Part shown: piece after piece, positions 1 through 64,000 of the stretch
Layout: the number at the start of each line of letters is the position of its first letter
Numbering within the stretch: the first letter of the stretch is position 1
Source of the DNA: a virus
Taxonomy: Duplodnaviria; Caudoviricetes
Strand: one strand, 5' to 3'
Virus record (IMG/VR): IMGVR_UViG_3300021514_000002
Span: 192,001 to 256,000 of that record
Length of the DNA stretch: 64,000 nucleotides
Program-made: the position numbers and the translations under genes
The notes under the pieces: generated by a model
Told to the model about the DNA's origin: nothing
What the model saw: the letters and a program-made list of their open reading frames with translations, nothing else
Databases searched by the model: none

Positions 1-8
1 AGCAAAGC

Positions 9-33
9 AAAAAGCCCACAACGTGGGCTTTTT
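9..33. terminator. Intrinsic terminator downstream of rIIB
   Basis: AAAAAGCCCAC-aac-GTGGGCTTTTT, 11-bp stem with A/T tails, 5 bp past the rIIB stop. Confidence 0.85.
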
Positions 34-38
34 GTTAG

Positions 39-1124
39 TTATTCGTGATCGACAATGTCACCATCATCATGATCGTCTTGGGAATTAGGCCAATCATTAT
101 CTGCCCAAATGACATCAATATCAAGAGTAAAATCTTCAACATAATTATTCGGATTGTTTGATGCCCAACGCCAACCAAAACCACCAGCAGAACGACGAGT
201 GCCCATACATGCCTTTACAATACTCGCAGCATCAATACCGCTATCATTGCCTGCATCTTCAGGTGAATCAAACGTAGCAATAACGCTAGGATCTTTATCC
301 GATGATAGCGCTTCTGCTAAATTCAGTTGTTCTACTGCCGAACTAGAAACTACTGTACGCGAATCGCGGAAGGAACATTCTAAATTTTCAGTTGGAAGAT
401 TGCCATAAGAATCTTCATCAGTCGGCAATTCTCTTACCACAGTATATGCACAACATCGTCCTTTGGCGTTGTCGTAATCACTCGGAATCGCAACAACATC
501 ACGTGGATTAATTTTAATCATCACCACCTTATTACTATAGCTTGTACCATAGTGTGGAAGATAACTACGTGCACAAAAATGTAAACCATGTGAGCACGTA
601 TTGTGTTTATCTTCATTTACTGTATTACGTTGCATTTCGACGAAAGCACCGGGTGTATTATCTACACGACCTGTATAGATATCTTTGAAATGTTCATTGA
701 CACGCTTATATGCGAGGAAATGACCATCTTCTGTAATAGGAAGTTTTGATGCTTCCAAGAAATCGTATAATTCATTCACTGCACGATTTGATGGATTGTC
801 CATCAAGTTATCAAGAAAAATAGCCATGGGCGCAATATCAAAATCGTCAGCATACATTTCAAGCATTCTTGCTGTAAGTGTAGTATGTAGAGGTGTACCA
901 TTATATGTTACAAAACCACCTTCAATTGCAACGTTCTCAATTCCTGCAATCGATTTTTTTATTAATTCTACTGGCAATGCAAGTTCTTTCGCTAATTCCC
1001 AATCTTTGTTTCGTACTGCGTCGCAAACCGCGTCGTATTTGTTATTGGTGCTATAAACTGTTGCCGAATCACCGTCGTCAAATACAAGGGTTAGATGTGT
1101 GTCTGCTTTAATAAAAGCTGTCAT
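39..1124 (-). CDS. rIIB: RIIB-like protein
   Basis: LFLDNLMDNPS..AVNELYDFLE..LPITEDGHFLAYKRV and CSHGLHFC motifs; 4-bp overlap with rIIA. Confidence 0.9.
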   Translation of the reverse strand: MTAFIKADTHLTLVFDDGDSATVYSTNNKYDAVCDAVRNKDWELAKELALPVELIKKSIAGIENVAIEGGFVTYNGTPLHTTLTARMLEMYADDFDIAPMAIFLDNLMDNPSNRAVNELYDFLEASKLPITEDGHFLAYKRVNEHFKDIYTGRVDNTPGAFVEMQRNTVNEDKHNTCSHGLHFCARSYLPHYGTSYSNKVVMIKINPRDVVAIPSDYDNAKGRCCAYTVVRELPTDEDSYGNLPTENLECSFRDSRTVVSSSAVEQLNLAEALSSDKDPSVIATFDSPEDAGNDSGIDAASIVKACMGTRRSAGGFGWRWASNNPNNYVEDFTLDIDVIWADNDWPNSQDDHDDGDIVDHE

Positions 1125-3418
1125 TTTTTACTCCTGTCAATTAATTTAATATAGTCAAATAGAACTGACCAATCTCCATTATACGCTAATTCGGATACTA
1201 ATGTCAACATTGGATATTTAGTAAACGCAGTATCATCATAAAATGATGGTTGATCAATATCAACCGTGTCCAGTAATCTATTGTATAACGTTTCGATTAC
1301 CTTAATCTGTGACATTACTTCTGCAGAATATTTTTCATTTCCTTCGATTAACGGCAGAACTTGCTGCTTAAACACAGAATCTGAATCTAATTTTTTAATA
1401 TTTTCTACGAACCCATCCTCCATGATGTGTTTCTTTATACCCAGTATTCCAGATGTCTTAGAGACTTGTTTATGGAATGTTAGTTCTTCAATATAATTGG
1501 GTAAAATTTCTTTAACAAAACTAAAAATGTCAACCCAGTCATCTAATTTCTTAACTTTATTATACGTGATTGTTGGCAATGCCATGATAGCTGATACTGT
1601 ATAGTCTGTATCATTAATATCATTATATGCACTTAATATAAAATGGATAGTTGGCGCAAACATTTCCACGCCAAGATGTAACGGTTCAAGCTTGCCATCT
1701 GAATTAATAAAAGAAGGTGATGATGCATATTTTAATGGTATATATAAACCACCATCATCAATATTGCCAATTATGGAGTTCCATGCAATTTTATCATGAT
1801 AATAATGCGAACCTGAGCCAGAATACGTCCCGCCATAACGATAAAATGATAAAGAACGGGAAATAGATTCTCTTATAGGTTCTTCTGTAATTTCGGATAT
1901 TTTATGAACATCAGGGGAACCCAACTCTTCAATTAGTCTAGAAAATTCTAAATCGTATCCTTCAAATTTTACAGGGTTGCAATTGTTGTCCAAACGTTCA
2001 AGTGGCACTAATCGTTGTGTGATTACAATCGCATCATTATAGTGGCTCTCCATTAAATATTCTTTAAGACGCGCAAGACCACCTCTTTTTACATCATTGA
2101 TAACGATAAGGGTAGTGTCATTAGGATCAACTGTACTGGAAACATCTGAACGTTTAAGCTTTGATGATTTTGTATAATAACCATTAATTCTATAACGATT
2201 GAGATCATGACCTAAGATTTGTTTATATCCAACCCTACCATTATCTTCAATATACCTTTTTAAATTTTTATTATGAACTTCATCGGCTTTAAGAAATGAC
2301 CGAATAGCATCTTCCCTATTAAATAGTTCATTGGATAATTTATTTAATTCAATACATGCAAACCAATATTTTTTATTAATGTCGCCAAATTTTTTCACAA
2401 CTTCACTCGTAAATTCTTTATTAAGTTTCTTCAACTTATTGGCGATAGCTTCTACAGATTTTGCATCATACCGAATTTCTTCGCGATTAGCAGATACTTC
2501 AAGCTCGCCGATATTATAAAACATAACAATATGTGAGCGATTGATAAATGCATATAAATCATCATCTACTTTGTCTTTGATTTGTTCACTATTTACACGG
2601 TAAGCGACATTTCCCTGTACAGCAATTAACGAAGAAGAACTATAACGCCCTGCAGATGAAAGCATCCATTCATCTGTTTCAATTTTATACTTCGGTAATT
2701 GGTCAAATTCAAAATTAAGCGCCCCCGTAATTTTTGGTTTAACGGGGAAATACATTAACGCGGTGGCTGTTTTATTTTTGAACTTATAAAAATCATTGGG
2801 TTTAATAGTTATTTTAACTTCAAGACCACTATGTTCATCTGTATCAATATCGCCCATTTTTGCAATTGTTGGGATACCATCCTCATTAAGGAAAATCGCG
2901 TAGGTACGTTTCTTGCCATTATATCGTGAAATAACTTCAAACGCATCAGAATAACTAAATGGACTTTTTGAACCAAGCCCCAGTGCTCCAATGAAATCAT
3001 TAGAATTTGTCTTCGTAGAATCAAAATAAGTTGTATATAACCCACCAGTACGATTAAATTGTAACGTTCCATCTTCATTGGTTGCAGTTATTAATTCACC
3101 AGTGGGGTCTTCTACCATTACAGGAACCATCTCGCCTTGGATATCTTCATCAGACAATCCGATACCATAGTCCTTAATTGAAAGGAACGGCTCTAACTCA
3201 TTTGGTAAATGGATCTCGAAAGGGGTATTACTATTTTTTGCGGCAATATGTGCATCGTAAGCGTTACAACTTAATTCGCGGACGATAGCCATTTCGGGAT
3301 CGGTATATAGTCCGCTCGAAAGGATACTAAAAGAAAGTGCGTTGGTTTTGATAGTAAACGAAGATTCGGCTTGCACGCCGCCACGTTCAATATTTGTATG
3401 ATTTGTATGAAGTTTCAT
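1121..3418 (-). CDS. rIIA: RIIA-like protein (N-terminal GHKL/HATPase domain)
   Basis: IVRELSCNAYDAH, IKDYGIGLS, STKTNSNDFIGALGLGSKSPFSYSD motifs. Start moved to the ATG at 3418, which has an AGGA Shine-Dalgarno (SD). Confidence 0.9.
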   Translation of the reverse strand: MKLHTNHTNIERGGVQAESSFTIKTNALSFSILSSGLYTDPEMAIVRELSCNAYDAHIAAKNSNTPFEIHLPNELEPFLSIKDYGIGLSDEDIQGEMVPVMVEDPTGELITATNEDGTLQFNRTGGLYTTYFDSTKTNSNDFIGALGLGSKSPFSYSDAFEVISRYNGKKRTYAIFLNEDGIPTIAKMGDIDTDEHSGLEVKITIKPNDFYKFKNKTATALMYFPVKPKITGALNFEFDQLPKYKIETDEWMLSSAGRYSSSSLIAVQGNVAYRVNSEQIKDKVDDDLYAFINRSHIVMFYNIGELEVSANREEIRYDAKSVEAIANKLKKLNKEFTSEVVKKFGDINKKYWFACIELNKLSNELFNREDAIRSFLKADEVHNKNLKRYIEDNGRVGYKQILGHDLNRYRINGYYTKSSKLKRSDVSSTVDPNDTTLIVINDVKRGGLARLKEYLMESHYNDAIVITQRLVPLERLDNNCNPVKFEGYDLEFSRLIEELGSPDVHKISEITEEPIRESISRSLSFYRYGGTYSGSGSHYYHDKIAWNSIIGNIDDGGLYIPLKYASSPSFINSDGKLEPLHLGVEMFAPTIHFILSAYNDINDTDYTVSAIMALPTITYNKVKKLDDWVDIFSFVKEILPNYIEELTFHKQVSKTSGILGIKKHIMEDGFVENIKKLDSDSVFKQQVLPLIEGNEKYSAEVMSQIKVIETLYNRLLDTVDIDQPSFYDDTAFTKYPMLTLVSELAYNGDWSVLFDYIKLIDRSKK
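1178..1207 (-). promoter_or_regulatory. Sigma70-type promoter inside the rIIA 3' end, pointing at rIIB
   Basis: TTGACA-18 bp-TATAAT, perfect hexamers. Confidence 0.7.
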
Positions 3419-3453
3419 AGTGTTCCTATACATTAATTATTAATATTGGAACT

Positions 3454-3482
3454 ACTATATCAAATTAGGTTATAACAGTCAA
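3454..3482 (-). promoter_or_regulatory. Sigma70-type promoter for rIIA
   Basis: TTGACT-17 bp-TATAGT. Confidence 0.75.
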
Positions 3483-3492
3483 CCTTTTATTT

Positions 3493-3636
3493 TTATTCTT
3501 TTTCTTCTTGTTGTATATCAGTAAGATAATCTGCAACTGTCTTGCCTGTAGGTTCAGCGGGTTTAGTTGCTTCAATTGCGGCTTCAACTGCATCCTTTTC
3601 GCGTGCTGTGTTATTGATATCTTTTATTAAATCCAT
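3493..3636 (-). CDS. Small hypothetical protein (47 aa, not in ORF track)
   Basis: MDLIKDINNTAREKDAVEAAIEATKPAEPTGKTVADYLTDIQQEEKE; fills the gap between co-oriented genes. Confidence 0.6.
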   Translation of the reverse strand: MDLIKDINNTAREKDAVEAAIEATKPAEPTGKTVADYLTDIQQEEKE

Positions 3637-3638
3637 GG

Positions 3639-3875
3639 TTAATTATCCAATTCTTGTTTTATTTGTTGTTTGACTTCTTGACGTTGTGCTTTAGCTTTAG
3701 CATATTTACCTGTTTCTTTATGTGCGCCTGCGCCTGATTGTTGGGCGAACTTAGCCACTGGATTATTAGGTGCATCCATAGTTGGTTTTTCTGCCTTGTT
3801 TTTACGTGCACGCTTGGCTTCGCGCTTACGCTTTGTGCTACTTTTCGCCATTTCCAATAATTCAGCAACTTTCAT
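3639..3875 (-). CDS. Small basic hypothetical protein with MKVAELLE leader
   Basis: Lys/Arg-rich; ATAAATA late-type motif just upstream. Confidence 0.7.
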   Translation of the reverse strand: MKVAELLEMAKSSTKRKREAKRARKNKAEKPTMDAPNNPVAKFAQQSGAGAHKETGKYAKAKAQRQEVKQQIKQELDN

Positions 3876-3908
3876 AACTGCTCCACAATAAAGATTATAT
3901 TGTATTTA

Positions 3909-4232
3909 TCATACAGTAAAACTTTCCCCACATCCACATTCGGCAGCAACATTGGGATTATTAAACTTAAACCCTTCATTAAGACCTTCTTTGGTGTAAT
4001 CTAATTCAGTTCCATTAATATAAATAAGACTTTTTTGGTCAACGATGAGTTTAACTCCGTTTGATTCAAACACTACATCATCTGCGTTAACAATATCAAT
4101 AAATTCAAGAACGTATGCCATTCCTGAACATCCTGTTGTTTTTATACCTACGCGCAAACCTAAGCCTTTACCACGACTTGTAAGATAATCCTGAACTCGT
4201 TGCGCGGCAATCTCTGTTATGGATAGTCCCAT
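3909..4232 (-). CDS. iscA: A-type Fe-S carrier protein
   Basis: [20 protein letters not shown] and [15 protein letters not shown], with all three conserved Cys. Confidence 0.95.
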
Positions 4233-4513
4233 TAGTATTCAAGGCATCCAATAAACGGTGATATTCCACCAATATTTATTGCATCGTATCCACGTTCTGA
4301 AAGGTATGAAGCCGCCGCGCCGCTGCGCGCGCCGCTGCGACAGTAAAGTAAAAGCTTACTATCTTTTTTAAGGGTTAGTAGTTGGTTGGGTAGTGCGGCA
4401 AGAGGAATATTAACAGAGCCAGTAATACGGCTGGCGGTATGTTCATTAGGTGTACGCACATCAATAACATGTGCACCACTGTTTACCATGGCTTTTAATT
4501 TTTCGCAATTCAT
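4232..4513 (-). CDS. Single-domain rhodanese / sulfurtransferase
   Basis: [16 protein letters not shown] and active-site loop LYCRSGARS. Confidence 0.9.
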
Positions 4514-4890
4514 TTATTTTTCTCTTGATAATCATTTATAGCGGCTTTAATCGCATCTTCTGCCAAAACCGAACAATGAATTTTTACTGGAGGCAGTTCT
4601 AATTCATTTGCAAGGTCGACATTTTTAATCGTACTTGCTTCATCTATTGACATACCTTTAACCCATTCAGTTAAAAGGCTTGATGATGCAATAGCTGAAC
4701 CACATCCGTATGTTTTAAATACGGCGTTTTCGATTATCCCGTCATCGTTGACTTGAATTTGTAGACGCATTACGTCACCACAAGCGGGTGCGCCTACCAT
4801 GCCTGTACCTACTGTTGAATCGTCCTTATCTAATACCCCTACATTTCGTGGGTTTTCATAATGATCCAATACTTTATCTGAATATGCCAT
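4510..4890 (-). CDS. iscU: Fe-S cluster scaffold protein
   Basis: MAYSDKVLDHYENPRNVG, GAPACGDVM, FKTYGCGSAIASSS, LPPVKIHCSVLAEDA. Start at 4890 has an AGGAG SD and an upstream TTGACT-17-TAATAT. Confidence 0.97.
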   Translation of the reverse strand: MAYSDKVLDHYENPRNVGVLDKDDSTVGTGMVGAPACGDVMRLQIQVNDDGIIENAVFKTYGCGSAIASSSLLTEWVKGMSIDEASTIKNVDLANELELPPVKIHCSVLAEDAIKAAINDYQEKNK

Positions 4891-4944
4891 AATATATCTC
4901 CTATGGAAGTATATATTATGGTAACATAGTAAAATAGTCAAGTA

Positions 4945-5367
4945 TTATTTTAGCTTTTTATGTTCTACTATCCAGCGAGTTGCGGCTTTTACTACAGGTC
5001 TATGAAGTTCACGACCAACCCCAGAAAATTCATCTGGGGTCATCCAAGTAACTTCACCAGTTTCACTGTCTGGATCGCCAAACATATTGGGGTCTTCAAT
5101 TTCTGCAAGGTAAATCCTTGTTCTTCCAAGGAAATTTCCGAGATCGTGTTTGTTTATAACATTACCGTTAAATAATCCTAATTCTTCACCGGCTTCCCTA
5201 AATGCTGTTTCTTTATCAGATTCACCATCTTCCTGTTTCCCCTTAGCTACTTGAAAACATTTCCCACCAAATTTTGGATTCGATGGTTTCATGAACATCA
5301 TTTTGATTTCATTTTCTTCTACGTAGTAAGGGATTACACCCGCACGATATATTTTTTCTTTATTCAT
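4945..5367 (-). CDS. NUDIX hydrolase
   Basis: Nudix box AKGKQEDGESDKETAFREAGEELG. Confidence 0.9.
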   Translation of the reverse strand: MNKEKIYRAGVIPYYVEENEIKMMFMKPSNPKFGGKCFQVAKGKQEDGESDKETAFREAGEELGLFNGNVINKHDLGNFLGRTRIYLAEIEDPNMFGDPDSETGEVTWMTPDEFSGVGRELHRPVVKAATRWIVEHKKLK

Positions 5368-5443
5368 TTGAACCTACTTACCTTTGGTTACTTTTACTAT
5401 ATTTATCAAAAAGAAATATAATAAAAAACAATGGGTTAGGATA

Positions 5444-5737
5444 TTACTTTTCTGCAGGTTCACGCCAAATCATCATTGTTTTAGTTAGTTTGTTTTTACG
5501 AACGAATACTTTGCCTGTTTCCACATAGCGGTCATGTCGCTTAATTTGGCGAAGAACCTTAGTAGAAACACTATGTGATTTCGCATATTCTTCAAAATTC
5601 ACGGGGGTAGAAGGGACTTCTTTAAAAGCGGTGGCAATATTGTTTCCTTTTCTACCGCGTTTTTTTAGCTCTTTTGTAGCAGATTGTGCAGGAGCATTTA
5701 ATACATGTGTTGTTGTGTTGTCGTTAGACATAATCAT
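5444..5737 (-). CDS. Hypothetical basic protein
   Basis: ORF with upstream TTGACT-17-TATAAT at 5767-5795. Confidence 0.65.
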   Translation of the reverse strand: MIMSNDNTTTHVLNAPAQSATKELKKRGRKGNNIATAFKEVPSTPVNFEEYAKSHSVSTKVLRQIKRHDRYVETGKVFVRKNKLTKTMMIWREPAEK

Positions 5738-5826
5738 TTTTTCCTTTTAAAAGTTTTTGCAAATTAATTATATGGTAATAAAAATTAAAAGTCAAGAATT
5801 TTAGGTTATTAAAATAGGTTACATAT

Positions 5827-6162
5827 TTAATTTTCGTGTTTCTTTTTAAAATCAAGAATAGTCCCTGATTCTAATTTTTCTATAGGTTGTGCTGATATAC
5901 TAGCACAGTTTTTCGTAACCTCAACAAATTCATTTACGCCTTCCCAAAAGATGGCAACCATCCTATTCATTCGTTCTAACGGATCTTTAATCTTATCAAG
6001 TTCTTGCTTAAGTCGCCATTGTTTTCTGCGATACAACTCCTGATTTTCAGCCCGCATATTACTAATAGCGTTTTCAATCATCGCCGATGTAACTTTTTCA
6101 AATTCATCGGGACTTTCAATGTACAGATTTTTTAAGTAATCAAAATCGTATTCCATTGTCAT
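5827..6162 (-). CDS. Hypothetical protein
   Basis: Co-oriented ORF in a tight gene array. Confidence 0.65.
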   Translation of the reverse strand: MTMEYDFDYLKNLYIESPDEFEKVTSAMIENAISNMRAENQELYRRKQWRLKQELDKIKDPLERMNRMVAIFWEGVNEFVEVTKNCASISAQPIEKLESGTILDFKKKHEN

Positions 6163-6167
6163 TACCT

Positions 6168-7517
6168 TTAGAATATTAACATGTTATTGTCGATCCTTGT
6201 CCATGTACTAAAATCCCAACCCGTTAGAAAGTCAGCGCAAACTATGTTATGTTGCACTATTCTCCTATTTTCTACAGTATCACCAACTAATTCCAATAAT
6301 CTGCGGTGACACAATTTAACGTTATCTTCCATTAAATCAATTCCAAATGTTGTCTCCAATGCTTCTTTGGGAGATTGTCCACACCTCAACTTTTCCTTAA
6401 TTATTGCTAAGATAAAATTGCCATCACCACAAGTAGGTTCAAGTGTTATTTTGTCACTATCACATAATCCAGCTTCTGCTAAGTCTGCAATAATATCAGC
6501 GGTGTGTTGATGTGACGTAAAAATTTCACCTGTAATTTTTACTCTTTCAGATGAGCGTTTTATTTCACTAACAATTAAATCATTTTTAAGATTAATAGTA
6601 TTATAATGATCCGAACCTACCGTTCGTACCCATTCAATTAATTCAATTGATAAATTTTTTGATTTATAATAAGCACGCTCATATTCTTCCTGTGAACGAT
6701 ACGCCTTGCCCGTTAATATATCATATGGCATCGATCCCAAAGATTGACGATTTACATGTGATATTGTTGTTGTCATGCACAACAATAATCCAAATATCCT
6801 CATCTTAAAATGATAATAGGCGTTCACTGCTTGAAATTCATCATCAAACGTGAGCATGTATCGTTTCGCTGCGTTGTCGGTGTGTGTGCCGTTCTTTAAA
6901 TCTGGAATCCACACAACGGAACCATCTAAGTCTAATTTGACACCTGTTAATAATTTACTACCAGTTAAAAATTCAAGAGGTTTTGAACCGCCAATATAAT
7001 TTATATCCAGTTTACTATTAAAATGAATCTTTGGTTTAGTAGAAGGTTGGTAAGGAACAAGTGGCATTCTTTTTTGACCAACCGTACAAATATTCCATAA
7101 TTGTTTCCCTTCTTCACCTAAATATAATATAGTTCCATTAGATGTAGTAAAAACTGTCGTGGTATGCAATGCCGTGGTACCAAAATATCTTATCAACTCA
7201 GTTTCTTTTTGACTTTCGCCATTAGCGAAGAATATACAAGCACCAATACCTTTGATTGGTTTATTTGTAACTGGACTTATAAAAGCAGAGCCAGGATACG
7301 TACTTATCTTCTTAACGTTACCACTTAAAAAGGATGACCTTAATTCTTTATTACTATTACTACCACCGCGCAAATAACTGGCGCTGGTAATCAGTGCCAT
7401 TTTACCAGTATCGCTTAATAAGTCATTCTTACATTTTTGTAAAAATATCTTATCAATTTCCTTGTCCCATGGGACATTTCCAACAATAAAGTCAAACATT
7501 TTACTCTGCGGTGGCAT
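6168..7517 (-). CDS. Amino (N6A/N4C) DNA methyltransferase with permuted motif order
   Basis: N-terminal FDFIVGNVPW (motif IV-like); C-terminal TGEIFT, LEPTCGDGNF, GIDLMEDN, NIVCADFL (motifs X, I, II, III). Confidence 0.75.
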   Translation of the reverse strand: MPPQSKMFDFIVGNVPWDKEIDKIFLQKCKNDLLSDTGKMALITSASYLRGGSNSNKELRSSFLSGNVKKISTYPGSAFISPVTNKPIKGIGACIFFANGESQKETELIRYFGTTALHTTTVFTTSNGTILYLGEEGKQLWNICTVGQKRMPLVPYQPSTKPKIHFNSKLDINYIGGSKPLEFLTGSKLLTGVKLDLDGSVVWIPDLKNGTHTDNAAKRYMLTFDDEFQAVNAYYHFKMRIFGLLLCMTTTISHVNRQSLGSMPYDILTGKAYRSQEEYERAYYKSKNLSIELIEWVRTVGSDHYNTINLKNDLIVSEIKRSSERVKITGEIFTSHQHTADIIADLAEAGLCDSDKITLEPTCGDGNFILAIIKEKLRCGQSPKEALETTFGIDLMEDNVKLCHRRLLELVGDTVENRRIVQHNIVCADFLTGWDFSTWTRIDNNMLIF

Positions 7518-8361
7518 TAGCTCTAAGTTTCTCAGTCTCGTTAAATTTTTTAAAGTGTGTTTTTAGATAATCAGTTCCATGTGGATTGCATGGGATAGAT
7601 AATACCTTTTCAGTTAGATCGCGGCAGATAATTGGGTCATGTAAGTATTCACTTACGACAATCTCATAAGAACTTGGATTTATAGTAAAGTGATAGTTAT
7701 CATATGCGCTATGAATATCGCGTCTAAGAAAAATCCCATTATTACTATCAGAACACTCCGTTGGCGTAGCATCACCTACTTTGAGGTTTTCAGTTAATAC
7801 ACTATCCGGTATAATATGTGCTGCTTCACATGTGCCATATTCCCCTAAAGCTCCCGTTATTTGGCACATGTTGTTTGCATTATCCGCCACCTGATTTTTA
7901 AATTCGGGTTGATATTGCCTCACCGGTCTTGCGGCACCTAACTTTATTTTATAGTTTTTTGGGTTTTTCACTACATGATGATATGGATTGATGTTATTGC
8001 AAATAATCGCTGGCGAGGCCGCATCGAAGTCCAATAACTCTTCTTCTTTAGCGTGGATACGCGCTCGCATATCACGGGTCGTCCACCCTTTACTAATTTT
8101 TTTTATCCCCAAATCTTTTAATAATTTACTATTATGTGAAACTAAATTATTAAGCGCAGAACGCAAATTAGTTTCTCTAGGTTGTCCGTCAAGGCTGACA
8201 GTTTTCAAATCATCAACTTTGGGGATAAAATACTTAGACTGTACTAAGAGAAAATTATATATTTCTTTATGTGTCATTGGGCGATCAAAATGATCAAGAA
8301 TCTTAGGAAAGATTGTTGCTAATTCTTTTTCAGTAGTTCGTTTGTTTTTTGTGTGTATCAT
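7501..8361 (-). CDS. HNH endonuclease (restriction-type HNH) with N-terminal putative DNA-binding domain
   Basis: CQITG..CEAAHIIP..NGIFLRRDIHSAYDNYHFTI; overlaps the MTase start. Confidence 0.8.
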   Translation of the reverse strand: MIHTKNKRTTEKELATIFPKILDHFDRPMTHKEIYNFLLVQSKYFIPKVDDLKTVSLDGQPRETNLRSALNNLVSHNSKLLKDLGIKKISKGWTTRDMRARIHAKEEELLDFDAASPAIICNNINPYHHVVKNPKNYKIKLGAARPVRQYQPEFKNQVADNANNMCQITGALGEYGTCEAAHIIPDSVLTENLKVGDATPTECSDSNNGIFLRRDIHSAYDNYHFTINPSSYEIVVSEYLHDPIICRDLTEKVLSIPCNPHGTDYLKTHFKKFNETEKLRANATAE

Positions 8362-8382
8362 ATATTATCCATTATGTTATGA

Positions 8383-9054
8383 TTACATATCGAACTTAGC
8401 AAATGCACGGAACGCAATCTTCTTATAGAGTCCTTGGAATCTACCATACATCCAATTCGCAAGTTTAACAAGTGGATCATTTAATATCGTCCAGAAAGCA
8501 GACGTAGGCCACCACAGAATCCATGTAACGATTTTTTCTTTATGATTTTGGGCAGATGGGATAACACCATCAAGTTTATCTTCGTCGTAGTCGTATCTAC
8601 TACCATCTATAAAATACCGTTCTCTTAGAAACGTATTAAAGGCGGGAATAAAATGCACAGGAAGTTTTGTTTTAGTATTAACTTCTAGTTTTTCATCATC
8701 TGCGATTTCATTTTTACCAATCTGTCTATTACAACGCTTAATAAATTCTAATTTCAATTCACCAAAAGCATCAGCTTTCTTGTTAATAAATGAAAACCAT
8801 TTGACGAATGACCAACCACCACCTACAACAAAATACACAACAAAGTAACCAATCAATGCAATAGGATCGTTAAAAATTGTAACGACAATACCAGAGTGAT
8901 ACATAATCCCCATAAAAATGCCAACTGTTAAAAATGCAAAAAAGTTTTTCTCATTTTCCGCGAATGCTAACACTAATACGAAACAAACTGCTGCCCAAAT
9001 CCAAACCCAGACTCCTGCGGTAATAATTAATGCTGCTGCTAACCATTCTATCAT
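8383..9054 (-). CDS. Membrane protein
   Basis: Several hydrophobic N-terminal segments plus a late Trp-rich hydrophobic segment. Confidence 0.75.
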   Translation of the reverse strand: MIEWLAAALIITAGVWVWIWAAVCFVLVLAFAENEKNFFAFLTVGIFMGIMYHSGIVVTIFNDPIALIGYFVVYFVVGGGWSFVKWFSFINKKADAFGELKLEFIKRCNRQIGKNEIADDEKLEVNTKTKLPVHFIPAFNTFLRERYFIDGSRYDYDEDKLDGVIPSAQNHKEKIVTWILWWPTSAFWTILNDPLVKLANWMYGRFQGLYKKIAFRAFAKFDM

Positions 9055-9063
9055 TTCTTTCTC

Positions 9064-9513
9064 CTATAATTCCCAAGGGAATATTAATTTTGTATTATAT
9101 TCTAAATGTTGCCAAAAACAATCAGGAACAAATCCATTACAATTAAATAATGTAATAACATTCAGTTCATGGCCACGATCTTTGTAAGTATCGGCAATTA
9201 ATTCAATTTCAGATACGATGGTAACCATAGAACTTACTATGATTAATTTTGGAAGTACTGGCGCTACGCCATGGCCAGACTGTATTGGCTTACATATGTC
9301 AATAAGTTTTTCTGTTGGTCTTCTACAAAGTTCAGATTTATTAATTACGACAAGTGGTAGGCTGACTAGATTTGCAACAATGGAGGCGCTTACAAGATCA
9401 TCAGATAACGCAAGAACTGCTTCTGATGAATTAAGCGCTTCTGCGTTATTCATTACAAGGGAAAGACACCCTTTAGAAATTTGTTCCCATGAAATGTATC
9501 TTTCATTATTCAT
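9064..9513 (-). CDS. Divergent phosphoribosyltransferase-like protein
   Basis: RYISWEQI N-terminus and IFPWE C-terminus typical of Gpt-like PRTases; PRPP loop degenerate. Ends in TAG. Confidence 0.5.
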   Translation of the reverse strand: MNNERYISWEQISKGCLSLVMNNAEALNSSEAVLALSDDLVSASIVANLVSLPLVVINKSELCRRPTEKLIDICKPIQSGHGVAPVLPKLIIVSSMVTIVSEIELIADTYKDRGHELNVITLFNCNGFVPDCFWQHLEYNTKLIFPWEL

Positions 9514-10147
9514 ATGCGTTGACGCCTATATTAGCATTCCATAATGTTCTAATTCTACGACACGAATCAAGTGCTAATCTGGCATCTTCTAATGCGTTAT
9601 GACCATCTCTATCGTCGTACCCCATAGTAGAAAAGAAATCATCTGATATGAATGAGCCAACAGTCGCAAAGCCGATTGAATTAGTATCATAGTGTCTACT
9701 ACCGAATGGAATCTCGACACCATGGCGTCTTAACATTTTCCGTAAGAATGGAACATCAAAAGTGTGTACATTATGACCCAGCGTTTTAACTTGCGAGGTC
9801 GGCCCCCAATACTTAACTATTAAATTGGCAATTTGTACTACGGCTTCTTCTTCGGCAATACCATACTTTTCAAGATGTTGTAATGTTAAACCATGTATTT
9901 TTGCAGCCGCTTTGCCAAATTCTGGATCGGCAATACGTGCAGCTAAACTTTCTTCATTCCACTTTATTTCAACGTAGAGTTCTTCTATGGGTTTTAATGT
10001 CTGACCATCCGCAACTATAATACCCCAAGAAATTGCTTGATGTCCATCAGATGGATTATCCGAATCCCAATCAAGTCCCGTGGTTTCACAATCTATCGCC
10101 AGAAGATGTTTAAAGTAACCTCTTGGTTTGTTTTTTAAATCTACCAT
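9506..10147 (-). CDS. DEDDh 3'-5' exonuclease
   Basis: AIDCETTGLD, GHNVHTFDVPFL, HNALEDA. Confidence 0.9.
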   Translation of the reverse strand: MVDLKNKPRGYFKHLLAIDCETTGLDWDSDNPSDGHQAISWGIIVADGQTLKPIEELYVEIKWNEESLAARIADPEFGKAAAKIHGLTLQHLEKYGIAEEEAVVQIANLIVKYWGPTSQVKTLGHNVHTFDVPFLRKMLRRHGVEIPFGSRHYDTNSIGFATVGSFISDDFFSTMGYDDRDGHNALEDARLALDSCRRIRTLWNANIGVNAYE

Positions 10148-10151
10148 GTTT

Positions 10152-10475
10152 TTATCCGATTCCCCAATTTACTATTTGTTTTGCCCAGTTTGGCTGTTCG
10201 GTGTGTATCCAACATTCTACGCCATCATCCCATTGATACCAAATTTCTTCTTTTGGTATTGAGTGCAACCCTTCTGGGATTTTTTCTATTATTAACCAAT
10301 TGTACATGCATTCATGCATGTCTGCCCAATTTTTATCTGCAGCTTGTAATGCTTTTTGTTTATCTGAAAAATATCCAAAACAACGTTCATGTTTTGGTTG
10401 GGGTTCGAACCCTTCTTCCGCTTTGGCGAAGATTGCTGTTAAAAAATACATTATACATCCACCGCTTTTTCCCAT
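10152..10475 (-). CDS. Hypothetical protein
   Basis: Co-oriented ORF. Confidence 0.6.
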   Translation of the reverse strand: MGKSGGCIMYFLTAIFAKAEEGFEPQPKHERCFGYFSDKQKALQAADKNWADMHECMYNWLIIEKIPEGLHSIPKEEIWYQWDDGVECWIHTEQPNWAKQIVNWGIG

Positions 10476-10708
10476 TGGGCAAATTCTATTTCACCGTCAA
10501 TTAGGATAGGTTTGTCACATGCTTCTGCCATGCGTTCAAATATTGTTTTTAGTTCTTCTATATCGTTACCTGATGGTACGATAGGGTTTTCAGTAATGGC
10601 ACAAAGTTCACCATTTTCATTATAATGCGCCTCGTGAATTTCATAATAAAATTCATCTTCGCAATGGGCATCGCGTTTCCGTACTACTCTATGATTCCAT
10701 GTTGTCAT
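10451..10708 (-). CDS. Phage hypothetical protein
   Basis: MTTWNHRVV..YEIHEAHY..G; TTGACA-17-TATAAT upstream at 10740-10768. Confidence 0.65.
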   Translation of the reverse strand: MTTWNHRVVRKRDAHCEDEFYYEIHEAHYNENGELCAITENPIVPSGNDIEELKTIFERMAEACDKPILIDGEIEFAQWEKAVDV

Positions 10709-10771
10709 AAAAAATCCCCAGCTATTTTCATAACTAGGGATTATATAACACAATTATTTAATTGTCAAGGA

Positions 10772-11116
10772 TTAATCTTTAACTTTACCTTCTTTCATCA
10801 GGTACTTCTTGATACGCTCATCAATTACTGGCATCTTCATACGGAGCATTTCTAATAACATCATTGCATGATCGGCTTCTTCATCGCGATTATGTTCAAG
10901 GAGTTCACGTAGAGCTTCATCTTCCGTGGCATTCATGCGCATATTGTAATCATTAAACGCAGCAAATTCTTCCATCATTGAATGAATAATACGTGAAATA
11001 TCAATATTTTCACTACTTAATTCATTATATGGTTCATCTTCTGCTACCATGGCTTCGCTAATTGGTAGTGTGCTATCATTAAGCATTCTAAATATCCCAA
11101 ATTTCTTCTTTTTCAT
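10772..11116 (-). CDS. Encapsulated-ferritin (EncFtn/Flp)-like protein
   Basis: SMMEEFAAFNDYNMR..LEHNRDEEADHAMMLLEMLR matches the EncFtn half-ferritin signature (EE.EA...Y.QR / HNRDEE.EH.AM.LEWLR). Confidence 0.8.
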   Translation of the reverse strand: MKKKKFGIFRMLNDSTLPISEAMVAEDEPYNELSSENIDISRIIHSMMEEFAAFNDYNMRMNATEDEALRELLEHNRDEEADHAMMLLEMLRMKMPVIDERIKKYLMKEGKVKD

Positions 11117-11139
11117 ATCCTATCCTATTTTATGATTAT

Positions 11140-11397
11140 TTATGAAGGTAAGATAATAGTTTTCTTTGAACCATACGTCAGTTCTTGTTGAAATATTTCT
11201 TCAAGTTCATCATTCCATTCATCTAATTCTTTAAGGAGTGTTTTGGCCAATTCAAAATCACCACGCTGATGATGCATAAATGCCAATTCGCGTTTTTGCA
11301 TAATTACTTGTTCACAAGCTTCAAGATAAGTAATTTCATAAATTTCGCGTAAACTTTCAATGATTTCTTCTTCTGGTGGGGAAAAATATACTGTCAT
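11140..11397 (-). CDS. Hypothetical protein
   Basis: Co-oriented ORF. Confidence 0.6.
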   Translation of the reverse strand: MTVYFSPPEEEIIESLREIYEITYLEACEQVIMQKRELAFMHHQRGDFELAKTLLKELDEWNDELEEIFQQELTYGSKKTIILPS

Positions 11398-11409
11398 CTT
11401 AATATGTTC

Positions 11410-11976
11410 TCATTTTGTATTGATTTTATCTATAATCAAATTTATCCTTTCTGACAAATCCAATGTCTTTATAGTAGTGAGATTATCATTAATTATCATC
11501 TGTTTGGTAATGTCCATCATTGTATGATTAATTAATTTACTATAATATTTATTAGTACTTCTAACACCATCATGCTCCACAGCATCAAACACCGTTTCTA
11601 TATAAAAGACATGCGCATATGATTGACAATAATTATAACAAGTTTGAAAATAATCACCCAACCATGTATCATATTCATTGTATTGCCCAAATGAAATTAA
11701 TGAATATGTGAAAAGGTCTGAATATGTTCTTTCTGTAAAAAATATTTCCGAGCTTAGGCTGGCTTCCAGTTCATCATTATATTTTCGGCGAACGAGTTCT
11801 TCTTGGAATGCCAATTTTAAATCAAAATCCGAATTAACAACATCTAAAGATACCCCCCAATCATCTAAAATTGAACGAGCTGTTTTTCTTTCTATGACAG
11901 GATATCCTAAAGATTTCAGTTCATTTAGAACTGTGGTTTTTCCTGAACCTTGTGAGCCTGATATTGCTATTAACAT
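11410..11976 (-). CDS. P-loop NTPase / nucleotide kinase-like (NadR/AAA_28 type)
   Basis: IAISGSQGSGKTT Walker A; FTERTYSD; EHDGVR. Confidence 0.8.
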   Translation of the reverse strand: MLIAISGSQGSGKTTVLNELKSLGYPVIERKTARSILDDWGVSLDVVNSDFDLKLAFQEELVRRKYNDELEASLSSEIFFTERTYSDLFTYSLISFGQYNEYDTWLGDYFQTCYNYCQSYAHVFYIETVFDAVEHDGVRSTNKYYSKLINHTMMDITKQMIINDNLTTIKTLDLSERINLIIDKINTK

Positions 11977-12018
11977 ATTTTTCCAATTATTGTAAGCTTT
12001 ATAATATTTTTCATTATC

Positions 12019-12219
12019 TTAGTCATTATAATTGGCTTTTTCCACTTTGTCAAGCGCTACAACTAAATCGGCTACAATTTTATTGTTCTTTTTAAGTTTC
12101 TTGAGATAAACGGCGGCTTTTGTTTTTGTTTTGGCTGATTTAATTTTAGATGAATATTCGGTTGATAACGCTATTGACGATTTCAATTCTTCCACTAATA
12201 TGTTTTTTACTAAACTCAT
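12019..12219 (-). CDS. Hypothetical protein
   Basis: Co-oriented ORF. Confidence 0.55.
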   Translation of the reverse strand: MSLVKNILVEELKSSIALSTEYSSKIKSAKTKTKAAVYLKKLKKNNKIVADLVVALDKVEKANYND

Positions 12220-12497
12220 ATTAAAATCTGCTCATCCTTAGATGCAGCCTCAGCCTTTTGTTGAAGAATAGCATCAATAGTATTAATGCCTACTTGTAAT
12301 TGTTTGGCTATTTCTGCATGGCCAGCTTGTAATGCCATTACTGAACGATTATTTAGTATGATACGCTGATCCCAAAGAGCATTAATATCCATTTTACCCC
12401 AGTTTTCTGGAGACACTTTTTCTATTTTTTGTCGCGTGATTGGTGTGATATCACCATTAATATTTACTGCACCGGTAAAATCTTTTACATCTGCCAT
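12216..12497 (-). CDS. Hypothetical protein
   Basis: Start at MADVK has an AAGGAG SD. Confidence 0.6.
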   Translation of the reverse strand: MADVKDFTGAVNINGDITPITRQKIEKVSPENWGKMDINALWDQRIILNNRSVMALQAGHAEIAKQLQVGINTIDAILQQKAEAASKDEQILI

Positions 12498-12543
12498 TAT
12501 ATTCTCCTTTATTGTTGTATATATCAACTTAAAACGCAACTAG

Positions 12544-12551
12544 TATAAATA
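12544..12551 (+). promoter_or_regulatory. T4-type late promoter TATAAATA
   Basis: Exact TATAAATA ~40 bp before the 12591 gene. Exact minus-strand copies at 14478, 16125, 41023, 44664, 47954, 50543 and 60609, each upstream of a gene start. Confidence 0.7.
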
Positions 12552-12590
12552 ATAGACATAGCACAGATTTTATATATTAAAGGGCATAGT

Positions 12591-13574
12591 ATGAAACGTA
12601 AAACAACCAAGGAATTTATAGATGAATCTATAGCGATTCATGATAATAGATATGACTATTCGTTAGTTAAATATAAGAATAATAAAACTAAAGTAGAAAT
12701 TATTTGCCAGCTACATGGTAAATTTTTACAAGTAGCTAAAAGTCATTTAATGGGTTCTGGTTGTATTAAATGTCACCATACAGAAACCTCGAAAAGGTTA
12801 CAATACAACAATGCCGATTTTATTAAATTAGCAAAAGAAAAACATAATAATAAGTATGATTATTCTACAACGATTTATGTTAATAGCCATTCAAAGGTTA
12901 ATATTGTTTGTCAGGAACATGGAACATTTATGATGTTGCCAAGTAACCATATATACGGACAAGGTTGTCCAAAATGCGGTCAAATGATAACAGGTAAGTA
13001 TACAACCGCACAATTTATACAAAAGGCGAAACTATGTTACAATGGTAAATTTGACTATTCGTTGGTAGAATATAAAAATTCAACAACGCCCGTGATTATA
13101 AAATGTCCAGAACATGGGAAATTTAAACAACGTCCAGATTATCATTTGACAAATACCATATCTTGCCCCACGTGCGTGAACAATATACGTTCCGAAAATG
13201 GTATAGGTGGGTATTCAATGGCTTTATTCGAGGCGAATTCAGACTTAAAAACTAAAGCTGCATTGTTATATGTAGTAAAAATATATGACAACAACGAATC
13301 TTTTATTAAAGTTGGAATAACTATACAATCATTGAGCGCAAGATTTTCAAAATTTAATATCAATGGTTACAAAATAGTTCCAATTTATACATCGGCCTAT
13401 TCGTTATATGATGCTTTTATAAAAGAACAATCTATTATACAACATTTTATTGGAAGTACTTATAAACCAAAAAGGAAATTTAATGGTTGGACGGAATGTT
13501 TTGTATCAAACATAACACAAAATATTATCAATTTTGTAGACCAACAATGTGCAGAAGTTGTCCATTACCCATAG
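12591..13574 (+). mobile_element. Free-standing homing endonuclease: three DUF723-like zinc repeats plus GIY-YIG-like domain
   Basis: Repeats of H.NKYDYS...Y.N...KV.I.C..HG.F...P..H..G.GC.KC; C-terminal LYVVKIYD..IKVGIT..GWTECF. Opposite strand to neighbours, with its own late promoter. Confidence 0.75.
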
Positions 13575-14454
13575 TAGTAATACTATAAGATTGGTTACGA
13601 TCTGCTGATTTCGTCTTTTTGACAGGTATATCAGTACCTGCTAATATATCCCTACGAATATCTAATTCATCATGTGTGGCATCGTGAAGATTGTATATCC
13701 ACAATTCTTCATATGTTCCAGATTCGGATTGGCGCTTGTAAATTAAATGCGCATCTTTGACCGTTCTAATAATACCTGCACGATTAGGATCAACGGGTTC
13801 TTCCATATTTACATCATCAACAGGTGGGGTCAATACTTCTTCGCCGTTGCCCTGACTTGGTTGGTCCATACCACCGCCCATAGAAACCCCTTGTCCAAGG
13901 CTTTCAGCTCCTTCCTTGGAACTTAGTCCAAATTCATCAAGGAAACGGGTATAATAACTAACTGCTGTAGAATTAGTCACACCGACTTCTTTCATAAACG
14001 AATTGATTATATCTGCACGGGTTGCATTTGGGCGATTAAACATTGCTTGAAATAATTGTCTAGCTTGATCAACCTTAGCAGCCTTCATTTCTGGTTCTTC
14101 TTCTTTTGGTGTTTCGCTAGGATATGTAGTCATCCCAGCATCAGCATCATTATTGTTTTTCCCATATGCTGGTCCTGAAAGAACATTAGCCGAAAAAGAA
14201 CTTGGAGTTATACCTGCTAATAATTCTAAAATGAGGCTTTCGCCCACAATACCACCAGAGGAACCTGCATACGAACCTGAGCTTGAATCAGCGCCTGCAA
14301 CACCTGCGGTAAACCATGCGTCAGCTAGACCCCCTGGATTATATTCGCTTTTGTTGTATTTGATTTTCTTCAATTTTGGCTTTTTAAGAAGTTTCTTTTT
14401 AGAAATAGTCTTATTTTTAATAAAGTCTTTAAGTGATAATTTTTTGGTTGTCAT
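13528..14454 (-). CDS. Hypothetical late protein
   Basis: TATAAATA at 14478-14485; low-complexity linkers. Confidence 0.7.
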   Translation of the reverse strand: MTTKKLSLKDFIKNKTISKKKLLKKPKLKKIKYNKSEYNPGGLADAWFTAGVAGADSSSGSYAGSSGGIVGESLILELLAGITPSSFSANVLSGPAYGKNNNDADAGMTTYPSETPKEEEPEMKAAKVDQARQLFQAMFNRPNATRADIINSFMKEVGVTNSTAVSYYTRFLDEFGLSSKEGAESLGQGVSMGGGMDQPSQGNGEEVLTPPVDDVNMEEPVDPNRAGIIRTVKDAHLIYKRQSESGTYEELWIYNLHDATHDELDIRRDILAGTDIPVKKTKSADRNQSYSITTMGNGQLLHIVGLQN

Positions 14455-14547
14455 TACAATTCCTCATGTACACTAGGTATTTATACAACCTGTTGAAGAT
14501 GGTGAAAAATTGCAGCGATAAATATATTAAAACAACGAGGGAATGTA

Positions 14548-15000
14548 ATGACAACCAAAAAACGCGTACGAGGTAATCCACTACCTTTAATTGTTGAAGA
14601 ACATCCAGAAAATTATGACGGTTACCCATTTATAACATTAATCCAGTATCGCGACCAGCATTTATTGGGTATAATTGATAATACTACAGATAAAATGATA
14701 AAAGCGTATATTTTAGACTTGTGTGGGCCTGCTCGCGTGAATGAAGAACAGGTTATTGAGATTGCTAGTCAATGGTACGCTACAGCAAAGGATAGATACC
14801 CGTTATCGTTTGAATTTTCAAAGCGTGGACTTTCCGAAGAGGTGAAGGGAATTTATAGATCGTATGCTGTAGGATTCGTCACGCGCATTATTGGACCACT
14901 TCCTCGATTTGAAATGTCAGAAGTTAAGAGCGTGAAAAGACGCAGAAGAAAGCCAATTTCAAATAATATTGAAGTTCATAATAAAATTATGAAATTATAA
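14548..15000 (+). CDS. Hypothetical protein
   Basis: 150-aa ORF with GAGGGA SD, divergent from the 13528 gene. Confidence 0.7.
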   Translation: MTTKKRVRGNPLPLIVEEHPENYDGYPFITLIQYRDQHLLGIIDNTTDKMIKAYILDLCGPARVNEEQVIEIASQWYATAKDRYPLSFEFSKRGLSEEVKGIYRSYAVGFVTRIIGPLPRFEMSEVKSVKRRRRKPISNNIEVHNKIMKL

Positions 15001-15507
15001 GCTGGTTTTAATCTTGTGGTTTTTTAGAAATTTCTTTTCGGATAAATCCTGTTGAATATCTGAAATCATTGCCCATGATTCTGTTGCCATATTAGTATCT
15101 TCTTGTGAACTAATTCCCATAGGATTTGCAGGGGTTTCCATATCGTGATCAGTTGCAGGAAGTTCTGGTGCTTTGGTTTTAGCTGCAATTTCTTCAATAG
15201 CTTCTAAATTTTCAGCATAGGCATACTGTTCACCTAAGTCTGTTAAATTTCCCGTATCATTTGTAAGTCCTTCATTTCGCATAGCATCTTTACCTTTTTC
15301 AGTAATTGCTGCTTCATTTTCACCGACCTGCACCATGCCAAGTTTCACAAGAACGTCACGATTAGCAACGACGTTTTTATCATTTGAAATACTTGAATAA
15401 GCTGTCAGGGGCGTAGATTCAGGCAAGCTGAGTTTAGCTAACACAAATTTTTGAGCATGTGATAGCCGAATATTAGTAAGAATTTGAACTTCGTTTATTT
15501 TATCCAT
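14995..15507 (-). CDS. Hypothetical protein
   Basis: Co-oriented ORF; CATAAATA upstream. Confidence 0.65.
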   Translation of the reverse strand: MDKINEVQILTNIRLSHAQKFVLAKLSLPESTPLTAYSSISNDKNVVANRDVLVKLGMVQVGENEAAITEKGKDAMRNEGLTNDTGNLTDLGEQYAYAENLEAIEEIAAKTKAPELPATDHDMETPANPMGISSQEDTNMATESWAMISDIQQDLSEKKFLKNHKIKTSL

Positions 15508-15524
15508 GAAGGTATTTATGATGA

Positions 15525-16103
15525 TTAAATAATATTTGCTTTTATTAGGTGTAATTGTAAAACTATATTTAATGCATATGCCAGCGAATGGCTTCTTTTG
15601 AAATAATATTTCTTAGGATCTTCTGGTTTTTTATATAATTCTTCTCTAATTTTTTCTTTATCGTTTACATAATAATTGATAAGGTGTTTCTTCGCGGGTC
15701 TTATAAGAGAGATGGCATCGGCCAATTCTTCGGTTGATTTTGGTTTAATTTTAAATATAACATCAAAATGTCTATGAATTTGGAACATTTTTTCAACTGA
15801 TTCACGATCTTCTAATATAGACCAATCAGGTTCCACCTTTAATAAGGTACGAATTTCTTCTTTACTTTCAAATATATCTAATAGTGACAAATGTAAAAAA
15901 TCTACTTTGAAGTAACCTAATTCGTCTGCTTTTTTATACGGAATTGCTGCTAACTTAGATATTGAATCTTTGGGCATGTATTGAAGATACGCGCCTGCGG
16001 GATGTTTCTTTAATTCATCCTTGTCGACCATAGCGGCTCGAACCGCTTGTGGAAAATACTCAAGCGGATCAAAATCTGTTTTAAAATCAATATCAATATC
16101 CAT
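15525..16103 (-). CDS. DnaE (Pol III alpha)-like catalytic-core piece
   Basis: MDIDIDF (cf. PDIDIDF), KHPAGAY (cf. HAAG), GYFKVDFLHL (cf. GLIKFDFLGL), LADAISLIRPA, YFKRSHSLAYA (cf. F.KSHA.AYA). Confidence 0.8.
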   Translation of the reverse strand: MDIDIDFKTDFDPLEYFPQAVRAAMVDKDELKKHPAGAYLQYMPKDSISKLAAIPYKKADELGYFKVDFLHLSLLDIFESKEEIRTLLKVEPDWSILEDRESVEKMFQIHRHFDVIFKIKPKSTEELADAISLIRPAKKHLINYYVNDKEKIREELYKKPEDPKKYYFKRSHSLAYALNIVLQLHLIKANII

Positions 16104-16109
16104 ATATTA

Positions 16110-16138
16110 ATTATACACGGCTATTATTTATATGTCAA
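16110..16138 (-). promoter_or_regulatory. Composite early/late promoter
   Basis: TTGACA-17-TATAAT with an exact TATAAATA (16125-16132) inside the spacer. Confidence 0.7.
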
Positions 16139-16153
16139 ATATACCAACCGATA

Positions 16154-18655
16154 TCATGCTAACGCCATCTCCTCGTCTGTTAGTGCATATGTCCAATCTC
16201 TGTACCTGATTAAAACACCATTCATATAAGATGTATTTTTTGTGCCAAGTTCAATACTGGATGTGGAAATATCATTCGGTGTTCCGTTATAGGTGGAACC
16301 ATCCTGAACGCCGTTCAACCACATTTTAAAAACGCCGTTAGTATGTGTTATACCTACTCTTATAGGAACCCCAATAGGCAAAGGGGTTGTTCCCGTTATT
16401 CGAGCGCCTGTGTTATAGAACCATTCTAAATAGAAGTTTATACCATCAGCAGTAGTGTACACCAATGAATCATGGGTGTTATTATAAACATATATACCAC
16501 CAGTGGAGAACGTTGTACCATACAACACAATATCTAAAATCCTTGTGTAATCATAAATAACTTGTAATGTAACATTGTCCTTCTGCAATGAAATTGTAGG
16601 TGAATGTTTTCTAGTTACCGCGACGGTAGTAGTTTCTATTCTGGATGATGGACCAGATGCATACTCTAGTTGATTATAGTCTATTGCTAGTTTATCACCA
16701 GAGGTGCTTATCTTAATTCCAAACTGGGGATCAAGTTGAGTTTGATTCATCCACACTCTTACCCATGGACGATTTAATATATTCAACTGAGCTGTCACAT
16801 CTGTATAAGTAGCCCCACCATCCATCGTTATGGATATTGTTCCTGTACCAACCAGTCGTTTTATATCACAACTATATGCTCTTCTGGCTGAAGAAGCAGT
16901 AAAAGTTTGAAACACCGTAGCATCGGCTGCTGTTGCTAAGATAGATGATGCTGCACTCGCAACATTGTCCATACCTAGTTGATCAAACAACGCGGTCATG
17001 TTGGTCTTAACCCATGCAGCATTCGACATGTCACGTGAGTAAAGCACCTCATTAGTACGGTCATCTTCACAAACAGTACCGCGAAAATTCTTACCCTCTG
17101 TAGATATTGGGAAACTCCCAACTGTGTATGCTTCGGTAGCAACAGGAATACCGTCAAAAGGTCTGTTCAAAAATAATTGCGTGACATTATTGCCAGTTAT
17201 CCAACGTGCTTCGCCGTCACCACTCCACCATACTAGCTTGTCTTTGTGTTCTCCAGGAGTCCATGTTTGTGTGGTGTCTTCCAATATAGACTGAGTTGAC
17301 CCCGCGCCTGTCAGCGTACCTGAAAATTGTACAAGTGTTTCTACATACTCAAAGCGGTCTTTCTGTGTGAATGTACTTGTTGATGTAGAGTGTACTATAG
17401 GCTCTGGGAACCCGCTATTTATAACTGCGTTATAGTTTGTAAAACTATGGTCGTTAGTAGGAATTGCTATTGTACCAACAGAACCAACAGGAACACCACC
17501 TCCACTAGCAGGTGTTTCATTAACCCATTTACTAGTACCACTATCATAAGTAAGTACCTGACCATCTACAATGTCTAACGGTGAACCCGTTGGTGTAAGG
17601 GTAACATCAGTTAAACCATTTAATGAAGTAACACTGCTCGCACCACCAATACTAGTAAATTTTGCAGCTTCTATAAAGACCGCATCTGCGCTGTCGGATA
17701 AATCTATCGCACCACCGCGAATAATTAAATATCCACGGGTTATTCCTGTGGCAAATGCTGGATTGTATAGGTGATTAACATCCGGCAAATCTGCAAGTGC
17801 CTCGGCGAAGCTTCCATAATCCGTTTGCCCATATTCAATGCGATGACCTGCACCAGGACAATGGTTTATAATCTGGACTGTCCATGTGTTTGAACCAACA
17901 GTACCAGGTGCGCCGTCACCATCATCCCATTCATCAGGAACAATGGTATTAGTCTTGTTTGTTAATGTATATCCGCCAGAGCCATCTTGGTAACTATAAA
18001 TCCATTCGAATGCTGTTTCTGCGCCATCTGTTGTAATATCGGGGACTGCTTTATTAATATGAAAATTGTTACCAACGCGATAACTTTCGCCAATGGATTT
18101 ATCTAAGTTTAAATTTCCACCATTTGCACTATATACGTTACCACTAATGTTAAAACTTCCAAGAGCTAGACCAAGATCGGACAACCGCGCAGCTGTATCA
18201 AATGCAGCAATAGGATCACTTCTTATACCAAGAACATTAGTATTATTTGCATGGCCGATAGTACCAAGAATAATATAATCCCTTGTATTGGCGGGTGTGA
18301 AATTTGTTGTTTGTTGTATAAGATTAACTGAAGGCGAGCCGGAAATATCAATGGCAATAAAAGTTTGTGGCTCGGTCGCAATATTTGTAATTGCAACATC
18401 CGTATAAGCTGACCATGATACAAGTTGATATGTTGGATTTTCAGGATCGGTATAATTATTAACTACAATACCAGACCCTGCTGTTACTGAAAATGTTGTT
18501 GTTGTTAATGGAGAACCAGACAATGTACCAAACGAAAGCGCGCCGCCCGTAAACAATCCTGTTGAAATTTTACTTAATTGTATTGGCAATAAGCCATTTG
18601 CATCAGGAAAAACAACTTCACCTGGTTCGATTTGAAAACCTTTAATACGTGCCAT
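16154..18655 (-). CDS. Virion fibre / receptor-binding protein with C-terminal LamG/ConA-like domain
   Basis: Gly/Thr/Ser-rich beta protein; DGQVLTYDSGTSKWVN fibre motif; RTNEVLYSRDMSNAAWVK; C-terminal VGITH..MWLNG..IELG..ALTDEE; 3 GSP motifs. Confidence 0.75.
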   Translation of the reverse strand: MARIKGFQIEPGEVVFPDANGLLPIQLSKISTGLFTGGALSFGTLSGSPLTTTTFSVTAGSGIVVNNYTDPENPTYQLVSWSAYTDVAITNIATEPQTFIAIDISGSPSVNLIQQTTNFTPANTRDYIILGTIGHANNTNVLGIRSDPIAAFDTAARLSDLGLALGSFNISGNVYSANGGNLNLDKSIGESYRVGNNFHINKAVPDITTDGAETAFEWIYSYQDGSGGYTLTNKTNTIVPDEWDDGDGAPGTVGSNTWTVQIINHCPGAGHRIEYGQTDYGSFAEALADLPDVNHLYNPAFATGITRGYLIIRGGAIDLSDSADAVFIEAAKFTSIGGASSVTSLNGLTDVTLTPTGSPLDIVDGQVLTYDSGTSKWVNETPASGGGVPVGSVGTIAIPTNDHSFTNYNAVINSGFPEPIVHSTSTSTFTQKDRFEYVETLVQFSGTLTGAGSTQSILEDTTQTWTPGEHKDKLVWWSGDGEARWITGNNVTQLFLNRPFDGIPVATEAYTVGSFPISTEGKNFRGTVCEDDRTNEVLYSRDMSNAAWVKTNMTALFDQLGMDNVASAASSILATAADATVFQTFTASSARRAYSCDIKRLVGTGTISITMDGGATYTDVTAQLNILNRPWVRVWMNQTQLDPQFGIKISTSGDKLAIDYNQLEYASGPSSRIETTTVAVTRKHSPTISLQKDNVTLQVIYDYTRILDIVLYGTTFSTGGIYVYNNTHDSLVYTTADGINFYLEWFYNTGARITGTTPLPIGVPIRVGITHTNGVFKMWLNGVQDGSTYNGTPNDISTSSIELGTKNTSYMNGVLIRYRDWTYALTDEEMALA

Positions 18656-18669
18656 TTTTTATATTCTCC

Positions 18670-20922
18670 TTATACCAATAATATGTTTTCAATTTGATTA
18701 CCACTAGGAATAGTGTAATTAAATGTAACGTAACTAGAAAACTCACCAACTGGTACAATGTTGCCGCTTATATCTGTTTCCGCGTAATCGCCGTCTGTGC
18801 CTGCTATGGCAGCTTCTAATTGTGCAAACCCACCCATAGGCGTAAAGTGCACATCCCCATACGGCGATGGCGCGGGTGGTGTTGGTGACGGTGAGCCACC
18901 AGGTATATATGCACCTAATAAAGGTACATTTAATGTGTAATCTGCAACCCAACCGATTGGAATTGTCGTAACGCCTGGTGAGCCGCCAAAACTTGGACCT
19001 GATTGATATACCGAATAAACACTATCAAAGTTGCCATATGTAGCATCAACGGAGCCGCGAATTGTAAATGTTTTTCCTGCTGGGAAAAGTGCAGTTACAT
19101 CGCCACTTATTATAATTTCATCTGGAATTATTGGCGAGCCAGAACCCATACTTGGTGCGCTTATAAAATTCGCGCTTATAATTACTGTAGGACTAGGATC
19201 GGTCGCGAACAAATATGTTCCATCAGGTGAACCAACACCTGGATCAGTTATGGCAATAGAACTAGTCGAGCCTGCTGAATCTGTTGTAAACTTTTCAAGA
19301 TCATCATCTTCGAGTTCAAATAACACATGTGCTAAGTGCGGACTTCCTGAAGACATAATACTATTAATTGTTGCTATAAGACTGCCGTGTGTAACCACAG
19401 ATGCCCCTGCTGGGATAGTTACGGTTACAGCACCACCTCCATTGATGCTTACGGCAAAATCATACGTCACTGTTGCATCTAGACCTGTATAAGTCGTTGA
19501 AGAAATAAGTCCTACGCTTGTATCGTATCTAACACGCTGTACACCATGGGTATGTGCATATTGTTTTAATCCATTTATCGTAATGGATAATTTGTTATCA
19601 TTAACAACATGTGCTAAAATTTCATACGGCGCAGGAGTTGTAAGATCGGCAACAAGTGTTTCAAGATTACGGATAACAGAAAGTTCCGTTGGTTCCGTTG
19701 ATGTTCCACCACTGCCAACGGCTGCGACATTATCAACATAATTTTTTGTAGCAAGATCATTACTGGCTACTGGTTCGGCAGCTGCCACTTGTCCGCCAAA
19801 ATTAGCACCACCCGAAGATGTTACCGTACCAGTAAACGTAGGTGAGGCTCTATTGGCCTTAATTAAATCAATATTTTCAATGACAGCTTGTACTGACGCG
19901 CCCGCAATATCAAGGATTGGGGAACCAGTATTATCAAACGTTATTTCAGTCGCAGTATGGGCATGTCCTACCCGCGATACACCATCTATTGTAAGTATGC
20001 CTATATTTGGCGAGCCTGGATGTGTTATTGTAAATTGTAACGAAGTTTCAGTTATATTTGGTAAGGGTGAACCGCCAGCTGCTGCAATCCAATCGACTTG
20101 ACTTAATACGCCATCGCCCCCAGCACCAGTAAGAACAAATGATTCAACATAGGCTTTAGAAGCTGCCTCGTCTGGATCGGTTGGAGTAAGTGGTAACCCT
20201 GTAATAGTACCACCACCTACAGTAACTGGTGACGCTGGACTACCAAGTGGTGCAACTATTAAATTGCCACCATTTATAGTTAAATTAGCACTGACATCCA
20301 TTGTATCACCAGTGCGACTGATTTTACCATCAAGTTGGTTTTGAATAGTAATTGAACCAATCGGGGAACCAGTGACAATACCTTTTAACGTATTAACTTC
20401 GTCGGCGGTTAACGTTGGCAAATCCAATGAATCTAAGAATGTATTTTGTGTTGTTGTGAGGTGAATAGTATCAAGAACAGTATGGGCATCAACATATTGT
20501 CTAGGTACTGCTCCAAGCGCACTACTGGGGTTACCATCCAATATCAGTTCACCTGTCATAGCAGATGTGCCTGTGGCTAAAATAACAGCATCCCAAGCAG
20601 TTGCACTATTACGAATAAATAACTCTGGACCAAGAATAGGACTTCCAGTACCAATGTTGTTGTACCATAATTGGCCTTCTATCGCAGAACCAGGTTCAGT
20701 ACCTGCTGCGAAGTTTTCAAGCATGTAGATTAAATCTTGCTCAATTCCCTGACCATAATCTTGCATACCTTTACCATACAATTTTAAGGTTGTAGTTGCA
20801 GCTACTGCATGATCAATAAAAATAGGATCGGATGGACTTGTTGGTCCATTCGTGGTATACGGATAAACGGAAAATTCCGGTTTCGTAGTATCTGAATAAA
20901 AAAACGTATATTTTGTTGCCAT
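18670..20922 (-). CDS. Virion structural protein (baseplate/fibre family)
   Basis: N-terminal LKLYGKG..YGQGIEQDLIYMLENFA..IEGQLWYN; DLATKNYVD fibre repeats; 11 GSP motifs. Confidence 0.75.
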   Translation of the reverse strand: MATKYTFFYSDTTKPEFSVYPYTTNGPTSPSDPIFIDHAVAATTTLKLYGKGMQDYGQGIEQDLIYMLENFAAGTEPGSAIEGQLWYNNIGTGSPILGPELFIRNSATAWDAVILATGTSAMTGELILDGNPSSALGAVPRQYVDAHTVLDTIHLTTTQNTFLDSLDLPTLTADEVNTLKGIVTGSPIGSITIQNQLDGKISRTGDTMDVSANLTINGGNLIVAPLGSPASPVTVGGGTITGLPLTPTDPDEAASKAYVESFVLTGAGGDGVLSQVDWIAAAGGSPLPNITETSLQFTITHPGSPNIGILTIDGVSRVGHAHTATEITFDNTGSPILDIAGASVQAVIENIDLIKANRASPTFTGTVTSSGGANFGGQVAAAEPVASNDLATKNYVDNVAAVGSGGTSTEPTELSVIRNLETLVADLTTPAPYEILAHVVNDNKLSITINGLKQYAHTHGVQRVRYDTSVGLISSTTYTGLDATVTYDFAVSINGGGAVTVTIPAGASVVTHGSLIATINSIMSSGSPHLAHVLFELEDDDLEKFTTDSAGSTSSIAITDPGVGSPDGTYLFATDPSPTVIISANFISAPSMGSGSPIIPDEIIISGDVTALFPAGKTFTIRGSVDATYGNFDSVYSVYQSGPSFGGSPGVTTIPIGWVADYTLNVPLLGAYIPGGSPSPTPPAPSPYGDVHFTPMGGFAQLEAAIAGTDGDYAETDISGNIVPVGEFSSYVTFNYTIPSGNQIENILLV

Positions 20923-21040
20923 GTAATAAATCCCTATAAACCAATTACTTTCCAGTATTTATTACTTTGTAATTTAAACACTCTACTAACCTTTTTGGGG
21001 GTCAGTTGTATTGATTTAGGGGATATTTAGTACATAACTA

Positions 21041-22249
21041 TTATTGTCTGTTTAGTCGCTCCGCAAGCAGCATTACGTCAGAAAGGGTTGGCTCTTCAAT
21101 AAACGGTACGTCGTAACTATCATCAAATTCAAATGGTCGGGACATAACTCCATATAATTCGTTCAGGAATACGGGATTCTGTTCGGCAAGCAACCCATTT
21201 TGCATTTCTTCATACGTGTCTTTATGCACGAATGGGAGTTGACAATATCCGTTGACGGGTGCTAAAAATTCATCACCATTTAATAGTTTATTTGCAAGAT
21301 GGCATTTTGAACAAAATTGTCTAGCTTCACAAGTACCACATCGTATATCTTTTTGTGGTACTGGAATATCCAAACTATCCTCAAGTTCTTTTAAGCTACT
21401 AACTTCAAGAATGTTACCAAACCCATACTTATCTTTCTCTTCTGGGTGTTCTTGTGCATACGCATAATACCTATGACATGACCACAAACCACCATCGGGC
21501 GATAAGGCAAGCAAGTATTTTCCTGCACCACATCCGTAATGATCTTGGTTGGTTGAACGGAATGGTGATAAATGTGTAATAAATACAGACGCACCATCTC
21601 TATAAGATTTTACGACCATATCTTTTATGCGCCTAAATTCTATGCGGTATTTTTCTGCATCTTCCATCGTCCATTTATCAACTTCAATAACAGGAACAAT
21701 ACCAATAGATCTAATACCAAGATTGATCATTTTTTGAATACCATCTGCAACACCATCTATTGTATCTGGGGTTACGGTAGTTTCAATATGTAATGTTCGT
21801 TCATTACCCGCTTCGCTTTCGCAACGCATACAACCAGTACCTTGGTATTCTTCTACATAACGCTTAATATTATCTTCGACATTTGTTAAATTGATGCCAC
21901 CCATGGGGTGAACGAAATCTTGTCTAGTACCATCATAACTTATTTGTACCATAATATTTCTTTTAGTTTCTCTAAGTTTTTCCAATAGTGGTTCTTTCAT
22001 GAAACTACCATTTGTGAAAATCTTAATATATGACTTATTGCCTTTTTCGTCTAAGCGATTAAGGATATCAATAATCATATCACTGAATAGAAGTGGTTCA
22101 CCACCAAAAATACTCAATACATCGTTATCAGTCAATAGTTCGATAATTTTATCAACTACTCGTGGTTCTGCTTCTTCATTCTTAAATGGTACATAACAAT
22201 ATGTACATCTAAAATTACAGCGTCGGGTAAGATATAACTTAAGCTCCAT
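21041..22249 (-). CDS. Radical SAM/SPASM peptide-maturase-like enzyme (rSAM-1)
   Basis: CNFRCTYC, FGGEPLL, SPASM Cys set GCGAG..LSPDG..SCHRY..CGTCEARQFCSKC..GYC. Confidence 0.93.
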   Translation of the reverse strand: MELKLYLTRRCNFRCTYCYVPFKNEEAEPRVVDKIIELLTDNDVLSIFGGEPLLFSDMIIDILNRLDEKGNKSYIKIFTNGSFMKEPLLEKLRETKRNIMVQISYDGTRQDFVHPMGGINLTNVEDNIKRYVEEYQGTGCMRCESEAGNERTLHIETTVTPDTIDGVADGIQKMINLGIRSIGIVPVIEVDKWTMEDAEKYRIEFRRIKDMVVKSYRDGASVFITHLSPFRSTNQDHYGCGAGKYLLALSPDGGLWSCHRYYAYAQEHPEEKDKYGFGNILEVSSLKELEDSLDIPVPQKDIRCGTCEARQFCSKCHLANKLLNGDEFLAPVNGYCQLPFVHKDTYEEMQNGLLAEQNPVFLNELYGVMSRPFEFDDSYDVPFIEEPTLSDVMLLAERLNRQ

Positions 22250-23441
22250 AATATTTCCTTAGTGCGTAATAAACGCTTACTATTGTTTTTAGAACTTGTG
22301 TGGTACAATAACCGGGTTGTGTGGCTTCAACTGGACACGATACCCCGCAATATTTTAATACGTTACATGTTTTACACTTATCAGCAACAGAAGATGGGGA
22401 ATCCTCTAAACCCACCTGTGTACAACGTTGAAATGTTGACGCTTTTGATGTTTCTGGTGTTACTACAGGAACGTCACCAACATACAATCTACATCCTCTT
22501 GCTAAGAAGAAATTAGAATCGTTGGCTTTTAATCTCTCGTAAATCTGTTCACCGCGTTCAATTGCACTTAGTGGCATTTCGGTACGCTTGCCATCAATTA
22601 TTGCATTTACGTCAATAAGCAACAATGCCAATAGTGTATCAAACTCATTATCGGTTGGTAAGAACTTATCTTCTGAAACTACTTCAAATGTTAATGACAG
22701 TTCACGATTTAAGTCTGGCTCAAATTCCTTACGAATTTCTGTATAATCATAACTACCATTACACAGTGTCGCGCGAATACCAAAGTCATCGCCTGTTAAT
22801 TTGGCTAATTCTTTCGCTCTGGGTATAATGTTTTCTTGGAATTTTCCTGGTCGGTATTTGTTAGTAGGGTCTAAACTAACTTGAAGAGCTATCCTATTTG
22901 GATATTTGTCTAAAACATCAAGTAAGTTGTTATATTCTTTATCACTCACAAATAGGCCAGTTGAGATCGATACCACATATTCTGTCTGTTCTAGAATATC
23001 TTTTATTAGTTCAAAATTTAATAATGGCTCACCGCCTAAAATCGTTATATCTTTTAAAGTATCTACACTATCAATAGCTTCTAATGATTTCATTAGATAT
23101 TCAAATGTTACAACTTCACCGTTTATCATCCATGGCGTAGCGTAACAATAAGTACACTTTCCGCGACAAACGTTTGTAGAATTAACATAAATTGATTCCA
23201 CACGGCTTGGTGTAAATTGACCCAATTCCACTTCTAACTCGGCAAGAAATTCTGTTCTTGCCATGTCTGCGTCTGTTGTGTCGCTTACAATATTAACGTC
23301 ACCATGATACAACAATTTAACTGGTTGCTTTAGTGGATAGTCTGGTAGTTCTTGAAACATAGCAAGTTCTAACGAATAGGCAATATTTTTATCACCTATC
23401 TTAAACATCACAAGTTCAGGAATTTCATTTCTGCGGATCAT
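22239..23441 (-). CDS. Radical SAM/SPASM enzyme (rSAM-2)
   Basis: CRGKCTYC, LGGEPLLN, C-terminal GC..RC..CKTCNVLKYCGVSC..GYC; ~80-aa N-terminal extension. Confidence 0.9.
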   Translation of the reverse strand: MIRRNEIPELVMFKIGDKNIAYSLELAMFQELPDYPLKQPVKLLYHGDVNIVSDTTDADMARTEFLAELEVELGQFTPSRVESIYVNSTNVCRGKCTYCYATPWMINGEVVTFEYLMKSLEAIDSVDTLKDITILGGEPLLNFELIKDILEQTEYVVSISTGLFVSDKEYNNLLDVLDKYPNRIALQVSLDPTNKYRPGKFQENIIPRAKELAKLTGDDFGIRATLCNGSYDYTEIRKEFEPDLNRELSLTFEVVSEDKFLPTDNEFDTLLALLLIDVNAIIDGKRTEMPLSAIERGEQIYERLKANDSNFFLARGCRLYVGDVPVVTPETSKASTFQRCTQVGLEDSPSSVADKCKTCNVLKYCGVSCPVEATQPGYCTTQVLKTIVSVYYALRKYYGA

Positions 23442-24648
23442 TTATTACTCCTTTTCGTGTGATGAAAAACGTGGCATATAAACTAAATACATAATCAATA
23501 ACTTTAACGTAACAATATAGTTCTTTAAATTTCTTAATCCCACATGAGCCACCACATAGCTTCAAGTAATTACATTCTTTACAAACGCCCGACGTTTCTA
23601 CAACTTCCTCGACCATGCTTTCATTATATAATGATTCGTCTAAAATTGGACGATTTGGACTATCACAGTAAGATAAACTGCCGTCTGGTAATAGCGTAAA
23701 GTAATTAAAACCACAGCCACATGTGCGCATATTTTTAACAATACCTTCATCATGGAACATAGGGAAAACATTCATCATAAATGAAGTTCTTTCGGTTAGG
23801 TCGCCAGCTAAAAACGCATCGAGTTCTTTATCATACAATCCACGTACTTGATCTAATGTATTGTGATTAGATAAGCGGATATCTTCAAATCCATATCCCA
23901 CCCCATCAAAGTTCACCTGAGCGCCGTCAGGAAGTTCACTACGTAAGGCATGGATGTCGTACGCTTCACGGTTTATTGTGGTTTTAACCCTAATGCGCGA
24001 ACCAAGAAATTTATATAATTTATGGAACAATCTTATATTTCGTTCGCGCTTACCTTGTTCGCTACTTGCCTTATATCGTAGCGAATTGGGAGGATCGATG
24101 CTTAATGAAATTTCAACATTATCACGGAACATTAAAAAGGTTAATAGGTCATCTATCTCGCCATCTGAACAAGGAAATGATGTACAAATTGTCCAGTCTG
24201 TATTGGGAAATAAATCAATGATATGTTTTACAATTCCAATATTCTCAAGTGGGTCACCACCAAGGAACATTCCACCCTTAATGTCTTCTGGTACAATATT
24301 ATATCGTTTAATGAATTCAGCTACGGTTTTTTCAGTTAAGACAGTCTTATCATTTTTTTCAGAAGCGGCGTAACAATATGAGCATTTAAGAGAACAATAC
24401 CAAGATGGTATTACAGTAAGGCTAGTTATTTTGCGTTCTGCAAATTCACAACTGCGAGATTGTTGAATATTATTATATATTTCATTTTGTTTGTTTTTAT
24501 TATCTTTTATGTCGTTGCATACATCCAACACTATTGGTTGATCGTATTTCCTTGGTGATACTTTCCAAGTAAGATTGATTAGATCAACCTCAACGGTAGT
24601 GTCGTCGTGGGACAGGAATGCCGTGTCCCATTTCATTAAATCTTTCAT
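23425..24648 (-). CDS. Radical SAM/SPASM enzyme (rSAM-3)
   Basis: CSLKCSYC, LGGDPLEN, TCGCG..LLPDGSLSYCD..CKECNYLKLCGGSC..YC; N-terminal extension. Confidence 0.9.
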   Translation of the reverse strand: MKDLMKWDTAFLSHDDTTVEVDLINLTWKVSPRKYDQPIVLDVCNDIKDNKNKQNEIYNNIQQSRSCEFAERKITSLTVIPSWYCSLKCSYCYAASEKNDKTVLTEKTVAEFIKRYNIVPEDIKGGMFLGGDPLENIGIVKHIIDLFPNTDWTICTSFPCSDGEIDDLLTFLMFRDNVEISLSIDPPNSLRYKASSEQGKRERNIRLFHKLYKFLGSRIRVKTTINREAYDIHALRSELPDGAQVNFDGVGYGFEDIRLSNHNTLDQVRGLYDKELDAFLAGDLTERTSFMMNVFPMFHDEGIVKNMRTCGCGFNYFTLLPDGSLSYCDSPNRPILDESLYNESMVEEVVETSGVCKECNYLKLCGGSCGIKKFKELYCYVKVIDYVFSLYATFFITRKGVINDPQK

Positions 24649-24660
24649 TCTAACCTTCTT

Positions 24661-26232
24661 TTATAAGGATGATATGTCTATATTATTATCTATAAGTGGA
24701 AGCGCTTCGCCAATATTTGCGTAAACTTCTGGATATGTATATGTTTCTTTATTTTTTATTACCCCGTATACATGTTTTGCTCTACCCATCATGATTACTC
24801 TGAATGGGAAGTTATGAAACGTATATACTGCAACCAAACTCTCAGGATCGATTTTTAAATAACTTCCTTCAACCCCGTAACTTTCTTCAAATTGATGGAT
24901 TTCTAATACGCGAACATCTTCGCCATTTTGGTCTTTGACATATTGATCGTCGTTACAAAAACCATCAGTGGCCATAATATTTCGTACAGAAATTCCAATC
25001 TTTGAAAACATACGAACAATAGACATGTAAGTAAATTCCATTTGTGGAATTAATGCATCTATTGCAACGAGTTGCTCACCTTCATTTACTTTACTAGTAA
25101 GAATACGCTTAAAATTAATCATGGCATGATATAATCCCATGATGCCATTAACTCCTTCTTCTAAATTCCCACCAAACTTGTCAAGTATATTAACACCCAT
25201 TATAGAATATGTCAAGCGTTCTAATATGTCATAATTTGCTGGCATATTAAATTTATTAAGAATAGAACAAACATGGGCAGTACCTGCCGAAACTGTCATT
25301 TCATTATTAACATCTGTAATTATTTGGTCATGTTTACTTAACACATCAAGATCTTTTCTAAAGGTGCAAGTAGATATTTTACCAAATTGTTTAATTACAA
25401 CATTACCATTTAAGCAAGATACAATAGGAAATAGTAAGCTTGTCGGGGAATACATTTTTTTCATTTCTGGAACAACGTCTAATAGATGTTTAATATGCTC
25501 AACTTCATATCTTTCATCATTTTTCCAGAACCCTTCTATTTCATTTAATGGTTGTATTGCAACGTTAATACCTTGTCGCTTAACATCATCCATTAATGTG
25601 CGAATTTCTTCAGGTGTTTGTTTATCTGACATCATTAGGTTGGTCTGTACGCGCGTGGGATCGATATCCGACACCGCTTGAAGTGTTCGGCGTACATCAG
25701 CATATTGAATAAATCTTGGATTAACCATACGAGGGTCAGACGAAATAGTAATATATGAACGAGGATCTGAAAAATATTTAGTAATAGTATTGGTATCCAT
25801 TCCGTTGGAAAACAATTCTACTTTAATGTGTTTATCAGGATCAATTTCATCAAGAAACCCATATAACTTTTTTAGAGCTGGTTCATTTTTGGCTTGTAAC
25901 AGTTCACCACCAGATGTTTCAAGAACAGAAGGTTTAAATTCTGCAATACGATCCATGGTGTCTTTAAGTTTAGGGTAGTTGTTTCGCACTTCTGGGAAAT
26001 TTTCAACAAAAAAACGTTCCAAACAATAATCACATGTAGTATTGCATTGTTTGTAACTTGTAATTTTTGTTTCCATTCGGGAAATATCTACTTTCGGAAG
26101 GGCGGCGATTTCGGATTTATTAAACCCATCGCCAGATCCATGAACACCCAAAGTATTTACCCAATGTTGGTCTGCTTCTGAATTACAAGGGTCGTTGAAG
26201 AATAGCTTGGTGCCATTTTTAAATGTTATCAT
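24661..26232 (-). CDS. Radical SAM enzyme with truncated auxiliary-cluster region and extra C-terminal domain (rSAM-4)
   Basis: CNTTCDYC, SGGELL, LFSNG, VSCLNG..KISTCTF; ~170 extra C-terminal residues. Confidence 0.8.
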   Translation of the reverse strand: MITFKNGTKLFFNDPCNSEADQHWVNTLGVHGSGDGFNKSEIAALPKVDISRMETKITSYKQCNTTCDYCLERFFVENFPEVRNNYPKLKDTMDRIAEFKPSVLETSGGELLQAKNEPALKKLYGFLDEIDPDKHIKVELFSNGMDTNTITKYFSDPRSYITISSDPRMVNPRFIQYADVRRTLQAVSDIDPTRVQTNLMMSDKQTPEEIRTLMDDVKRQGINVAIQPLNEIEGFWKNDERYEVEHIKHLLDVVPEMKKMYSPTSLLFPIVSCLNGNVVIKQFGKISTCTFRKDLDVLSKHDQIITDVNNEMTVSAGTAHVCSILNKFNMPANYDILERLTYSIMGVNILDKFGGNLEEGVNGIMGLYHAMINFKRILTSKVNEGEQLVAIDALIPQMEFTYMSIVRMFSKIGISVRNIMATDGFCNDDQYVKDQNGEDVRVLEIHQFEESYGVEGSYLKIDPESLVAVYTFHNFPFRVIMMGRAKHVYGVIKNKETYTYPEVYANIGEALPLIDNNIDISSL

Positions 26233-26262
26233 ATTATCGTCCTATGTTAAGGGTATAAATTA

Positions 26263-26577
26263 TTATATGTTCTTAATTATTACGGAACGCGGAGCACCAT
26301 CAATTAATAGTTTTAATTGTGCAAACGGTGTTTCTTTTTGAATTAAAAGATTATATACAATATCTTTTGTATTTTCGCCCGTATCTAAAGTACGATTATC
26401 CGTGAGTTTAATATTATTATCGGATATATCAACATCGATACTCATATCAAGATCAGCCGATATAATTAACTCTAACCTATTAAAACCTTCGGTATCTAAA
26501 GCGCTATTAGCAATCTCTACTACGACCACATCAGATGATGTGTTTACTACATCTACTAAAAATTTATTATTGTCCAT
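26263..26577 (-). CDS. Hypothetical accessory protein in rSAM cassette
   Basis: 104 aa, AAGGA SD, tightly spaced. Confidence 0.7.
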   Translation of the reverse strand: MDNNKFLVDVVNTSSDVVVVEIANSALDTEGFNRLELIISADLDMSIDVDISDNNIKLTDNRTLDTGENTKDIVYNLLIQKETPFAQLKLLIDGAPRSVIIKNI

Positions 26578-26590
26578 GATATATCCTTTA

Positions 26591-27247
26591 TTAAATTACA
26601 ACTAATGTGTAGGTATATGTAGTTGGTACGCTAAATTCCATAAAATTATTTTTTGGAACTGAAGCTTTACCAATGGATATAACGTACATTCCAGATGTTG
26701 TTAAATTAAATTGCTTTGTTGTAGGATCATAATAATCCACTGTATTGCCCGTATTCATACGGAAACATTTAATAGATTTTAATAACTCTGGGGTACGAAT
26801 ATCAGAGAATGGACTAAGATCGAAACCGTTCAATGAATATGTTCCAATAGAACATATGTTACCATACGACGTTTTCATTCTAAGTTTTGTTGTTGTTTCC
26901 GTGATATCAATCTTCGGCGTAAGCATTTCTATCAACATAGAATATGTTCCGGCCATCATTCGTGCTTCACCAGTATCACTAAACTGTGTAGCAGGTGACA
27001 AAATAACTACCTTTTCTGAATATCCATTAAATTCTTCAATACTGCCAATTAATTCATCAGTTGGTAATATTACATCTTTAACTTCAATCGCTAACGTATT
27101 TACATTGAAAACGATATATTTTCCAACCGTACCATCACCTATCATGGTATCATCAAAACTGATAGTATCAATTGTGGCAATCGCATTTAATGAAATCTTG
27201 GAAAAAGATAACGATTCAACAACGTCTGTTAGTACAAATATTCTCAT
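26591..27247 (-). CDS. Hypothetical accessory protein in rSAM cassette (218 aa)
   Basis: True start is probably MRIFVL at 27247 (TAACATG coupling to the upstream stop); the track's upstream extension is an alternate frame of the Cys repeat. Confidence 0.7.
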   Translation of the reverse strand: MRIFVLTDVVESLSFSKISLNAIATIDTISFDDTMIGDGTVGKYIVFNVNTLAIEVKDVILPTDELIGSIEEFNGYSEKVVILSPATQFSDTGEARMMAGTYSMLIEMLTPKIDITETTTKLRMKTSYGNICSIGTYSLNGFDLSPFSDIRTPELLKSIKCFRMNTGNTVDYYDPTTKQFNLTTSGMYVISIGKASVPKNNFMEFSVPTTYTYTLVVI

Positions 27248-27248
27248 G

Positions 27249-28904
27249 TTATCCCCATTTAGCACATTTACTATGTGCGCAGTTACAAGTGCAAGTGCAA
27301 GTGCAAGTGCATGTACACCCACAAGTATTATTAGAACTTGGTATATATTTTGTAGTAGCACCAAATACTACTTCTAGTGAATTACCTACGAGGTTACTAG
27401 CAGAATCATAATAAGCTGCCCCATTATATGTAACTGTAGCGCCACCCGTAACTACAAAATTAAGTTTATTTGCACCATCATCATATGTTACATCAATTCC
27501 AGATTCGAAGTTTCCACTTATCATTGCACCGACAATATCCTGCAAACTTTCGGTTTTTTGTGTTTCAAAATTTGCGGCGGTTAATACTTCCGCACCACTA
27601 ATGGTAATATTAGTACCATCTAATGTGGTTGGTCCAATCCACGAAATCGTTGCACCTATCGTACCTGATATTGCATGATATATCTCAATACCCGTAGTAT
27701 GTATTCGCAGCATCACAGCTGGCTCGCCGGATTTTGCGTATGTGTGTACAGCACCTGTCCATGTAGCATTCCATAAATGTTCTACCCTACCTGAGCCATC
27801 GTCTTGGACAATTGAGTATTTGCCATTGGTTGATGTTTGTTCTAACAAGGTCGCAACAGCAGAAAATGCTAAGGTGCCTAACATAGTATCGCCAGTATCG
27901 TTTACATATCGTCCATCTGCATAATCTCGGTTTATTCCATCTGTGCCAACAACAGGAGTTCCAACATTATTAATTTGATTCGTTGCCATATCCAAGTCGC
28001 CTGCCATGGCATCGCCTGTTACATTAACAAATCGGTTGTCAGCGTAACCAAGATTTACAGCATCGTCTGCCGAATCAGGATCAGCAAGATTTTCAATTTT
28101 ATGCGAGTCCATGTTGAGAGCGCCTTGCATAGCTTTACTACCGTCACGCGGTAAGTAATTTGCGGAAACGCGTGTCCAATCTGGGGAACCACCTGTAAAA
28201 ATTCGTAAATTTCTTTCATATTCATCACTGCTAATGGCGTATGTTGAAGTTTCCCACCATAGATCGCTTATCGATGGTGCTGTTGGTGCTGTATCAGAAA
28301 AAGTAATACCACCAACACGTTTCCATATTCCTGTGAGTGGTGAACCTAAAAATTCATAAACGTAGATTTGTCCCCGTGTTTGGTTATACCACATCTGTCC
28401 TTCTATTGGGGTAGTTGCGCTAAATTGGCCTGCTTTATTTGGAACGCCAAGTTCGCCCGCACTAGCTGAAATTGCACCTGATGTAAGGTTCGGTGCAGTA
28501 AGAGGACTACCCGTAGATGCTAATGTAATTGTTGTTTCTGTAGAACCATTATATACTGCTGACTGAACGACATACGTTCCATCGTCTGTAGGTGACCCAG
28601 TAGAACCCCAAATATTAAAACTCCTTGTTGGGGGGAATGCTCGTTCAACGTCACCCACAATAGTAAAAGTTGTCCCTGTTGGAACACTAGTTATAATATG
28701 AATGTCTTCTTCCGATGAAAAATTTTCCAACATATGGATGAAGTTTTCGAGGATAGTTTCGCCCCATAGCGAATGCCCCATGCCAATAAGGTCTATGTCT
28801 GTTTGTCTGTTTCCACCGCGTGGACCAGCAACAGCATTGGGTAAAACGTTGAGAGTACTTTTTGTTGGATCAACAAAATTTATAGTGTAATTCTTAGCGG
28901 CCAT
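27249..28904 (-). CDS. Virion structural / fibre protein with C-terminal poly-(Cys-Xaa) tail
   Basis: Same N-terminal family motif (LIGMGHSLWGE..MLENFS, PIEGQMWYN), fibre repeats (DAVNLGYAD, GINRDYAD), ends TCGCTCTCTCTCTCNCAHSKCAKWG. Confidence 0.85.
   Translation of the reverse strand: MAAKNYTINFVDPTKSTLNVLPNAVAGPRGGNRQTDIDLIGMGHSLWGETILENFIHMLENFSSEEDIHIITSVPTGTTFTIVGDVERAFPPTRSFNIWGSTGSPTDDGTYVVQSAVYNGSTETTITLASTGSPLTAPNLTSGAISASAGELGVPNKAGQFSATTPIEGQMWYNQTRGQIYVYEFLGSPLTGIWKRVGGITFSDTAPTAPSISDLWWETSTYAISSDEYERNLRIFTGGSPDWTRVSANYLPRDGSKAMQGALNMDSHKIENLADPDSADDAVNLGYADNRFVNVTGDAMAGDLDMATNQINNVGTPVVGTDGINRDYADGRYVNDTGDTMLGTLAFSAVATLLEQTSTNGKYSIVQDDGSGRVEHLWNATWTGAVHTYAKSGEPAVMLRIHTTGIEIYHAISGTIGATISWIGPTTLDGTNITISGAEVLTAANFETQKTESLQDIVGAMISGNFESGIDVTYDDGANKLNFVVTGGATVTYNGAAYYDSASNLVGNSLEVVFGATTKYIPSSNNTCGCTCTCTCTCTCNCAHSKCAKWG
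27285..27326 (-). repeat. Hexamer repeat (ACTTGC/ACTTGT) encoding Thr-Cys
   Basis: Plus strand ACAAGT GCAAGT GCAAGT GCAAGT GCATGT ACACCC ACAAGT. Confidence 0.9.
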
Positions 28905-28915
28905 GTTTATTCCTC

Positions 28916-29551
28916 TTATGTCCTTATGATGTATATTAAGTTATCGCCAGGTGACGCAATATTTGGCACATCAAATGTAGTTACAGACAGCGGACTTCCT
29001 AAACTAAAAGTATCACCAATTTCAATATAAAGTGCAGCAAATCGTGCTTTGTTTACAGATTGTCCAGAACATTCTAGTTCATTTGCCGACATTGTATTTC
29101 TTGCATCAATCCGTATGGTACCCGGTGAAATATTAACAGATACCCAATGGGTACCATTAAAAGTAAAGTGGTCTTTTGATGTCGTGTCGTACCAATGTTG
29201 TCCTATGATTGGTGTAGTTATTCCATTACCAATCCCAAGGTCGTTTTCGTCTTTTGGCATTACTGGATGAATAGTTTCATCATAAAGCGTCGTAGGGGAA
29301 CCTACAATAAAAGTGTCGCCTGTTACTTTTCGTGGGCAGGAAAAATTTTCCAACATACGGTATAAATTTTGATCTACGCCTTCGCCCCATTTTAGTGAAC
29401 CAAATCCAAATAAGCGCAGATCTGTCTGTCGGGCTAATCCAGCCGGACCATTTAACTCACCTGGTCCAATAACAAACGAATTGGCTTCCTTTTCAGATAA
29501 AATAGCTGCGTCATTGAAGGCTGTTTTCTTTATTACGAACGTTTCTGACAT
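28916..29551 (-). CDS. Virion structural protein (same N-terminal family)
   Basis: LRLFGFGSLKWGEGVDQNLYRMLENFS, PIIGQHWYD, collar-like LECSGQSVNKARFAALYIEIG; GATAAATA at 29583-29590. Confidence 0.75.
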   Translation of the reverse strand: MSETFVIKKTAFNDAAILSEKEANSFVIGPGELNGPAGLARQTDLRLFGFGSLKWGEGVDQNLYRMLENFSCPRKVTGDTFIVGSPTTLYDETIHPVMPKDENDLGIGNGITTPIIGQHWYDTTSKDHFTFNGTHWVSVNISPGTIRIDARNTMSANELECSGQSVNKARFAALYIEIGDTFSLGSPLSVTTFDVPNIASPGDNLIYIIRT

Positions 29552-29605
29552 AATATATCCATTAAATAATTAATTATATGACTATTTATCACAGGCATAT
29601 AATCT

Positions 29606-30292
29606 TTATAATCCTAATTCAGTCACGTATTGTTTCACGATTTCTACCTCGTTTGGTTGTTTGTTGAATCTTCCTGTCCAATAATCTGGATTTACGATAG
29701 TTTCCAGTACTATTCTTTCTTCCGAGGAAGTGGTATTAATATAGAATTTTGCGAATTTCTTACTATTTAATAACATCCATGGCGATAACCTGCGTTGATG
29801 TAATAATTGTATCACTTCATTTGGCGTTAATATATTAAATACTTCGCTTACATCTACTTCCGCCGCATCTGCGATATCAAATAGAGTTTTTATTGTTATT
29901 TTGACCAGTTCCCTAGTTGGCAATTTTCGTGTAATATATTCAAGATATTTTCGATATGCTGTGTCACTTGACCAGTAATTAGGATCTATACCCGAACCTA
30001 CCATTAATTCTATAAATACGCCAATATCTGGTAATTGGGTTTTTTTCACAAATTTTGTGAAATTGAAAAATGTAGTGAAGTACCTAGATTTCTTAAAAGC
30101 CATTGCTGACGAGGGCACGCTTTTATGTTTCACTTTCATCCAAGATTTATAATAATTCCACGCAGCTTGACCTGCAACCGATTTAAAATCTTTCTCGCGA
30201 ATCATTGCAGTACATTCATGTCGTAAAAATCTTGCTTCGGTTGTAAATGTTGCCCTGCAAAAATTACACCTATGTAAAATTTCTCTTGTCAT
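29606..30292 (-). CDS. Conserved phage protein with N-terminal C2H2-like zinc finger
   Basis: CNFC..F..E..F..HEC; adjacent to the clamp-loader small subunit. Confidence 0.65.
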   Translation of the reverse strand: MTREILHRCNFCRATFTTEARFLRHECTAMIREKDFKSVAGQAAWNYYKSWMKVKHKSVPSSAMAFKKSRYFTTFFNFTKFVKKTQLPDIGVFIELMVGSGIDPNYWSSDTAYRKYLEYITRKLPTRELVKITIKTLFDIADAAEVDVSEVFNILTPNEVIQLLHQRRLSPWMLLNSKKFAKFYINTTSSEERIVLETIVNPDYWTGRFNKQPNEVEIVKQYVTELGL

Positions 30293-30293
30293 A

Positions 30294-30773
30294 TTATGCC
30301 TGTCTCGTCTTTAATTCCCTTTTTATTACAGTGATTTCTTGCGCTTGCCTGCCAAGTTGTTCTGCAAAAGAAAGTATATCGTCATTTGAGATTACGGGCA
30401 AGACATCTAATGCATCAATAGTATTATAACTAAAAAATTCTTTTATAACTCCAACAACTTTTGGCGTTGAAGTCGTTTTTTTGCTTTTTGTCTTATTGAA
30501 CTTATATCGCTGAGTTTTACCTGACGCGCACAATGTTATAAGATTAACTAACAATTCTTTATGTTTGCCCAAATTAAAAACGAACGGATTAACTAATTCG
30601 TTTAAAAAATAAACCTGACGTGCATCGTCCGTACCAGACATCCATCTCATTAAAATTAATGGACTGATCTCTTTGGCTTGATCTTCGGTAAGCGATTTAT
30701 AAAATTTTCTGTTCTTCCTACTTAGATTAGGAAGAACTTCATTAAACAAATCTAATTTATATTGTTTAACCAT
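30294..30773 (-). CDS. Clamp loader small subunit (gp62-like)
   Basis: PLILMRWMS..LNELVN..RYKF..K..VIKEFFSYN..A..L pattern of gp62-like proteins. Confidence 0.65.
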   Translation of the reverse strand: MVKQYKLDLFNEVLPNLSRKNRKFYKSLTEDQAKEISPLILMRWMSGTDDARQVYFLNELVNPFVFNLGKHKELLVNLITLCASGKTQRYKFNKTKSKKTTSTPKVVGVIKEFFSYNTIDALDVLPVISNDDILSFAEQLGRQAQEITVIKRELKTRQA

Positions 30774-31101
30774 TTGCTGCGTTTATCCGACGGTTACAGA
30801 ATTTGCATTCCACGTAACCATCTTTTTGAACCAAATGCTCATAAGGATGGATACAGTCTTTAACCATTACTTGTCGCAATGCTTGTATTTCATCAAGCAT
30901 TGGTTGTTTTTCATCCTTAATAATATTAAGGATTTTTTCTTCAATCGGTCGAAGCTTTTCAATTAACTTTTCCATATTAGCAAGTTTACGCTTCCACGCA
31001 GTTTTTTCACTACGATCTGCATGGTTCGATATGCTCTCGAATAAATTACGTTCTACCGCCTGTTCTGGTGTTTCATTTTCTGGTTTTTTTCTTCTAGCCA
31101 T
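30766..31101 (-). CDS. Hypothetical protein with C-terminal zinc-binding motif
   Basis: Coiled coil followed by CIHP..CKFC. Confidence 0.65.
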   Translation of the reverse strand: MARRKKPENETPEQAVERNLFESISNHADRSEKTAWKRKLANMEKLIEKLRPIEEKILNIIKDEKQPMLDEIQALRQVMVKDCIHPYEHLVQKDGYVECKFCNRRINAANG

Positions 31102-31298
31102 TATTTTATTAACTCCTCAGAAACGACATCTTTTTCATGACAAACCATATTCAATTTTATATTAATTTCGGTTGGTAACCCAAATAACGTGATTGATGAA
31201 GCTACTGTTTCAAATTCTGTTATTGTTCCTTCAAGATTGTGTTGTTCTAAAAATACAATCAAATCTTCAGGTGTTGTTGGCATTATCATGCTTTTCAT
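31101..31298 (-). CDS. Hypothetical protein
   Basis: Overlaps both neighbours. Confidence 0.55.
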   Translation of the reverse strand: MKSMIMPTTPEDLIVFLEQHNLEGTITEFETVASSITLFGLPTEINIKLNMVCHEKDVVSEELIK

Positions 31299-32602
31299 TT
31301 TACTAACTCCATTGCATCATCAAATTTGTTCACTCTAAGTTCTTTGATGAATTGTTTTCCAATATCAGAATCTTTATCAACTATCATACTTGGTTTAGTT
31401 TCAAGTTGTGCTTTTAGAACCTCATATTGAAGTTTCGTTCTTTCCATGTAAGATTCTGGAACCCTCATGGCATCAGAAACTTTGCGTTGGAAATATTCAA
31501 GATCATCTAACATACCAAGACCTTGACCACATGGTAATGTTTCAACAAGTGAACCCCGCCCTTCTGGATTTGATGAAGAAATGAAATCTTCTGTTATCCA
31601 TTTACCATCACGGACAACTTTTGAGGTCATTTGTGGTATATACGGTGCATAAAAATATCCAGTATCTAATTGTTTCGGTTCTGTTTCAAAATCAAACACG
31701 AGTTGTTTTTCACAATTTTCTTCGTCTATATTAAGCAACTCTACCCCTAATGACTTTATGTGAATTGGTATGTGAATGAATTCTGCGGCATCATTTGGTT
31801 TAATAGTAACATCAACGTGCAATTTATTGTTATCAATACGACTAGGCGTATTATTGGTTTCATCACAAACTACCGAATAGTCAACGATGCTACTGTTTGA
31901 AAGAATATTAGTAATATCACATCTCACCCGCTCGTGGGTTAATGAATCATTTGGTTTGTCTATGTGGACTGCCAGTCCCGCTTGAATGTTTCTTTTAAGA
32001 TCTATAAGCTGTCTGCGTACGTTTACCTTATCGAAAGATGAAGTGTCAGATAGTGCTTCACTTTTTATAGTTGTTAAAGTTAAAATCTCTGCTTTCAATT
32101 CAACAATCTCATCTTTAAGTTTACAAATGGTATCCTTGTCGTCCCTCATGTCGACTAAATCATCATAACTATACCCAAACGCCGTGTTATAATGCGTATG
32201 GTCAAAAGACCCATAAGGTATATTCATTAATGTATTTGTTGTAATATTATTAATTTGCGTTTGCACATCATCTGTGATTTTTGCTGTATGCATTATTGGA
32301 ACGTGAACGTCTTCGATATGTTCGGAAGATGGTTTTGGCATACAACCACGTGATGATACACCGAGACTAATCGGTTTATTGAGCAATTTCATTGCTTCGT
32401 GTATTGTTTCTATATTTACTTCTGGTGCTGGGGTATTAGAATAAGTGCAGGGCGAAGCTGGATAATCAAACATATTTAAAAATGAAAAATTATCATCTAT
32501 AGCCGATACACATGGACTTTTTAGTTTTGGTTTGGTTTCTTTTTTGTTAATCTCTGGTAAGAACTTATCGAACTCGTCTAAGAAATTTTGATTTTTTATC
32601 AT
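31295..32602 (-). CDS. Mosaic protein with tail-sheath, major-capsid and portal-like fragments
   Basis: SSFDKVNVRR..VVCDETNNTPSRIDNN..IKP (gp18 C-terminus), DTGYFYAPYIP (gp23 motif), EDF..GRGSLVETLPCGQGLGMLDDLEYFQRK..MRVPESY (gp20 segment). Confidence 0.75.
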   Translation of the reverse strand: MIKNQNFLDEFDKFLPEINKKETKPKLKSPCVSAIDDNFSFLNMFDYPASPCTYSNTPAPEVNIETIHEAMKLLNKPISLGVSSRGCMPKPSSEHIEDVHVPIMHTAKITDDVQTQINNITTNTLMNIPYGSFDHTHYNTAFGYSYDDLVDMRDDKDTICKLKDEIVELKAEILTLTTIKSEALSDTSSFDKVNVRRQLIDLKRNIQAGLAVHIDKPNDSLTHERVRCDITNILSNSSIVDYSVVCDETNNTPSRIDNNKLHVDVTIKPNDAAEFIHIPIHIKSLGVELLNIDEENCEKQLVFDFETEPKQLDTGYFYAPYIPQMTSKVVRDGKWITEDFISSSNPEGRGSLVETLPCGQGLGMLDDLEYFQRKVSDAMRVPESYMERTKLQYEVLKAQLETKPSMIVDKDSDIGKQFIKELRVNKFDDAMELVK

Positions 32603-32612
32603 TATTGTTCTC

Positions 32613-33545
32613 TTATACTTGTGATAGCCGTATGAACATCGCGGCGGCGTTTATTTCCTGGTCTGCAATGACGGCGTTTTTGTAAAGATGATCGGTAAGT
32701 ATAACAATACCAGCTTCCCAATTATCTTCGTTGCTATATTTTTTTGATTTGTGTAGATTTTCATATAGGAATCTATATAGATCTTCCCATTCTTCTGTTG
32801 CAACATTCGCACACGTGAGTGATCTGGCACCTTTCCAATTATCTGCGCTAATCATATCCAATAACTTAAATTTATAATCACCTGATTCACTTTCCATGAC
32901 AAGGGATTGAAGACTACCATCAATTGAATTCTGTTGTAATAGATTTATAATTTTTCGGATATCGGGATATCCGACTGCAATATACTTGTCTAATAAATCA
33001 ATACCGAATTTTATTTTTTCAGATAACAATATTGTTGCACAATATTCTGCGATCTCATCGCGATCTGAGGCTTTAAATCTAAATTGCTGACTGCGGGATT
33101 TAATTGCTGGCATTATTTTATTTTCATAATTACAAGTAAGTATGAAACGTGCTGGACAATCTGGATCTTCCATGTACTTTCGAAGAACAGCTTGAGCGTT
33201 TTGTGTAAGGTAGTCCGCTTCTTCTAATTGTATAACCTTAAATTCGCCCATTGCGAAAGTGGTTATAAAACTTTTGATTCTATCGCGCATGAAGTCAACA
33301 GAATTATCGTCACTTGCATTAATAAGAAGAACGTCTGTTGGATCAACATCGAGTTCCTTTATTAAGATTTGAGCTATTGTAGTTTTACCACTGCCCTGCA
33401 CGCCAGATAATAGTAAATGTGGAATAGTTTTATTTTCGACCATTTGTTGAAATGCTTTCTTATGGGATTCGTCATGAAAAATATACTCGTTGAGAGTAGC
33501 AGGTCTAAATTTTTCAACCCATAATACGTGTTTATTGGATTTCAT
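32613..33545 (-). CDS. Clamp loader large subunit (gp44/RFC-like AAA+)
   Basis: LWVEKFRP, HLLLSGVQGSGKTT, INASDD, ARFILTCNY..IMPAIKSR. Confidence 0.93.
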   Translation of the reverse strand: MKSNKHVLWVEKFRPATLNEYIFHDESHKKAFQQMVENKTIPHLLLSGVQGSGKTTIAQILIKELDVDPTDVLLINASDDNSVDFMRDRIKSFITTFAMGEFKVIQLEEADYLTQNAQAVLRKYMEDPDCPARFILTCNYENKIMPAIKSRSQQFRFKASDRDEIAEYCATILLSEKIKFGIDLLDKYIAVGYPDIRKIINLLQQNSIDGSLQSLVMESESGDYKFKLLDMISADNWKGARSLTCANVATEEWEDLYRFLYENLHKSKKYSNEDNWEAGIVILTDHLYKNAVIADQEINAAAMFIRLSQV

Positions 33546-33604
33546 TATAATTATTATTCTCCGTATTATGGATGAATAATACTATAATGGGTAACCGTTG
33601 TCAA

Positions 33605-34609
33605 CTACTTTTGTTTATTAAAATTAATTTGTTCAGTGTTGCTTGGTTGCTTGGTTACTTTTTCATGAACTGTTCTTTGTTTTGTTAATCCTTCTTCTAC
33701 CAATTCAGCAATTTGCCATTCTTTTAATGTTGGGTTTGGGATATTACCTACTGGTTCAGTTTTATTAGTTGCAGGAACATCAGCGGGTCGCTCAGATTTA
33801 ATAGGCGCAATAGGTTCATCAAGGGTATCGTCATCTGATAACGTATATTCAACAATCTTATGTTCATGTTCTACATGTCCAAATTCTTTCTTGCGCTCAC
33901 GTATTGCATGATTCACCCCTAACGTGAGGGCAACAGCTAATGGATCAAATGCAAACATTATTAATATTATCATCCATTTAGTTGCATCATCTGTTTCAGT
34001 TGAGAATGCTTTGGCAATGAAGATAATTGGACCAGTATGAACTTCGTTTATTAGTTTTTTCTGCTTAAGTTCAGAAATTTTTATTGTTTTTTCACTAATC
34101 TGTCTGGTATATAATTGAATATCATTGCGCAAGCGATCATATTCCGCCGCATTTGCGGCGATAAGTCGTTCTCTACCCTTAATATAATTATTTGGCAGAG
34201 ATGCGATGTCAGCATCTATTTGTTTTCTTCGGACAAGTCTTTCTCTCTTAAAGGTTTGCAACTCATTACGTTCTGTTTCCAATAATAATATTTGCTGTTC
34301 TTGCTGCTTTAATGGTAGCGCATCTTGTTGGTAACCCATTGAAAGAAATCCGAATATACCTGCAGAGGTAATTAACATCAATACCAAAATTGCTAAAATA
34401 AGGTACCATTTCATTGCTTGTGAAATACTATCACGATATCGATAAATATATGATACTGCAACTAACTTACCGGCTTCAAGCGATGTCCCCATTGTGACAA
34501 CAGGCCAAAAAATTCCTGAAAATATGGCAGCTAGGCCGTATATACTAAAAAATGCGGCAGTTCCCGCAATTGCAAGTGTGGTTAATATAAGAATGACGAT
34601 AAAACCCAT
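33605..34609 (-). CDS. Membrane protein with coiled coil
   Basis: Three N-terminal TM segments, SLEAGKLV, GIFGFLS, coiled coil, GPIIFIA, FAFDPLAV. Ends in TAG. Confidence 0.75.
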   Translation of the reverse strand: MGFIVILILTTLAIAGTAAFFSIYGLAAIFSGIFWPVVTMGTSLEAGKLVAVSYIYRYRDSISQAMKWYLILAILVLMLITSAGIFGFLSMGYQQDALPLKQQEQQILLLETERNELQTFKRERLVRRKQIDADIASLPNNYIKGRERLIAANAAEYDRLRNDIQLYTRQISEKTIKISELKQKKLINEVHTGPIIFIAKAFSTETDDATKWMIILIMFAFDPLAVALTLGVNHAIRERKKEFGHVEHEHKIVEYTLSDDDTLDEPIAPIKSERPADVPATNKTEPVGNIPNPTLKEWQIAELVEEGLTKQRTVHEKVTKQPSNTEQINFNKQK

Positions 34610-34652
34610 AAAAATTCTCCGATTTTAGATATATTTATGGGTTTAGAAAAGT

Positions 34653-34982
34653 TTACACCAAATAATCTTCGTCGATTGCCATCAACTTAGAATCATCTGT
34701 GCCCCAATAAGATATACCATCAACTTCTAACGATTCTGTCCATTGGAGTGCTTCTATTAAAACTCTTGAGCCAACTTTAATATCTGACATTACTTCATTG
34801 CCAATTGATACAACTATTCCCCATCTTGGACCTTTTGCGCTTTCATCATAACTAGACATCTCAAATCCCCAGTCAGTTTTTTCTTCAAATTGTGAACGAC
34901 TTTGGCCGAAATCTGATTTTCTTACAATACTATCTTCAAATTGGAAGATGATACGATTGCGAATAGCTCTTAATGTTGACAT
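34653..34982 (-). CDS. GroES-like co-chaperonin
   Basis: LRAIRNRIIF..RWGIVVSIGNEV..IKVGSRVL pattern of Cpn10. Confidence 0.75.
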   Translation of the reverse strand: MSTLRAIRNRIIFQFEDSIVRKSDFGQSRSQFEEKTDWGFEMSSYDESAKGPRWGIVVSIGNEVMSDIKVGSRVLIEALQWTESLEVDGISYWGTDDSKLMAIDEDYLV

Positions 34983-34984
34983 TA

Positions 34985-35305
34985 TTATTCCTTATTTTTT
35001 ATAGTTTTTTTCTTTCTTGCTTTCTGTTTAGTTGTTGGTGGTGTATCCGCTACCACGTTGTTTGTTACTACTGCTTCGGTGGCAGGTAAATTTTCTTCTG
35101 CCGCTGGAAGTATTGGTGCAACCTCAACAGCCAATTGTTCAACAACAGGAAGCTTCTTCTTCAATCTACGCTTTAATCGATTTTCGATAAAGTTTTGACG
35201 GTTCTTAACTTCTACTGGCGTTGGGGCAGCTGCAAGTTGTGCTTTGATTTTCAAGTAATCAAAATCAATAATTTCGCCTTTTGCGCTTTTAACCTTCTTT
35301 CCCAT
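34985..35305 (-). CDS. Hypothetical protein
   Basis: AGGAG SD; co-oriented. Confidence 0.65.
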   Translation of the reverse strand: MGKKVKSAKGEIIDFDYLKIKAQLAAAPTPVEVKNRQNFIENRLKRRLKKKLPVVEQLAVEVAPILPAAEENLPATEAVVTNNVVADTPPTTKQKARKKKTIKNKE

Positions 35306-35326
35306 TTTAATCTCCTATTAAACTGA

Positions 35327-35884
35327 TTAAGTTCGTAAAAAATCTTTTATATCTAGGTCATAGTAGAAACTGTCAACATCATGAACACCAATGACGTATA
35401 ACACGTACGAAGATACACTACTTCCACGTCCTACTCCCCAAACTATATTTTTTTCTACTAACGTATTTATAATATATATCACGGCTTTAATAGTGTCAAA
35501 AAGTCCCATTTTGTCGTAAAGTACTAATTCTTCGGCACATCGTTGCTCACGAAGCGTAATATCATCCTCTGAACCCGATTGTTCTAATAATTTATCTGCA
35601 ACATACGTGACAACATTTAATGTTTTGTATTTTTCAGGCATATTCCAATCAAATGATAATTCACTGACGTTGGTTTTAACTGAAATCTTTTCCGACGCTG
35701 GAACCAACTTATTATATTGTACAATATCGTCTGTTAAACTCTCAACGAATAAATGTTCAATACTGTTACCATTCGTAATATTATTGATTATATTATTAGC
35801 ATCAACGGTAGAATCTCCATCAAACCATAACGTGCGATTCTTTAATTTGATGCTATTATTCGAATGGGCTTGAAACATTTCCAT
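35327..35884 (-). CDS. DnaE-like N-proximal piece (GRGS motif)
   Basis: R..EEL..IVWGVGRGSSVSSYVLYVIGVHDVDS..YDLDIKDFL (cf. [32 protein letters not shown]). Confidence 0.8.
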   Translation of the reverse strand: MEMFQAHSNNSIKLKNRTLWFDGDSTVDANNIINNITNGNSIEHLFVESLTDDIVQYNKLVPASEKISVKTNVSELSFDWNMPEKYKTLNVVTYVADKLLEQSGSEDDITLREQRCAEELVLYDKMGLFDTIKAVIYIINTLVEKNIVWGVGRGSSVSSYVLYVIGVHDVDSFYYDLDIKDFLRT

Positions 35885-36251
35885 CCGACGTATCTATATT
35901 TGGTGTTACTGCCTTACCGCCATTTGCCGCAGGATCTAATAGTTGACGAGCAGCCGGTGTCATTTCCACGTTGGTTGGGATAAAACCACCAACAGGTGGT
36001 GGTGGCTGAAACCCCTGCGGAGGTGCGGGTGCAGGCGTTGGCGTATTATATACGGGTGGCATTGGTTGTGTTGTTTGTACTTTTTCGATTACAATTTTCT
36101 CTTCTATAATTCCATCAATTTTATCACGGATTAATTTCCATTGATCAAAATTAGGACTCCATTCATCGGATTGTAGTTCTTCAACGCCCTGTAACCACGC
36201 TCTAAATTCTTTTAAACTTTGTTTAATTTTTCTTCTTCTTGTCGCTGCCAT
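35856..36251 (-). CDS. Hypothetical protein
   Basis: EFRAWLQGVEE..WSP..QWK.I..KI followed by a Pro-rich tail. Confidence 0.65.
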   Translation of the reverse strand: MAATRRRKIKQSLKEFRAWLQGVEELQSDEWSPNFDQWKLIRDKIDGIIEEKIVIEKVQTTQPMPPVYNTPTPAPAPPQGFQPPPPVGGFIPTNVEMTPAARQLLDPAANGGKAVTPNIDTSDGNVSSPFE

Positions 36252-36292
36252 TTTTATTATTATCCTACATTTATTAATTTATTTCATGTTAC

Positions 36293-36778
36293 TTATATTA
36301 TGTCGCCGACAACTTTATCTTTAAGATACTTATTGTATGAATCAGACGGTGAGATATTTATCCACGCATCTGGTGATATTGGGTGACATAGCATTTGATA
36401 TTTATTTAAAGATGGTCCAATGTTTTGGAAGTTTGGATAATAATCATTTACCGTAATCGTTTCCAGTTCTGGTAATTTCATATTCATGCCATATATCATC
36501 GCTTTAAATTCTTTGCCTGCCAATTCAGCAACTTCTACAACATCCAATTGGTAAGTTTCATCATCTGAAACCAAAATATTCCAATTTGCGGGTAAATTAA
36601 AAGTAAATCCTCTAATTGTAACCGAAATAGTTGGACAATTGATTTCTTCAAATACTAACAAGGGCGCGAGCGTGAAGTCCATCAAGGTCAAATCAAGAAC
36701 ATACATATATTCAGATAAGGTTGGACCTTGAATACTATCGAGAATTATTGGATCGTTATTTTCATTAAATATTAACAT
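36293..36778 (-). CDS. Hypothetical protein
   Basis: Co-oriented ORF next to uvsW. Confidence 0.7.
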   Translation of the reverse strand: MLIFNENNDPIILDSIQGPTLSEYMYVLDLTLMDFTLAPLLVFEEINCPTISVTIRGFTFNLPANWNILVSDDETYQLDVVEVAELAGKEFKAMIYGMNMKLPELETITVNDYYPNFQNIGPSLNKYQMLCHPISPDAWINISPSDSYNKYLKDKVVGDII

Positions 36779-36831
36779 TATTATTCTTATTCTTATTTTA
36801 TAGTTATTATATTATAATACACTAATATACT

Positions 36832-38337
36832 TCAATAGTCAATCTTTCTTTTATTATGAGGGTATTTAGCTTCAGAATAATATCGTATGCGTTGTCTTAG
36901 ATGTTTTTTACTATATTTTAAATCTGAACATATATCGCTAATATTAACAAAATCCTTATCATGTGCTTTTCTTAGACCGCGACCAATCGCCTGTATTACA
37001 CGAATGAACGATTTACCAATGTCTACTAAGACAAGATTAAAGATCCTTTTAATGTTTAATCCTGTGCCTGCGATATTGACAGTAGCAATAACAACAAGAT
37101 TATCATTATCGTTAAAAGATTGGTATATTTCTTTTCTAACATCGTTGTGATCTTTACCATGTAGGAATACTGCTCCAGGTATTTCTTTAGCCAGTTTTTT
37201 ACCAAATGGAACCCCATTGACGAGACATAACACATTTCCCTTGTCCAACAAACTCTTAGACGCAATATGGTTTGCAATCCAACGTAAACGCGATTTTTCG
37301 GAATGCAGAAATGCTTTTTCAGCGGTAAAATCTGGAAAATATGAATCTTTAAATTTCGTATATGTTAACTTTGGTACATCTGGATCATCTTTCGTATCCT
37401 CTACAAATTGGGCATATTGTGCTGTTAGATTGACTTCCAATTGTACTATATCGATTTCTAAATTAGATAAATGTCCTTGAGCAATTAGTTCATGGGCAGG
37501 TATCGTATATTGTACGTCACCAACCGCGATTCTTATTGACATTGCATCGTTTTCATCTTCAGGCAATGTACCAGTACAACCAAATCTAATCGGAATATGT
37601 TTTCCATGATCAATTAATAATTCATTTAATACCGGACCACGTAAGCCCTGACATTCATCAACGATTATCATATCAAACTGGGATATAACAATAGGATTAT
37701 TTTTTAACGTCTGCCATGTCGATACTACATGGGTATGATTCAAGTCTTTAGAAGTACCACTATATTCGCCAACGTCTACGCCAAAAAATTCATACTCAGT
37801 TTTTGTTTGATCGGTTAATGTAGTATCAGGAACAACGATAATAGAACGATAATTCATCGCCCTTTCATATGACAGTGCCAATGCCGCACACATAGATGTT
37901 TTACCACCGCCTGTTCCCGCGATGCCAATTCCACCGCCGTTATTTATAAGGGCATTAACCATATCCACTTGATAATCCCTGACTTCCCATGGTTTATCTG
38001 TATCAGGATCGATAACATGAGAAAAGAAATCTTTAGTTATCAGAGGGATAGAAACAGGCATCGATTTACGATGATCTTCAAGTTCTAATTTATACCCAAG
38101 GTTAGCAACCTTGGGTATAATTTCACTAAGAAGATTAATAAATGTTTTGCCGCTTTTATGAAAATACCGAATTTTACCATCCCATGAACCTAATTGAAAT
38201 TTGGGATTGAAAAAATGACTAGCTGTAAAAATACCATACATTTCATAAAAATAAATAATATGATCAGGATGCATCCCTACAAATATACAGTTTACTTCAT
38301 CTAATAGTACTATTTTACATTTTTTATTTTTTATCAT
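36832..38337 (-). CDS. uvsW: UvsW-like SF2 helicase
   Basis: VRDYQ, AGTGGGKT, IIVDECQG, RFGCTGT, QAIGRGLR. Confidence 0.9.
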   Translation of the reverse strand: MIKNKKCKIVLLDEVNCIFVGMHPDHIIYFYEMYGIFTASHFFNPKFQLGSWDGKIRYFHKSGKTFINLLSEIIPKVANLGYKLELEDHRKSMPVSIPLITKDFFSHVIDPDTDKPWEVRDYQVDMVNALINNGGGIGIAGTGGGKTSMCAALALSYERAMNYRSIIVVPDTTLTDQTKTEYEFFGVDVGEYSGTSKDLNHTHVVSTWQTLKNNPIVISQFDMIIVDECQGLRGPVLNELLIDHGKHIPIRFGCTGTLPEDENDAMSIRIAVGDVQYTIPAHELIAQGHLSNLEIDIVQLEVNLTAQYAQFVEDTKDDPDVPKLTYTKFKDSYFPDFTAEKAFLHSEKSRLRWIANHIASKSLLDKGNVLCLVNGVPFGKKLAKEIPGAVFLHGKDHNDVRKEIYQSFNDNDNLVVIATVNIAGTGLNIKRIFNLVLVDIGKSFIRVIQAIGRGLRKAHDKDFVNISDICSDLKYSKKHLRQRIRYYSEAKYPHNKRKIDY

Positions 38338-38345
38338 TAGTTTTA

Positions 38346-38804
38346 TTAAATTTCTACAAATTCTAGCTGTGCGACTCTAATTTTAGTAATATTAGATAAC
38401 GCATAATTACGTGAAATAAATGCATTCACTGTACTTTGATATAATTCGTATCTTTCTTCGACTTCAAGCAACAACGAATGAACGTATATATACGCGTCTT
38501 CATTGTCAATATATTTGTTAATTTCGCGTTCACCTAACGCTCTTGAATAATTTTCTTTGTATGATTTAAACAGACTGCCGCGTACGCGTTCTTCTTCAGC
38601 CGCGAAAAATTTAACCAATGTATGTAATTCAATCTTGCGCTGATCATAATAATGCAACCATGCAGAATTCTCACTGTTCGCAATTTCTAATTTCTTACCT
38701 CTTATTTCCAATTGTTCACGTGCGTGTAGAAGATCGTTTTCATATACTTCTAATAACGCGGGTAAATTTTTATAATCCTTACCTACATCGGCTATTCTAC
38801 TCAT
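38346..38804 (-). CDS. uvsY: UvsY-like recombination mediator
   Basis: Helical protein next to uvsW; EINKYIDNE..AFISRNYALSNITKIR. Confidence 0.65.
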   Translation of the reverse strand: MSRIADVGKDYKNLPALLEVYENDLLHAREQLEIRGKKLEIANSENSAWLHYYDQRKIELHTLVKFFAAEEERVRGSLFKSYKENYSRALGEREINKYIDNEDAYIYVHSLLLEVEERYELYQSTVNAFISRNYALSNITKIRVAQLEFVEI

Positions 38805-39301
38805 TTAACTGCTGCCTTCATGTTGTAAAATTTTAACGATTGGAGTTGTTTATCTGATAACTGGGTTAAATCAAATTCCGTGGCAACAGGGTTGGAATTG
38901 TCTATTGTTTCCGAAAATTCCTCCATGCTTTTTTCTTCATGCATAGTATATAAAAAATCCATAATAGCATCTTCATCATTGGTGGTTGCCAGCTCGAGAG
39001 GAATATTCATATGCACTACCCGCTGAAAATATTCAAGATTTTCTTCTGTAATAGTAATCTCGTTGCCATCTGATTCAAATGTAGTACCTGGCGCATAATC
39101 TACCGAGCCCATGACAACTAGCAAGTCATCTACTATATTAGCGTCTTCCCACGTAAACGTGCCTGCACCACAGAGGGGATCGATATCTGATAGGAATGTT
39201 GTAACACAAACAAGTGTTGTGTTGATTAGTTTAAATATTTCTAATGTTTTTTCTTCGAAAGCAGAATTCCTTGCTTTTAACATTTTCTGTAAATCTTCCA
39301 T
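38801..39301 (-). CDS. Hypothetical acidic protein
   Basis: Overlaps uvsY start. Confidence 0.65.
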   Translation of the reverse strand: MEDLQKMLKARNSAFEEKTLEIFKLINTTLVCVTTFLSDIDPLCGAGTFTWEDANIVDDLLVVMGSVDYAPGTTFESDGNEITITEENLEYFQRVVHMNIPLELATTNDEDAIMDFLYTMHEEKSMEEFSETIDNSNPVATEFDLTQLSDKQLQSLKFYNMKAAVK

Positions 39302-39339
39302 TGTTAGTTACCTTATTATTATTATTATTTATGGTAATT

Positions 39340-40374
39340 TTATGAGTCACAATAGTTCCCTAGTTGTGTTATTGCTTCAAAACCTGTAGCTTTGTTTTCC
39401 ATAATACTTTTTAAAACATACATCTTACCATATTTTTTAACAGCATCGCTCATATCTTTACAATTTGATCCAATATCTGGTGTAGATATACTCCATCCGA
39501 ATTCAAGTGCTTGTTCTGCTGGTCTTTTACCATCACCAAACTTATCTGGAATATATATTTTTTCGCGGGACGAACGATTTAACCATTGTTCTTGATATGG
39601 TGTTATAACATTACCCAATGTAGCCACCCCATCAATCGCATATCCATCAAACCATCCTTCAGTTATTAATAGCGGCGATTCAACATGTTCAAACAATCTA
39701 TCGAACCCATATAATACGCGTTCTTTTGGTGAAGCGGGGGTTTCGTACTTTTTGGCGGCATCGTATAATGCTCGACCAACATAATATATTAACTTATTAT
39801 TTTTATATATTGGCATAATAACACGTCCAAGCCATTTATGCAACTTAGGATTTTCGGCCTTAGTGGATAGCATAAAGGGATAACTATCAGGATCAACGCC
39901 GCGCTCATCACGAAGATATTCGCGGGCTGCATCTGCAACATAATCATCTGGTTTGGCATCTTTTAATAGATAAAATATTTCAGGCAATTTTAATTCTTTT
40001 GGTTCAATGTTAGTAAACTTGGAAGTTTTATTGTTGGACTTTCTTGCGCCGTTAATGTAGGCATGGCTTGTTAAAATAACCTGTTGCCATTCATCCGCAG
40101 GAATGCCAAAAGATTCCAAAGTTTTGATCATTTTCTTTGGCATATATTCATGTTCATATGAATCATACACGGATGTATGGCCACAATTCCAACATTTGTA
40201 TACTACTTTATCGTTATCGAATAAAAATGCACCACGTAACCCTTTAAGAGTGTGATCGTTACAAACAAGACATCTAACTGCGTGCCAGCCTTTGTGATTT
40301 GGTGTTTGAAGTTGAACGTATTGTCTTATTATTTGTTCAAGTGTTGGTAAATCCATTTCAACAGCATAACACAA
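39340..40374 (-). CDS. DNA primase (gp61-like)
   Basis: Zn finger RCLVCND..YKCWNCG; RVIMPI, YVGRAL; Toprim ITEGWFDG. Confidence 0.88.
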   Translation of the reverse strand: MCYAVEMDLPTLEQIIRQYVQLQTPNHKGWHAVRCLVCNDHTLKGLRGAFLFDNDKVVYKCWNCGHTSVYDSYEHEYMPKKMIKTLESFGIPADEWQQVILTSHAYINGARKSNNKTSKFTNIEPKELKLPEIFYLLKDAKPDDYVADAAREYLRDERGVDPDSYPFMLSTKAENPKLHKWLGRVIMPIYKNNKLIYYVGRALYDAAKKYETPASPKERVLYGFDRLFEHVESPLLITEGWFDGYAIDGVATLGNVITPYQEQWLNRSSREKIYIPDKFGDGKRPAEQALEFGWSISTPDIGSNCKDMSDAVKKYGKMYVLKSIMENKATGFEAITQLGNYCDS

Positions 40375-40392
40375 GTACGATATTTTAGCAAC

Positions 40393-40989
40393 TTACTTTC
40401 GTTGTTTTCCCTTATGCGCTTTCGTCATCATTTTAACCATTTTATTTAGGCGCTTACGAATATCGTCTGCTTGTAACCATAAATCTTCACCCTTTAAAAT
40501 ATCTACAAGCTCAGCTTCTGTTATGAATGGGATATAATAATCGCGCGTTAAGGTATTGAACCATTTAATAGTTGCTTCAAGTTGCTGTACTTGCTCATTT
40601 CCCTTGCCATATATTCCACCACTAAAATTATGAATCATCATAGTGCTATGGTCATGTATAAGAAATTCATCAGCCGCTAAAAATATTAGTGAACCAAGCG
40701 AATAGGCTTCACCTTCTAAGCTACAGACAATGTGCGCTTCTGAGTATTTCATAGCATTGATAAGTTGGATACCTGTGGATAAATCGCCACCTTGTGTATT
40801 TAGATGAATAATTACGGTTTCATCTGAACTGGCAAGGCGAATTTTGTGTATCATGTCAACATACAAGGCGGGAATATCAATATAACCACTTAAATAATAA
40901 TGCTGAATCTTTGAAACTAACGTCTGTTCATAATATTCATATGCTTTTATTTCACTTTCTACTTCTTCTTCCGCGATTTCTGCTTTCAT
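40393..40989 (-). CDS. ClpP-like protease
   Basis: IHLNTQGGD, GEAYSLGSLIFLAAD (catalytic Ser), MMIHN (His); exact TATAAATA at 41023. Confidence 0.85.
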   Translation of the reverse strand: MKAEIAEEEVESEIKAYEYYEQTLVSKIQHYYLSGYIDIPALYVDMIHKIRLASSDETVIIHLNTQGGDLSTGIQLINAMKYSEAHIVCSLEGEAYSLGSLIFLAADEFLIHDHSTMMIHNFSGGIYGKGNEQVQQLEATIKWFNTLTRDYYIPFITEAELVDILKGEDLWLQADDIRKRLNKMVKMMTKAHKGKQRK

Positions 40990-41140
40990 ATATCGACCCG
41001 TGTTAAATTAGTATAATAAATGTATTTATACACTAGCGAGTAAGGGGTTTAATGCTTTTTTAGGTTATTTTTTAAATAAATTATGGTAAATAGTTAGGCT
41101 GCTAATGCAATATACATATATACATCAGAGGGAATTAACT

Positions 41141-41890
41141 ATGGAAAAGTATTATGGCTATGTCTATATCTGGAGAGATTCTAAATGCAATATGTATTGC
41201 ATTGGATCGCATTATGGAACCATTGAAGACAGTTACATTACATCTACGGGGTGGATGGTAGCCGCTTATAAGAAACGACCAAACGATTTTAAAATGCGAG
41301 TTTTAGAATATTTAAACGAGGACGATAAATCGCTTTTATTGGATATTGAACAAAAATACTTAGATATGATAAAGCCAGATGAATTAGGGAAGCGTTACTA
41401 TAATCTTAAAAAATATGCATCAGGCGGCGGAAGGATAATTGGTCAAAAAAATAAACAAGACCATTTAGCGGGTGGTTGGAATAGAGGTTTAGATAAAGAA
41501 ATGATGCAGTTGCGTAAAACTGGCAAATTTTGCATTTTAATAGATAATCCAAAAAGGAAAGCACCAGTAAGGCGAAAGAGTGGATGGCAACATACAGAAG
41601 AAACTAAGCAAAAAATATCGAAGGGGCTTAAAGGAAAGCGAGCGTGGAATAAGGGAATATCACTGACTGATATACAGCGGGCTGCATTGTCTGCTTCATT
41701 AAAAGGCAGAACAGCATGGAATAAGGGCAAATCTAGTTCCGTATCTGCGGATAATGGTAAAAGTGGTGCAAAGAAAATGAGTAAAACCGCACAGGGAAGA
41801 AAACGGCATTATAAAGAGGATGGTAGCTGGACATGGATTTATAATGTTAACGGCGAGTGGAGATTAACCCCACCCACCAATAACGATTAA
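41141..41890 (+). mobile_element. Seg-like GIY-YIG homing endonuclease with NUMOD3 motifs
   Basis: YGYVYIWRD..YCIGSH..DSYITS; HTEETKQKISKG and AWNKG repeats. Confidence 0.85.
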
Positions 41891-42185
41891 CTATTCTGTT
41901 GCCAGGTCGTCAAACCCCGAATCGATCACGCCGCGAGGCGAGTTTCTTCAAAAAAAGCGTCATTAGCTGCTTTTAATTTAATTTATGCCATTTACGATGG
42001 TCATCTGTCGTATCATCCACTAGCCGTTCTTAACCACGTCGAATCCATTTCATCCCCGTTGTACGTCGGCTGAGCCTTTTACAGCGTCGTAAGGCTGGAA
42101 GCCGTTCCAGTCCCCTTACCAGTTGTTCGGTGGAGATGTGGGCGTCGAAGCCCAGTCCGCAATTCTTACTAAATTCGCTTCATAT
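41885..42185 (-). ncRNA. ssrA: Circularly permuted (two-piece) tmRNA
   Basis: Acceptor piece ..GGAC TGGGC TTCGAC GCCCA CATCTCC A CCG (3' end 42128) lies upstream of the coding piece GGGGATGAAATGGATTCGAC (5' end 42057). 7-bp acceptor stem with G3:U70 and A73. Tag ORF 41926-41970 encodes (A)ANDAFFEETRLAA. Outer ends approximate. Confidence 0.88.
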
Positions 42186-42195
42186 GATAGTATTC

Positions 42196-42717
42196 TTATT
42201 TATCATCCTTCGTATTATCTTTTGCCCAATCTAAATTAAGGTCTTCGGCATATTCTTCCACGATTTCAATAGGTTCTTCAAATTTAGGAAGATCTTTACA
42301 TTGTAAACTACCAACATCATAAGAAAGTGTTACATGTGGCTTATAGTCAGGAAAATCGTATGTTGCCTCGTGCTCTTTCATTAATTCCTTATGTCTTTTT
42401 GATAAAGCAGTGCAAGTATACTTCAAAACCAAACACATTGCAACCTTTCCATCATCATCAGGTTGCGACGGCCATTTTTCGAAGCCCGATGGTGTACCTT
42501 CTAATATATCATCATACTTACCTTTGGCCTTATAGTCTGGTAAATATTTTCTACTGTATAATAAAGTGGTATGCATTTTTTCGGGTTCTATGGGATTTGG
42601 TATATCATTATCTTTAATAAACTTTTTAATCGCATTGATAGTTTTGTTACTTAGTCTTACTCCAGCATAAGTTCCTTTTTGTATTTTTTCTTCAATAATC
42701 TCGGTCAATTTCATCAC
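42196..42717 (-). CDS. 2H phosphoesterase, Acb1 / T4 gp57B-like
   Basis: Two HxT motifs (MHTTLLYS, PHVTLSY), GTYAG N-terminal motif; leader MKLTEIIEE. Confidence 0.8.
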   Translation of the reverse strand: MMKLTEIIEEKIQKGTYAGVRLSNKTINAIKKFIKDNDIPNPIEPEKMHTTLLYSRKYLPDYKAKGKYDDILEGTPSGFEKWPSQPDDDGKVAMCLVLKYTCTALSKRHKELMKEHEATYDFPDYKPHVTLSYDVGSLQCKDLPKFEEPIEIVEEYAEDLNLDWAKDNTKDDK

Positions 42718-42919
42718 TCTTTTCTTCTATTTTTATTATAGTGTTATTTACCCAATCATGGGCAGCTTGCCAACAATTACATTTTATTTTATGTATTTCA
42801 GTTGGTGTAGTTACTGTGGCATTAAATTCAATACCGTGTCTTGCGTCATATCCAGAATCTTGTGGAAATATCAAAAATCGTGCAAATTTGACACTTCCAA
42901 CACTTACCAGTTTTGTCAA
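42692..42919 (-). CDS. Hypothetical protein (TTG start)
   Basis: In frame with DHFR, two codons after its TAG. Confidence 0.4.
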   Translation of the reverse strand: MTKLVSVGSVKFARFLIFPQDSGYDARHGIEFNATVTTPTEIHKIKCNCWQAAHDWVNNTIIKIEEKSDEIDRDY

Positions 42920-42925
42920 TATATT

Positions 42926-43528
42926 CTACCTTTTCTTATAAGTTACAAAATATAATTTTTCAGTTTCTTCGCCATTTACTATCCTATACTCTTTATTTAG
43001 TATTTCTATAGGAAATTTCTTATCACATTGATATCTTTCATTTTTTATGATAGTTAAATATATTGTGGTTGTCCATGATAACGCCTCAATGAACATTCTG
43101 TGGCCACCAACCACAAAAATCTCACGATTATCTTGTTCATCTAGTTGCTGGATTGCTCCCCGAATGGTTTGTACGGCAGTTGCACCTACTGGCGTATATT
43201 CAGCATCGCTTGTTACAACAAACGATTGCCTACCATGTAGGATTGCATCTGGTGGTATCGCAGATTGTTTTATATTTACTGTATTCTCAATAGTTTCTAC
43301 CTCTTCGTCGACATCAATAATTTTTGGCTTCTTCCTATCCATAAACATGGCGTGCATATCTTCGTATGTCTTTCTCCCCATAATACAAACACCACCAGAC
43401 GTAACTTCTTTGAAATGTCGTAGATCTTCGGGGATATCCCATGGGATTTTTCCATCTTTGCCAAAACCACCATCCTCGTCGACTGCGACTACAATTGATA
43501 AAGATGGTATTATTGTTTTATTATTCAT
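42926..43528 (-). CDS. folA: Dihydrofolate reductase
   Basis: IVVAVDEDGGFGKDGKIPWDIPEDLRHFKEVT, IMGRKTY, FVVGG; internal insertion; ends in TAG. Confidence 0.92.
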   Translation of the reverse strand: MNNKTIIPSLSIVVAVDEDGGFGKDGKIPWDIPEDLRHFKEVTSGGVCIMGRKTYEDMHAMFMDRKKPKIIDVDEEVETIENTVNIKQSAIPPDAILHGRQSFVVTSDAEYTPVGATAVQTIRGAIQQLDEQDNREIFVVGGHRMFIEALSWTTTIYLTIIKNERYQCDKKFPIEILNKEYRIVNGEETEKLYFVTYKKR

Positions 43529-44045
43529 ATTTTTGTGCCCGCATTGCTTCTTCTATTCTCTTGTGATTTTGGAAATACTTTTCTGATGTTAAATCCACTA
43601 TAATTCTAGCATACCTCATGGCACGCGTATTCACACGATCTGCTGTTGTAAAGTAAAAATTAACTGCGGGGATGGCTGTCGGTTTTTTAAAGAATGCAAC
43701 CAGTTTACCTATAATGGACGTAGGGGAAGGGGGTAATGGAAACTCTGCATTAAATGTCAACGTGGATGGGGAATATTGGCAATAAGCGCCACTATCCAGA
43801 ATCCAATGGTGGAACGTATGATAAATGTCACGTACATGGTTTTGATTTTCCCCAATAAAAAGATATTTATTGCCACCGTGGTGTGGTTGTAAATAGGAAA
43901 GCAACGTCACCATTTTTTCTATGGTTTTACCACAACCACGCCCGTATAACTTTTCGTCACGGACAAGCTTAACGCGTGCTGGATCTACTTCGTATAGAGG
44001 TATCATCCTGTAATCGTGTAGCGTAGCACTGTAACGTTGTAACAA
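43521..44045 (-). CDS. Hypothetical protein
   Basis: Contains a YGRGCGKT P-loop-like segment; overlaps neighbours. Confidence 0.55.
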   Translation of the reverse strand: MLQRYSATLHDYRMIPLYEVDPARVKLVRDEKLYGRGCGKTIEKMVTLLSYLQPHHGGNKYLFIGENQNHVRDIYHTFHHWILDSGAYCQYSPSTLTFNAEFPLPPSPTSIIGKLVAFFKKPTAIPAVNFYFTTADRVNTRAMRYARIIVDLTSEKYFQNHKRIEEAMRAQKYE

Positions 44046-44323
44046 TTACGTTGACGATAATATACGTCAAGATGTGTTATTTTTTTGTTAATATCAGATT
44101 GTTTATTATTTCTAGTATCACAAATTATATTCCATTGCTCTATTTTATTTTCATTAACCATATATTCCATGTGGTCATCAAGAATTCCCAATACAACAAT
44201 GCGGTGCGGATCACTATCCCATATGACATTAAAATCTACAATCAACACTTCAATAAAACTGGATATGTTATTACATAATTGTTTGCTATTGACATGTTGT
44301 GTTTTTAAAATAAAATCGGTCAT
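44003..44323 (-). CDS. Small protein resembling the tail-sheath C-terminal domain (paralog A)
   Basis: IEQWNIICDTRNN..LDVYYRQRNCYNVTVLRYTI. Confidence 0.55.
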   Translation of the reverse strand: MTDFILKTQHVNSKQLCNNISSFIEVLIVDFNVIWDSDPHRIVVLGILDDHMEYMVNENKIEQWNIICDTRNNKQSDINKKITHLDVYYRQRNCYNVTVLRYTITG

Positions 44324-44328
44324 TGCAA

Positions 44329-44649
44329 TTACTTCTGTATAGTATAAGATAAGTGCGTTGTATTAAAACAATTTTTATGTTTATAGTAAATGTCAATAAT
44401 GAATTTATTTTTTTTAAGTTCTGAAAATTTATTATTTCTCGAATCGGCAACTACATTTAATTGTTCAAGTTTATTACTTTCCGCTTCGTCTTCCAACATC
44501 ATTTCAATTAAATTAATCGCAGAGTTCATATCTATCGATAAATCAAATAACATTACCACCGCACGCATATGTTCATCAATGCTTTCAAAAATTGATTTAC
44601 TATGTACGTTTTTAGTTGTTGATGTAATTTTCACGTTATAAGGTTCCAT
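44329..44649 (-). CDS. Small protein resembling the tail-sheath C-terminal domain (paralog B)
   Basis: LEQLNVVADSRNN..IDIYYKHKNCFNTTHLSYTI; TATAAATA at 44664. Confidence 0.55.
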   Translation of the reverse strand: MEPYNVKITSTTKNVHSKSIFESIDEHMRAVVMLFDLSIDMNSAINLIEMMLEDEAESNKLEQLNVVADSRNNKFSELKKNKFIIDIYYKHKNCFNTTHLSYTIQK

Positions 44650-44666
44650 TAAAAATATACCTATAT

Positions 44667-45518
44667 TTATACACTAAATGCATACTTAATTGCAGGGTGG
44701 TGTTCATACCCCTCAAGTTCAAAATCTTCTAATGTTACCCATGTTTCCAAGTCTTCAAGACTTTTAATATCTGGATTAATTTTCAGAGTCGGCAATGCCA
44801 GTGGTTCTCTATTAAGTTGAACTTCTGTTAATAATTCAAGTTGGTCTTCGTAAATGTGAGCATTTACAATTTTATGAAATGCCTTTGCAGGTTTAAGTCC
44901 TGTAATCTGTGCCATAATAATAAGCAACCATGCGACTTGCACTTGGTTGAAACCGTGTCCTAACGGAATATCATCACTACGCTGATAACTGGTAAGATAT
45001 AAGTTACCGTCTAAGATACTAAAAGTGTGCGTATGCATACAAGCTGCAAGACATGCCCTGTTTATTTCGGCAGGATTCCAAAATGTCAAAATTTCACGCC
45101 GATCATCATAGCCTTTACTTAGGTTATTTACAATCTTTTTAAGTTGGTCAAATGGCTTGCCGCGGCGATCCATAAACCTACGGCCTTGGGCACCATAGCA
45201 GTCGCCCATGTCATCTTCGCCCTTTCGGTAAGGATTATTAAGCCATGCTTCATTGTCGTTAGCGTTAGCGTTCCATGTATTACAACCAAGAGCGCGAAAT
45301 TGTGCTGCGTTGGTATACCCACGCAGATAACCTAACATTTCTGCGATTGCTGGTTTCCAAAATAATTTTTTGGTTGTTAAAACAGGTAATTTTCCTTCAC
45401 TAACATCGTAAGTGAAGTTTGCATCAATGACAGTTAAACAACGCTTGCCCGTGCGTTTATTTGTTACCCATTGACCTTCATTTATTATTCTATTGCATAG
45501 GTTAAGATATTCTTTCAT
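44667..45518 (-). CDS. thyA: Thymidylate synthase
   Basis: [48 protein letters not shown]. Confidence 0.96.
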
Positions 45519-45524
45519 TTATTA

Positions 45525-45719
45525 TTATTCTTCTATTTCATATAAATCTGTTAGGCGAACCCATTTCTTCCATGAACCATGTTCCGCATTGGCAGGTTTT
45601 ACTTCGTGCCGTTCATCTATTCTATTATTTTTTAATTCGCGCTTAGCAGTTCTTCCCGTAAAAACAACTTCAATATCATCCAATAGGTATGTCTTTGTCT
45701 GCTCTGATGAGTTTGGCAT
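45525..45719 (-). CDS. Hypothetical protein
   Basis: Co-oriented ORF. Confidence 0.55.
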   Translation of the reverse strand: MPNSSEQTKTYLLDDIEVVFTGRTAKRELKNNRIDERHEVKPANAEHGSWKKWVRLTDLYEIEE

Positions 45720-46032
45720 ATTTCATCCCCTTTTTCTGTACTGCTGCAAACAATTCATCTGTTAGTTCGCGTGGTGTTTTATCGGGATTATGCATGGCCA
45801 ACGTACCTATTAACACATTTATAATATCCGCTGCTTCTTCGGCAGGCGTATCTTTCCATTCTTTATCTTTGTGGCGAAGGTATCCCATTTCATGAAGCAT
45901 TATTTCGCTAAACTCACCAACTTCTTCTGCCAATTTAATCGTCAATGCTTGTGGCGGCATGGTTTCATATGCGTGCGTCATTTCAAATAAATCACCAATT
46001 AACTTATTCCAATCTTGTGTTGTATCAGTCAT
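45676..46032 (-). CDS. MazG-like NTP pyrophosphohydrolase
   Basis: KLAEEVGEFSE..EEAADII. Confidence 0.8.
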   Translation of the reverse strand: MTDTTQDWNKLIGDLFEMTHAYETMPPQALTIKLAEEVGEFSEIMLHEMGYLRHKDKEWKDTPAEEAADIINVLIGTLAMHNPDKTPRELTDELFAAVQKKGMKYAKLIRADKDIPIG

Positions 46033-46237
46033 CGTCTTTTTCTCCGTCACCATTTCTATATATTTCAAGCATATTTTCAAGCTTGTACAGTAAGTCTATC
46101 TGTTCTTCATCGTAACACCCAATATGTAAATCGTCGGCGTTATTAGTTAGAAAAAATATCGCTTTTTCAAGATTATATAGATGCCATTCAAGTTCACGAA
46201 AACCTTTTTCTGTAAATACTTCTTTAGGATTCCGCAT
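46025..46237 (-). CDS. Hypothetical protein
   Basis: Probable start at MRNPKE. Confidence 0.5.
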   Translation of the reverse strand: MRNPKEVFTEKGFRELEWHLYNLEKAIFFLTNNADDLHIGCYDEEQIDLLYKLENMLEIYRNGDGEKDDD

Positions 46238-46520
46238 CTTCGTTTCCTCTGAAATTGCGTAACGCCACGCTAATATCATGCCACCAATCTGCTTCAATTT
46301 GAAACTCTAAAGAAATTCCATCTTCATATGTGGTGCCTGGTTCTTCGCCATATTCGCTATCAATTTCCGCGCAGAATCTTGATTTGTAATATCTGTCTAA
46401 CTTTTCACAGGCTTCCATTAATTCGGTAATGTTTGCTTTTTCAGGTGCGTTCTTCAAATCTTCTTCAACAGTCGATAATAGTCGCTTAGCTTGTTCAATG
46501 TTCCATAATACGGTAGTCAT
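46224..46520 (-). CDS. Hypothetical protein
   Basis: Overlaps the Thg1 stop. Confidence 0.55.
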   Translation of the reverse strand: MTTVLWNIEQAKRLLSTVEEDLKNAPEKANITELMEACEKLDRYYKSRFCAEIDSEYGEEPGTTYEDGISLEFQIEADWWHDISVALRNFRGNEDAES

Positions 46521-47227
46521 TCATCCGCTCCCAGTAATTGTTCAATGTAATTTCTATCCTTCGTAAATATAGGAATATCCTTATCATATCCACTAGTAGT
46601 GACACAAAATCCGCGTTTTTTCCAAGTATCCACATCGTTCCAATTTTGTTGATGTGATTTCATTAACATGTCTTGTACTTGCGAGACATTCTTACCGTGT
46701 AATTGTTTATGCGAAAAATAAAACTGACCAAGCATATTAATACTATTACGTGTAGCATCTTGTTGACGCCAAACGAAGTAATTAACCACTTCTTCTTTAG
46801 GAACATTAAACACTCGTGCATCAAATAACGCTGTACTTAAATCTGTGTCTTGGTTAAAAGATGCAGTTGCCAAAGAAGATGAAATGGAAGTAATTTTTTG
46901 GATATTACCATCAAACCATTGATCTGTAGCCAATCGTTTCCAATCGTTTAATAAAATTGATATTTCGTCACTTTGTGAATAGGCCAATACCGCATTCTGG
47001 ATATTGTCCATTAGGTACTGTGTAGTCTTGCGCATTAATCTATACATTACACCACTATATGGTTCATTATTCAATGATTCATCCACAGAAAATAATTGCC
47101 GCGTCCATGTATGAAACGCCTTACCATCCAAGCGAATGATGACAGGGGTACGGCGAAGCAATTTAGATTTTGAAACTGCTTCATATCCCTTCATACGCGA
47201 TCCTAAATTATCTGATTTGTGGCTCAT
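46517..47227 (-). CDS. tRNA-His guanylyltransferase (Thg1)-like protein
   Basis: IIRLDGKAFH, YSQSDEISI, FDARVF, YFVWRQQDATRNSI. Confidence 0.92.
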   Translation of the reverse strand: MSHKSDNLGSRMKGYEAVSKSKLLRRTPVIIRLDGKAFHTWTRQLFSVDESLNNEPYSGVMYRLMRKTTQYLMDNIQNAVLAYSQSDEISILLNDWKRLATDQWFDGNIQKITSISSSLATASFNQDTDLSTALFDARVFNVPKEEVVNYFVWRQQDATRNSINMLGQFYFSHKQLHGKNVSQVQDMLMKSHQQNWNDVDTWKKRGFCVTTSGYDKDIPIFTKDRNYIEQLLGADE

Positions 47228-47933
47228 GACTCCCCCAATTTTGATGTATTTTTTTGTGACATGTTCTGCATAATGTTAACCCATTTTTTAAATCTTTATC
47301 TGCAATTTCTGGTTGAATAATCAACCAATCAATTTTTTCTGATTCCGTTACAAATGTATTTTCTTTTAATAAATTTACTATAATCGTAGATATTGGTGAA
47401 ATATGGTGTGCATCAAGATTCTTAGTTGCACCACAATGTTGACATATACATTTATCTCTATCCATAACTTTGTGAAACCATTTATTTTTTCTTTGTAATG
47501 CGCTTTTAACCCTTTGGTTGAGACTCTTTTTGCCGCCCTTCCATGCTGTTGCATTTTCGCCAGTTTTACCAATTCGCGATTTTGACATTTTATTCTTTGT
47601 TTTTTCTGTGTGTCTTTTCCCCCACATGGGATTATTTTCGCCTTTAAGGGAAGGCCGGTTCGCAATAGCATTATAGTATAGAACACTCGATTTAATGCTC
47701 TTACTATGATTTCTCTTTCTTTCTTCGTTTTGCCAAAAATCTTTACCACATTGTGGATTTTTTCTCGATGCAATTTTCGCAGCACAGTTGACACAATAAT
47801 CTTTATCTATTTCTCTTTTCTTTCTACTTGCTTTTACTGACGATATTCTTCTATTATTAATTTTCCCACAATCGTCACATTTTACTGCAACTTTGATTTT
47901 TACCTGCAGGCCTTCAATATTGATCATAAACAT
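47208..47933 (-). mobile_element. HNH homing endonuclease with NUMOD3 motif
   Basis: KGENNPMWGKRHTEKTKNKMS; RDKCICQHCG..LDAHHI..NGLTLCRTCHKKIH; own TATAAATA. Confidence 0.85.
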
Positions 47934-47995
47934 TATAGATCTCCTTCTTATAATATTTATAAGTTATATTAATTCAATTACCAACAAATGTCCGT

Positions 47996-48220
47996 TTATA
48001 AGTTATCTTTGAGATATAACCATCGTGTTACGGCAAGGGATATAAAATATGCCCATCCCAGTAAAGATATAATGGCAGCATCTGCGGTTATTAATAATAA
48101 TCCCACAAACATTACACCCCATAGCGGCCAAAACTGTGAAACTTTGCCTTGATCATCGTACCATTGGTTATATTTCTTTAAGTTATTTTTTATTGTCTTC
48201 CACATAATTTCTCTTCTCAA
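47996..48220 (-). CDS. Small membrane protein
   Basis: Two hydrophobic segments. Confidence 0.55.
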   Translation of the reverse strand: MRREIMWKTIKNNLKKYNQWYDDQGKVSQFWPLWGVMFVGLLLITADAAIISLLGWAYFISLAVTRWLYLKDNL

Positions 48221-48467
48221 AACAGAATGTTGAACCTTTATTTGTACCTACGATAAAAATGCATTGCATATAATGTGCAGTCTGCAGTGTAAATTCATAA
48301 AGGCGCATATCGCCACCTGCGGCGGCGAGACGTGTTACACTGTCGGCGCTAACCGTAGCGGTCGTAAAAACACTACCATCATCAAACCATTGCTTTTTCA
48401 CATAGTAAAGACCTGATAGGATAATTACTGTTGCTACAATATAAAAAGTTATTTTAAATTTGCTCAT
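48183..48467 (-). CDS. Hypothetical protein with N-terminal TM helix
   Basis: Hydrophobic N-terminus; two C-terminal Cys. Confidence 0.55.
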   Translation of the reverse strand: MSKFKITFYIVATVIILSGLYYVKKQWFDDGSVFTTATVSADSVTRLAAAGGDMRLYEFTLQTAHYMQCIFIVGTNKGSTFCFEKRNYVEDNKK

Positions 48468-48952
48468 TTTGCCATCCCAAATGTGTTAAGTTTATTCATG
48501 AATTTTGCTTCCCATTTAGTATATTCTTCTACACGCGCAAAACCTGTGTCAGAAAAAAGAGTAATAGTACCATCTTCTGTTAAACTTTCTGACGCCAATT
48601 GTGAGAATCCTGAACGAAGAACCGCTGCCCCTTCATAGATCTTCTCGGGAAGAACGATACCTGCACAGGTTAACGCCCCATCTAGCGCTTCGTGAGATTC
48701 ACAGAAATCTGTCCATGGGTATGGGTTTTGAGGATCATCTAGATCTACCAATAGATTACGAATGTTATCACCGTATCCACCATTTAACAAAATCATAGTC
48801 TTGTGATTTTTCGCCCAATCATATAATATTTCGGTTTTTTCCTGATGAAAGGCGATATTATATTTTACGAACATGTCAGAAATGACATGTGCACTTTGCA
48901 ACCCAACCTGTATTGACGATAAATACATATTAGAAAAAGAATAGAATCTCAT
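48464..48952 (-). CDS. Peptidyl-tRNA hydrolase 2-like protein
   Basis: SIQVGLQSAHV, KTMILLNGG, FCES..LDGALTCAGIVLP resemble the PTH2 fold. Confidence 0.55.
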   Translation of the reverse strand: MRFYSFSNMYLSSIQVGLQSAHVISDMFVKYNIAFHQEKTEILYDWAKNHKTMILLNGGYGDNIRNLLVDLDDPQNPYPWTDFCESHEALDGALTCAGIVLPEKIYEGAAVLRSGFSQLASESLTEDGTITLFSDTGFARVEEYTKWEAKFMNKLNTFGMAK

Positions 48953-48985
48953 ATTTTACCTCTTAATTTATAGTGATAGCATAAC

Positions 48986-49849
48986 ATGAAACCTTTAATA
49001 GGTCAACAAGAAAGTAACAGAAAACACCAAGAAAAACGCAGACGTGCGGCAGGAATTCCAACAAGAGAACAAATACGTGCAAGAAATATGCAAATATTCG
49101 TTCAAGTATCTGAAAAGGTTCATAAAAACAAATATAATTATTCGGATGTTGTTTATGTTAATAGTTTAACAAAGGTAAAAATTAAATGTCCTAATCATGA
49201 CATCTTCCATCAAATCCCGCACGCACATAAAGATGGACAAGGGTGTCCAGAATGCGCATTACGAAAAAAACATAATGGTTTTAGAAAATCATTAAAAAGT
49301 TTTATTAGTGAATCTAATATAGTACATGACAACAAGTATGATTATTCGGAAACATTCTATGTTAATAATAAAACTAAAGTTGATATCATATGTCCTGAAC
49401 ATGGAAAATTTTCACAACAAGCCAAAGCACATCTACATGGGCAGGGTTGTCCTTGCTGTGGTGCGGCGGCGAGAATATCCATAACAATGTCAAAAGGCGA
49501 GACAAAAATCTTAAACTTTTTAAAAAACCACCATGTTGATTTCATACCACAACAAACTTTTAAGGATTGTAAATATTAAAGCTTTCTCAGCTTCGATTTT
49601 TACTTACCAGAACAAAATATGTTAATAGAGTTCGATGGCAAGCAACACTATGAATTTGTTAAGAAATTCCATGATAATATAGAAGGGTTTAAAATACAAC
49701 AGGCGAGGGACAAGATAAAAACACAATATGCCCTTGATAATAATATCACGTTAGTAAGAATACGCTGGGATGAAGAGAGCGCGATCCATGATATTCTTTA
49801 CAAATCAATATTTTTCCATTCCAAACAAGCGTCGTTATCTCAAGTCTAA
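48986..49849 (+). pseudogene. DUF723-repeat + PD-(D/E)xK homing endonuclease broken by an in-frame TAA
   Basis: ..FKDCKY*SFLSFDFYLPEQNMLIEFDGKQHY; TAA at 49577-49579, and the 49619 ORF is in the same frame. Confidence 0.8.
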
Positions 49850-49855
49850 TAATGC

Positions 49856-50218
49856 CTACTTATGAAAATGGACTAACGGGATAACAGATGATTGTTTGGG
49901 GGATATTTTAATATTACAAACTGGCTGCTGTGCTGGCGCATATGATACATGATATAAGAAAGTAGCATACCAAATTTCAAGAAATATAATGGTCGACATA
50001 TGAAATGCCGCGAAGGTAGTAAAAACGAACAAAATAAAAATAAGGGAAATGGCAATAACGGCGATTAGCAACATGCACCACCCGTTTGTAATCTTTATTG
50101 TTGGGTCAGTGGTTTCTGAATCACCAGTGAGTTTATATAATAAATATGTACTCCACGCGATCAATATTCCACTCATAAAACTAAAAATCGTAGGTAATAG
50201 TAAAAGTACTGTTTCCAT
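49856..50218 (-). CDS. Membrane protein
   Basis: Three hydrophobic segments; ends in TAG. Confidence 0.6.
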   Translation of the reverse strand: METVLLLLPTIFSFMSGILIAWSTYLLYKLTGDSETTDPTIKITNGWCMLLIAVIAISLIFILFVFTTFAAFHMSTIIFLEIWYATFLYHVSYAPAQQPVCNIKISPKQSSVIPLVHFHK

Positions 50219-50229
50219 GATAGTTCCTC

Positions 50230-50508
50230 TTATTGGTTTTCATTATTTAATCGACGCTTAACTTGTGTTAAATTTTTTTTAATGCCGACAATGTTTTTTT
50301 CTATATCACTAAGTTTTTTCAATATTTTAATAGTATTTTGATCATGTGTGTTATTTTGTTCAATTAGTAGCACATTGGGGGGTAATTCAACAACACGCAA
50401 TGCCGCGAAGCCGATTACGCTTCCAATAATTATAATAATCATAATCTTAAAACCAATACCATGAGCACAAGATTTACACTTTTCGGTATTATTTCCAAAA
50501 TGTAGCAT
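50230..50508 (-). CDS. Membrane-anchored coiled-coil protein
   Basis: TM helix followed by coiled coil; TATAAATA at 50543. Confidence 0.6.
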   Translation of the reverse strand: MLHFGNNTEKCKSCAHGIGFKIMIIIIIGSVIGFAALRVVELPPNVLLIEQNNTHDQNTIKILKKLSDIEKNIVGIKKNLTQVKRRLNNENQ

Positions 50509-50596
50509 GTATTCCTCCTGATGAATATTGTGATTGCAATTATATTTATAATAGTTGTATTTTTAACCCAAAAAATATTATGTATCAAGGTTAAAA

Positions 50597-50992
50597 ATGT
50601 CCATAAAGAATGTAAATGAAATAAATAATATCAAGTACGCAAAGGAGCACATGATGACCAACCCGAACCAATTAGAAAATAACGATAGCGATCACGATAA
50701 GGCTCCTATGACGTTGACTCTTCGTGATGTGGTACTTATTATCGCTGCGGTAATATCAATGGCGACAGCATGGGGAATGTTTGGAACGCGACTATCTGTG
50801 GTTGAGCAGAAAGTTATATCTATCGGCGGGAATTTGGTACAAATAAGACAAATAATTAAAGAGCTGAGAGTGGAAGATATAACCGATCATACAGGATTGC
50901 ACCTAGAGTTAGAAAAACTCGAGGCCAGGCTGCGAGCGATTGAGAATGAGCAGGCAGAACTAAAAGGGTTATTGCATTTAAATAAAATATAA
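50597..50992 (+). CDS. TM helix + coiled-coil protein (possible lysis accessory)
   Basis: VVLIIAAVISMATAWGMF followed by heptad repeats. Confidence 0.6.
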   Translation: MSIKNVNEINNIKYAKEHMMTNPNQLENNDSDHDKAPMTLTLRDVVLIIAAVISMATAWGMFGTRLSVVEQKVISIGGNLVQIRQIIKELRVEDITDHTGLHLELEKLEARLRAIENEQAELKGLLHLNKI

Positions 50993-51010
50993 ACCCCAAG
51001 TGGGGTTTAT
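50989..51010. terminator. Bidirectional hairpin between convergent genes
   Basis: ATAAACCCCA-ag-TGGGGTTTAT. Confidence 0.75.
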
Positions 51011-51027
51011 ATTTTATTTAATAACCG

Positions 51028-51786
51028 CTATGAAGTTTCTTCTGATGCAACAATCCAAGATTTAACAAATTGACTTCGTACAATATCATGTTTCGTGAAT
51101 TGTACTGATTCAAATTCCGTCATCCTATCAAAGACATTAAGAGCGTGGCGCATACCAGACACGCCATTTTTCTTACCATCTAAATCAGATTGTTTTATAT
51201 CACCAGTGAAGATAATACGCGTATTTTTGCCAATTCTCGTCATAATAGAATCAATTTCATGGAACGTCATATTTTCACCCTCATCAACAATGACGATTGC
51301 ATTATCCCATGTTAATCCACGGATAAATGATGTTGTCATGAATTCTATTAGTCCGGCTTCTTTCATATCATGATAGGTAGAATTTCGTCCAATAAGTTCA
51401 TACATAATATCATGGTATGGTAATTCGTATAGGGCAGTTTTTTCTTCAAGGGTACCAGGAAGATATCCGACTTCCCTTGTAGGAACTGCCGAACGAACTA
51501 TTATTATTTTATTTTGATGTTTTCCGAGGATTTCGTGTATTGCTAGATATAGTGCTAAGAATGTTTTTCCTGTCCCTGCTGATCCGTGAGCACAAATGTG
51601 TTTATCATCATACCAAGCGTGGAACATGTCTTCCTGCGTTGGTGTGAGTGGTTTTACTGCCTTTACGTCGTGTTTTGACCAATGTTTCCTTTTGCTTCCT
51701 TCTTCCATTGCTCTCCCATTTTGAACTAATGCTAATGATATTGTTTCTAACTCAGCCTGTCGGCCATTGCGATGCTTCTTTCTCAT
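51028..51786 (-). CDS. phoH: PhoH-family ATPase
   Basis: GSAGTGKTFLA, IVRSAVP..GYLPG, SFIRGLTW..IVDEGEN, TGDIKQSD, DIVRS. Confidence 0.95.
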   Translation of the reverse strand: MRKKHRNGRQAELETISLALVQNGRAMEEGSKRKHWSKHDVKAVKPLTPTQEDMFHAWYDDKHICAHGSAGTGKTFLALYLAIHEILGKHQNKIIIVRSAVPTREVGYLPGTLEEKTALYELPYHDIMYELIGRNSTYHDMKEAGLIEFMTTSFIRGLTWDNAIVIVDEGENMTFHEIDSIMTRIGKNTRIIFTGDIKQSDLDGKKNGVSGMRHALNVFDRMTEFESVQFTKHDIVRSQFVKSWIVASEETS

Positions 51787-51855
51787 AAAGTTAACCCTCC
51801 GGTTTTGTTTTAAAGAAGATTATACTTATTTATGTTCTTTTGCTACAAAACGAAA

Positions 51856-51879
51856 AAAGGACGCCATGTGGCGTCCTTT
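51856..51879 (-). terminator. Intrinsic terminator after spoVR-like gene
   Basis: AAAGGACGCCA-tg-TGGCGTCCTTT with a T tail on the minus strand. Confidence 0.85.
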
Positions 51880-51917
51880 ATCGGATTTATTAAATAAATA
51901 ACAAGATTGTATTACTA

Positions 51918-53459
51918 TTAATCATCTTCTTCTAAGAAAATATCAAGGACAGGTTCATCCTTCTCGTCAACGTAGTACACTGCTCTAACTTCTTCAGATT
52001 CATCAACAGATTCAAGAACTACCTTATAACCCCATAAATATTTCATATACCGTAGGGTATCTATTGTTGTTTCAGTCTCCAATGGTCGCTTATTAACCAT
52101 ATAATGACGAAGCGTTAAAGTACGGTCACCCCATCGATCAACATCATATACCTGAATATCAGGTGTCTGATATCCAATATTATATTGTTTCGAAAGTGCA
52201 GAACGTATAGTGGCGTAGCCTTGTTTATTATGAATTCCGCTAATAGTCAATTTTGGATCTTGTTCATCATCATGGACAGCAAACATTCTAAAATTACGCA
52301 TCACCTTTGGGGATAAAAATTGTTGGATAAAACTTTCATCTTTGAAATTTTCAACTGCCCATTTCACATTTTTCAACCAATCGCCATTACCAACCCATTC
52401 TTGGTTACCAAACCACTCGCGGTCTTCTTCTGTTGGTTCCATTGATATGCGTTCAATATCTTGATACATGGCGAAGCCAAGTGCATATGGGTTAATTCCA
52501 CTAAAATAATCATCATCAAAATCACGTTGATGAATTACACCAGTATGTGAAGTATAGAATTCAAGCATAGCTCCATCATCCAAAATCCCCTTATCATATA
52601 AGTCATGTACAATTTTATGATGAAAGAACGTAGCACACCCTTCATTCATGACTTGTGTCTGACGTTGTGGATAAAAGTATTGTGAAATTTTCCGAACAAT
52701 GCGGATAATTTCACGCTTCCAATCATCTAAGCGTGGAGCGTTTTTTTCAATAAAATAAAGGATGTTTTCATGTGGTTCTTTTGGAAAACGATCTTCTTCT
52801 TTTTCATCTTCTTTTTCTGTTGTCCCTGGAACCGTCTTCCAGATATCGTTTAATTGTGATTGGATGTAGGCATCGCGTTCTTTTCTAAGTTCTTCGCTTT
52901 TTTCAAAAGAAAGATGATTAGGACGACTATACTTATCAACCCCATACACTTGCAAAGAATGTGTAGCATCAATTAAAGCTTCTACTTCATCTGTGCCATA
53001 TCGTTCTTCACAATCACGTATGTATTTTTTAGCAAATACAAGATAATCAATAATACCTTCTGCATCTGTCCATTGTTTGAATAAGTAGTTATTAGCGAAG
53101 AAATGATTATGTCCAAACGATGCGTGCGCAATAACTAGCGTTTGCATCATCATGGTATTTTCTTCCATTAAATACGCAATACAAGGGTTAGAATTGATTA
53201 CGATTTCATATGCTAATCCCATACGGCCACGCTTATAAGCTTCTAATTCTCGCACAAATTGTTCACCAAACGACCAATGGGGATAGTATAGAGGCAATCC
53301 TACAGCAGAATATGCATCAAGCATTTGTTCTGAAGAAATAATTTCCAATTGGTTAGGATAATAATTTAATCCGTATTTCTCGTTGGCAATTTTCTGAATT
53401 TCAACATAGATTTCATCTATTTTATCAAAATCCCATTCTTGTCCTGATGTAATTTTCAT
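51918..53459 (-). CDS. spoVR: SpoVR/YcgB-family protein
   Basis: YPHWSFG, GLAYEIVINSNPCIAYLMEEN, AHASFGHNHFFANN, TQVMNEGCATFFH, INPYALG. Confidence 0.95.
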   Translation of the reverse strand: MKITSGQEWDFDKIDEIYVEIQKIANEKYGLNYYPNQLEIISSEQMLDAYSAVGLPLYYPHWSFGEQFVRELEAYKRGRMGLAYEIVINSNPCIAYLMEENTMMMQTLVIAHASFGHNHFFANNYLFKQWTDAEGIIDYLVFAKKYIRDCEERYGTDEVEALIDATHSLQVYGVDKYSRPNHLSFEKSEELRKERDAYIQSQLNDIWKTVPGTTEKEDEKEEDRFPKEPHENILYFIEKNAPRLDDWKREIIRIVRKISQYFYPQRQTQVMNEGCATFFHHKIVHDLYDKGILDDGAMLEFYTSHTGVIHQRDFDDDYFSGINPYALGFAMYQDIERISMEPTEEDREWFGNQEWVGNGDWLKNVKWAVENFKDESFIQQFLSPKVMRNFRMFAVHDDEQDPKLTISGIHNKQGYATIRSALSKQYNIGYQTPDIQVYDVDRWGDRTLTLRHYMVNKRPLETETTIDTLRYMKYLWGYKVVLESVDESEEVRAVYYVDEKDEPVLDIFLEEDD

Positions 53460-54739
53460 TGTGCTTCTCTTTTCTCGAATAAACTTCTAAAAATAGGATA
53501 TATTTCAGTAACATCCCGAACATTTGCCATTTCAAGGTTTTTAAATTCGCCTTTTAGTGCTTCATAGTGCGGCCACAAATCACTTTCTTCACCATTGCGC
53601 CACTGGTCAACTTCAACGTATGCAAAATATTGGCTTTGTGGTAAAAGATATTTTCTCATAATATCACATGCTTCAATATTATCGCGACCCCAATTATCGC
53701 CGTCAGAAATCTGACAACCAAAAATATTCCATTGGTTTGTTGGATATCTTTCTGCTATAATTTCTTTCATTAATAACAACGCAGAGGATACAACAGTACC
53801 ACCTGTTTCATGTGAATGAAAAAATTCATCTTCATCAACTTCCGAAGCACGTGTATGGTGGCGTATCCAAACAATATCAACACGTTCATAATTATAATGA
53901 AGAAATAACAACATCAACATAAAGAAGCGTTTTGCCATTTCTTTTTCCCATTCACCCATACTTGCCGATACGTCCATAATACCGAACATGACCGCTTGCG
54001 TAGTAGGCGTTGGAACTTTTTCCCAGCGATTATAACGAAGATCCATATCATCAATAAATGGCACTGCTTTAATCTTACGCTTGAGTGCATTGATTTGATC
54101 GTTTAACTTCTCAATACGAGACATGTTTTGTTCAATAACATCAATACCAGCTAGTTCCGCAAGAAGCAATTTTAATTTTTTCTTCTTCGGAGAACGGAGA
54201 GCTAAACGTCTACCCTTTGCACGCTTCATTGATTGTAGAATATTTAAGCGACTAGGGTTACCATCTACGGAAAATCCCGCCCTGTGATTTTCATATTCTT
54301 CTATCTTGGTGATAGTCTTTTTTACCATATCTGGTAATTCAAGGTCTTCAAAAAATAAATCAAGAAATTCTTCTTTTGTTAAATGAAAAGAAAAATCGTC
54401 TTCGCCTTCACCTTCTGGTGTACCTTCTTTACCAGCACCAGCACCACCTTCGGGCGGGCGGGCATGGCGATCACCTTGATTAAATTTTTTATTTCCTGGA
54501 GCAACAAAATCTTTAATACCACCTTTTTTGTCGTGGTGAAACGTAGGTTGATCTAGCCCTTTTCCTGGAATTTTAACTTTCTTTTCTTTACTATTAACGA
54601 TATCGCCAATACTTCCATCGCGAATGGTATCTTTAACAGCATCACGTACTTGTTGTTTTACGCGCTTAACAAACCGACGACGATTATCGGTACTTTTACC
54701 TTTATCGTTCTTTCTTCTGTCTATTATAATATGTGCCAT
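53456..54739 (-). CDS. yeaH: YeaH/YhbH (DUF444, vWA-like) protein
   Basis: IIDRR..KSTDNRRRF, LFFEDLELP, AVMFGIMDVSASM, ETGGTVVSS, SDGDNW. Confidence 0.95.
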   Translation of the reverse strand: MAHIIIDRRKNDKGKSTDNRRRFVKRVKQQVRDAVKDTIRDGSIGDIVNSKEKKVKIPGKGLDQPTFHHDKKGGIKDFVAPGNKKFNQGDRHARPPEGGAGAGKEGTPEGEGEDDFSFHLTKEEFLDLFFEDLELPDMVKKTITKIEEYENHRAGFSVDGNPSRLNILQSMKRAKGRRLALRSPKKKKLKLLLAELAGIDVIEQNMSRIEKLNDQINALKRKIKAVPFIDDMDLRYNRWEKVPTPTTQAVMFGIMDVSASMGEWEKEMAKRFFMLMLLFLHYNYERVDIVWIRHHTRASEVDEDEFFHSHETGGTVVSSALLLMKEIIAERYPTNQWNIFGCQISDGDNWGRDNIEACDIMRKYLLPQSQYFAYVEVDQWRNGEESDLWPHYEALKGEFKNLEMANVRDVTEIYPIFRSLFEKREAQ

Positions 54740-54788
54740 ATAAACTCCTAGTTTATTAATAGAAGGGGCATTGCTGCCCCGAATACTA

Positions 54789-56744
54789 TTAATTGTTCTT
54801 AGTATATCGCATATACCATTCTACGGCTAAGCGGACTTGCTTTTGTGTATAACCTTTTTCCATCATACGACTTACGAAATCGTTATGTTTGTCTTCTTCT
54901 TCGGCAGTCGATTTGGTATTAAATGAAATTACTGGAAGAAGTTCTTCTGTATTAGCGAACATCTTCTTCTCGATTACTTCACGTAACTTTTGGTAGCTCT
55001 TCCAATCTGGGCTTTCGCCATTATTGTTCGCTTTTACACGAAGAACAAAACCAACCACTTCATTACGGAAATCTTTCGGATTTGTGATTCCTGCAGGTTT
55101 TTCCATTTTTTCTAATTCAGCATTTAATACTTCGCGATTAAACATACTACCAGTATCAGGATCACGATAATCTTTATCTTGTATCCAGAAGTCAGCGTAT
55201 TGAATATACCGTTCAAATAAATTCTGACCATATTCGTGGTAAGATTCGAGATAAGCTTTTTGTAATTCATCGCCAAGGAATTCAGCATATTTTGGTGCCA
55301 ATGTACCTTTAATAAAGCTGATACGTGCTTCTTCCTCGTCTGATTTAAGTTGTTCTTGTTGAATCTGTTTCCCTAACACGTACATTAAGTGGATTGGATT
55401 CGCAGCAACTTCGTCAGAATCATAATTAAATACTTTAGATAAAATCTTAAATGCGAAACGCGTAGACGAACCATTCATTCCTTCCGAAACACCACCGGGT
55501 ACGTCACGATATTCGTCTAGTGATTTTGCTTGCGGGTCTTTGTCTTTTAGATTTTTACCATCATAGATTTCCATCTTTGAAAATAATTTACTATTTTCAG
55601 GTTCAATTAATCGCGTAAGTACAGAATACTGTGCCATCATTTCAATTGTTCCGGGTGCGCAAATTGCATCTGATAATTCTGAACTAGAAATTAATTTTTT
55701 ATAAATTTCTGCTTCTTCTGTGACACGGAGACAATAAGGGACTTTAACAATATAAACACGGTCTAAGAACGCTTCATTGTTTTTATTGTTGCGGAAAGTT
55801 GTCCATTCTGATTCATTAGAATGTGCAACGATAATGCCTTGGAACGGAATAGCACCAAATTGTTCAGTACCATTATAATGGCCTTCTTGTGTGGCAGTTA
55901 ATAATGGGTGGAGCATTTTAATAGGGGCTTTAAACATTTCAACGAATTCCAAAATACCTTGGGTAGAAACGTTTAAGCCACCTGCCCAATTATATGCATC
56001 TGGGTCATGCTGCTCATGATCTTCTAATTCGCGAATGTTGACCTTACCAACCAAAGATGAAATATCTTGATTATTTTCATCACCAGGTTCTACTTTAGTA
56101 ATACCTACTTGTTTTAAAATCGATGGCCAAACTTTAACTACTTTAAATTTAGAAATATCGCCTTCTGCTTCTTCAAGTCGTTTAACTGCCCAAGGCGACA
56201 TAATGTGTTTGATATAGCGCGGTGAAATATTGTATTCTTCTTTTAAAGTTTTAGCATCGTCAGTAGAATCAAATACATTAAGTGGTGATTCATAGATAGG
56301 AGAAATTTCCCATTCATTTGTTTCATGGTTCAATGCCTTTAATGCAAATACGGGAATATCTTGCATAAGTTCTTTAAGACGTTCTGCTAAGGATGACTTA
56401 CCGCCGCCCACAGGACCGAGTAAGTAAAGGATTTGTTTTGATTCTTCCAAGCCTTGTGCGGCATGGCGAAAAAATGCCACAATCTGTTCAATGGTTTCTT
56501 CCATGCCATAGAAATCGGTAAATGACGGATAAATTTTGATTTTGCGATTAGTAAAGATACGACTTAAACGATCATCTTTGCGGGTATCAACGATAGTGGG
56601 GTCGCCGATTGCCATTAACATCCGTTCTGCTGCTGATGCATAGTAACTTTTATCATTCTTACAACCTTCAAGATATTCTTCAATAGACATCTCTTCGGTT
56701 TGTTTTGTTTCATAACGTTCGTGATAGTTGGTAAATATATTCAT
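54789..56744 (-). CDS. prkA: PrkA/YeaG AAA+ serine kinase-family protein
   Basis: LLGPVGGGKSSLAE, EPGDENNQDISSLVG, EFVEMFKAPIKMLHPLLTATQEG, FLDR. Confidence 0.96.
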   Translation of the reverse strand: MNIFTNYHERYETKQTEEMSIEEYLEGCKNDKSYYASAAERMLMAIGDPTIVDTRKDDRLSRIFTNRKIKIYPSFTDFYGMEETIEQIVAFFRHAAQGLEESKQILYLLGPVGGGKSSLAERLKELMQDIPVFALKALNHETNEWEISPIYESPLNVFDSTDDAKTLKEEYNISPRYIKHIMSPWAVKRLEEAEGDISKFKVVKVWPSILKQVGITKVEPGDENNQDISSLVGKVNIRELEDHEQHDPDAYNWAGGLNVSTQGILEFVEMFKAPIKMLHPLLTATQEGHYNGTEQFGAIPFQGIIVAHSNESEWTTFRNNKNNEAFLDRVYIVKVPYCLRVTEEAEIYKKLISSSELSDAICAPGTIEMMAQYSVLTRLIEPENSKLFSKMEIYDGKNLKDKDPQAKSLDEYRDVPGGVSEGMNGSSTRFAFKILSKVFNYDSDEVAANPIHLMYVLGKQIQQEQLKSDEEEARISFIKGTLAPKYAEFLGDELQKAYLESYHEYGQNLFERYIQYADFWIQDKDYRDPDTGSMFNREVLNAELEKMEKPAGITNPKDFRNEVVGFVLRVKANNNGESPDWKSYQKLREVIEKKMFANTEELLPVISFNTKSTAEEEDKHNDFVSRMMEKGYTQKQVRLAVEWYMRYTKNN

Positions 56745-56782
56745 AGTAACCTCTTTATTGAGTTGCTCTTCTGTTAGCAGGG

Positions 56783-56811
56783 ACTATATAACAAAAGTGT
56801 TGTGTTGTCAA
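56783..56811 (-). promoter_or_regulatory. Sigma70-type promoter for the prkA operon
   Basis: TTGACA-17-TATAGT. Confidence 0.8.
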
Positions 56812-56838
56812 GATGTAACAAATAAATTTATATTAAAT

Positions 56839-57408
56839 TTATTTAACATCCATCCGCTCAAGGACTTCACGTTCTTTATCTAAATCTCGATTGATTGCGT
56901 TTTCGGAAGTAAAATTTTGTGGATATCTAGCTTTTAATTTTGCAATAACGGCTGCAAGAATTGAATCCCATTCAATATCTAGTTCATCAACACCAATTGC
57001 CTTATACCAGTCTATGTCACCAAATTCTTCAGCAATATTTACATTATCCATAGTTGAGCCTGTAACATCAAGAGCTTCTAATAACTCAGTTGATTCGGTG
57101 GCAATGCCAACAACAGAATGAAATATGCGTGGGTTAATATCCAATTTTGTTTTATCGTTAACAGTATTGTCCAACTCAAGGCTGTCAAGAGAAGCTACGG
57201 AATCTTTCAACCCCGTGATGAGAAGTTTCAATTTAAAAATATCATACGGTTTATCGTAAAATACATTCTTCTTTATTTGATCGAGAATATTACCGGCATC
57301 TATTAATGCATGAAGGGTGTTTAAAAGAAGTTCTATATTTGCATTAACAGAATCAATCCTGCTTTCTGTTTTGATCGCGTCTTCGACGAATTGGTCTAAT
57401 TGTGTCAT
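56839..57408 (-). CDS. MazG-like NTP pyrophosphohydrolase
   Basis: HSVVGIATESTELLE..NIAEEFGDIDWY..KLKARYP. Confidence 0.85.
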   Translation of the reverse strand: MTQLDQFVEDAIKTESRIDSVNANIELLLNTLHALIDAGNILDQIKKNVFYDKPYDIFKLKLLITGLKDSVASLDSLELDNTVNDKTKLDINPRIFHSVVGIATESTELLEALDVTGSTMDNVNIAEEFGDIDWYKAIGVDELDIEWDSILAAVIAKLKARYPQNFTSENAINRDLDKEREVLERMDVK

Positions 57409-57447
57409 TTTTTATCCTTTATTATTATTTTTTATATTTTTATATAG

Positions 57448-57519
57448 TGGCCTCAGATAGAATCGAACTATCATCTGTAAGTTAGGAACAAACTATGTTA
57501 TCCGTTACACTATGAGGCC
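57448..57519 (-). tRNA. tRNA-Arg(CCT), weak anticodon stem
   Basis: GGCCTCA/TGAGGCC acceptor; T arm GATAG-TTCGATT-CTATC; loop TTCCTAA; two U-U pairs in the anticodon stem; no encoded CCA. Confidence 0.7.
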
Positions 57520-57528
57520 AATAGGTAA

Positions 57529-57819
57529 TTACTTACGTTGTTTTTTGCGAGCTTGTTTTTGCGCTTTGCGTTTTGATTTGCGTTTCACATTAGAAACTTT
57601 TTTTCTAGTAAAATCGCTTTGAAAAATGCCCATTTCGGTACGCATCTTCGTTACCTGTCCTTGGCCAATATGGCCTCTATCAACAGCTTCGCTTAGTGCT
57701 TTAATGATTTCACTTTTTGATAGTTTAGGGGCAGTTGTGGATACTTCTTCATTTTCTTCGGCTTGTACATTGTCGTCAATTTCTTCAAAATCAGCATCAA
57801 CGATATTTTCTTCTTGCAT
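57529..57819 (-). CDS. Hypothetical protein
   Basis: Acidic N-terminus, basic C-terminus. Confidence 0.65.
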   Translation of the reverse strand: MQEENIVDADFEEIDDNVQAEENEEVSTTAPKLSKSEIIKALSEAVDRGHIGQGQVTKMRTEMGIFQSDFTRKKVSNVKRKSKRKAQKQARKKQRK

Positions 57820-57848
57820 CTGTATTATCCTTTTTTATTGTATTAATT

Positions 57849-57882
57849 ATAAATGTGCCTTATTAAAATAAGGCACATTTAT
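57849..57882. terminator. 16-bp perfect inverted repeat
   Basis: ATAAATGTGCCTTATT-aa-AATAAGGCACATTTAT. Confidence 0.7.
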
Positions 57883-57948
57883 CTACCTCGCCATCTACAG
57901 AACCGACAAGTTTGGTTAAACCATAAACCCTTACTCGCCGTTGTCCTT

Positions 57949-58533
57949 TTATCCATTAGAATCATGCAAACGGCTAACTTTTGGTACACGCTTCATTAAA
58001 AATTCCATTTGATCGGCAAGTACTTTACGGTTTTGTAATAACAACCATTCTGCGCGATTTGGAACATATGGAACATAAAGCAATTGCATATTAGTATCAG
58101 CGAGTAACTTATCGTCCTTCGCTTTATTACATCCTGCACATGCAGTTACAACATTCGTCCACTTATTAAGACCACCACGTGATACAGGGTGAATATGATC
58201 ACGAGTTAAACGTGCAGACGAAAACGTAGTTCCACAATACGCGCATAAATTCTGGTCACGACGAAACAATGTCTTGTTCGTTAACGGAACTCTGTTGTAG
58301 TGCTTCATTGCCTTTGGATTAGGATGACCTTTAATAGCAATAATGGTATTAATCGTCAATATGCTTTTGATTCCTGTTGCAGCACAAACACCACCATGGA
58401 GATCAAAATCCACTTCACCCATTGACCATGCAATATTACCTTTAGAGTAATGATAGGCAGAATCCTGGAATGTAATCCATTGTTGTGGGTTACCTGCAAC
58501 ATCAAGTTGTAATATGGTGGGGAATTCGTTCAT
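57949..58533 (-). CDS. HNH endonuclease
   Basis: LFRRDQNLCAYCG..TRDHIHPVSRGG..NVVTACAGCNKAK. Confidence 0.9.
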   Translation of the reverse strand: MNEFPTILQLDVAGNPQQWITFQDSAYHYSKGNIAWSMGEVDFDLHGGVCAATGIKSILTINTIIAIKGHPNPKAMKHYNRVPLTNKTLFRRDQNLCAYCGTTFSSARLTRDHIHPVSRGGLNKWTNVVTACAGCNKAKDDKLLADTNMQLLYVPYVPNRAEWLLLQNRKVLADQMEFLMKRVPKVSRLHDSNG

Positions 58534-59462
58534 TTCAATCTCCTATTAATATATTTTAGAATTTTATCTTTTGTATTTATGGTAAAGCATTCAGTATAAC
58601 CACCGAATTTTATATTGGGCGTATGTTTATCCATAACGAACATTTCTAGAATTGCATTTTCTATTGAAGCAGCGGTTGCCATTGGCAATTTTTCTTCAAA
58701 TAAGTTATTAATTTTATATCCTCTGTGGGTAGTACCAAAGCGCGTAATTACACCAGCACCTGTCGTTATTCCTATTTTTACGAATTTTTCATTTTCTTGA
58801 CTAAATTCGGCGAGATATATTATACCACTTTCATTCTTATTTGCAAGCCTTATTTCTCTACCAGCGTTATATGTTTTCGATCTGTTAAAATTTGCACATA
58901 TTGGGCATCCACTACCATTACGCATATGATTTTCTGGAGTTTGCCAAAAACTTCCATGTTTATCACAAACTATTTCAATTTTTTTCTTTGAATTTATATA
59001 CTTAATTTTATGATATTTATATAAATTATCATGACGAAGATTTGCTTCAATTATAAATTTTGATGCGATTTTAGTTCTATTTGATATATCGCATTTTGGA
59101 CAACCAACAACAGATTTTAAATGTACTTGTGGTATCTGCTCAAAAATCCCATGATTTTGACATATAATTTTTATCTGCGTATAACTATTTACGTATACAA
59201 CTTTACTATAATCATAAGTATCACCATGTTGTTCCTTTGCCCTGTCAACAAATACATTTGCACCAGATTGTGCTTCTCTGCTACATGTTGGACATCCACT
59301 ACCATGATAAATGTGATCATGTATGCGCGTCAAAAACCTCCCGTGCTTGTTACAAATCGCAATAATTTTATCTTTTACAATAACAGTATCTTCGTATATT
59401 TCATATTCGTATAAGTTATTATGAATTTCTTTTGCACGATTAATAAATTTTAACGTTAACAT
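58530..59462 (-). mobile_element. DUF723-repeat + GIY-YIG-like homing endonuclease (paralog of 12591)
   Basis: Three zinc repeats; IYLAEF..VKIGIT..GYTECF. Confidence 0.75.
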
Positions 59463-59514
59463 AAATCATCCCCATAATAAAGTATATATGGGGATTGTTA
59501 TTAAGTTATCCAAT

Positions 59515-60054
59515 TTATACCCTATCTTGTAATGCTGCGTGAATCTGCGTAAAATTACTAGGTTTAAACTCCCCATTGATGATTTTATCGGCAACCTGTT
59601 TACTTTTACCATAATTGGAATAAAGTGGTGCCACGGTTGGCAATTCAAGGGTTGCTAACATATTTACCATATCAGCAACCATATCGTCGGTAATGCTATC
59701 ACTTAATGGTGCAAAAAATTCGCGCAAGCGGTCAACTTCATAATCTGCTGCCTTCTTGCCAAAAAATTTATTACCTGCACCAATTTTTTTAGCAAGTGAT
59801 TGCATATATGTAAGATCAACCATGGCATAATATAACCCATGGTTAAGATATGTACCATTTTTTAGTTTGTTAATATTTGTTATCGGCGTAAAACCATTAT
59901 CAAATGGTTTGTTGCAAAGAAGATTGAATAATATATGATGGCTCGCATGTAGCCAAGCAACGGGTGGTCTCGCCTTGTTGTTATTGACGGCTGAAGCCCA
60001 TGATTTGCGGAAAGTAAAGTATTGTTCTTTAGTTTTAAAAATTGATGTAGTCAT
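59515..60054 (-). CDS. Hypothetical protein
   Basis: AGGAG SD. Confidence 0.7.
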   Translation of the reverse strand: MTTSIFKTKEQYFTFRKSWASAVNNNKARPPVAWLHASHHILFNLLCNKPFDNGFTPITNINKLKNGTYLNHGLYYAMVDLTYMQSLAKKIGAGNKFFGKKAADYEVDRLREFFAPLSDSITDDMVADMVNMLATLELPTVAPLYSNYGKSKQVADKIINGEFKPSNFTQIHAALQDRV

Positions 60055-60270
60055 TGTAATTCTCCTATTAAATGTGTTGTATTTGACTATTAAATTTGAT
60101 TTAAATAGAAATACACACGGAGGATCGTGACCACTATGATGGGGATATACCTATGTGTGACTTGTTGACCATTCTTTAGTCATGGGTTTTACCTTTCTAA
60201 TTGTACCAGTGTCAACTGGATCTGTTAATATTGATTGTATCATAATTGTATATATCATCTGCGCAAAAAC

Positions 60271-60344
60271 TGGTGCCCACGGTGGGATTCAAACCCACGT
60301 ACAAGGATTTAGAATCCCCTGCTATATCACTCAGCTACGCGAGC
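60271..60344 (-). tRNA. tRNA with CUA anticodon (amber suppressor-type)
   Basis: GCTCGCG TA GCTG AGTGATA TAGC A GGGGA TTCTAAA TCCTT GTAC GTGGG TTTGAAT CCCAC CGTGGGC A CCA. Confidence 0.85.
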
Positions 60345-60355
60345 ACTTCAAATTA

Positions 60356-60571
60356 TTAATATGGTTTTATCGTGCGTACGGTGCTTTGATGTTGTTTTTC
60401 GGTACGTTTTTTCGCTGCTGCTTTAGCGCGTTTACGTTTTGAACTCGGTTTTTCGTAAAATTCGTTTTTACGGAAATCTTTTAAAGTGTCTTCTTTATCA
60501 ACAGCCTTTTTAAAACGGCGTAATAATGAATCAAAATATTCGTTAGGATGTTTAAGTTTTACTTTTGGCAT
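60356..60571 (-). CDS. rpsU: Ribosomal protein bS21
   Basis: [33 protein letters not shown]; TATAAATA at 60609. Confidence 0.92.
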
Positions 60572-60627
60572 ATTGAATTATTAGTCATTAAGTTAAATGT
60601 TGAACTTCTATTTATAATCAAAAAATT

Positions 60628-61515
60628 AAAGGTTGAGATTATACCTTCTTCATTTGTACCTTCGAGTCATTATCCCATCACCTGCGACAGTTAGGGTTCT
60701 ACTCTTATCCACACCCCCAAGGGGTGTCTACAAACATGACTGCATTTTTTAAAGGGATGCGATACCCTTACCATGATAAACTACTCAAAGTTTTATCTAC
60801 CGTCAATCCTATCGGACTGTTAAGGGTTCGACCCCAACGTGCGACTCTGCTTTAAAACCATAGACCTTGCGGGTTGTCTGGTCACTACATTCACCGAAGT
60901 GTGTAGTATTAAGCCATTTTAATTTATCACTGGAAGTGACTTTGCTTTTTTAAAAGATAGTCGGGATTGAACCGACAGTCTTCTGCTTTAGAGGCAGATG
61001 CCTTACCATTTGGCTATATCATTACCAACGACGATGTGCACTTCCAATAGCTTCATGTCTTTTTAGGACACAAAATACTACACACCGAATGTCTTTCTCC
61101 TACCGGATACTTGACTGTCTTTCAAGACTCATGGGTTTTTACACCCGCGAACCTAACAGGAACATCCGAAGATGTCACCTAAACTGAAACAACGCCCTTG
61201 ATTGTAGTCTCGGACTATTCATTTCTACCCTTTATTCCTTATGGTTCGTGTTTTTGCATGATTGGTGATAACTGCTACACTATTCTTAATTAGCTCGTGT
61301 TCCCTATGTATCCGAAGATAAACACAGGCACGTCAACTAACATTCTTTACCAATCTAACACTTCACCACTAGCACCGCTGCTCTTGTCAACGATGCCACC
61401 CTTTCAGGGGGAATGAGGCTTGCATTAGTTTACCATTTCTGGCGATGGTTAAGTTGGATTACCATCTTTCCCCCTGTTGCCAAGGTTTATATCCCAATGC
61501 GATAATTCTTAAAGT
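60628..61515 (-). ncRNA. Large structured RNA, GOLLD-like, with embedded tRNA-like element
   Basis: No ORF >=60 aa; tandem sigma70 promoters; many UUCG/GNRA-type hairpins; long-range 12-bp and 8-bp helices around a tRNA-like element; 3' hairpin AAGGT-ataatctca-ACCTT. Confidence 0.65.
60952..61023 (-). tRNA. Second CUA-anticodon tRNA-like element
   Basis: D arm GCC-AAATGGTAA-GGC; anticodon arm TCTGC-CTCTAAA-GCAGA; T arm GTCGG..CCGAC; AT-rich acceptor AATGATA/TATCTTT with one mismatch; no CCA. Confidence 0.7.
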
Positions 61516-61521
61516 TCGTGC

Positions 61522-61653
61522 ATTATATAGAAAAATCTACCAATGTCAAGAACTTTTTGAAACTTATAAAAAAATATTTTAAACCTGCGAACAACTTTAA
61601 AACATTCCCCTAATCAGTGGTTGGCATTATACACAGTTTTTCATGTTTGTCAA
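61522..61653 (-). promoter_or_regulatory. Tandem sigma70 promoters upstream of the large RNA
   Basis: TTGACA-16-TATAAT at 61522-61549 and again at 61626-61653. Confidence 0.8.
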
Positions 61654-61690
61654 TACCTTTTTAAAATATTTTTAAAATATTTTAAAAATT

Positions 61691-61882
61691 AAAAAGTCGT
61701 TGATGGTGTAACTAAGAACCACCAACAATATCTATCCTCCATCTTAGTATGGTGCTGCCTTTGGCGGCAACGTACCCCCTCATGATCTTCGGTTCTACGG
61801 GACGAATCCCTCCCCCTACATGTCACACAGGCGTCTAACACGTCACGAACAAGGAAGTGCGCATTCCCTATCGTCCAATCGC
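61691..61882 (-). ncRNA. Putative structured small RNA (~190 nt)
   Basis: Own promoter TTGACT-17-TATAAT (61889-61917); GC-rich hairpins; terminator stem 61699-61726 plus T tail; no credible ORF. Confidence 0.6.
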
Positions 61883-61920
61883 GCGCTGATTATATATCAA
61901 CGAAAATATGAAGTCAATAT

Positions 61921-63084
61921 TTAATTGTATTCGGTTGCGTTTTTTCTAAGAATATACTTTTCGCTTACGCTTTTTAGAAAAACCCGACCAATAGTAGTAT
62001 CACGTCGTTCAACCATAGGCTTAATTACAATACCTTCGCGCATATGCGAGCCAGAAATGGTATCATTCCCGTCAGTATGTTCAGCAACAACTGTTTTACT
62101 ATATTTGCCAATATAAAGAACAGGTACAGTTTCAAGTCCAAGAAATGAGGCAATGGCACGCATCTCTAATGGATCAAGATAACGTCCTTCGCTAGGATTA
62201 CCAATATAGATGTCAAATAAACGAAAACTTGGTGCAATCCCACCATATGTTAAGTCTTGTATCCCAGCACCAAAAATTTCACCAAACAAATAAACTGGTT
62301 CTTGTGTTCCCATTATATATTGTGCATCTTCAACAATAGTAGCACCATCTTTGGTTAATGAATGAAATGCGCGTACATATAAATTGTTGTCATTAGCTTC
62401 ATTAAATTTAAAGGCTAATCCCTTATTACTTAATCCTTTAGATGTTACAATTGGGGTATCGACTTCTGGATGTGTACCCATGCAACACCATGTACCATGA
62501 AGTTTTTCAGTAAACGAAACTTCTTCACCATCTTGGAATATATCTGGGAAGCGTTTTATATTTTCAATATCGTACTTTGGCGTATAACCAAATGCATTAA
62601 AAATTTCACCTGCCATGTGAATTGGAATAGGCGGTTCCCATTTTGTAATACCAAGAAATTCTGTTACGTCCGTACCTTCTGGTGCAAACTCCACATACGA
62701 TGCGTCATCCCTTTCAAGGTCAGGTTTACGTAGACCAAGCATCATACCTTTCGCATCATATCCAATTTTATCAACGTAAGTATGGAATGGATATTCGACC
62801 AAAGGGACGATTAAGCCTTGTGATAATATCCCGCGCAATTTAATCGCCTTAACGCGATTCTTATCTTTACCTGCAAGCTTACCTTCGAGGCCAAGTTCTG
62901 CGATTAACCAATCGGGCACAATAGCAGCTTCTGGAATATAGACACCAAGGTCACCAGTTTTAAACTGTCCCTTTCTTACAATTGAACGATAATCCCCTAC
63001 TCTTGCTAATTCAATAACATCAGCGTTAGGATGTTCTTCAATTTCTAAGCGATATACTTTTACTTCAAACGTTGCCATTTTCAT
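61921..63084 (-). CDS. RNA ligase, DRB0094/Rnl2-like with N-terminal OB-like domain
   Basis: IEEHPNAD.IELA..VRKGQF..GVYIPE, LRGILSQGL, motif I TEKLHGT, FGEIFG, FRLFDI, REGIVIK, KSVS. Confidence 0.9.
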   Translation of the reverse strand: MKMATFEVKVYRLEIEEHPNADVIELARVGDYRSIVRKGQFKTGDLGVYIPEAAIVPDWLIAELGLEGKLAGKDKNRVKAIKLRGILSQGLIVPLVEYPFHTYVDKIGYDAKGMMLGLRKPDLERDDASYVEFAPEGTDVTEFLGITKWEPPIPIHMAGEIFNAFGYTPKYDIENIKRFPDIFQDGEEVSFTEKLHGTWCCMGTHPEVDTPIVTSKGLSNKGLAFKFNEANDNNLYVRAFHSLTKDGATIVEDAQYIMGTQEPVYLFGEIFGAGIQDLTYGGIAPSFRLFDIYIGNPSEGRYLDPLEMRAIASFLGLETVPVLYIGKYSKTVVAEHTDGNDTISGSHMREGIVIKPMVERRDTTIGRVFLKSVSEKYILRKNATEYN

Positions 63085-63376
63085 CGGTTCCTATATTTAA
63101 TAAACAGTCATATTCTTGAGCGCGCTCTTCTTTAGTTTCAAAATACCATGCTCTACTACCCTGAGAAAAATAAAACACAATCGTATAAACGGTTGCTTCG
63201 GGTACTTGTGGATTCTCTTTGTGTCCCTTTCCGAGTGCTTCTACTAAAGATATATTCACGGGGATATTACTATAATCTTTATTAATAACAACGGGACGAA
63301 TTTCAGGATCTTCACCATAGGTGCGCACCGTGTACGTTCCCAATGTAAACTTTGTAGTTTTTGGTAATATAAACAT
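63065..63376 (-). CDS. Hypothetical protein
   Basis: TTGACA-17-TATAAT at 63384-63412. Confidence 0.65.
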   Translation of the reverse strand: MFILPKTTKFTLGTYTVRTYGEDPEIRPVVINKDYSNIPVNISLVEALGKGHKENPQVPEATVYTIVFYFSQGSRAWYFETKEERAQEYDCLLNIGTDENGNV

Positions 63377-63408
63377 ACAGGAAATTATATGTTATTTTTT
63401 AGTCAATG

Positions 63409-63624
63409 TCAACGTTTTTTATTTTTGCGTTTCTTCTGTAAGCGGAAATTATCCGAAACCATGCGGATTGCGCGCCCAATAGTAACAGGATTTATTCGTG
63501 GGTCTGAACCCGTTTCTTGTAGAACCATTTTATCAACATCTTCAATGGAAACGTAATTAGGTTGTACAGTTTCAAAGATGGTACATCCTTTGCGGGTGTC
63601 AGTATAAGTGTAATGTTTGGCCAT
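63409..63624 (-). CDS. Hypothetical protein
   Basis: AAGGA SD; sigma70-like promoter upstream. Confidence 0.6.
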   Translation of the reverse strand: MAKHYTYTDTRKGCTIFETVQPNYVSIEDVDKMVLQETGSDPRINPVTIGRAIRMVSDNFRLQKKRKNKKR

Positions 63625-63716
63625 AGTTATGTCCTTATCTGGTTGGTTTTACTTATAATAAATACTATAATATGACGGTATATATGTCAACTGATATACA
63701 ACAATAAGGCTCTAAT

Positions 63717-64000
63717 ATGTTTACACACATTGAAATTCCAGAACTACCTAAAATTATACAACATACACTACCGAATGGCAAGCGGCATTATATTACCCCC
63801 GACGGCAATAAATATCCTTCCGTAACGACAGTATTGGGGGCAAAACCTAAGCCATATCTTGATAATTGGCGACATATGCTTGGCGATAAAAAAGCCGACA
63901 GGGAAACAAAGCGGTGTACTGATCGTGGGACTGCGGTGCATGAATTGGTCGAAAAATACCTAAATAACAATGAAAATTTTACTAAAGGGTATAAACCTGA
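63717..64000 (+). CDS. PD-(D/E)xK / Cas4-like exonuclease, N-terminal part (runs off window)
   Basis: My translation: MFTHIEIP..RHYITPDGNKYPSVTTVLG..W..G..RGTAVHELVEKYL, the typical N-terminus of this phage exonuclease family. Confidence 0.75.
   Translation, partial: MFTHIEIPELPKIIQHTLPNGKRHYITPDGNKYPSVTTVLGAKPKPYLDNWRHMLGDKKADRETKRCTDRGTAVHELVEKYLNNNENFTKGYKP

Follow-up and report, generated by a model that had tools for sequence, protein, structure and literature searches.

The gene block considered here raises the question of why a phage tail-fibre protein with a C-terminus of alternating cysteines is encoded together with four radical SAM enzymes. The block is located in a window of 64,000 nt, the whole stretch of DNA that was analyzed, which originates from a giant, uncultured phage from metal- and sulfide-rich hydrothermal vents. 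A sequence-only reading had proposed that the enzymes modify the fibre tip in a RiPP-like manner.

Organization of the fibre gene block

The block consisted of eight minus-strand genes extending from position 29551 to 21041, with gaps of 11, 1, 13, 30, 12, -17, and -11 nt; the tight spacing described in the sequence-only reading was thus confirmed (range from -17 to 30 nt). The gene of a 211-aa fibre/collar protein with a Phage Tail Collar domain (28916..29551, minus strand) is located upstream of that of the 551-aa tail-fibre protein (27249..28904, minus strand), and the genes of two small beta-sandwich proteins and four CxxxCxxC radical SAM enzymes follow downstream; both the order and the coordinates agreed with the earlier description. 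The late-type start proposed at 29583 was also present. The late-promoter-like sequence GATAAATA (29583..29590, minus strand; ATAAATA at 29583-29589) precedes the first gene by 32 nt and is a consensus match only; across the whole window, the motif occurred 43 times against 48 expected, showing no enrichment. Between this copy and the next one, at 20956-20962, no minus-strand ATAAATA was found. The latter copy lies just upstream of the gene of a 750-aa fibre protein (18670..20922, minus strand), in agreement with the further structural genes noted after the block. The same phage has nearby genes for an A-type Fe-S carrier and for a ferritin-like protein.

The 551-aa protein showed weak PHROG tail-fibre matches, and its N-terminus recurs in the neighbouring fibre proteins; its assignment as a tail fibre is based on this homology and on its position in a tail-fibre gene block. 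Residues 1-352 represent the backbone, and the swapped tip begins at residue ~353. The C-terminus, CGC(TC)5NC-AHSKCAKWG, contains all the Cys of the protein (residues 528, 530, 532, 534, 536, 538, 540, 542, and 547), in accordance with the nine Cys previously counted in the last 24 aa. This tail (27252..27323, minus strand; residues 528-551) is the candidate core, i.e., the putative substrate of the enzymes. It is preceded by a conserved pre-tail segment (27324..27431, minus strand; residues ~492-527) with the motif Y-x-G ... VG-x-x-L-x-VVFG-x-x-T-x-Y-[IV]-P-[SA]. The motif is common to otherwise unrelated fibres, and the segment is a candidate recognition (“leader-like”) element.

Apart from the fibre gene, a scan of the block for Cys-rich ORFs returned only two stretches, both antisense, with 26 and 31 codons, and the reported lack of a separate short precursor thus held true. 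Since the fibre itself is the only Cys-rich ORF, the locus does not appear to encode a RiPP in the strict sense, with a short precursor, a removed leader, and a released peptide. No protease or exporter gene was found in the block.

The two small ORFs noted after the fibre gene were present; however, their products are beta-sandwich proteins and not recognizable RiPP recognition elements. The 218-aa protein (26591..27247, minus strand) is composed of two tandem beta-sandwich domains, is fast-evolving and found in all cassettes, and may serve as a fibre-tip partner or assembly factor. An upstream TTG was rejected as the start of this gene, the ATG at 27247 being the true start. The 104-aa protein (26263..26577, minus strand) is a single beta-sandwich without Cys and resembles small phage proteins.

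Co-occurrence of the Cys tail and the enzyme cassette

Loci with visible context were compared in nine lineages, all of uncultured phages: the window, L014, L015, L016/L017, L199 plus L021, L200, L201/L202, the L036 group (four IMG/VR records), and L134. At every such locus, a fibre with the pre-tail motif and a CGC(TC)n run was directly followed by the cassette genes, as expected from the predicted recurrence of radical SAM/SPASM genes near proteins ending in (Cx)n. The tail was carried by at least five unrelated fibre bodies, and the similarity between them was confined to the last 45-80 residues. In L015 and L036, the protein with the tail has a PF12571 fibre N-terminus (E 3e-45 and 1e-4, respectively), and three other bodies differ again. 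Close homologues of the last enzyme were located behind a Cys-tailed fibre at every locus with upstream context. No close enzyme homologues without a Cys-repeat fibre tail were found where the context was visible, and no DNA-modification genes were found in the cassettes of the compared loci. Thus, neither of the patterns that the sequence-only reading had set against its own proposal, namely, enzyme homologues without a Cys-repeat neighbour or beside DNA-modification genes, was observed in the visible contexts.

The four enzymes, designated rA-rD in gene order, had 1:1 orthologues in a fixed order with 31-63% identity, each in its own clade, and are ancient paralogues that have been conserved separately. 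Some phages carry five radical SAM enzymes in the cassette instead of four.

The DNA of the tail contains a perfect hexamer repeat (4.3 copies) with a (TGCACT)4 tract at 27286-27311, and the number of Cys in the run varies from 6 to 10 among lineages. Both features favour a chance or DNA-level artefact, in which a slippage-prone hexamer microsatellite would lie beside metabolic radical SAM genes. The probability of this explanation is close to nil, as the comparative data already refute it. The back-translated CGCTCTCTC pattern occurred once in the window and in none of 100 shuffles, and the co-occurrence of the tail and the cassette was strict. An identical contig spanning the tail was found in an independent vent metagenome, which indicates that the tail is not an assembly artefact. 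Furthermore, the tail codons differ between lineages and the GC content of the gene spans 36-59%, which argues for selection on the peptide and not on the DNA repeat.

A near relative, L007, has the same backbone genes and a fibre with a 57% identical N-terminus (residues 1-352); however, a His-x-His tip (S-H-T-H-T motifs) occupies the place of the Cys run, and none of the six cassette genes was found in L007. Since the 211-aa collar gene is kept next to the fibre in this relative, it is part of the backbone rather than of the exchanged module; the synteny resumes at the 750-aa fibre gene, which therefore marks the downstream boundary of the module.

In the cultured Ralstonia jumbo phage RP12, ORF072-ORF080 comprise genes annotated as structural, a small ORF, a protein resembling the 218-aa protein, and four successive radical SAM-like genes, which are listed without interpretation in the paper on this phage (PMC5468394). 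By fold, the RP12 protein is matched to the 218-aa one with E 1e-4 and TM 0.53; the RP12 enzymes are only 22-30% identical to those of the cassette and fall outside the rA-rD clades. No Cys-rich tail was found on the neighbours of the RP12 cluster; thus, multi-enzyme clusters of this type beside virion genes are not always tied to a Cys repeat.

Long-tail-fibre tips of the T4 gp37 type carry His-x-His metal sites. The tail described here similarly places an alternating metal-ligand residue at the distal tip, with Cys where T4 uses His, and we know of no modifying enzymes for the T4-type tips. The Cys tail could be viewed as an unmodified, metallothionein-type tip that binds metal or Fe-S clusters, a thiolate counterpart of the His-x-His sites; the enzymes would then act on another target, such as a molecule of the host or the two beta-sandwich proteins, or would assist in metal loading. 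The His-x-His at the equivalent tip of L007, the RP12 cluster without Cys, the origin from metal- and sulfide-rich vents, and the Fe-S carrier and ferritin-like genes are in line with such a tip. However, this explanation does not account for the travel of four maturase-type enzymes with the tail across unrelated fibres, and both small proteins lack conserved Cys and have almost no invariant residues; we regard it as improbable.

The four radical SAM enzymes

The CxxxCxxC motif was present and conserved in all four enzymes, as the sequence-only reading had stated. With the motif and a Pfam score above 29.5 bits as the criterion for PF04055, the scores were 61.9 bits for rD, 41.4 for rC, 29.3 (just below the cut-off) for rB, and 17.6 for rA, and all four were assigned to the superfamily. 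The 523-aa rA (24661..26232, minus strand; CxxxCxxC at residues 63-70) is the divergent member. An hhalign comparison with rD gave an alignment of 95.6% probability that covered the GGE motif, and rA also matched MoaA at 1e-6; it has a C-terminal extension of ~200 aa. Its further conserved Cys are limited to three (residues 273, 289, and 322), which suggests a twitch-like rather than a full SPASM domain.

The other enzymes, rB (407 aa; 23425..24648), rC (400 aa; 22239..23441), and rD (402 aa; 21041..22249), all on the minus strand, carry the SPASM-type auxiliary Cys that had been recognized in three of the products. The SPASM criterion (TIGR04085) is C-x9-15-G-x4-C ... C-x2-C-x5-C-x3-C ... C, with two auxiliary 4Fe-4S clusters. 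All three proteins have this Cys pattern; with the TIGR04085 HMM, rB reached 24.1 bits against a cut-off of 27. The seven SPASM Cys and one upstream Cys were kept in 6/6 orthologues of each enzyme. Hence, the view of the set as maturases is upheld insofar as the enzymes are peptide-maturase-like radical SAM/SPASM proteins, but rA is divergent and lacks a full SPASM domain.

The three SPASM enzymes resemble CteB, PapB, and anSME. The best matches of rD were PapB among NCBIfam families and CteB among PDB entries. Over its full length, rD scored 125.9 bits (E 2e-36) with the PapB family NF047865, far under the cut-off of 340, and it is a relative rather than a member of this family. The score of rD with the SCIFF maturase/CteB family TIGR03974 was 62.5 bits against a cut-off of 425, and no SCIFF-type peptide ORF was found beside the enzymes in the block. 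Sequence matches to CteB were obtained for rD (E 3e-20) and rB (E 3e-10), and the predicted fold of rC matched CteB in full length (Z 17.1 over residues 9-397). The likeness to the SCIFF maturase/CteB family is, judging by this model, at the fold level only. The alignment from residue 9 onward covers the region of the CteB N-terminal domain; the corresponding part of the rC model had a pLDDT of only 54-87. An N-terminal domain of ~80 aa is also present in rB and is missing in rD, and no match to the PqqD-like RRE, a winged helix for leader binding, was obtained with Pfam or NCBIfam. With the CXXX-repeat maturase families, rD scored 71.7 bits (TIGR04115, 7e-20) and 50.9 bits (TIGR04119, 1e-13), compared with cut-offs of 350 and 150. 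As CteB and PapB were the best sequence matches and CteB the best fold match, ranthipeptide systems are among the closest known ones; however, the named families were matched so far below the curated cut-offs that homology does not allow their chemistry to be assigned to the phage enzymes.

The enzymes might instead act on the tail by other radical chemistry, such as conversion of Cys to formylglycine (anSME-like), epimerization, C-methylation, or sulfur/selenium chemistry, or by a mixture with a different step for each paralogue. The wide margin by which every named family was missed leaves space for this, as do the high rank of anSME in both the structural and the sequence matches, weak matches of rC to the epimerase YydG/EpeE, and the four to five separately conserved paralogues, which suggest several reactions. 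On the other hand, the top matches of rD, rB, and rC are thioether formers, and the anSME sequon (C/S-x-P/A-x-R) does not occur in the tail. Other chemistry is therefore considered unlikely.

Proposed tip modification and known analogues

In our opinion, the most likely explanation, and a fairly probable one, is that a portable phage module cross-links the fibre tip by RiPP-like thioether formation. The results suggest, without proving, that these phages cross-link the tip of their host-recognition fibre. The module would consist of the ~35-aa pre-tail segment with the CGC(TC)n...NC-x-HSKC tail, the two beta-sandwich proteins, and rA-rD (five enzymes in some phages), its genes being transcribed late, together with the fibre. 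During or after fibre synthesis, the SPASM enzymes would recognize the pre-tail segment, probably via the N-terminal domains of rB and rC, which are CteB-like. Using 5'-deoxyadenosyl radical chemistry, they could then join the Cys sulfurs of the tail to carbon atoms of the Thr, Asn, Gln, or Asp residues in between. The resulting thioethers, of the ranthionine or sactionine type, might be intra-chain or might connect the chains of the fibre. The virion would keep this product as a distal fibre tip that is cross-linked and insensitive to redox conditions. A thioether cross-link is a bond between a Cys sulfur and a carbon, with a loss of 2 Da per link and of the free thiols.

The residues between the Cys in the compared tails were T (33), G (7), N (4), Q (4), A (3), and D (1); the occurrence of T, N, Q, and D counts in favour of cross-linking because these residue types are reported or proposed as ranthionine acceptors. 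CteB reportedly links Cys to Thr, the commonest inter-Cys residue in the phage tails, and Asn and Asp are said to be the acceptors for NxxcB and PapB, respectively. Asp and Glu are acceptors for QhpD, and a C-x-x-Q/D motif was proposed in CrpA (PMC13692751). The RP12 look-alike cluster without a Cys tail counts against the thioether reading. The spacing does so as well, since we know of no characterized ranthipeptide or sactipeptide with Cys as tightly spaced as the adjacent Cys-x-Cys.

Fibres are typically trimers. We only tentatively consider that an inter-chain thioether ladder staples the fibre chains into a reduction-proof receptor-binding needle, possibly with some thiolates left for metal; if so, radical chemistry would produce a new enzymatic type of virion “chainmail”, with a portable tip cassette that is exchanged between phages along with its tailoring enzymes.

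Alternatively, the fibre could act as a giant leader whose modified tail is cleaved and set free at lysis as a RiPP (toxin, signal, or antibiotic). The pre-tail segment and C-terminal core resemble a leader-core layout, and leaders of protein size are known according to a reference cited in PMC13692751. This is nevertheless very unlikely, given that no protease, exporter, or immunity gene was found in any cassette, the tail is always at the distal end of fibre proteins, and the module swaps like receptor-binding tips. 

Since the tip and enzymes move jointly between unrelated fibres, the putative modification is probably connected either with host recognition or with the survival of the fibre under reducing, sulfidic conditions, in which disulfides fail. 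Thioether cross-linking, if true, would bring RiPP-type chemistry, otherwise a matter of small secreted peptides, to virus particles and explain the puzzling multi-enzyme radical SAM clusters of jumbo and other phages; the ~60-residue tag with its enzyme set could be reused for protein stapling.

No description of radical SAM cross-linking of phage receptor-binding proteins was found in the literature searched; QhpD/QhpC and CrpC/CrpA represent the known analogues. QhpD and CrpC are SPASM radical SAM enzymes that install thioethers in proteins (PMC13692751, 2026). As in the phage system, Cys-rich repeats are encoded beside the enzyme, an N-terminal recognition domain is present (a candidate one in the phage), and the RiPP-like modification, a putative one in the phage, is kept on a functional protein. 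However, these targets are cellular (an enzyme subunit and an archaeal protein) with one enzyme each, whereas in the phage four or five enzymes accompany the candidate target, a virion fibre tip whose core is C-terminal. CteB/CteA (SCIFF, thermocellin) and PapB/PapA (freyrasin) likewise combine 7-Cys SPASM enzymes with Cys-repeat cores, but their substrate is a free ~45-aa peptide with C-x3-D or longer spacing and a single enzyme. The phage counterpart is viral, has Cys-x-Cys spacing at the end of a 400-850-aa fibre, and lacks a protease and exporter. The CXXX-repeat system (TIGR04115, TIGR04119) also pairs a regular Cys-repeat target with a SPASM maturase, but in the phage the Cys period is 2 instead of 4, the target is fused to a fibre, and the scores are far under the cut-offs. 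Viral CxxxC-tailed proteins beside clusters of several radical SAM genes were observed in L175, L177, and L178.

Gene block and cysteine tail

The eight genes of the block are located on the minus strand between 29551 and 21041 of the window, with intergenic gaps of 11, 1, 13, 30, 12, -17, and -11 nt. The block begins with a gene for a 211-aa Collar-domain protein (28916-29551), followed by the 551-aa tail-fibre protein P0001 (27249-28904), a 218-aa protein (26591-27247) whose ATG at 27247 lies one base past the fibre stop, a 104-aa protein (26263-26577), and four radical SAM (rSAM) genes, rA (24661-26232), rB (23425-24648), rC (22239-23441), and rD (21041-22249). Thus, the gene order, common strand, and tight spacing described in the sequence-only reading were all found in place. 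The late-type motif that it had placed before the block was recovered as ATAAATA, 32 nt 5' of the first gene; this copy is a consensus match only, and the window as a whole shows no enrichment of the motif. Because the next minus-strand copy occurs only at 20956, ahead of the following fibre gene, its placement fits the block being one late transcription unit.

The Cys residues of P0001 occupy each second position from 528 to 542 and position 547, with no others in the protein, as had been claimed for its C-terminal end. The coding pattern of this tail, CGC(TC)5NC-AHSKCAKWG, had an expected number of 0 in shuffles. The block contains neither a protease or exporter gene nor another Cys-rich ORF, which agrees with the earlier remark that a separate precursor ORF is absent.

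Two additional features of the neighbouring fibres were observed. The 211-aa, 551-aa, and 750-aa (18670-20922) proteins have in common an N-terminal segment of ~70 aa (...D-L-x-L-x-G-x-G-x-x-x-W-G-E ... L-E-N-F), probably a common attachment domain of several different fibres. The fibre proteins are strongly enriched in the tripeptide Gly-Ser-Pro, at 18670-20922 (-) and also at 27249-28904, 28916-29551, and 16154-18655; the 750-aa protein contains 11 copies versus 0.5 expected (maximum of 3 in 2000 shuffles), and its orthologue in L007, a near relative, shows the same excess. The tripeptide may be a modification sequon.

Radical SAM enzymes and small proteins

The products of rA, rB, rC, and rD comprise 523, 407, 400, and 402 aa, respectively. 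The last three match Pfam Radical_SAM and Fer4_12 as well as many NCBIfam peptide-maturase models, every one far under its curated cut-off; the best match was PapB for rD (E 2e-36, full length; 125.9 bits, cut-off 340). In a profile search against the PDB, CteB was the top match for rD (3e-20) and rB (3e-10), followed by TigE, SuiB, and anSME. The AlphaFold model of rC (pLDDT 73, pTM 0.77) aligned with CteB across residues 9-397 (Z 17.1), and the alignment of this predicted structure takes in the N-terminal domain, which in CteB is the peptide-recognition element. rA falls below the Pfam cut-off, retains CxxxCxxC and a GGE motif, and matches both rD (hhalign probability 95.6%) and MoaA. The Cys conserved across six orthologue sets in each of rB, rC, and rD are the three of the cluster, a single one at mid-barrel, and seven of the SPASM type, so that the SPASM-type sets proposed for three of the four enzymes were borne out; rA conserves three extra Cys in the same sets. 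The predicted complex of rB with the last 62 fibre residues had a score of 0.01, which is evidence neither for nor against binding.

In the maximum-likelihood tree, rA, rB, rC, and rD formed separate clades (support 100/100, 93/84, 99/97, and 100/99). They represent four ancient functions, each maintained on its own, instead of recent tandem copies. A fifth rSAM gene, located between the small ORFs and rA in some phages (L199 2009-3214, L019 3-554, and the contig of protein P0004), fell within the rC clade and, judged by this position, is a duplicate of rC.

The model of the 218-aa protein (pLDDT 75) consists of two tandem beta-sandwich domains, and its fold search returned generic Ig/filamin-like matches (Z <7) and a single viral match, ORF075 of the Ralstonia phage RP12. 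The 104-aa protein is a single beta-sandwich similar to small phage proteins. Both are fast-evolving and have no conserved Cys, and neither resembles an enzyme or a PqqD-type recognition element. The small proteins and the tails had no match in NCBIfam, Pfam, or PHROG.

In addition, genes for an A-type Fe-S cluster carrier (PF01521, E 1e-21; 3909-4232, minus strand) and an encapsulated-ferritin-like protein (PF22277, E 5e-25; 10772-11116, minus strand) lie within 17 kb downstream of the cassette, and the carrier is also present in the relative L021 (12754-13095), ~9 kb from rD. The phage genome encodes two further radical SAM genes outside the window (G000:C1:49269-49730 and 99335-99796), and no flavodoxin was found in it; the carrier and ferritin-like proteins may be the source of iron-sulfur clusters for the six rSAM enzymes of the phage.

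Co-occurrence of tail and cassette

Among 5.8 billion proteins, nine rD homologues of 40-85% identity were detected. Where the contigs extend upstream, rD is preceded by a fibre, a protein of ~205-257 aa, a protein of ~92-127 aa, and rA, rB, and rC. The associated fibre tails were read in the three lineages with readable DNA and were CGC(TC)7NC-NHSKCWKL in L014, CGC(TC)4NC-NHGKCAK in L015, and, for the lineage L016/L017, CGC(TC)3(QC)2NC-NHSKCAKWG in L016. In the opposite direction, proteins found by their tails, P0185 (L199), P0194 (L200), and P0193 (L201/L202), were followed by cassette genes up to the contig ends, including in L200 an rA N-terminus with CxxxCxxC. A pattern scan of IMG/VR revealed a sister system (L022, L023, L024, L034, and L036), in which an 854-aa fibre with a PF12571-like N-terminus and the tail CGC(TC)3QC-TAPCNCCKGAGPV is followed by a 245-aa protein and four divergent rSAM genes. 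The contig L134 carries another tail variant with an rSAM gene directly after it. Thus, the check for rSAM genes beside Cys-repeat-tailed proteins gave repeated co-occurrence both from enzyme to tail and from tail to enzyme, wherever contigs reach.

The bodies of the tail-bearing fibres are unrelated except for the last 45-80 residues, which combine a pre-tail segment, Y-x-G ... VG-x-x-L-x-VVFG-x-x-T-x-Y-[IV]-P-[SA], with the Cys run. The run contains 6-10 Cys among lineages, and the residues between them are, with few exceptions, limited to Thr, Asn, Gln, or Asp, plus Gly or Ala. Because the codon choice of the tail varies by lineage and the gene GC content ranges from 36 to 59%, these sequences indicate that selection acts on the peptide and that the tail is not a microsatellite.

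In L007, the backbone genes and their order are the same, and the fibre is 57% identical across residues 1-352; the tip of this fibre bears S-H-T-H-T motifs, the gene after it encodes the 750-aa orthologue, and the cassette is absent. By this comparison, the module limits are placed within the fibre gene near 27848 and just before 20922.

We consider it highly likely that the tail and the enzymes are one functional unit. A caveat to this reading comes from RP12, a cultured phiKZ-related Ralstonia jumbo phage (L203, NC_041911.1 79417-89997). As in the window, four rSAM-like genes stand in a row after a 295-aa protein (ORF075) that gives a fold match to the 218-aa protein; however, no neighbour of the cluster has a Cys-rich tail. 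The RP12 cluster starts with two genes annotated as virion structural proteins and a 125-aa ORF with an H-T-H motif at its end, and the genome paper lists the rSAM-cluster genes without interpretation (PMC5468394). RP12 could be a tractable model for phage multi-rSAM clusters.

Among cultured phages (50,697 records), neither the block by megablast nor the fibre by tblastn gave a match, and tblastn of rD gave only matches of ≤35% identity (<25% for full-length ones), mostly to unannotated gut-phage contigs. Searching IMG/VR with rD alone returned no relative; an alignment query returned only L015 and distant rSAM clusters. The metagenome scan with the back-translated tail yielded 107 stretches, nearly all of them spurious short or low-complexity frames, with only L134 relevant. 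In prokaryote genomes, none of the 30 matches was convincing, and no clear sign of a cellular version was seen; a 402-codon frame in a Mycobacteriales MAG (L053) met the length and position cut of the tail scan. An exhaustive HMMER search with the last 212 fibre residues was set aside, as most of what it recovered matched a repeat common in fibres (residues ~450-490) instead of the tail.

Tandem arrays of 3-8 rSAM/SPASM genes were also seen on other IMG/VR contigs, beside 138-327-aa proteins whose C-terminal Cys repeats differ in period (C-x3-C with Gln/Val, CTCDCDYA units, and CDTC units). These proteins (L175 5196-5750, L176 9143-9691, L177 11337-12320, L178 11334-12302, L180 11167-11745, and L189 12308-12724) had no match in Pfam or PHROG.

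Proposed modification and source phage

RiPP-like maturation of the fibre's own C-terminus would be the most economical mechanism. As to the chemistry, thioether formation on the tail is moderately favoured over other radical chemistry acting on it and over a metallothionein-like metal-binding tip built from the Cys run, since the nearest characterised enzymes form Cys-to-carbon links and the between-Cys Thr, Asn, Gln, and Asp are acceptor residue types reported or proposed for ranthionines (partly from PMC13692751). Acceptors among these residue types are known from CteB, PapB, and NxxcB. A cross-link resistant to reduction would also make sense in a fibre exposed to sulfidic vent fluid outside the cell. 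A further rival is that the tail is set free as a peptide. The absence of a protease, an exporter, and another Cys-rich ORF from the block suggests instead that the modified tail probably stays on the virion, and in the SPASM systems of QhpC and CrpA the modified product is retained on the protein (PMC13692751).

In the full-text literature searched, no description of radical-SAM-modified phage fibres was found. Particular to the window are the (Cys-Thr)n tail with Cys at every second position, the conservation of the pre-tail segment, the constant set of two beta-sandwich proteins and four or five different enzymes, and, for a jumbo phage from a vent, a clean comparison of relatives with and without the module.

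The virus record comprises 363.5 kb (completeness 100%, CheckV), of which the window covers bases 192001-256000. Replication genes of the T4 type (rIIA, clamp loader, gp41-type helicase, and primase) are present, and the clamp loader shares 43-47% identity with its counterparts in the jumbo myoviruses XacN1, RsoM2USA, and PA5oct. The runs containing the window sequence are hydrothermal-vent metagenomes; in a second vent study, 41% of the sampled words were present, including an identical contig spanning the Cys tail, and by comparison of contigs only, no variation in repeat number was seen between samples.

Two minor observations concern the backbone genes. The clamp-loader gene of L007 (3246-5285) encodes 679 aa versus 310 aa in the window, and its LAGLIDADG domain (PF14528, E 1e-8) points to an intein-type insertion that is missing from the window copy. 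A 435-aa ORF (31295-32602, minus strand), located between the replication genes and the fibre genes, is an odd chimera of a tail-sheath C-terminal domain (PF17482, residues 186-282) and a short T4-portal-like stretch (PF07230, residues 336-390).

Follow-up and report, generated by a model that had tools for sequence, protein, structure and literature searches.

Several described systems come close to the protein reported here in their logic, fold or genomic setting. Among mimic decoys, poxvirus K3L mimics eIF2alpha and phage Ocr mimics DNA. Satellites encode capsid-redirecting proteins such as P4 Sid, SaPI CpmB and PLE TcaP, T4-like phages carry accessory genes in their "hyperplastic regions", and the C-terminal domain of the tail sheath protein gp18 is required for sheath polymerisation. 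On the host side, STAND/Avs receptors sense most of the core virion proteome via conserved assembly surfaces (PMC13581612). Portal and capsid proteins are recognised as monomers by Avs-type sensors, which bind the conserved surfaces used for oligomerisation, for instance the capsomer interface of the capsid A-domain and the ring interface of the tail tube, and bury thousands of square angstroms of the folded target; sheath is listed only as a possible target, and no sheath sensor is known (PMC13581612). Because conserved assembly surfaces cannot easily mutate, the question of how phages escape such sensing is largely open. EVADES catalogues phage anti-Avs proteins, and the two analysed in detail there look like enzymes, namely a ligase and a nucleotide-binding protein (10.1101/2025.06.06.658234). 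Our literature search returned no described family or phage protein built from fragments of the phage's own virion proteins.

The window analysed here is a stretch of 64,000 nucleotides from a giant marine T4-like phage, and the locus of interest is its DNA-replication operon. An earlier note had proposed that one ORF of this operon stitches together tail-sheath, major-capsid and portal segments outside the morphogenesis block. The ORF listing returns the 435-aa frame, its coordinates and all three segments as described (residues 187-280, 313-325 and 337-386), and profile matches and gene order bear out both the composite origin and the location. Judged from sequence comparison, the protein consists of the most conserved pieces of portal, tail sheath and capsid proteins and probably of a head protease. 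The features of the locus are as follows, the mosaic and its modules first.

31295..32602, minus strand: mosaic ORF, 435 aa, pI 4.95 (P0001; homologues P0002-P0006 and others)
32555..32590, minus strand: N-terminal helix motif NFLDEFDKFLPE (MLDELEKMLK in relatives), from alignments; AF2 helix at residues 5-13
32345..32395, minus strand: motif NKPISLGVSSRG, residues 70-86, matching the Ser-loop of the phage's own gp21-like prohead protease (motif profile)
32051..32146, minus strand: coiled-coil helix, residues 153-184; AF2 (20 sequences) pLDDT 88-95, KLKxEIxELK conserved
31736..32047, minus strand: complete tail-sheath C-terminal ("handshake") domain, residues 186-289 (Pfam PF17482, blastp, AF2, Foldseek)
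31613..31720, minus strand: gp23/gp24 capsid fragment with DTGYFYAPYIP, residues 295-330, 36 aa (blastp, Pfam)
31322..31597, minus strand: portal (gp20) fragment, residues 336-427 (Pfam PF07230, blastp, T4 gp20 alignment)
31298..31324, minus strand: C-terminal tail peptide KFDDAMELVK, common to 8 other ORFs of the genome (motif scan)
32613..33545, minus strand: gp44-type clamp-loader gene, 10 nt upstream of the mosaic ORF (PHROG clamp loader, E 6e-72)
33576..33604, minus strand: sigma70-type promoter-like site upstream of gp44, TTGACA-17-TATTAT, 11/12 (consensus scan only)
31101-31298: 65-aa ORF between the Cys-rich gene and the mosaic gene, absent or replaced in relatives
30766..31101, minus strand: conserved 111-aa Cys-rich protein, right flank of the variable island, 77-93% identity across phages

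The sheath module is a whole domain. Residues 186-282 match positions 2-103 of the 104 in Phage_sheath_1C (PF17482; E 1.6e-9), above the Pfam cut-off, and the module is 41% identical to the last 106 aa of the phage's own gp18 (E 9e-21), which is a separate ORF of 618 aa. PHROGs agrees with Pfam on the mosaic protein (tail sheath 2e-22, portal 3e-11, major head 0.09). Pfam gives no match to PF04984 or PF22671 in P0001, while the true sheaths in the same search carry them; of a sheath protein the mosaic has neither the main domains (PF04984, gp18 domains I-III) nor the N-terminal arm for polymer propagation. As an AF2 model from 6 sequences came out at pLDDT 46, too low to be of use, we worked with a run on 20 sequences, in which the sheath module reaches pLDDT 75-92. 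Foldseek matches this model to sheaths with probability 1.00 and to T4 gp25, and a search of the ESM Atlas for look-alikes of the mosaic protein found none above 0.9, with sheaths as the only structural matches.

A stand-alone sheath inner-layer domain is also what T4 gp25, TssE-type initiators and other single "handshake"-domain proteins possess, and Foldseek aligns the folded domain of the mosaic to gp25 at 2.6-5.6 A rmsd (TM-score 0.42-0.44 by target). However, gp25 belongs to the structural proteins of the baseplate and has its gene in the morphogenesis block, whereas the mosaic's sheath domain is encoded within a replication operon and can be missing from relatives. It is also closer to gp18, with the family profile aligning to T4 gp18 538-653 at E 1e-18, and is fused to portal, capsid and protease pieces.

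The portal module is likewise well supported by profiles. Residues 336-390 match positions 254-308 of the 433 in Portal_T4 (PF07230; E 6.4e-12, above the Pfam cut-off), and the piece is 43% identical over 97 aa to residues 332-415 of the phage's own gp20 (E 4e-16), rising to about 65% in a 51-aa core. Residues 336-388 align to T4 gp20 330-382, which comprises the inner clip loop, the channel loop and helix alpha7, with domain limits taken from PMC4493910. [quoted passage not shown] Out of the full dodecamer-forming fold with wing, stem, clip and crown (about 430 profile positions), some 100 residues are represented when the blastp extension is included. The phage encodes its full-length portal separately (Pfam match C1:303994-305280, E 2.7e-92, inside ORF C1:303769-305469). 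A complex prediction between the portal piece (residues 325-435) and this portal (26-520) scored 0.02 and counts neither way.

The pieces are self-association elements of their parent proteins, and they could serve to interfere with assembly or regulate it: the fragments would dock on real portal, sheath and capsid subunits as pseudo-neighbours, much as gp25 presents a sheath-type handshake domain but does not itself polymerise, and would cap or delay polymerisation. The targets could be the phage's own subunits, as a guard against premature polysheath or aberrant rings, or the subunits of co-infecting T4-like competitors or resident tailocins. A single domain is folded with confidence, and it matches sheaths and gp25, a "sheath polymerization initiator"; a sheath domain on its own could accept the strands of its neighbours without propagating the polymer; fast evolution of the gene would suit a conflict of phage against phage. 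We nevertheless hold this explanation to be unlikely. Sheath, portal and capsid proteins are present in every relative, but in many the corresponding module is missing, which makes an essential chaperone role unlikely, and a poison against interfaces conserved throughout the family would also strike the phage's own assembly. The satellite proteins Sid, CpmB and TcaP offer a possible analogy, as they engage assembly interfaces of the helper phage and alter the outcome of assembly, but they are satellite-encoded, have one target and are not stitched from fragments, whereas the mosaic is phage-encoded and contains pieces of up to four virion proteins.

No single test supports the capsid piece strongly, and it is short. 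Its Pfam match to Gp23 stays below the cut-off (E 0.011, residues 309-332 against positions 310-332 of 376), and these are the only positions matched out of the HK97-fold core of about 376. By blastp, the piece shares 15 of 36 residues with residues 422-457 of the phage's own gp23 (E 0.003), a segment that aligns to T4 gp23 431-484, and 13 of 18 across the DTGYFYAPYIP motif; it also matches the phage's own gp24-like protein (E 0.002). The piece is found again in two homologues, at identical positions of the profile, and outside sheath and portal the family profile matches gp23 and gp24 best. It is disordered in the AF2 model, and its motif is degenerate in the closest relative, P0002.

The N-terminal half, described earlier as unrelated, is so only in part: it includes a confidently predicted coiled coil and the motif LGVSSRG, which matches the prohead protease. 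For residues 1-185 Pfam returns nothing and PHROGs a single weak, unnamed match (E 0.046), and neither gives a protease match even with E values of 5 allowed. A motif profile of 26 positions, derived from 8 members, retrieves the phage's own gp21 ORF as the best non-self match among 3415 ORFs (E 0.0012). The match covers 11 residues around the Ser-loop (E about 1e-3), and is all that was found of the Peptidase S77 fold of about 210 aa with its His-Ser-Glu triad. The exact 7-mer LGVSSRG occurs in the genome only in the mosaic and gp21 ORFs, is invariant in the N-terminal half, and aligns to GVASRG of T4 gp21 (PDB 5JBL). By this alignment the matched loop is the probable catalytic-serine loop of the prohead protease. 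The matched Ser would be the nucleophile, T4 Ser140, as judged by the residue offset of the 5JBL chain. The N-terminal helix motif has a regex match in 12 of 21 members, and the region is occupied in 16 of the 20 sequences of family alignment A2.

The mosaic is not an artefact of assembly: 100%-identical pieces occur in an independent hydrothermal-vent run and diverged relatives in marine runs, and the same architecture is found in many separate assemblies. Nor do the modules derive from recent copying of the phage's own gp18, gp20 and gp23, with which they share 41-65% identity. The phage's own gp18 falls in a clade of about 125 marine sheaths, and the sheath modules of the family form one old, maintained lineage outside it. 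Any mimicry of the phage's own sheath would therefore have to work through residues conserved across the family.

We found about 20 metagenomic relatives, of which 8 were located. Their ORFs are intact down to 25% identity, contrary to a scenario of decay, though some have lost individual modules. Minimal members of 137-150 aa contain the portal piece only, besides the C-terminal tail, and others contain up to five modules. Sheath, capsid, protease and unknown modules are added or dropped between close relatives; for one of these, a beta-rich "B" module that is present in relatives and absent in P0001, no parent was found in the genome, Pfam or PHROGs. The gain and loss of modules fits an accessory function tuned to circumstance rather than an essential one. 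In alignment A2 the modules are better conserved than the linkers, with mean pairwise identities of 0.60 for the C-terminal tail, 0.47 for the N-terminus and 0.44 for the portal piece against 0.26-0.31. Four short motifs (GVSSRG, RGSxVETL, LEYF and FDDxME) are invariant in the six closest homologues.

The gene evolves far faster than its neighbours. Compared with its closest relative, it has a dN of 0.24 and a dN/dS of 0.40, in addition to a module difference of 112 codons, against dN/dS of 0.02-0.17 in five flanking genes, four of which are 93-98% identical (the collar protein is 68% identical). In a comparison of five phages the flanks show 67-96% identity and no large indels, whereas the mosaic protein is 25-66% identical and ranges from 317 to 530 aa. 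Such a dN/dS, together with many indels, is also expected from relaxed constraint. A recombination-prone spot after gp44 might simply gather translated pieces of late genes with little or no function, as the elevated dN/dS, the degenerate capsid motif of P0002 and the turnover of modules and small ORFs at this spot would permit. We regard such weakly selected scrap as highly improbable, given frames kept intact in some 20 divergent members, motifs invariant among the closest homologues, a single old lineage of sheath modules, and a second type of locus with the same design: on a 718-kb contig, another mosaic, made of a sheath C domain and a Gp23 piece, overlaps the end of the DNA polymerase B gene. 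As far as sequences can tell, the mosaic is real and selected.

The description of the gene as lying among replication genes is accurate for one side only: gp44 ends 10 nt before it, while a block of tail-collar and fibre genes starts three small genes downstream. The mosaic gene directly follows gp44, which is the conserved left flank in all 8 located relatives. The spot is highly prone to indels, carrying 0-2 additional small ORFs and a changing set of modules, and in one marine relative the interval 31109-31304 is missing. In relative L011 the same block includes an Acb1 anti-CBASS gene. No T4-type TATAAATA was found on the minus strand between 30018 and 35464. The setting resembles the hyperplastic regions of T4-like phages: core genes that are conserved enclose a variable island, whose genes turn over fast and encode small, acidic proteins. 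Most genes of those regions are, however, without recognisable homology, whereas the mosaic is recognisably derived from core virion genes.

Indirect evidence favours an accessory role connected with conflict over a housekeeping role in assembly, on the grounds of a hypervariable gene in a conserved operon, module turnover, the sigma70-type promoter and the published recognition mode of Avs sensors. Our tentative proposal is that the mosaic protein is an early-expressed mimic of virion-protein assembly interfaces and a decoy for host pattern-recognition immunity. A backbone of N-terminal helix, coiled coil and common C-terminal docking peptide would display conserved segments of oligomerisation interfaces: the clip, channel and stem of the portal, the handshake domain of the sheath, a capsid strand and the Ser-loop of the protease. 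The gene would probably be co-transcribed with the clamp loader, ahead of the accumulation of virion proteins. Its product could then act as a competitive bait that occupies host factors, most plausibly Avs/STAND-type sensors of new monomeric virion proteins, which would be held but not switched on because only fragments are presented. The probable early timing is read solely from a match to the promoter consensus. At 11-36 aa, the capsid and protease pieces are far too short to offer the large surfaces of a fold that sensors bury, which speaks against a decoy; so do the distance of the sheath module from the phage's own gp18 and a dN/dS that relaxed constraint would also give. K3L, Ocr and the anti-Avs proteins may share the proposed logic of an early, fast-evolving look-alike of what a sensor recognises; the known decoys, however, mimic a host substrate or nucleic acid, whereas the mosaic presents fragments of the phage's own virion proteins.

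A broader form of the decoy proposal covers the whole clade. The concatenated portal, sheath, capsid and protease fragments would form a polyvalent competitive antagonist of the receptors that sense the core virion proteome, with modules swapped as the sensor repertoires of hosts change and the common C-terminal peptide marking a wider early counter-defence set. We consider this extension possible, if rather doubtful. Were it true, a fast-evolving display of fragments beside the replication genes would constitute a simple and general escape route, and the family a natural catalogue of the peptide segments that matter to sensors. Were the decoy reading wrong, the family would still be a clear natural case of a protein repeatedly built, under selection, from short pieces of unrelated structural proteins. 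Module-wise laboratory tests should be straightforward, given the small size and modular build of the protein and the fact that relatives differ from each other by entire modules.

The C-terminal tail, which the gp24-like capsid paralogue also carries, speaks against a simple decoy model, in which it would have nothing to do. All family members end in an FDDAMELVK-like peptide, the most conserved module of all, which lies within a helix (residues 413-434) in the AF2 model. The pattern [FY][DE]xAM[EKG][LVI] stands at the extreme C-terminus of seven ORFs of the genome, compared with about 0.2 matches expected anywhere, and an eighth variant follows in tandem. The carriers include the gp24-like paralogue and six acidic small proteins (pI 4.0-5.3), and in L011 a neighbour of the mosaic gene carries the motif as well. 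This distribution could mean that the peptide docks all tail-bearing proteins on a common hub, for which a chaperone, a protease or the interior or scaffold of the prohead would be examples, and that the virion pieces serve for targeting. The protein might then travel inside the head and enter the next cell along with the DNA, or it might bring the hub to virion proteins as they are made. A precedent is provided by the HK97 protease and by encapsulin cargo, both of which have C-terminal peptides that target them to the capsid, and L-D-E and L-P-E tripeptides within the first 17 residues resemble the L-x-E cleavage sites of T4 gp21, though such tripeptides are common. We find a role as adaptor or cargo improbable, as most tail-bearing genes lie in early or DNA-metabolism regions rather than in the head module, and the sheath domain has no obvious place inside the head. 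The sliding clamp is not the hub, because the tail of the phage's own DNA polymerase is another one, SLLTDSLLDF, and resembles the T4-type clamp-binding tail; Pfam returned no match to gp45 in the genome. The family points to a putative new docking peptide, common to the C-termini of several proteins in giant marine T4-like phages.

The 435-residue ORF encodes a real, conserved and fast-evolving mosaic of virion-protein fragments. Its parent proteins belong to a complete T4-type virion gene set encoded elsewhere in the 363,531-bp virus record (C1), of which the window covers bases 192001-256000:

Window 31295-32602, minus strand: mosaic ORF, 435 residues
C1:303769-305469: portal (gp20)
C1:306331-306975: gp21-like prohead protease
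C1:308140-309648: gp23 capsid protein
C1:318067-319920: tail sheath (gp18)
C1:323019-324308, minus strand: gp24-like capsid paralogue

The sheath, capsid and portal segments claimed by the earlier note are present where it had placed them, and profile searches give a hit for each: Portal_T4 (E 6.4e-12; residues 336-390, profile positions 254-308 of 433), Phage_sheath_1C (E 1.6e-9; entire 104-position domain) and Gp23 (E 0.011, below Pfam's cut-off; profile 310-332), with PHROGs in agreement with Pfam. Compared with the virus's own proteins, the sheath piece displays 41% identity to the final 106 residues of gp18 (E 9e-21), and the capsid piece matches gp23 422-457 (E 0.003) and the gp24-like protein (E 0.002). 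The portal piece matches gp20 332-415 (E 4e-16; ~65% identity in a 51-residue core) and therefore comes close to the C-terminal end of the ORF. The N-terminal half had been described as unrelated, which does not hold for the motif LGVSSRG: it is invariant in the six closest homologues and matches the prohead protease. Among 3415 ORFs, the best non-self match to a 26-position profile of this motif is the gp21-like protease (E 0.0012), and the exact 7-mer occurs in these two ORFs only. The region aligns with GVASRG of T4 gp21 (PDB 5JBL), presumably the catalytic-serine loop (T4 Ser140 plus the tag offset of the chain), to which LGVSSRG may correspond.

What the mosaic shares with each parent protein is that parent's most conserved, self-associating part. 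The family profile aligns to residues 538-653 of the 659 in T4 gp18 (E 1e-18), the C-terminal domain needed for sheath polymerization. The own-gp23 segment matched by the capsid piece aligns to T4 gp23 431-484, which includes the AGIYYAPY motif. Mosaic residues 336-388 align with T4 gp20 330-382; the portal tunnel loop is replaced, and beyond it residues 405-427 look like the beginning of helix alpha8. The portal clip tip contacting terminase is N291-K296 (PMC4493910), so the piece holds the channel-lining core without that tip. An AF2 model from a 20-sequence alignment (mean pLDDT 63) has an N-terminal helix and, predicted with confidence, a coiled coil at residues 153-184 (pLDDT 88-95) and the sheath domain (pLDDT 75-92). 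The capsid piece is modelled as disordered, and the portal piece as a hairpin and three helices, the last enclosing the C-terminal tail. In Foldseek, only the sheath domain had matches, namely sheath proteins and the sheath polymerization initiator T4 gp25.

The architecture recurs in relatives. Five clear homologues (32-67% identity) sharing the sheath-plus-portal layout emerged from a first search; ~15 members followed from an exhaustive profile search and two more from viral contigs. An artefactual origin is ruled out by 100%-identical pieces along the gene in a hydrothermal-vent run of a separate study and by diverged relatives with indels in marine runs. Module content varies: in the closest relative, P0002 (67% identical), the entire sheath domain is missing and the capsid motif is degenerate, P0050 and P0057 have the sheath domain and P0158 the capsid motif without the portal piece, some others carry an extra beta-rich module with no match in the genome, Pfam or PHROGs, and members of 137-150 aa consist of the N-terminal helix, portal piece and tail, nothing else. 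In the tree, the sheath modules from eight members group together (support 92/76), sister to a clade of ~125 marine T4-like sheaths that includes the virus's own gp18. Their capture was thus old and single, which contradicts recent copying from gp18. Two stand-alone sheath-C-domain proteins fall with the mosaic-type modules: P0041 (139 aa), with a twin-arginine-like signal peptide by eye, and P0066 (142 aa), in which the tail motif FDRAME stands close to the C-terminus, seven residues short of it. In P0032 (258 aa), which lacks the terminal tail peptide, a portal fragment precedes ~190 residues of sheath C-terminus nesting within true sheaths; this protein represents either a recent fusion that arose independently or an artefact of assembly or gene calling. 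P0144 (233 aa) joins a sheath C domain to a different Gp23 piece, and its gene overlaps a DNA polymerase B gene at that gene's end, on a 718-kb metagenomic contig. This repeats the design principle at a different replication locus, on a much larger contig.

The replication operon carries the mosaic gene as an optional and plastic insertion. In all eight members placed on contigs (L011, L012, L013, L014, L017, L035, L036, L037), it lies directly 3' of the gp44 clamp loader and 5' of a conserved 111-aa gene. Indels cluster at the site behind gp44: a 65-aa ORF between the mosaic and 111-aa genes (window 31101-31298, minus strand) is missing in L013, skipped in contigs of a marine relative (31109-31304) and replaced by 77- and 68-aa ORFs in L011. 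A sigma70-like promoter, by consensus match only, lies upstream of this part of the operon. The gp44 of L014 (840-2879, plus strand) has 679 aa versus 310, with an intein-like insert immediately behind the P-loop GSGK; a minimal 137-aa portal-only member comes directly after this gene.

Divergence of window genes from L013, the closest relative (amino-acid identity; dN; dN/dS)
Mosaic gene: 65%; 0.24; 0.40
gp44 end: 98%; 0.01; 0.02
111-aa gene: 93%; 0.03; 0.06
159-aa gene: 96%; 0.02; 0.15
228-aa gene: 93%; 0.04; 0.08
Collar (receptor-side) protein: 68%; 0.23; 0.17

Only the collar protein diverges like the mosaic gene, in which a whole 112-codon module is a further difference. In a comparison of five phages, identity is 67-96% for gp44 and the 111-aa and 159-aa genes, all of them free of large indels, and 25-66% for the mosaic gene, with lengths of 317-530 aa. 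Its modules are more conserved than its linkers in the wider family alignment, which together with the fast divergence indicates that the gene is selected, yet is by far more plastic than anything else in its conserved operon; that it is weakly selected scrap is quite unlikely.

The most conserved module of the family is the C-terminal tail, ending in a peptide of the form [FY][DE]xAM[EKG][LVI]; diverged tails include those of P0050 (..YENAMKVIE) and the L017 member (..AYNKAMGILE). The genome has seven copies of the strict motif, each at the very C-terminus of an ORF (an estimated ~0.2 expected by chance anywhere), and an eighth, variant copy lies next in tandem. Eight other ORFs bear the tail:

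C1:295879-296241, plus strand: tail-bearing ORF
C1:296223-296570, plus strand: tail-bearing ORF
C1:296552-296866, plus strand: tail-bearing ORF
C1:83542-83961, minus strand: tail-bearing ORF
C1:65415-65720, minus strand: tail-bearing ORF
C1:65702-65914, minus strand: tail-bearing ORF
C1:147458-147715, minus strand: tail-bearing ORF
C1:323019-324308, minus strand: the gp24-like paralogue

Their tails read ..AFDRAMEIV, ..AFERAMEII, ..KFDDAMNIV, ..YEDAMKVIGD, ..FNRAMEILK, ..AFDDAMEILK, ..YDYAMGIL and ..AFESAMKILD. Of the seven small carriers, six are acidic proteins (pI 4.0-5.3) encoded in early or DNA-metabolism regions; three stand in tandem, flanked by SbcC-like and RuvC-like genes. The gp24-like paralogue bears the tail on a ~70-residue clade-specific extension, which isolated phages lack, and in L011 a small gene adjoining the mosaic gene carries the motif too. 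The common peptide is probably a docking peptide. A clamp-binding role was rejected, since the family-B DNA polymerase (C1:259945-262584, plus strand) ends differently, in ..SLLTDSLLDF, which we take to resemble the T4-type clamp-binding tail; PF02916 and PF09116 found no gp45-type clamp in the genome. The facts on the mosaic as a whole also permit an adaptor or cargo role organized by the common tail, which we consider unlikely.

Avs-type receptors recognize the monomeric forms of portal, capsid and many further core proteins, via conserved assembly interfaces (PMC13581612). Set beside a mosaic of self-associating pieces, this makes an interface mimic the most economical reading. We tentatively suggest that the protein might mimic assembly interfaces competitively, most likely to decoy host sensors. 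Two points speak against a decoy: known sensors bind large surfaces, for whose mimicry the pieces from capsid and protease are too short, and no sensor of the sheath is known. Interference with assembly, of a dominant-negative or capping kind and permitted by the same facts, is a more doubtful candidate. Our literature search found no described protein of this design, and the two anti-Avs proteins analyzed in detail in EVADES are enzyme-like (10.1101/2025.06.06.658234); on this basis we regard the architecture as new in kind.

DNA or close relatives of window 31000-33000 occur in hydrothermal-vent and marine metagenomes from four studies; none of the runs matched is an RNA run. Two genes upstream of gp44, a 109-aa ORF (window 34653-34982, minus strand) is by eye a putative GroES/gp31-type co-chaperonin. 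Tandem 106-aa ORFs (window 44003-44323 and 44329-44649, minus strand), not recognized by Pfam, are hit by the family profile over its sheath-C part (E 6e-6 and 2e-3), and a perfect T4-type late-promoter octamer, TATAAATA (44664-44671, minus strand), lies just upstream of them.

Follow-up and report, generated by a model that had tools for sequence, protein, structure and literature searches.

Organization of the P0001 locus

Gene P0001 lies on the minus strand of the analysed window, a stretch of 64,000 nucleotides of tailed-phage DNA to which all coordinates given below refer. The following features were identified at this locus:

33576..33604, minus strand: sigma70-like promoter match (TTGACA-17-TATTAT, 11/12), upstream of the clamp-loader start; a consensus match only
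32613..33545, minus strand: RFC/gp44-like clamp-loader gene, recognized by Pfam; the same neighbour is found in the related loci L003, L004 and L013
31295..32602, minus strand: whole P0001 gene, encoding a 'virion-piece' protein of 435 aa plus stop; about 19 homologues; omega 0.37 against the closest homologue
31101..31298, minus strand: 65-aa open reading frame (ORF), an optional companion gene whose ATG overlaps the P0001 stop codon (ATGA)

The ORF and its translation are as described in an earlier note on this DNA, which proposed a single protein stitched from tail-sheath, major-capsid and portal fragments; the three ranges quoted there correspond exactly to aa 188-280, 313-325 and 337-386. 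The clamp-loader gene is located upstream of P0001, with a gap of 10 nt, and the two genes are probably co-transcribed. No terminator-like site was seen on the same strand between the sigma70-like promoter and P0001. The late promoter TATAAATA was not enriched within the window and was absent upstream of P0001. As judged from the consensus promoter match only, P0001 may be expressed early.

The position of the gene directly after the clamp loader is retained in L003, L004 and L013, while the upstream gene of L012 could be seen only as a cut piece of 49 residues and that of the homologue P0027 is located on the other strand. Companion genes also occur in relatives (a 64-aa gene after P0027, and 77- and 68-aa genes after P0003); the 65-aa companion of P0001 had no family match in Pfam, NCBIfam or PADLOC. 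The view that P0001 sits among replication genes holds for the adjoining clamp loader, but genes resembling those for tail collar and fibres start approximately 1.7 kb downstream, and the surroundings are not purely replicative. The same gene block contains an Acb1 anti-CBASS gene, and a phage ClpP gene is found near P0001. XacN1, a cultured relative, carries no P0001-type gene between the same two flanking genes, and P0001 is therefore an accessory gene.

Segments of virion proteins within P0001

Within the protein, the following parts were distinguished:

32555..32590, minus strand: conserved N-terminal motif QNFLDEFDKFLP (family consensus LDE[FL][DE]K[FM]L), defined from family alignments; predicted helix
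32345..32395, minus strand: head-protease-like motif, aa 70-86 (AMKLLNKPISLGVSSRG), matching the phage's own gp21-like protease
32231..32320, minus strand: possible decayed capsid piece 1, aa 95-124, aligning with aa 88-126 of the homologue P0008
32048..32137, minus strand: predicted long helix or coiled coil, aa 156-185 (AF2, pLDDT 57-77), with ..KLE.E..ELKA.. conserved in the family
31736..32047, minus strand: complete tail-sheath C-terminal ('handshake') domain, aa 186-289, from Pfam, PHROG, the phage's own sheath and the predicted fold
31613..31720, minus strand: capsid (gp23-type) core motif, aa 295-330, including DTGYFYAPYIPQM, from the match to the own major capsid protein (MCP) and Gp23 matches in relatives
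31328..31597, minus strand: portal piece, aa 336-425, comprising the second half of the clip, the channel loop, stem helix alpha7, the tunnel-loop region and the start of alpha8
31298..31327, minus strand: C-terminal tail KFDDAMELVK, a short linear motif near-invariant in the family

The sheath piece was recognized by the Pfam model Phage_sheath_1C (PF17482; E 1.6e-9, 38.2 bits, cut-off 26.9), with aa 186-282 covering the whole 104-position domain, as well as by the PHROG sheath profile (E 2e-22). Amino acids 188-289 share 41% identity (E 8e-23) with the last 106 residues (aa 513-618) of the sheath protein of the same phage, and the piece corresponds to residues 538-652 of T4 gp18. Its predicted fold (pLDDT 81) has T4 gp18 as the best PDB match (TMq 0.65), and Foldseek also placed the module near T4 gp25 (5iw9, TMq 0.53-0.55). 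The N-terminal and middle domains of sheath proteins (PF04984 and related) gave no match in P0001 outside aa 186-289, and a real sheath protein (610 aa) is encoded elsewhere in the genome. A search of the ESM Atlas for look-alikes of P0001 yielded nothing above chance except sheath proteins. The PND..T, C and NN positions of the piece are invariant in the family, and the sheath profile built from the family scored the own sheath at 119 bits, close to the 124 bits of the top-scoring sheath in a search of 1.8 billion proteins. Branch lengths of the sheath modules exceed those of real sheaths by a factor of 10-40, and in the homologue P0002 the module has been cleanly deleted.

The portal piece matched Pfam Portal_T4 (PF07230; E 6.4e-12, 45.4 bits, cut-off 22.9) over aa 336-390, equivalent to profile positions 254-308 of 433, and the PHROG portal profile (E 3e-11). 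It corresponds to residues 324-380 of T4 gp20, with domain limits taken from PMC4493910. Identity to the own portal protein amounts to 43% over aa 336-432 (E 4e-18), and the piece and a cyanophage portal stay colinear right up to the last residue, with 34% identity over about 110 aa. By pairwise alignment it spans approximately 100 aa, and a full portal fold (wing, stem, clip, crown) is absent; the genome encodes the real portal (542-564 aa) at another place. The piece was detected in 14 of the 19 family members, and family alignments revealed that the parent-like residues GRGS.VETLP.GQ.LG.L.DLEYF.RKV have been kept in it.

The capsid piece, taken by itself, gave only weak matches to Pfam Gp23 (PF07068; aa 309-332, E 0.011, 15.6 bits, under the cut-off of 24.4) and to the PHROG capsid profile (E 0.09). 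A higher similarity was found to the own MCP, with 42% identity over aa 295-330 (E 2e-5; DTGYFYAPYIPQM versus DTGYFYCPYIPLM); the piece corresponds to about residues 445-460 of T4 gp23, and it also resembles a capsid paralogue encoded by the genome. Since Gp23 was matched independently by 5/19 family members, this recurrence supports the weak match in P0001. P0001 is not a gp23 protein, because the similarity stays below the curated cut-off and covers a motif of 24-36 residues, as compared with the HK97-type fold required. Omega is 0.60 for this piece, and the motif is decaying in P0002. Other family members carry a second capsid segment, represented in P0008 by aa 88-126 (capsid profile phrog_138, E 9e-4). 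Through this homologue, aa 95-124 of P0001 can tentatively be regarded as a decayed second capsid piece, one that is undetectable in P0001 itself.

Amino acids 70-86 are identical at 10 of 17 positions to aa 118-134 of the own gp21-like protease, including an exact stretch of seven residues (LGVSSRG), which aligns with GV(S/A)SRG of T4 gp21 and is kept in most of the long family members. This segment is probably a copy of the head-protease serine motif, albeit one that is only suggestive by its own statistics (E 0.08 in a set of 7 proteins; profile E 1.2). P0001 does not belong to Peptidase S77 (gp21), as it gave no Pfam match and has in common with these enzymes only the 17-residue, LGVSSRG-containing stretch. 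The N-terminal motif is present in most family members and was not found elsewhere in the genome. The full-length AF2 model of P0001 was poor (mean pLDDT 47.6) and of use only within the sheath module and for some helices; disorder is predicted for the capsid piece as well as for the beginning of the portal piece.

The proposal of gp18, gp23 and gp20 segments in a single protein was thus borne out, by agreement of Pfam, PHROG, own-sheath and fold data for the sheath, by significant Pfam, PHROG and own-portal matches for the portal, and for the capsid motif, weak alone, by the MCP match and its recurrence in relatives. In contrast, the N-terminal half, described in the earlier note as unrelated, is probably not so, given the protease-like LGVSSRG and the possible capsid piece 1. 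The genuine gp18, gp20, gp23 and gp21 proteins are the source families of the pieces. P0001 lacks the N-terminal domains of the sheath, the wing, crown and first half of the clip of the portal, the capsid fold and the rest of the protease; because these parent domains are lacking, P0001, as read from its sequence, cannot perform the functions of the parent proteins.

A C-terminal tail shared with other proteins of the phage

Ten ORFs of the genome (P0001 and nine others) end in the tail motif [FYW][DE].AM.., compared with 0.04 expected. The nine others are mostly small and otherwise unrelated; they include a capsid paralogue and three small genes that lie in tandem at the border of the head block, and the same tandem array is also found in a relative. 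No conservation at the DNA level was found around the stop codons of these ORFs, and a DNA-level cause of the motif was rejected on this basis. The tail, found on these other phage proteins too, may dock P0001 to a common hub, possibly the prohead. The sliding clamp was dismissed as the hub (PF09116 and PF02916 had no match in the genome), and the 'FDDAM' of RsoM2USA_204 proved to be an incidental motif inside a ligase-like protein. A text search of the literature for the tail motif returned only noise.

The P0001 family and the origin of its pieces

The approximately 19 homologues come from independent metagenomes and form a modular family of 'virion-piece' proteins specific to XacN1-like jumbo phages. 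They range from 115 to 530 aa, with overall identities of 27-65%. The N-terminal motif and the tail ("FDDAMELVK") are near-constant, while the pieces other than the portal piece have been gained, lost or reordered. P0001 itself shows the full set of family features, i.e. LDE[FL][DE]K[FM]L, the portal clip-to-stem piece, the [FY]DDAME[LV] tail and synteny with the clamp loader. The three-part architecture recurs in relatives, in modular form and with a varying set of pieces, in independent JGI, ENA and Logan assemblies, which rules out the misassembly that had been considered as an objection to the gene. Megablast gave no match to close relatives in public phage records, and no record covers >=80% of the protein; in IMG/VR, two more loci of the family were found, together with one ordinary sheath-portal block.

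A comparison with the closest homologue revealed a dN of 0.236 for P0001 versus 0.02-0.04 for three of the four flanking genes, so that its amino acid sequence changes about 8 times faster than those of the neighbours. Omega is nevertheless 0.37 overall and below 1 in every module, which indicates purifying selection, although some single pieces decay or drop out in relatives.

Each of the pieces is 41-43% identical to the own sheath, capsid and portal proteins, and on sequence grounds the pieces derive from the phage's own lineage. An excess of identical codons was found between the portal piece and the own portal (30/41 versus 18.5 expected, P ~1.5e-4), but no such excess in the sheath, capsid or protease pieces relative to their own parents. 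Moreover, synonymous divergence between the portal piece and the own portal (pS 0.40) is only slightly lower than among family members (0.48-0.53). With divergence this high and a codon excess confined to the portal piece, the suggested recent copying or gene conversion from the phage's own gp18, gp23 and gp20 genes was rejected, and we conclude that the pieces are most probably old copies, with at most weak conversion. The parent-family residues kept in the portal and sheath pieces suggest that parent-like contacts or folding have been retained. In L015, and likewise in 8 of the top 120 portal homologues, an intein interrupts the portal precisely within the copied segment; the L013 clamp loader that adjoins the family gene also contains an intein, and an HNH gene lies after the capsid gene.

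Possible function of P0001

The explanation that we favour, and hold tentatively, is that P0001 may be an interface mimic of unassembled virion proteins, to which its pieces would bind as pseudo-subunits. Mimicry of interfaces is suggested because, in the parent proteins, the copied parts of portal and sheath mediate contacts between subunits: the clip of the T4 portal forms the only main-chain inter-subunit sheet, and the tunnel-loop region contacts neighbouring subunits (PMC4493910). P0001 is an accessory, probably early-expressed protein, predicted to be largely disordered, in which the conserved N-terminal helix and the C-terminal, putative docking tail flank diverged copies of the most conserved segments of virion proteins of the phage's own lineage. 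Optional within the family are the complete sheath 'handshake' domain, capsid core motifs (one or two) and the probable serine motif of the head protease. These pieces would bind monomers of the portal, sheath, capsid protein and protease, and once bound would cap surfaces that are used in assembly and are reportedly read on monomers by bacterial sensors; Avs sensors have been reported to bind conserved cores and oligomerization interfaces of monomers (10.64898/2026.01.04.697583). The presumed pay-off would be shielding from immunity or control of assembly. The mode of evolution is of the conflict type, with the gene absent from XacN1, a dN well above that of most flanking genes and pieces that come and go between relatives; the sigma70-like promoter and the Acb1 gene in the same block would fit such a role. 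It is also conceivable, if somewhat doubtful, that a multi-interface mimic of this kind constitutes a new class of counter-measure, capping the phage's own monomers or occupying receptors, with the set of pieces tuned to the sensor repertoire of the host and an address tag, common to about nine other proteins, that could load the protein into the capsid so that it is delivered along with the DNA. We found no description of such a virion-piece protein in the literature, and nothing like the P0001 family appears to have been described.

As regards size and predicted disorder, the protease motif (17 residues) and the capsid motif (13-35 residues) are very short for interface mimicry, and the disorder predicted in the capsid piece and at the beginning of the portal piece makes native-like docking uncertain. 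The patchy distribution of the gene is hard to reconcile with an essential chaperone-like role, and a cap binding to the phage's own proteins could harm its own assembly.

The earlier note proposed a decoy for host sensors, an assembly modulator or a superinfection-exclusion factor. The first of these, a related but unlikely possibility, is that P0001 acts as a direct decoy, the pieces occupying portal- or capsid-sensing host receptors without activating them, before the late proteins appear. An accessory, fast-evolving, modular and apparently early gene would suit this role, and portal and capsid protein are documented targets of sensors that focus on the most conserved regions (10.64898/2026.01.04.697583); Acb1 lies nearby, and the anti-Avs proteins of the EVADES preprint work differently, so that the role is not known to be filled. 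However, Avs sensors are reported to recognize large folded core surfaces of monomers by shape complementarity, and since conserved fragments can suffice to trigger them, a mimic risks activating the sensor (10.64898/2026.01.04.697583). The short pieces are moreover predicted to be disordered, no sensor of the sheath or the head protease was found in the literature consulted, and P0001 has no link to PADLOC or other families. Rather improbable is a dominant-negative poison of competitors, in which the pieces would co-assemble with the portal, sheath or capsid subunits of co-infecting T4-like phages or satellites and block completion of the ring or sheath, while divergence or a timed removal of the inhibitor would protect the phage's own proteins. 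The copied segments are indeed those most conserved across T4-like phages (as illustrated by the 34% identity to the cyanophage portal), a free handshake domain could cap a growing sheath (the initiator gp25 uses the same fold), expression looks early, and, with a ClpP gene near, the C-terminal tail could act as a degron. Yet self-poisoning would be hard to avoid, given that the pieces resemble the proteins of this phage (41-43% identity) as closely as they resemble those of others, and the superinfection-exclusion proteins known from T4-like phages work at the membrane.

A comparably low probability is assigned to targeting to the prohead, in which case the protein would be packaged, and perhaps ejected, with the tail as a capsid-targeting peptide and the head pieces placing it at the portal or core; this reading can coexist with the others. 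It draws on the sharing of the tail with nine other, mostly small proteins, among them the capsid paralogue and the three tandem genes at the head block, on the tandem array in a relative, and on the fact that three of the four parents (portal, capsid protein and protease) meet in the prohead. The location in a clamp-loader operon and a sheath domain that has no place in the prohead speak against it, and the tail might just as well serve as a degron or as a dock for another hub. It is still less probable that P0001 is evolutionary debris, only its termini, joined by a spacer of arbitrary sequence, having a function and its middle being captured own DNA, left by break repair at homing-endonuclease or intein sites, which lie in the most conserved motifs, and now decaying. 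The intein and HNH elements at the copied portal segment, the L013 clamp loader and the capsid gene would fit such an origin, as would the different stages of decay (the capsid piece of P0027 near-matches the real capsid, that of P0001 is unrecognizable, and P0002 has a decaying capsid motif and has lost the sheath module), but parent residues are kept across members that are 27-65% identical, omega is below 1 in every module, and 14/19 members retain the portal piece. Such residues would not be kept in neutral filler. Finally, an equivalent of gp62, or an assembly artefact, is effectively refuted already. In T4, gene 62 directly follows gene 44, and P0001 occupies the corresponding position after the gp44-like gene; however, gp62 equivalence was rejected because XacN1 has no gene between the same flanking genes, and the spread in size of the family (115 to 530 aa) and the lack of a detectable gp45-type clamp also count against it.

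Comparison with known systems

The sheath module of P0001, close in fold to both gp18 and gp25, recalls T4 gp25/TssE, a small handshake-fold protein that engages the sheath without being a sheath protein. In contrast, gp25 is a baseplate protein (PF04965) for which the phage has its own gp25-like gene elsewhere, whereas the P0001 module is truly paralogous to the C-terminal domain of the sheath (PF17482), is joined to portal, capsid and protease pieces and is encoded in a clamp-loader operon. The internal head proteins of T4 (IPI-III and Alt), like the tail-bearing proteins described above, are unrelated proteins with a common terminal peptide, and IPI* is an injected anti-defence protein. The T4 signal, however, is N-terminal and cleaved by gp21, while the P0001 tail is C-terminal and has no consistent cleavage site; packaging of P0001 would be by analogy.

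Anti-defence mimics and sponges act by competitive binding and typically evolve fast and have a patchy distribution. The P0001 family resembles Ocr, DSAD1 (directed against DSR2), the Tad/Acb2 sponges and the anti-Avs proteins ORF55/ORF83 in being early (as judged from the promoter match), accessory and fast-evolving, but these competitive binders have no sequence relation to P0001, which is built from the phage's own virion proteins. Among the known anti-defence mimics and sponges, none assembled from parts of a phage's own virion proteins was found, and P0001 had no anti-defence match in PADLOC or NCBIfam models. Of the two anti-Avs proteins discussed in the EVADES preprint, one is a DNA ligase and the other a nucleotide-binding protein with a Rossmann fold (DprA/Smf-like). 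Virion-like parts are also used by P4 Sid, SaPI CpmA/B and the PICI capsid and terminase homologues, which interfere with the assembly of another element; these hijackers, encoded by satellites and not by the phage, consist of whole domains or scaffolds, in contrast to a string of short segments taken from four proteins.

Significance

Bacterial immune receptors are now known to sense the majority of the conserved virion proteins of tailed phages. A P0001-type gene, as a fast-evolving and apparently early copy of conserved segments of four such proteins, thought of here as interface elements, is a direct candidate for an answer of phages that goes beyond point mutation. If it does not serve as an answer to immunity, it may represent a new way to control or sabotage virion assembly. 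In either case, the family shows that parts of a phage's own essential structural genes can be copied, put to new use and rearranged in modular fashion, and the common C-terminal tail points to an unrecognized addressing system in this clade of jumbo phages.

Composition of the chimeric protein

Analysis of the 435-aa ORF P0001 revealed that it contains pieces of virion proteins, which matched the corresponding proteins of the same phage as follows.

Window 31295-32602, minus strand: P0001 ORF, virion-piece protein
P0001 188-289: final 106 residues of the phage's own sheath, 41% identity, E 8e-23
P0001 295-330: own major capsid protein (MCP) 422-457, DTGYFYAPYIPQM vs DTGYFYCPYIPLM, 42% identity, E 2e-5
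P0001 336-432: own portal 332-415, 43% identity, E 4e-18

An earlier note had quoted three peptide stretches from this ORF, with correct coordinates, and assigned them to sheath, capsid and portal. Profiles confirmed the sheath and portal assignments outright: Pfam Phage_sheath_1C matched aa 186-282 over its entire 104-position domain (E 1.6e-9, 38.2 bits, cut-off 26.9) and Portal_T4 matched aa 336-390 through profile positions 254-308 of 433 (E 6.4e-12, 45.4 bits, cut-off 22.9). The capsid match (Gp23, aa 309-332, E 0.011) was under its cut-off and is weak when taken alone, but it gains weight because 5 of the 19 family members matched Gp23 independently. With PHROGs, the E values were 2e-22 (sheath), 3e-11 (portal) and 0.09 (major head protein). 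The sheath module, modelled with an alignment, gave a confident structure (pLDDT 81, pTM 0.70), whose top PDB matches were T4 gp18 (TMq 0.62-0.65) and then T4 gp25, the initiator of sheath polymerisation.

The N-terminal half, previously described as unrelated, probably also contains virion-derived pieces. Residues 70-86 (AMKLLNKPISLGVSSRG) matched residues 118-134 of the phage's own head protease (AKELANSGVALGVSSRG), with the exact heptapeptide LGVSSRG in common. The statistics of this match are weak (E 0.08 in a 7-protein set, profile E 1.2); the motif is kept in alignments of most long family members. It aligns with GVASRG of the T4 gp21 structure 5JBL, which we take as the motif around the catalytic serine, that residue having been mutated in the crystallised protein; the gp21 nucleophile is Ser140. 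Residues 95-124 align with a stretch of the homologue P0008 that matches the capsid profile (E 9e-4), and another homologue, P0027, carries this segment (HGLDLESEMTQALSAEIVQEID) nearly letter for letter as in the own-genome MCP. This second capsid piece is listed as tentative, since it can no longer be detected in P0001 itself.

In T4 coordinates, the pieces correspond to gp18 538-652 of 659 (sheath), gp20 about 324 to about 410 (portal), and gp23 about 445-460 and about 289-317 (capsid). The portal piece takes in the latter half of the clip and the channel loop, together with stem helix alpha7, the tunnel loop and the beginning of alpha8 (PMC4493910). In the T4 portal ring, the clip is the only place where subunits pair through a main-chain beta-sheet; the tunnel loops touch neighbouring subunits and aid dodecamer assembly, and DNA in the channel is contacted through the three loops (PMC4493910).

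A modular protein family

We checked whether the architecture recurs in relatives. A word-indexed search identified five homologues (32-46% identity) with the same sheath-plus-portal Pfam architecture, originating from JGI, ENA and Logan assemblies, and an exhaustive profile search of 1.8 billion representatives extended the family to approximately 19 members of 115-530 aa, whose content is modular. This recurrence excludes misassembly of P0001.

In most members, an N-terminal LDE[FL][DE]K[FM]L motif and a C-terminal tail, [KA]FDDAME[LV][VI]K, are near-constant in the alignments. The portal piece was detected in 14/19 members and the sheath domain in 8/19, with a clean deletion of the latter in P0002, the closest homologue; in P0129 a sheath fragment is placed after the portal piece. 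The capsid motifs are variable (either of the two segments, or none), and the protease motif is present in some members and absent from others. A beta-rich block (..FWD.ISY.AP.N..) occurs in the family and is absent from P0001. The minimal members (137-150 aa) consist only of the N-terminal motif, the portal piece and the tail, to which P0027 adds a capsid piece.

The literature searches turned up no account of such a protein, P0001 had no match in NCBIfam or PADLOC, and none of the public or annotated phage records covers it. Its parts fall in known families, yet P0001 does not qualify as a member of any of them; the architecture is therefore rated as new in kind.

Genomic setting

The window belongs to a single 363,531-bp phage contig, whose ends (1-252 and 362555-363529) encode an identical 42-aa stretch. 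This terminal overlap indicates a circularly permuted or terminally redundant, and probably complete, genome. Among cultured phages, those nearest by capsid protein are Xanthomonas phage XacN1 (61% identity), Xoo-sp13, Stenotrophomonas phages CM1 and RAS14, and Ralstonia phage RsoM2USA.

The chimera gene lies 10 nt after an RFC/gp44-like clamp loader. The same order, clamp loader and then family gene, holds in L003, L004 and L013, the other three contigs whose upstream gene is complete, with a gap of 11 nt in L003 and L004; in L012 the upstream gene is cut (49 residues visible), and the called upstream gene of P0027 is on the opposite strand. XacN1 carries a 109-aa gene directly after the clamp loader, taken by size and order as the counterpart of the 111-aa gene of the window, with no chimera between. 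The chimera is thus an inserted or accessory gene, and its equivalence to gp62 was rejected.

Further upstream are genes for Cpn10-like, DnaE-fragment, UvsW, ClpP, Acb1 (anti-CBASS) and DHFR products. The following were observed in the same leftward block as P0001.

Window 34653-34982, minus strand: weak Cpn10/gp31-like co-chaperonin, under its cut-off
Window 35327-35884, minus strand: DNA polymerase III alpha fragment, 185 aa, separate ORF
Window 40393-40989, minus strand: ClpP-family protease
Window 42196-42717, minus strand: Acb1 anti-CBASS homologue, E 3e-37

Downstream of P0001 are a 65-aa ORF whose start overlaps the end of P0001, three conserved genes of 111, 159 and 228 aa, and then tail-collar and fibre-like genes. 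One fibre-like protein (551 aa, window 27249-28904, minus strand) has a C-terminal run of alternating Cys-Thr (..NNTCGCTCTCTCTCTCNCAHSKC..), which implies that its gene carries a short tandem repeat in the DNA at the 3' end.

A sigma70-like promoter match (11/12 positions) immediately precedes the clamp-loader start, and the stretch from this match to the chimera has no terminator-like site on that strand. No T4-type late promoter motif is present upstream of the chimera gene. These sequence features suggest early or middle expression.

Evolution of the chimera gene

Comparison of P0001 with P0002 gave dN 0.236, dS 0.637 and an overall omega of 0.37. The corresponding values were dN 0.02-0.04 and omega 0.06-0.15 for three flanking genes, and dN 0.22 and omega 0.18 for the collar gene. 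Within the chimera, omega was 0.60 for the capsid piece and 0.25-0.43 for the remaining segments.

Recent copying from the phage's own parent genes, a comparison proposed in the earlier note, is not supported by the synonymous distances. Portal orthologues of the clade are 75-96% identical across the source region, whereas the piece is 43% identical to the phage's own portal, and an excess of codon sharing with the parents was observed for the portal piece only (30/41 vs 18.5 expected). When sheath C-domains were placed in a tree, the terminal branches of real sheaths were short (0.08 for the own sheath), in contrast to those of the chimera modules (0.8-3.2), which lie across a branch with 93/89 support and show no settled grouping among themselves; residues invariant in real sheaths are still kept in them. 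The family sheath profile scored the own sheath at 119 bits and the best sheath of the global library at 124 bits, which suggests that this phage lineage's own genes were the source of the pieces. Overall, we conclude that the gene holds self-copies that are old, evolve fast and are maintained by selection, and that modules continue to be gained and lost.

A C-terminal tail shared with other proteins

In the phage's own genome, 10 ORFs end in the pattern [FYW][DE].AM plus 2-6 residues, compared with 0.04 in shuffled controls. All but the first of these sites lie outside the window.

Window 31298-31327, minus strand: tail of P0001
Own genome 323016-324188, minus strand: capsid paralogue, 390 aa, ends ...DAFESAMKILD
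Own genome 295879-296866, plus strand: three tandem small ORFs, edge of the head-morphogenesis block
Own genome 65702-65905, minus strand: scattered small ORF
Own genome 83542-83871, minus strand: scattered small ORF
Own genome 124674-124892, minus strand: scattered small ORF
Own genome 135930-136214, minus strand: scattered small ORF
Own genome 147458-147685, minus strand: scattered small ORF

The five scattered ORFs have unrelated N-terminal parts (one is a DUF6794 protein), and the DNA around the stop codons of the tail ORFs is not conserved. In a relative with a portal 85% identical over the compared region, four tandem small genes upstream of the portal all end with the tail, at a position corresponding to the own-genome array. 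The 77-aa gene after the homologue P0003 also ends with this motif; the sites recorded on other contigs are L019:568-1524 and L003:11548-11781. Judged from these sequences, the tail is a short linear motif conserved at the protein level, and its carriers would accordingly dock to a common partner; it is probably a shared docking, targeting or degradation tag. One candidate for the partner is the prohead, since the capsid-targeting sequence of T4 offers an analogy and is likewise a short peptide shared between proteins. It could also be a protease or unfoldase, with the tail acting as a degron, or something else.

In XacN1 (36047-36205), the annotation places two adjacent suppressor tRNAs beside a spot where an FDDAM-coding pattern lies on the strand opposite to the annotated ORF088, whose strand call may be wrong.

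Inteins, paralogues and mini sheath domains

In T4-type portals, inteins interrupt the sequence between ..TLEAG and SNLGELEDLEYF.., a site that falls exactly within the segment copied into the chimera. They were found in this region in 8 of the 120 closest portal homologues (P0189, P0193, P0197, P0231, P0239, P0261, P0263, P0282); the split portal of an unrelated T4-like contig is also listed here, together with other observations.

L015:4052-6208: intein-split portal, unrelated T4-like contig
L013:840-2879: clamp loader beside a family gene, with an intein-like insertion
L001:13765-14601 (own genome 309765-310601): HNH endonuclease-like gene directly after the major capsid gene
Own genome 24228-25139, minus strand: third capsid-like paralogue, 304 aa, outside the window and far from the head block
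Window 44003-44323 and 44329-44649, both minus strand: two tandem paralogous 106-aa ORFs, 34% identical mutually
Own genome 286676-286879, minus strand: separate gp25-like gene

The L013 insertion is called intein-like on the basis of length (679 vs 310 aa) and its location inside the P-loop motif. The third capsid-like paralogue, additional to the 390-aa one at 323-324 kb, is 31% identical to the MCP across 262 aa. The tandem 106-aa ORFs are weakly similar to the sheath C-domain (family HMM E 5e-6 and 2e-3; phrog_23 E 5.7e-5 and 0.09) and look like stand-alone mini handshake domains.

Possible role of the chimera

Any explanation has to account for the fact that the pieces come from four virion proteins, in each case from the segments conserved most, that those from the portal and sheath are demonstrably subunit-interface elements, that parent-like residues are conserved within the pieces, and that the remainder of P0001 is largely disordered. 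The gene, moreover, is accessory, fast-evolving, modular and apparently early, and its product carries the shared address tail. As proposed in the earlier note, the protein may be a direct decoy for host sensors; this simple form of the idea is weakened, since a 2026 preprint (10.64898/2026.01.04.697583) reports that a conserved fragment can itself suffice to trigger a sensor. The chimera may also be a poison for competing T4-like phages or a packaged head protein, or it may represent largely neutral filler captured at homing sites, which would agree with the position of the portal inteins of the clade.

The reading that we favour, albeit tentatively, is interface mimicry, in which the pieces, as pseudo-subunits, would bind to monomers before assembly, or to other readers of the same surfaces. 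According to the same preprint (10.64898/2026.01.04.697583), monomeric phage proteins are bound by Avs-type sensors at their conserved cores and oligomerisation interfaces, in a way that clashes with the assembled forms. If sensors read those surfaces, capping them would control assembly and hide the recognised patterns at once.

Follow-up and report, generated by a model that had tools for sequence, protein, structure and literature searches.

The locus analysed here raises the question of whether a jumbo phage maintains a functional ribosome-rescue RNA of its own, encoded in circularly permuted, two-piece form. tmRNA is the RNA that frees stalled ribosomes, and the first-pass annotation had proposed such a gene on the minus strand of a 64,000-nucleotide stretch of viral DNA, the whole of which is called the window below. 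The window corresponds to bases 192001-256000 of a 363,531-bp IMG/VR virus record, which was rated complete by CheckV. Judged by its genes, the source is a T4-like jumbo phage of 363 kb. The neighbourhood of the tmRNA gene was T4-like, with thymidylate synthase, DHFR, Acb1, primase, UvsY, and UvsW recognized by Pfam and PHROG, and a homologue of the late sigma factor gp55 was encoded at G000:291784-292314 (+) (phrog_234, E 7e-21). The genome contained 42 tRNA genes, two tRNA-CUA genes, and a single tmRNA. DNA of the phage was present in hydrothermal-vent metagenome runs of two studies, and contigs of the second study carried pieces identical to it, including the endonuclease gene described below. 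Megablast of GenBank phages with the 12 kb around the gene gave no match, and the sole similarity found by distant blastn of the locus was Acb1-coding, to Acinetobacter T4-like phages. Among the matches listed, no RNA run contained the locus; one run marked "RNA?" was probably DNA, and its matches were confined to short conserved stretches belonging to other organisms.

The identity of the gene as a phage-borne circularly permuted (two-piece) tmRNA gene was confirmed at the sequence level by ARAGORN and Rfam independently and was supported further by its conservation, with compensatory changes, in sister phages. ARAGORN in tmRNA mode reported a tmRNA* at 41835-42219 (-) with the tag AANDAFFEETRLAA. 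The Rfam model tmRNA_permuted (RF04321) matched 41926-42189 (-) with 105.8 bits (gathering threshold 47, E 1.3e-19) over model positions 1-213 of 213, and alpha_tmRNA (RF01849) matched 41885-42243 (-) with 62.9 bits (gathering threshold 50), so that both exceeded their thresholds. The quality of the match is far beyond chance. In the genome-wide search with RF04321, the window gene was unique, apart from one weak, tRNA-like match of 25 bits.

The elements of the gene followed the permuted order: the 3' module (42189-42128) came first, then the spacer (42127-42058), and last the 5' module, which starts at 42057. A script check placed every element that the first-pass annotation had listed on the minus strand where it had been reported, exact to the base. 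The acceptor piece (42128..42189 (-)), delimited by the RF04321 alignment, helix coordinates, and complementarity, consisted of the P2a strand UAUCAU (42189-42184), the P2c/d strands (42164-42158), the T arm UGGGC-UUCGAC-GCCCA preceded by GGAC (42154-42139), the acceptor 3' strand CAUCUCC (42138-42132), and the discriminator A73 (42131), followed by CC at 42130-42129 and by G instead of A at 42128, the annotated end of the module. The 70-nt spacer (42058..42127 (-)), also as annotated, lay between the two modules and was predicted to be excised. It contained no AUG and no ORF, and its hairpin of -19.4 kcal/mol was not significantly better than those of shuffled sequences (z -1.5).

The coding piece (41885..42057 (-)) was defined by the RF04321 and RF01849 alignments and the ARAGORN tag. 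It began with the acceptor 5' strand GGGGAUG (42057-42051), then AAAUGGAUUCGAC, and included the D-loop analogue AAAUGGAUUCGA (42050-42039), the P2 strands including AUGAUA (42016-42011), and the PK1 stem (about 42011-41994). GGGGAUG paired with CAUCUCC to form the 7-bp acceptor stem with G3:U70 and A73, in agreement with the original description. P2a contained 6 bp, and P2c/d paired in the model alignment; P2b was weak, with two mismatches. Stem 1 of PK1 was present, its register being uncertain. The resume codon GCA was located at 41970-41968, the 14-codon tag at 41970-41929, and the stop codon UGA at 41928-41926. The frame at 41970-41926 read GCA GCU AAU GAC GCU UUU UUU GAA GAA ACU CGC CUC GCG GCG UGA, that is, AANDAFFEETRLAA and a stop, and its first four codons and its CUC GCG GCG UGA end were those recorded in the first-pass annotation. 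A 3' H-type pseudoknot at 41917-41888 was detected in a pseudoknot search of four homologues, and the 3' tail ACCUGGCAACAGAA matched the alpha consensus in the RF01849 alignment. Minimum-free-energy cofolding of the two pieces reproduced the T arm and the acceptor stem, but P2 did not form and the 5' leader was paired with the tag region; covariation was preferred over the minimum-free-energy fold.

Relatives of the locus were reached by probing viral contigs first with UvsW and next with an alignment of ClpP, whereas the single ClpP-like protein as a query for related loci found none. The same gene order, ThyA, DHFR, Acb1, tmRNA, ClpP-like, primase, UvsY, and UvsW, was present in four viral contigs (L141, L139, L140, and L156). 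L140 equalled L139 in tmRNA score and in the identities of the neighbouring proteins, which left three distinct sisters and, with the window, four distinct copies. RF04321 scored 94.0 bits in L141, 87.7 bits in L139/L140, and 126.3 bits in L156. In each sister, the tmRNA occupied the same place, between the Acb1 anti-CBASS gene and the ClpP-like protease gene. In the window, the upstream neighbour was the Acb1 anti-CBASS 2H phosphoesterase of 173 aa (42196..42717 (-); PF23474, E 3.4e-37), which was syntenic in L139, L140, L141, and L156.

The remark that such a gene is easily missed by annotation held for part of the lineage. ARAGORN found the window copy and the one in L156, but it was silent at L141 6745-7006, L139 4350-4568, and L140 7020-7238, where RF04321 gave 88-94 bits. 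The missed copies had T loops of 8 or 6 nt, or their CCA was not encoded. Surveys of phage tmRNA by ARAGORN alone may therefore undercount, and the practical point is that RF04321 finds copies with odd T loops or without an encoded CCA that ARAGORN misses.

Comparison of the four distinct copies pointed to selection on both structure and tag. Compensatory changes were found in 11 of the 18 pairs of the acceptor, T, and P2a helices, and no pair was broken. Compensatory double changes occurred in five of the six P2a pairs, in four of the five T stem pairs, and in two of the seven acceptor stem pairs, the last with one additional change from G-C to G-U. G3:U70 was invariant in all four copies. 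The tags were AANDAFFEETRLAA, ANDAYYGEDLRLAA, AANDSFYGDFAIAA, and ANDNAFYGDVALAA, each of exactly 14 codons; the AND start was conserved, the C-terminus was LAA in three copies and IAA in L139, and synonymous differences between copies were seen in the terminal Leu and Ala codons. The resume-codon context UAAA(U)GCA was conserved as well. The 3' H-type pseudoknot (4+4 bp or more) was present in three of the four copies, and its stem 2 covaried. The spacer measured 70 nt in the window and 64, 21, and 82 nt in the three relatives. From these comparisons, the tmRNA structure and the tag are under purifying selection. This pattern of covariation and tag conservation is that of a functional tmRNA and fits poorly with a relic; on this evidence, the gene is real, conserved, and very probably functional. 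In addition, a marine-metagenome contig (run X3) was about 95% identical to window positions 41982-42446 over Acb1 and the tRNA-like domain and diverged exactly at the tag region, where it read ANDSYY. Evolution of the tag seems to be faster than that of the remainder of the gene.

The motif upstream of the gene bears on when the RNA would be made. As first described, a late-type motif overlapped the stop of the upstream gene: the T4-type late-promoter-like motif GATAAATA at 42204-42197 (-) overlapped the Acb1 TAA stop (42198-42196) and ended 7 nt before P2a. A [T/G]ATAAATA motif was located 6-7 nt upstream of the tmRNA in three of the four copies; L141 carried GATAAATA and L156 TATAAATA at the same distance as in the window. 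The L156 motif was clear of any stop codon, including that of Acb1, so coding constraint does not explain the motif. In L139, the exact NATAAATA motif was absent upstream, where an endonuclease gene was inserted. Motif occurrences across the genome were scored by whether an ORF of at least 60 aa, beginning with ATG, started 5-60 nt downstream of them. This applied to 32 of 56 TATAAATA (57%), 19 of 30 GATAAATA (63%), and 17 of 27 CATAAATA (63%), against a mean of 13% for permuted-composition controls. AATAAATA was upstream of ATG ORFs in 23% of cases, far below the other three, and the late promoter of the phage thus looks like BATAAATA. In T4-like cyanophages, NATAAATA has been reported as the late promoter (PMC2984593). 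A scan for sigma-70 promoters and terminators near the gene returned nothing above shuffle expectation. The "late" reading was supported indirectly by the motif enrichment, the upkeep of the motif in L141 and L156, and the gp55 homologue, and we infer that a late-type promoter in front of the tmRNA is the best reading.

Taken together, these data favour a functional circularly permuted ssrA gene that a T4-like jumbo phage lineage has maintained, a reading to which we assign a probability of roughly 0.78. The timing of transcription, the processing, charging, and tagging, and the benefit to the phage would then be as follows. RNA polymerase directed by gp55 would start about 6-7 nt past GATAAATA and produce a single precursor. 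Host RNase P would cleave 5' of G1 (42057), and tRNA 3'-end enzymes would trim after A-C-C (42129), with the terminal A supplied by a CCA-adding enzyme, a family of which the phage has one member. The 70-nt spacer would be lost, and the two pieces would be kept together by the 7-bp acceptor stem and helix P2. Host AlaRS would charge the RNA via G3:U70 and A73. Together with host SmpB and EF-Tu, the RNA would enter stalled ribosomes, and translation would resume at GCA. An SmpB gene was not found in the phage genome, so the function of the tmRNA would depend on its fit with the SmpB of the host. The appended product would be Ala-AANDAFFEETRLAA, which predicts peptides tagged with ANDAFFEETRLAA in infected cells, and through its LAA end this product would become a substrate for ClpXP-type degradation. 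The phage would probably benefit from ribosome rescue sustained late in infection, with host RNA synthesis off and broken mRNAs accumulating.

Downstream of the tmRNA gene lay a ClpP-like serine protease of 198 aa (40393..40989 (-); PF00574, phrog_1827), and a NUMOD3 homing endonuclease gene (41105..41890 (+); NUMOD3, phrog_314) was situated convergently between them. The endonuclease stop codon (41888-41890) overlapped the last 3 nt of the 3' pseudoknot. This gene occupied the site of the terminator hairpin of the relatives and was absent there in L141, L139, and L156; the window tmRNA has no terminator after it because the endonuclease gene sits there. A SegE-like GIY-YIG gene in L139 (3663-4337 (-)) and L140 was found on the side of the tmRNA opposite to that of the NUMOD3 gene. 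With two different freestanding homing endonuclease genes on opposite sides, the tmRNA thus has flanks on which mobile endonucleases land. This arrangement resembles that of SegB in the T4 tRNA region. In L141, the interval between the tmRNA terminator and clpP contained a small ORF (7104-7237 (+)) whose N-terminal half was hydrophobic. This ORF carried its own copy of GATAAATA, was followed by a terminator, and was absent from the window.

The ClpP-like neighbour gives rise to a further reading, which adds to the main one, is compatible with it, and seems to us rather doubtful: that the tmRNA and the adjoining ClpP-like gene form one conserved late phage unit for tagging and degradation. Tagged products of stalled ribosomes would be passed to a barrel of phage ClpP in complex with ClpX or ClpA of the host, so that they could be cleared or their amino acids recycled, and the phage would borrow only the SmpB and the unfoldase of the host. 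The ClpP-like protein aligned with solved ClpP structures, and its putative catalytic triad, Ser97/His120/Asp169, was invariant in three homologues. The gene also had its own TATAAATA motif (41030-41023 in the window), as it had in L141 and L139. All four tags ended in a ClpX-type AA degron. The tmRNA and clpP were direct neighbours in L141, L139, and L156, separated in the window only by the mobile endonuclease gene, and the next relative, L142, was without both genes within the 20 kb examined. However, the entire block from ThyA to UvsW was syntenic, so the adjacency of tmRNA and clpP is not independent evidence, and terminator hairpins stood between them in L141 and L139. Beyond the lineage, tblastn (E 1e-4) detected no ClpP-like homologue beside the tmRNA in the other tmRNA-bearing viral loci fetched, and the distant ClpP-like loci L159 and L160 were without a tmRNA. 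No ClpX/AAA_2 unfoldase was found in the phage genome, and ClpP is patchy in jumbo phages without a link to tmRNA (PMC7824862). If such a unit did exist, the degradation tag as well as the proteolytic chamber would come from the phage, which would clear or recycle truncated proteins during virion production.

Several odd features of the tRNA-like domain weigh against the main reading and bear on an improbable one, in which the gene is a decaying, non-functional copy or a decoy for SmpB or AlaRS, whose RNA would be produced without being able to finish trans-translation, any effect coming from competition with host tmRNA. The window T loop, UUCGAC, had 6 nt compared with the canonical 7 (UUCRANN), on a T stem whose 5 bp were present and covaried. 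Among the sisters, the T loop had 6 nt in L139 and 8 nt in L141 (AGGCAGAG, without the UUC motif), so that non-canonical T loops (6, 6, and 8 nt) occurred in three of the four lineage members. Of the ARAGORN-detected permuted tmRNAs in other viral loci fetched, 47 of 49 had a 7-nt T loop, and 47 of 49 encoded CCA. The encoded 3' end was ACCG in the window and ACUA in L139, neither of which contains a full CCA, and ACCA in L141 and L156. A precedent for the decoy is mycobacteriophage DS6A, for which a tag-less tmRNA-like RNA in competition with host tmRNA is reported (cited in PMC11915505). The earlier remark that the gene-encoded CCG end would need CCA repair was right, and the phage encoded an enzyme of the PolyA_pol/CCA-adding family (one gene; PF01743, 73.9 bits); most of its tRNA genes encoded CCA. 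What makes decay or decoy improbable is the state of the remainder of the gene. The tag frame was intact and of equal length in all four copies, with the AND start and the (L/I)AA end, the resume context was conserved, and the compensatory changes extended over three helices with no pair broken. In L156, moreover, the T arm was fully canonical, with a loop of 7 nt, and CCA was encoded, which indicates that the lineage began from a standard gene.

That the locus is an integration-site remnant, left by a temperate phage that took up part of host ssrA when integrating in the tmRNA gene, is hardly credible: viral contigs with alpha-type tmRNA sequence are numerous (more than 119 matches to a 14-mer), many of them probably prophage ends, but the gene here was complete rather than a mere 3' fragment, had replication genes around it in a T4-like genome of virulent type, was syntenic in sister phages, and matched one of the 401 sampled genomes over 31 nt.

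The same searches bear on the origin of the functional ssrA gene favoured here. BLAST of the gene against those 401 genomes, sampled from the class of an alphaproteobacterial MAG, gave this single match with E 8.5e-4, and no donor was found among them. Searches of viral contigs for exact 20-mer and 14-mer matches retrieved many unrelated permuted tmRNAs, with a global identity of at most 65%; these searches revealed no close relative, local blastn aligning short conserved stretches alone. The same 20-mer was found in bacterial genomes of several unrelated phyla and thus gives no clue to the host. With respect to subtype, the window passed alpha_tmRNA (62.9 vs 50), L156 passed beta_tmRNA (94.6 vs 84), and L141 and L139 passed neither. 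The beta-class tmRNA of L156, unlike the window gene in this respect, was located at 3561-3949 (+) on a 117-kb sister contig. Since orthologues fall under different subtype models, the Rfam subtype is no reliable guide to host or donor, and alpha/beta subtyping is in practice unusable for such inference in this lineage. The mixed subtypes and the single weak match therefore indicate that the tmRNA gene is an old resident of the phage lineage.

The bacterial two-piece tmRNAs were reportedly described by Keiler, Shapiro and Williams in 2000 for Caulobacter and the Alphaproteobacteria (RF01849), and those of the Betaproteobacteria (RF01850) are said to have followed from Sharkady and Williams in 2004. 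The window gene shared with them the order of acceptor piece, spacer, and coding piece, the tRNA-like domain, P2, PK1, the tag of the form AND...LAA, and the 3' tail matching the alpha consensus. It differed from them in its viral carrier, ambiguous subtype, 6-nt T loop, and incompletely encoded CCA.

Among phages, a two-piece tmRNA has been reported in Methylophilales phage Melnitz and also in pelagimyophages and other marine T4-like myophages (Buchholz et al. 2022, PMC9004378), and 53 unique two-piece tmRNAs were counted in isolate phage genomes, mostly from aquatic phages (PMC9004378). The novelty implied by the first-pass annotation was therefore overstated, because phage two-piece tmRNAs had already been published; the locus adds a well-documented case to a kind of phage gene that was already known. 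Like Melnitz and the marine myophages, it combines a permuted tmRNA of proteobacterial type and an ANDN-like tag with a T4-like carrier without SmpB. Unlike in that group, the carrier is a 363-kb vent jumbo phage. The motif before the gene is the late-type NATAAATA, whereas the Melnitz gene is reported to lie behind an early promoter; in addition, Rfam found no glutamine riboswitch on the window gene, and the neighbours are Acb1 and ClpP-like genes. None of the homologues fetched from outside the lineage aligned with it beyond short conserved stretches.

tmRNAs together with SmpB have been reported in huge phages (Al-Shayeb et al. 2020, PMC7162821), a tmRNA has been reported in Sinorhizobium phage AP-J-162 (PMC11242549), and the 2025 tmRNA database, the source of the merged model RF04321, contains 79 phage sequences (PMC11915505). 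Like the huge and jumbo phages and the mycobacteriophages, the vent phage is a large phage with many tRNAs and its own ribosome-rescue RNA, but some huge phages also carry SmpB. With this lineage, vent jumbo phages join, with good support, the known set of phages with two-piece tmRNAs. The late-type motif and the ClpP-like neighbour offer a testable idea of why phages carry tmRNA, and the current understanding of trans-translation is unchanged.

Other RNA genes of the phage were also observed. A GOLLD RNA (Rfam RF02032, 199 bits) was located at 60630-61088 (-) of the window with a tRNA of anticodon CUA embedded in it (60952-61023 (-)), and a second tRNA-CUA was found 600 nt downstream (60271-60344 (-)). 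Both would read UAG. Recoding of TAG, which the two genes suggested, was rejected on the high coding density under code 11 and the presence of only four candidate read-through ORFs. The weak RF04321 match was situated outside the window, in a tRNA cluster at G000:10881-10928 (-), and its 25.3 bits corresponded to model positions 36-95, covering the T arm and the acceptor part of the model.
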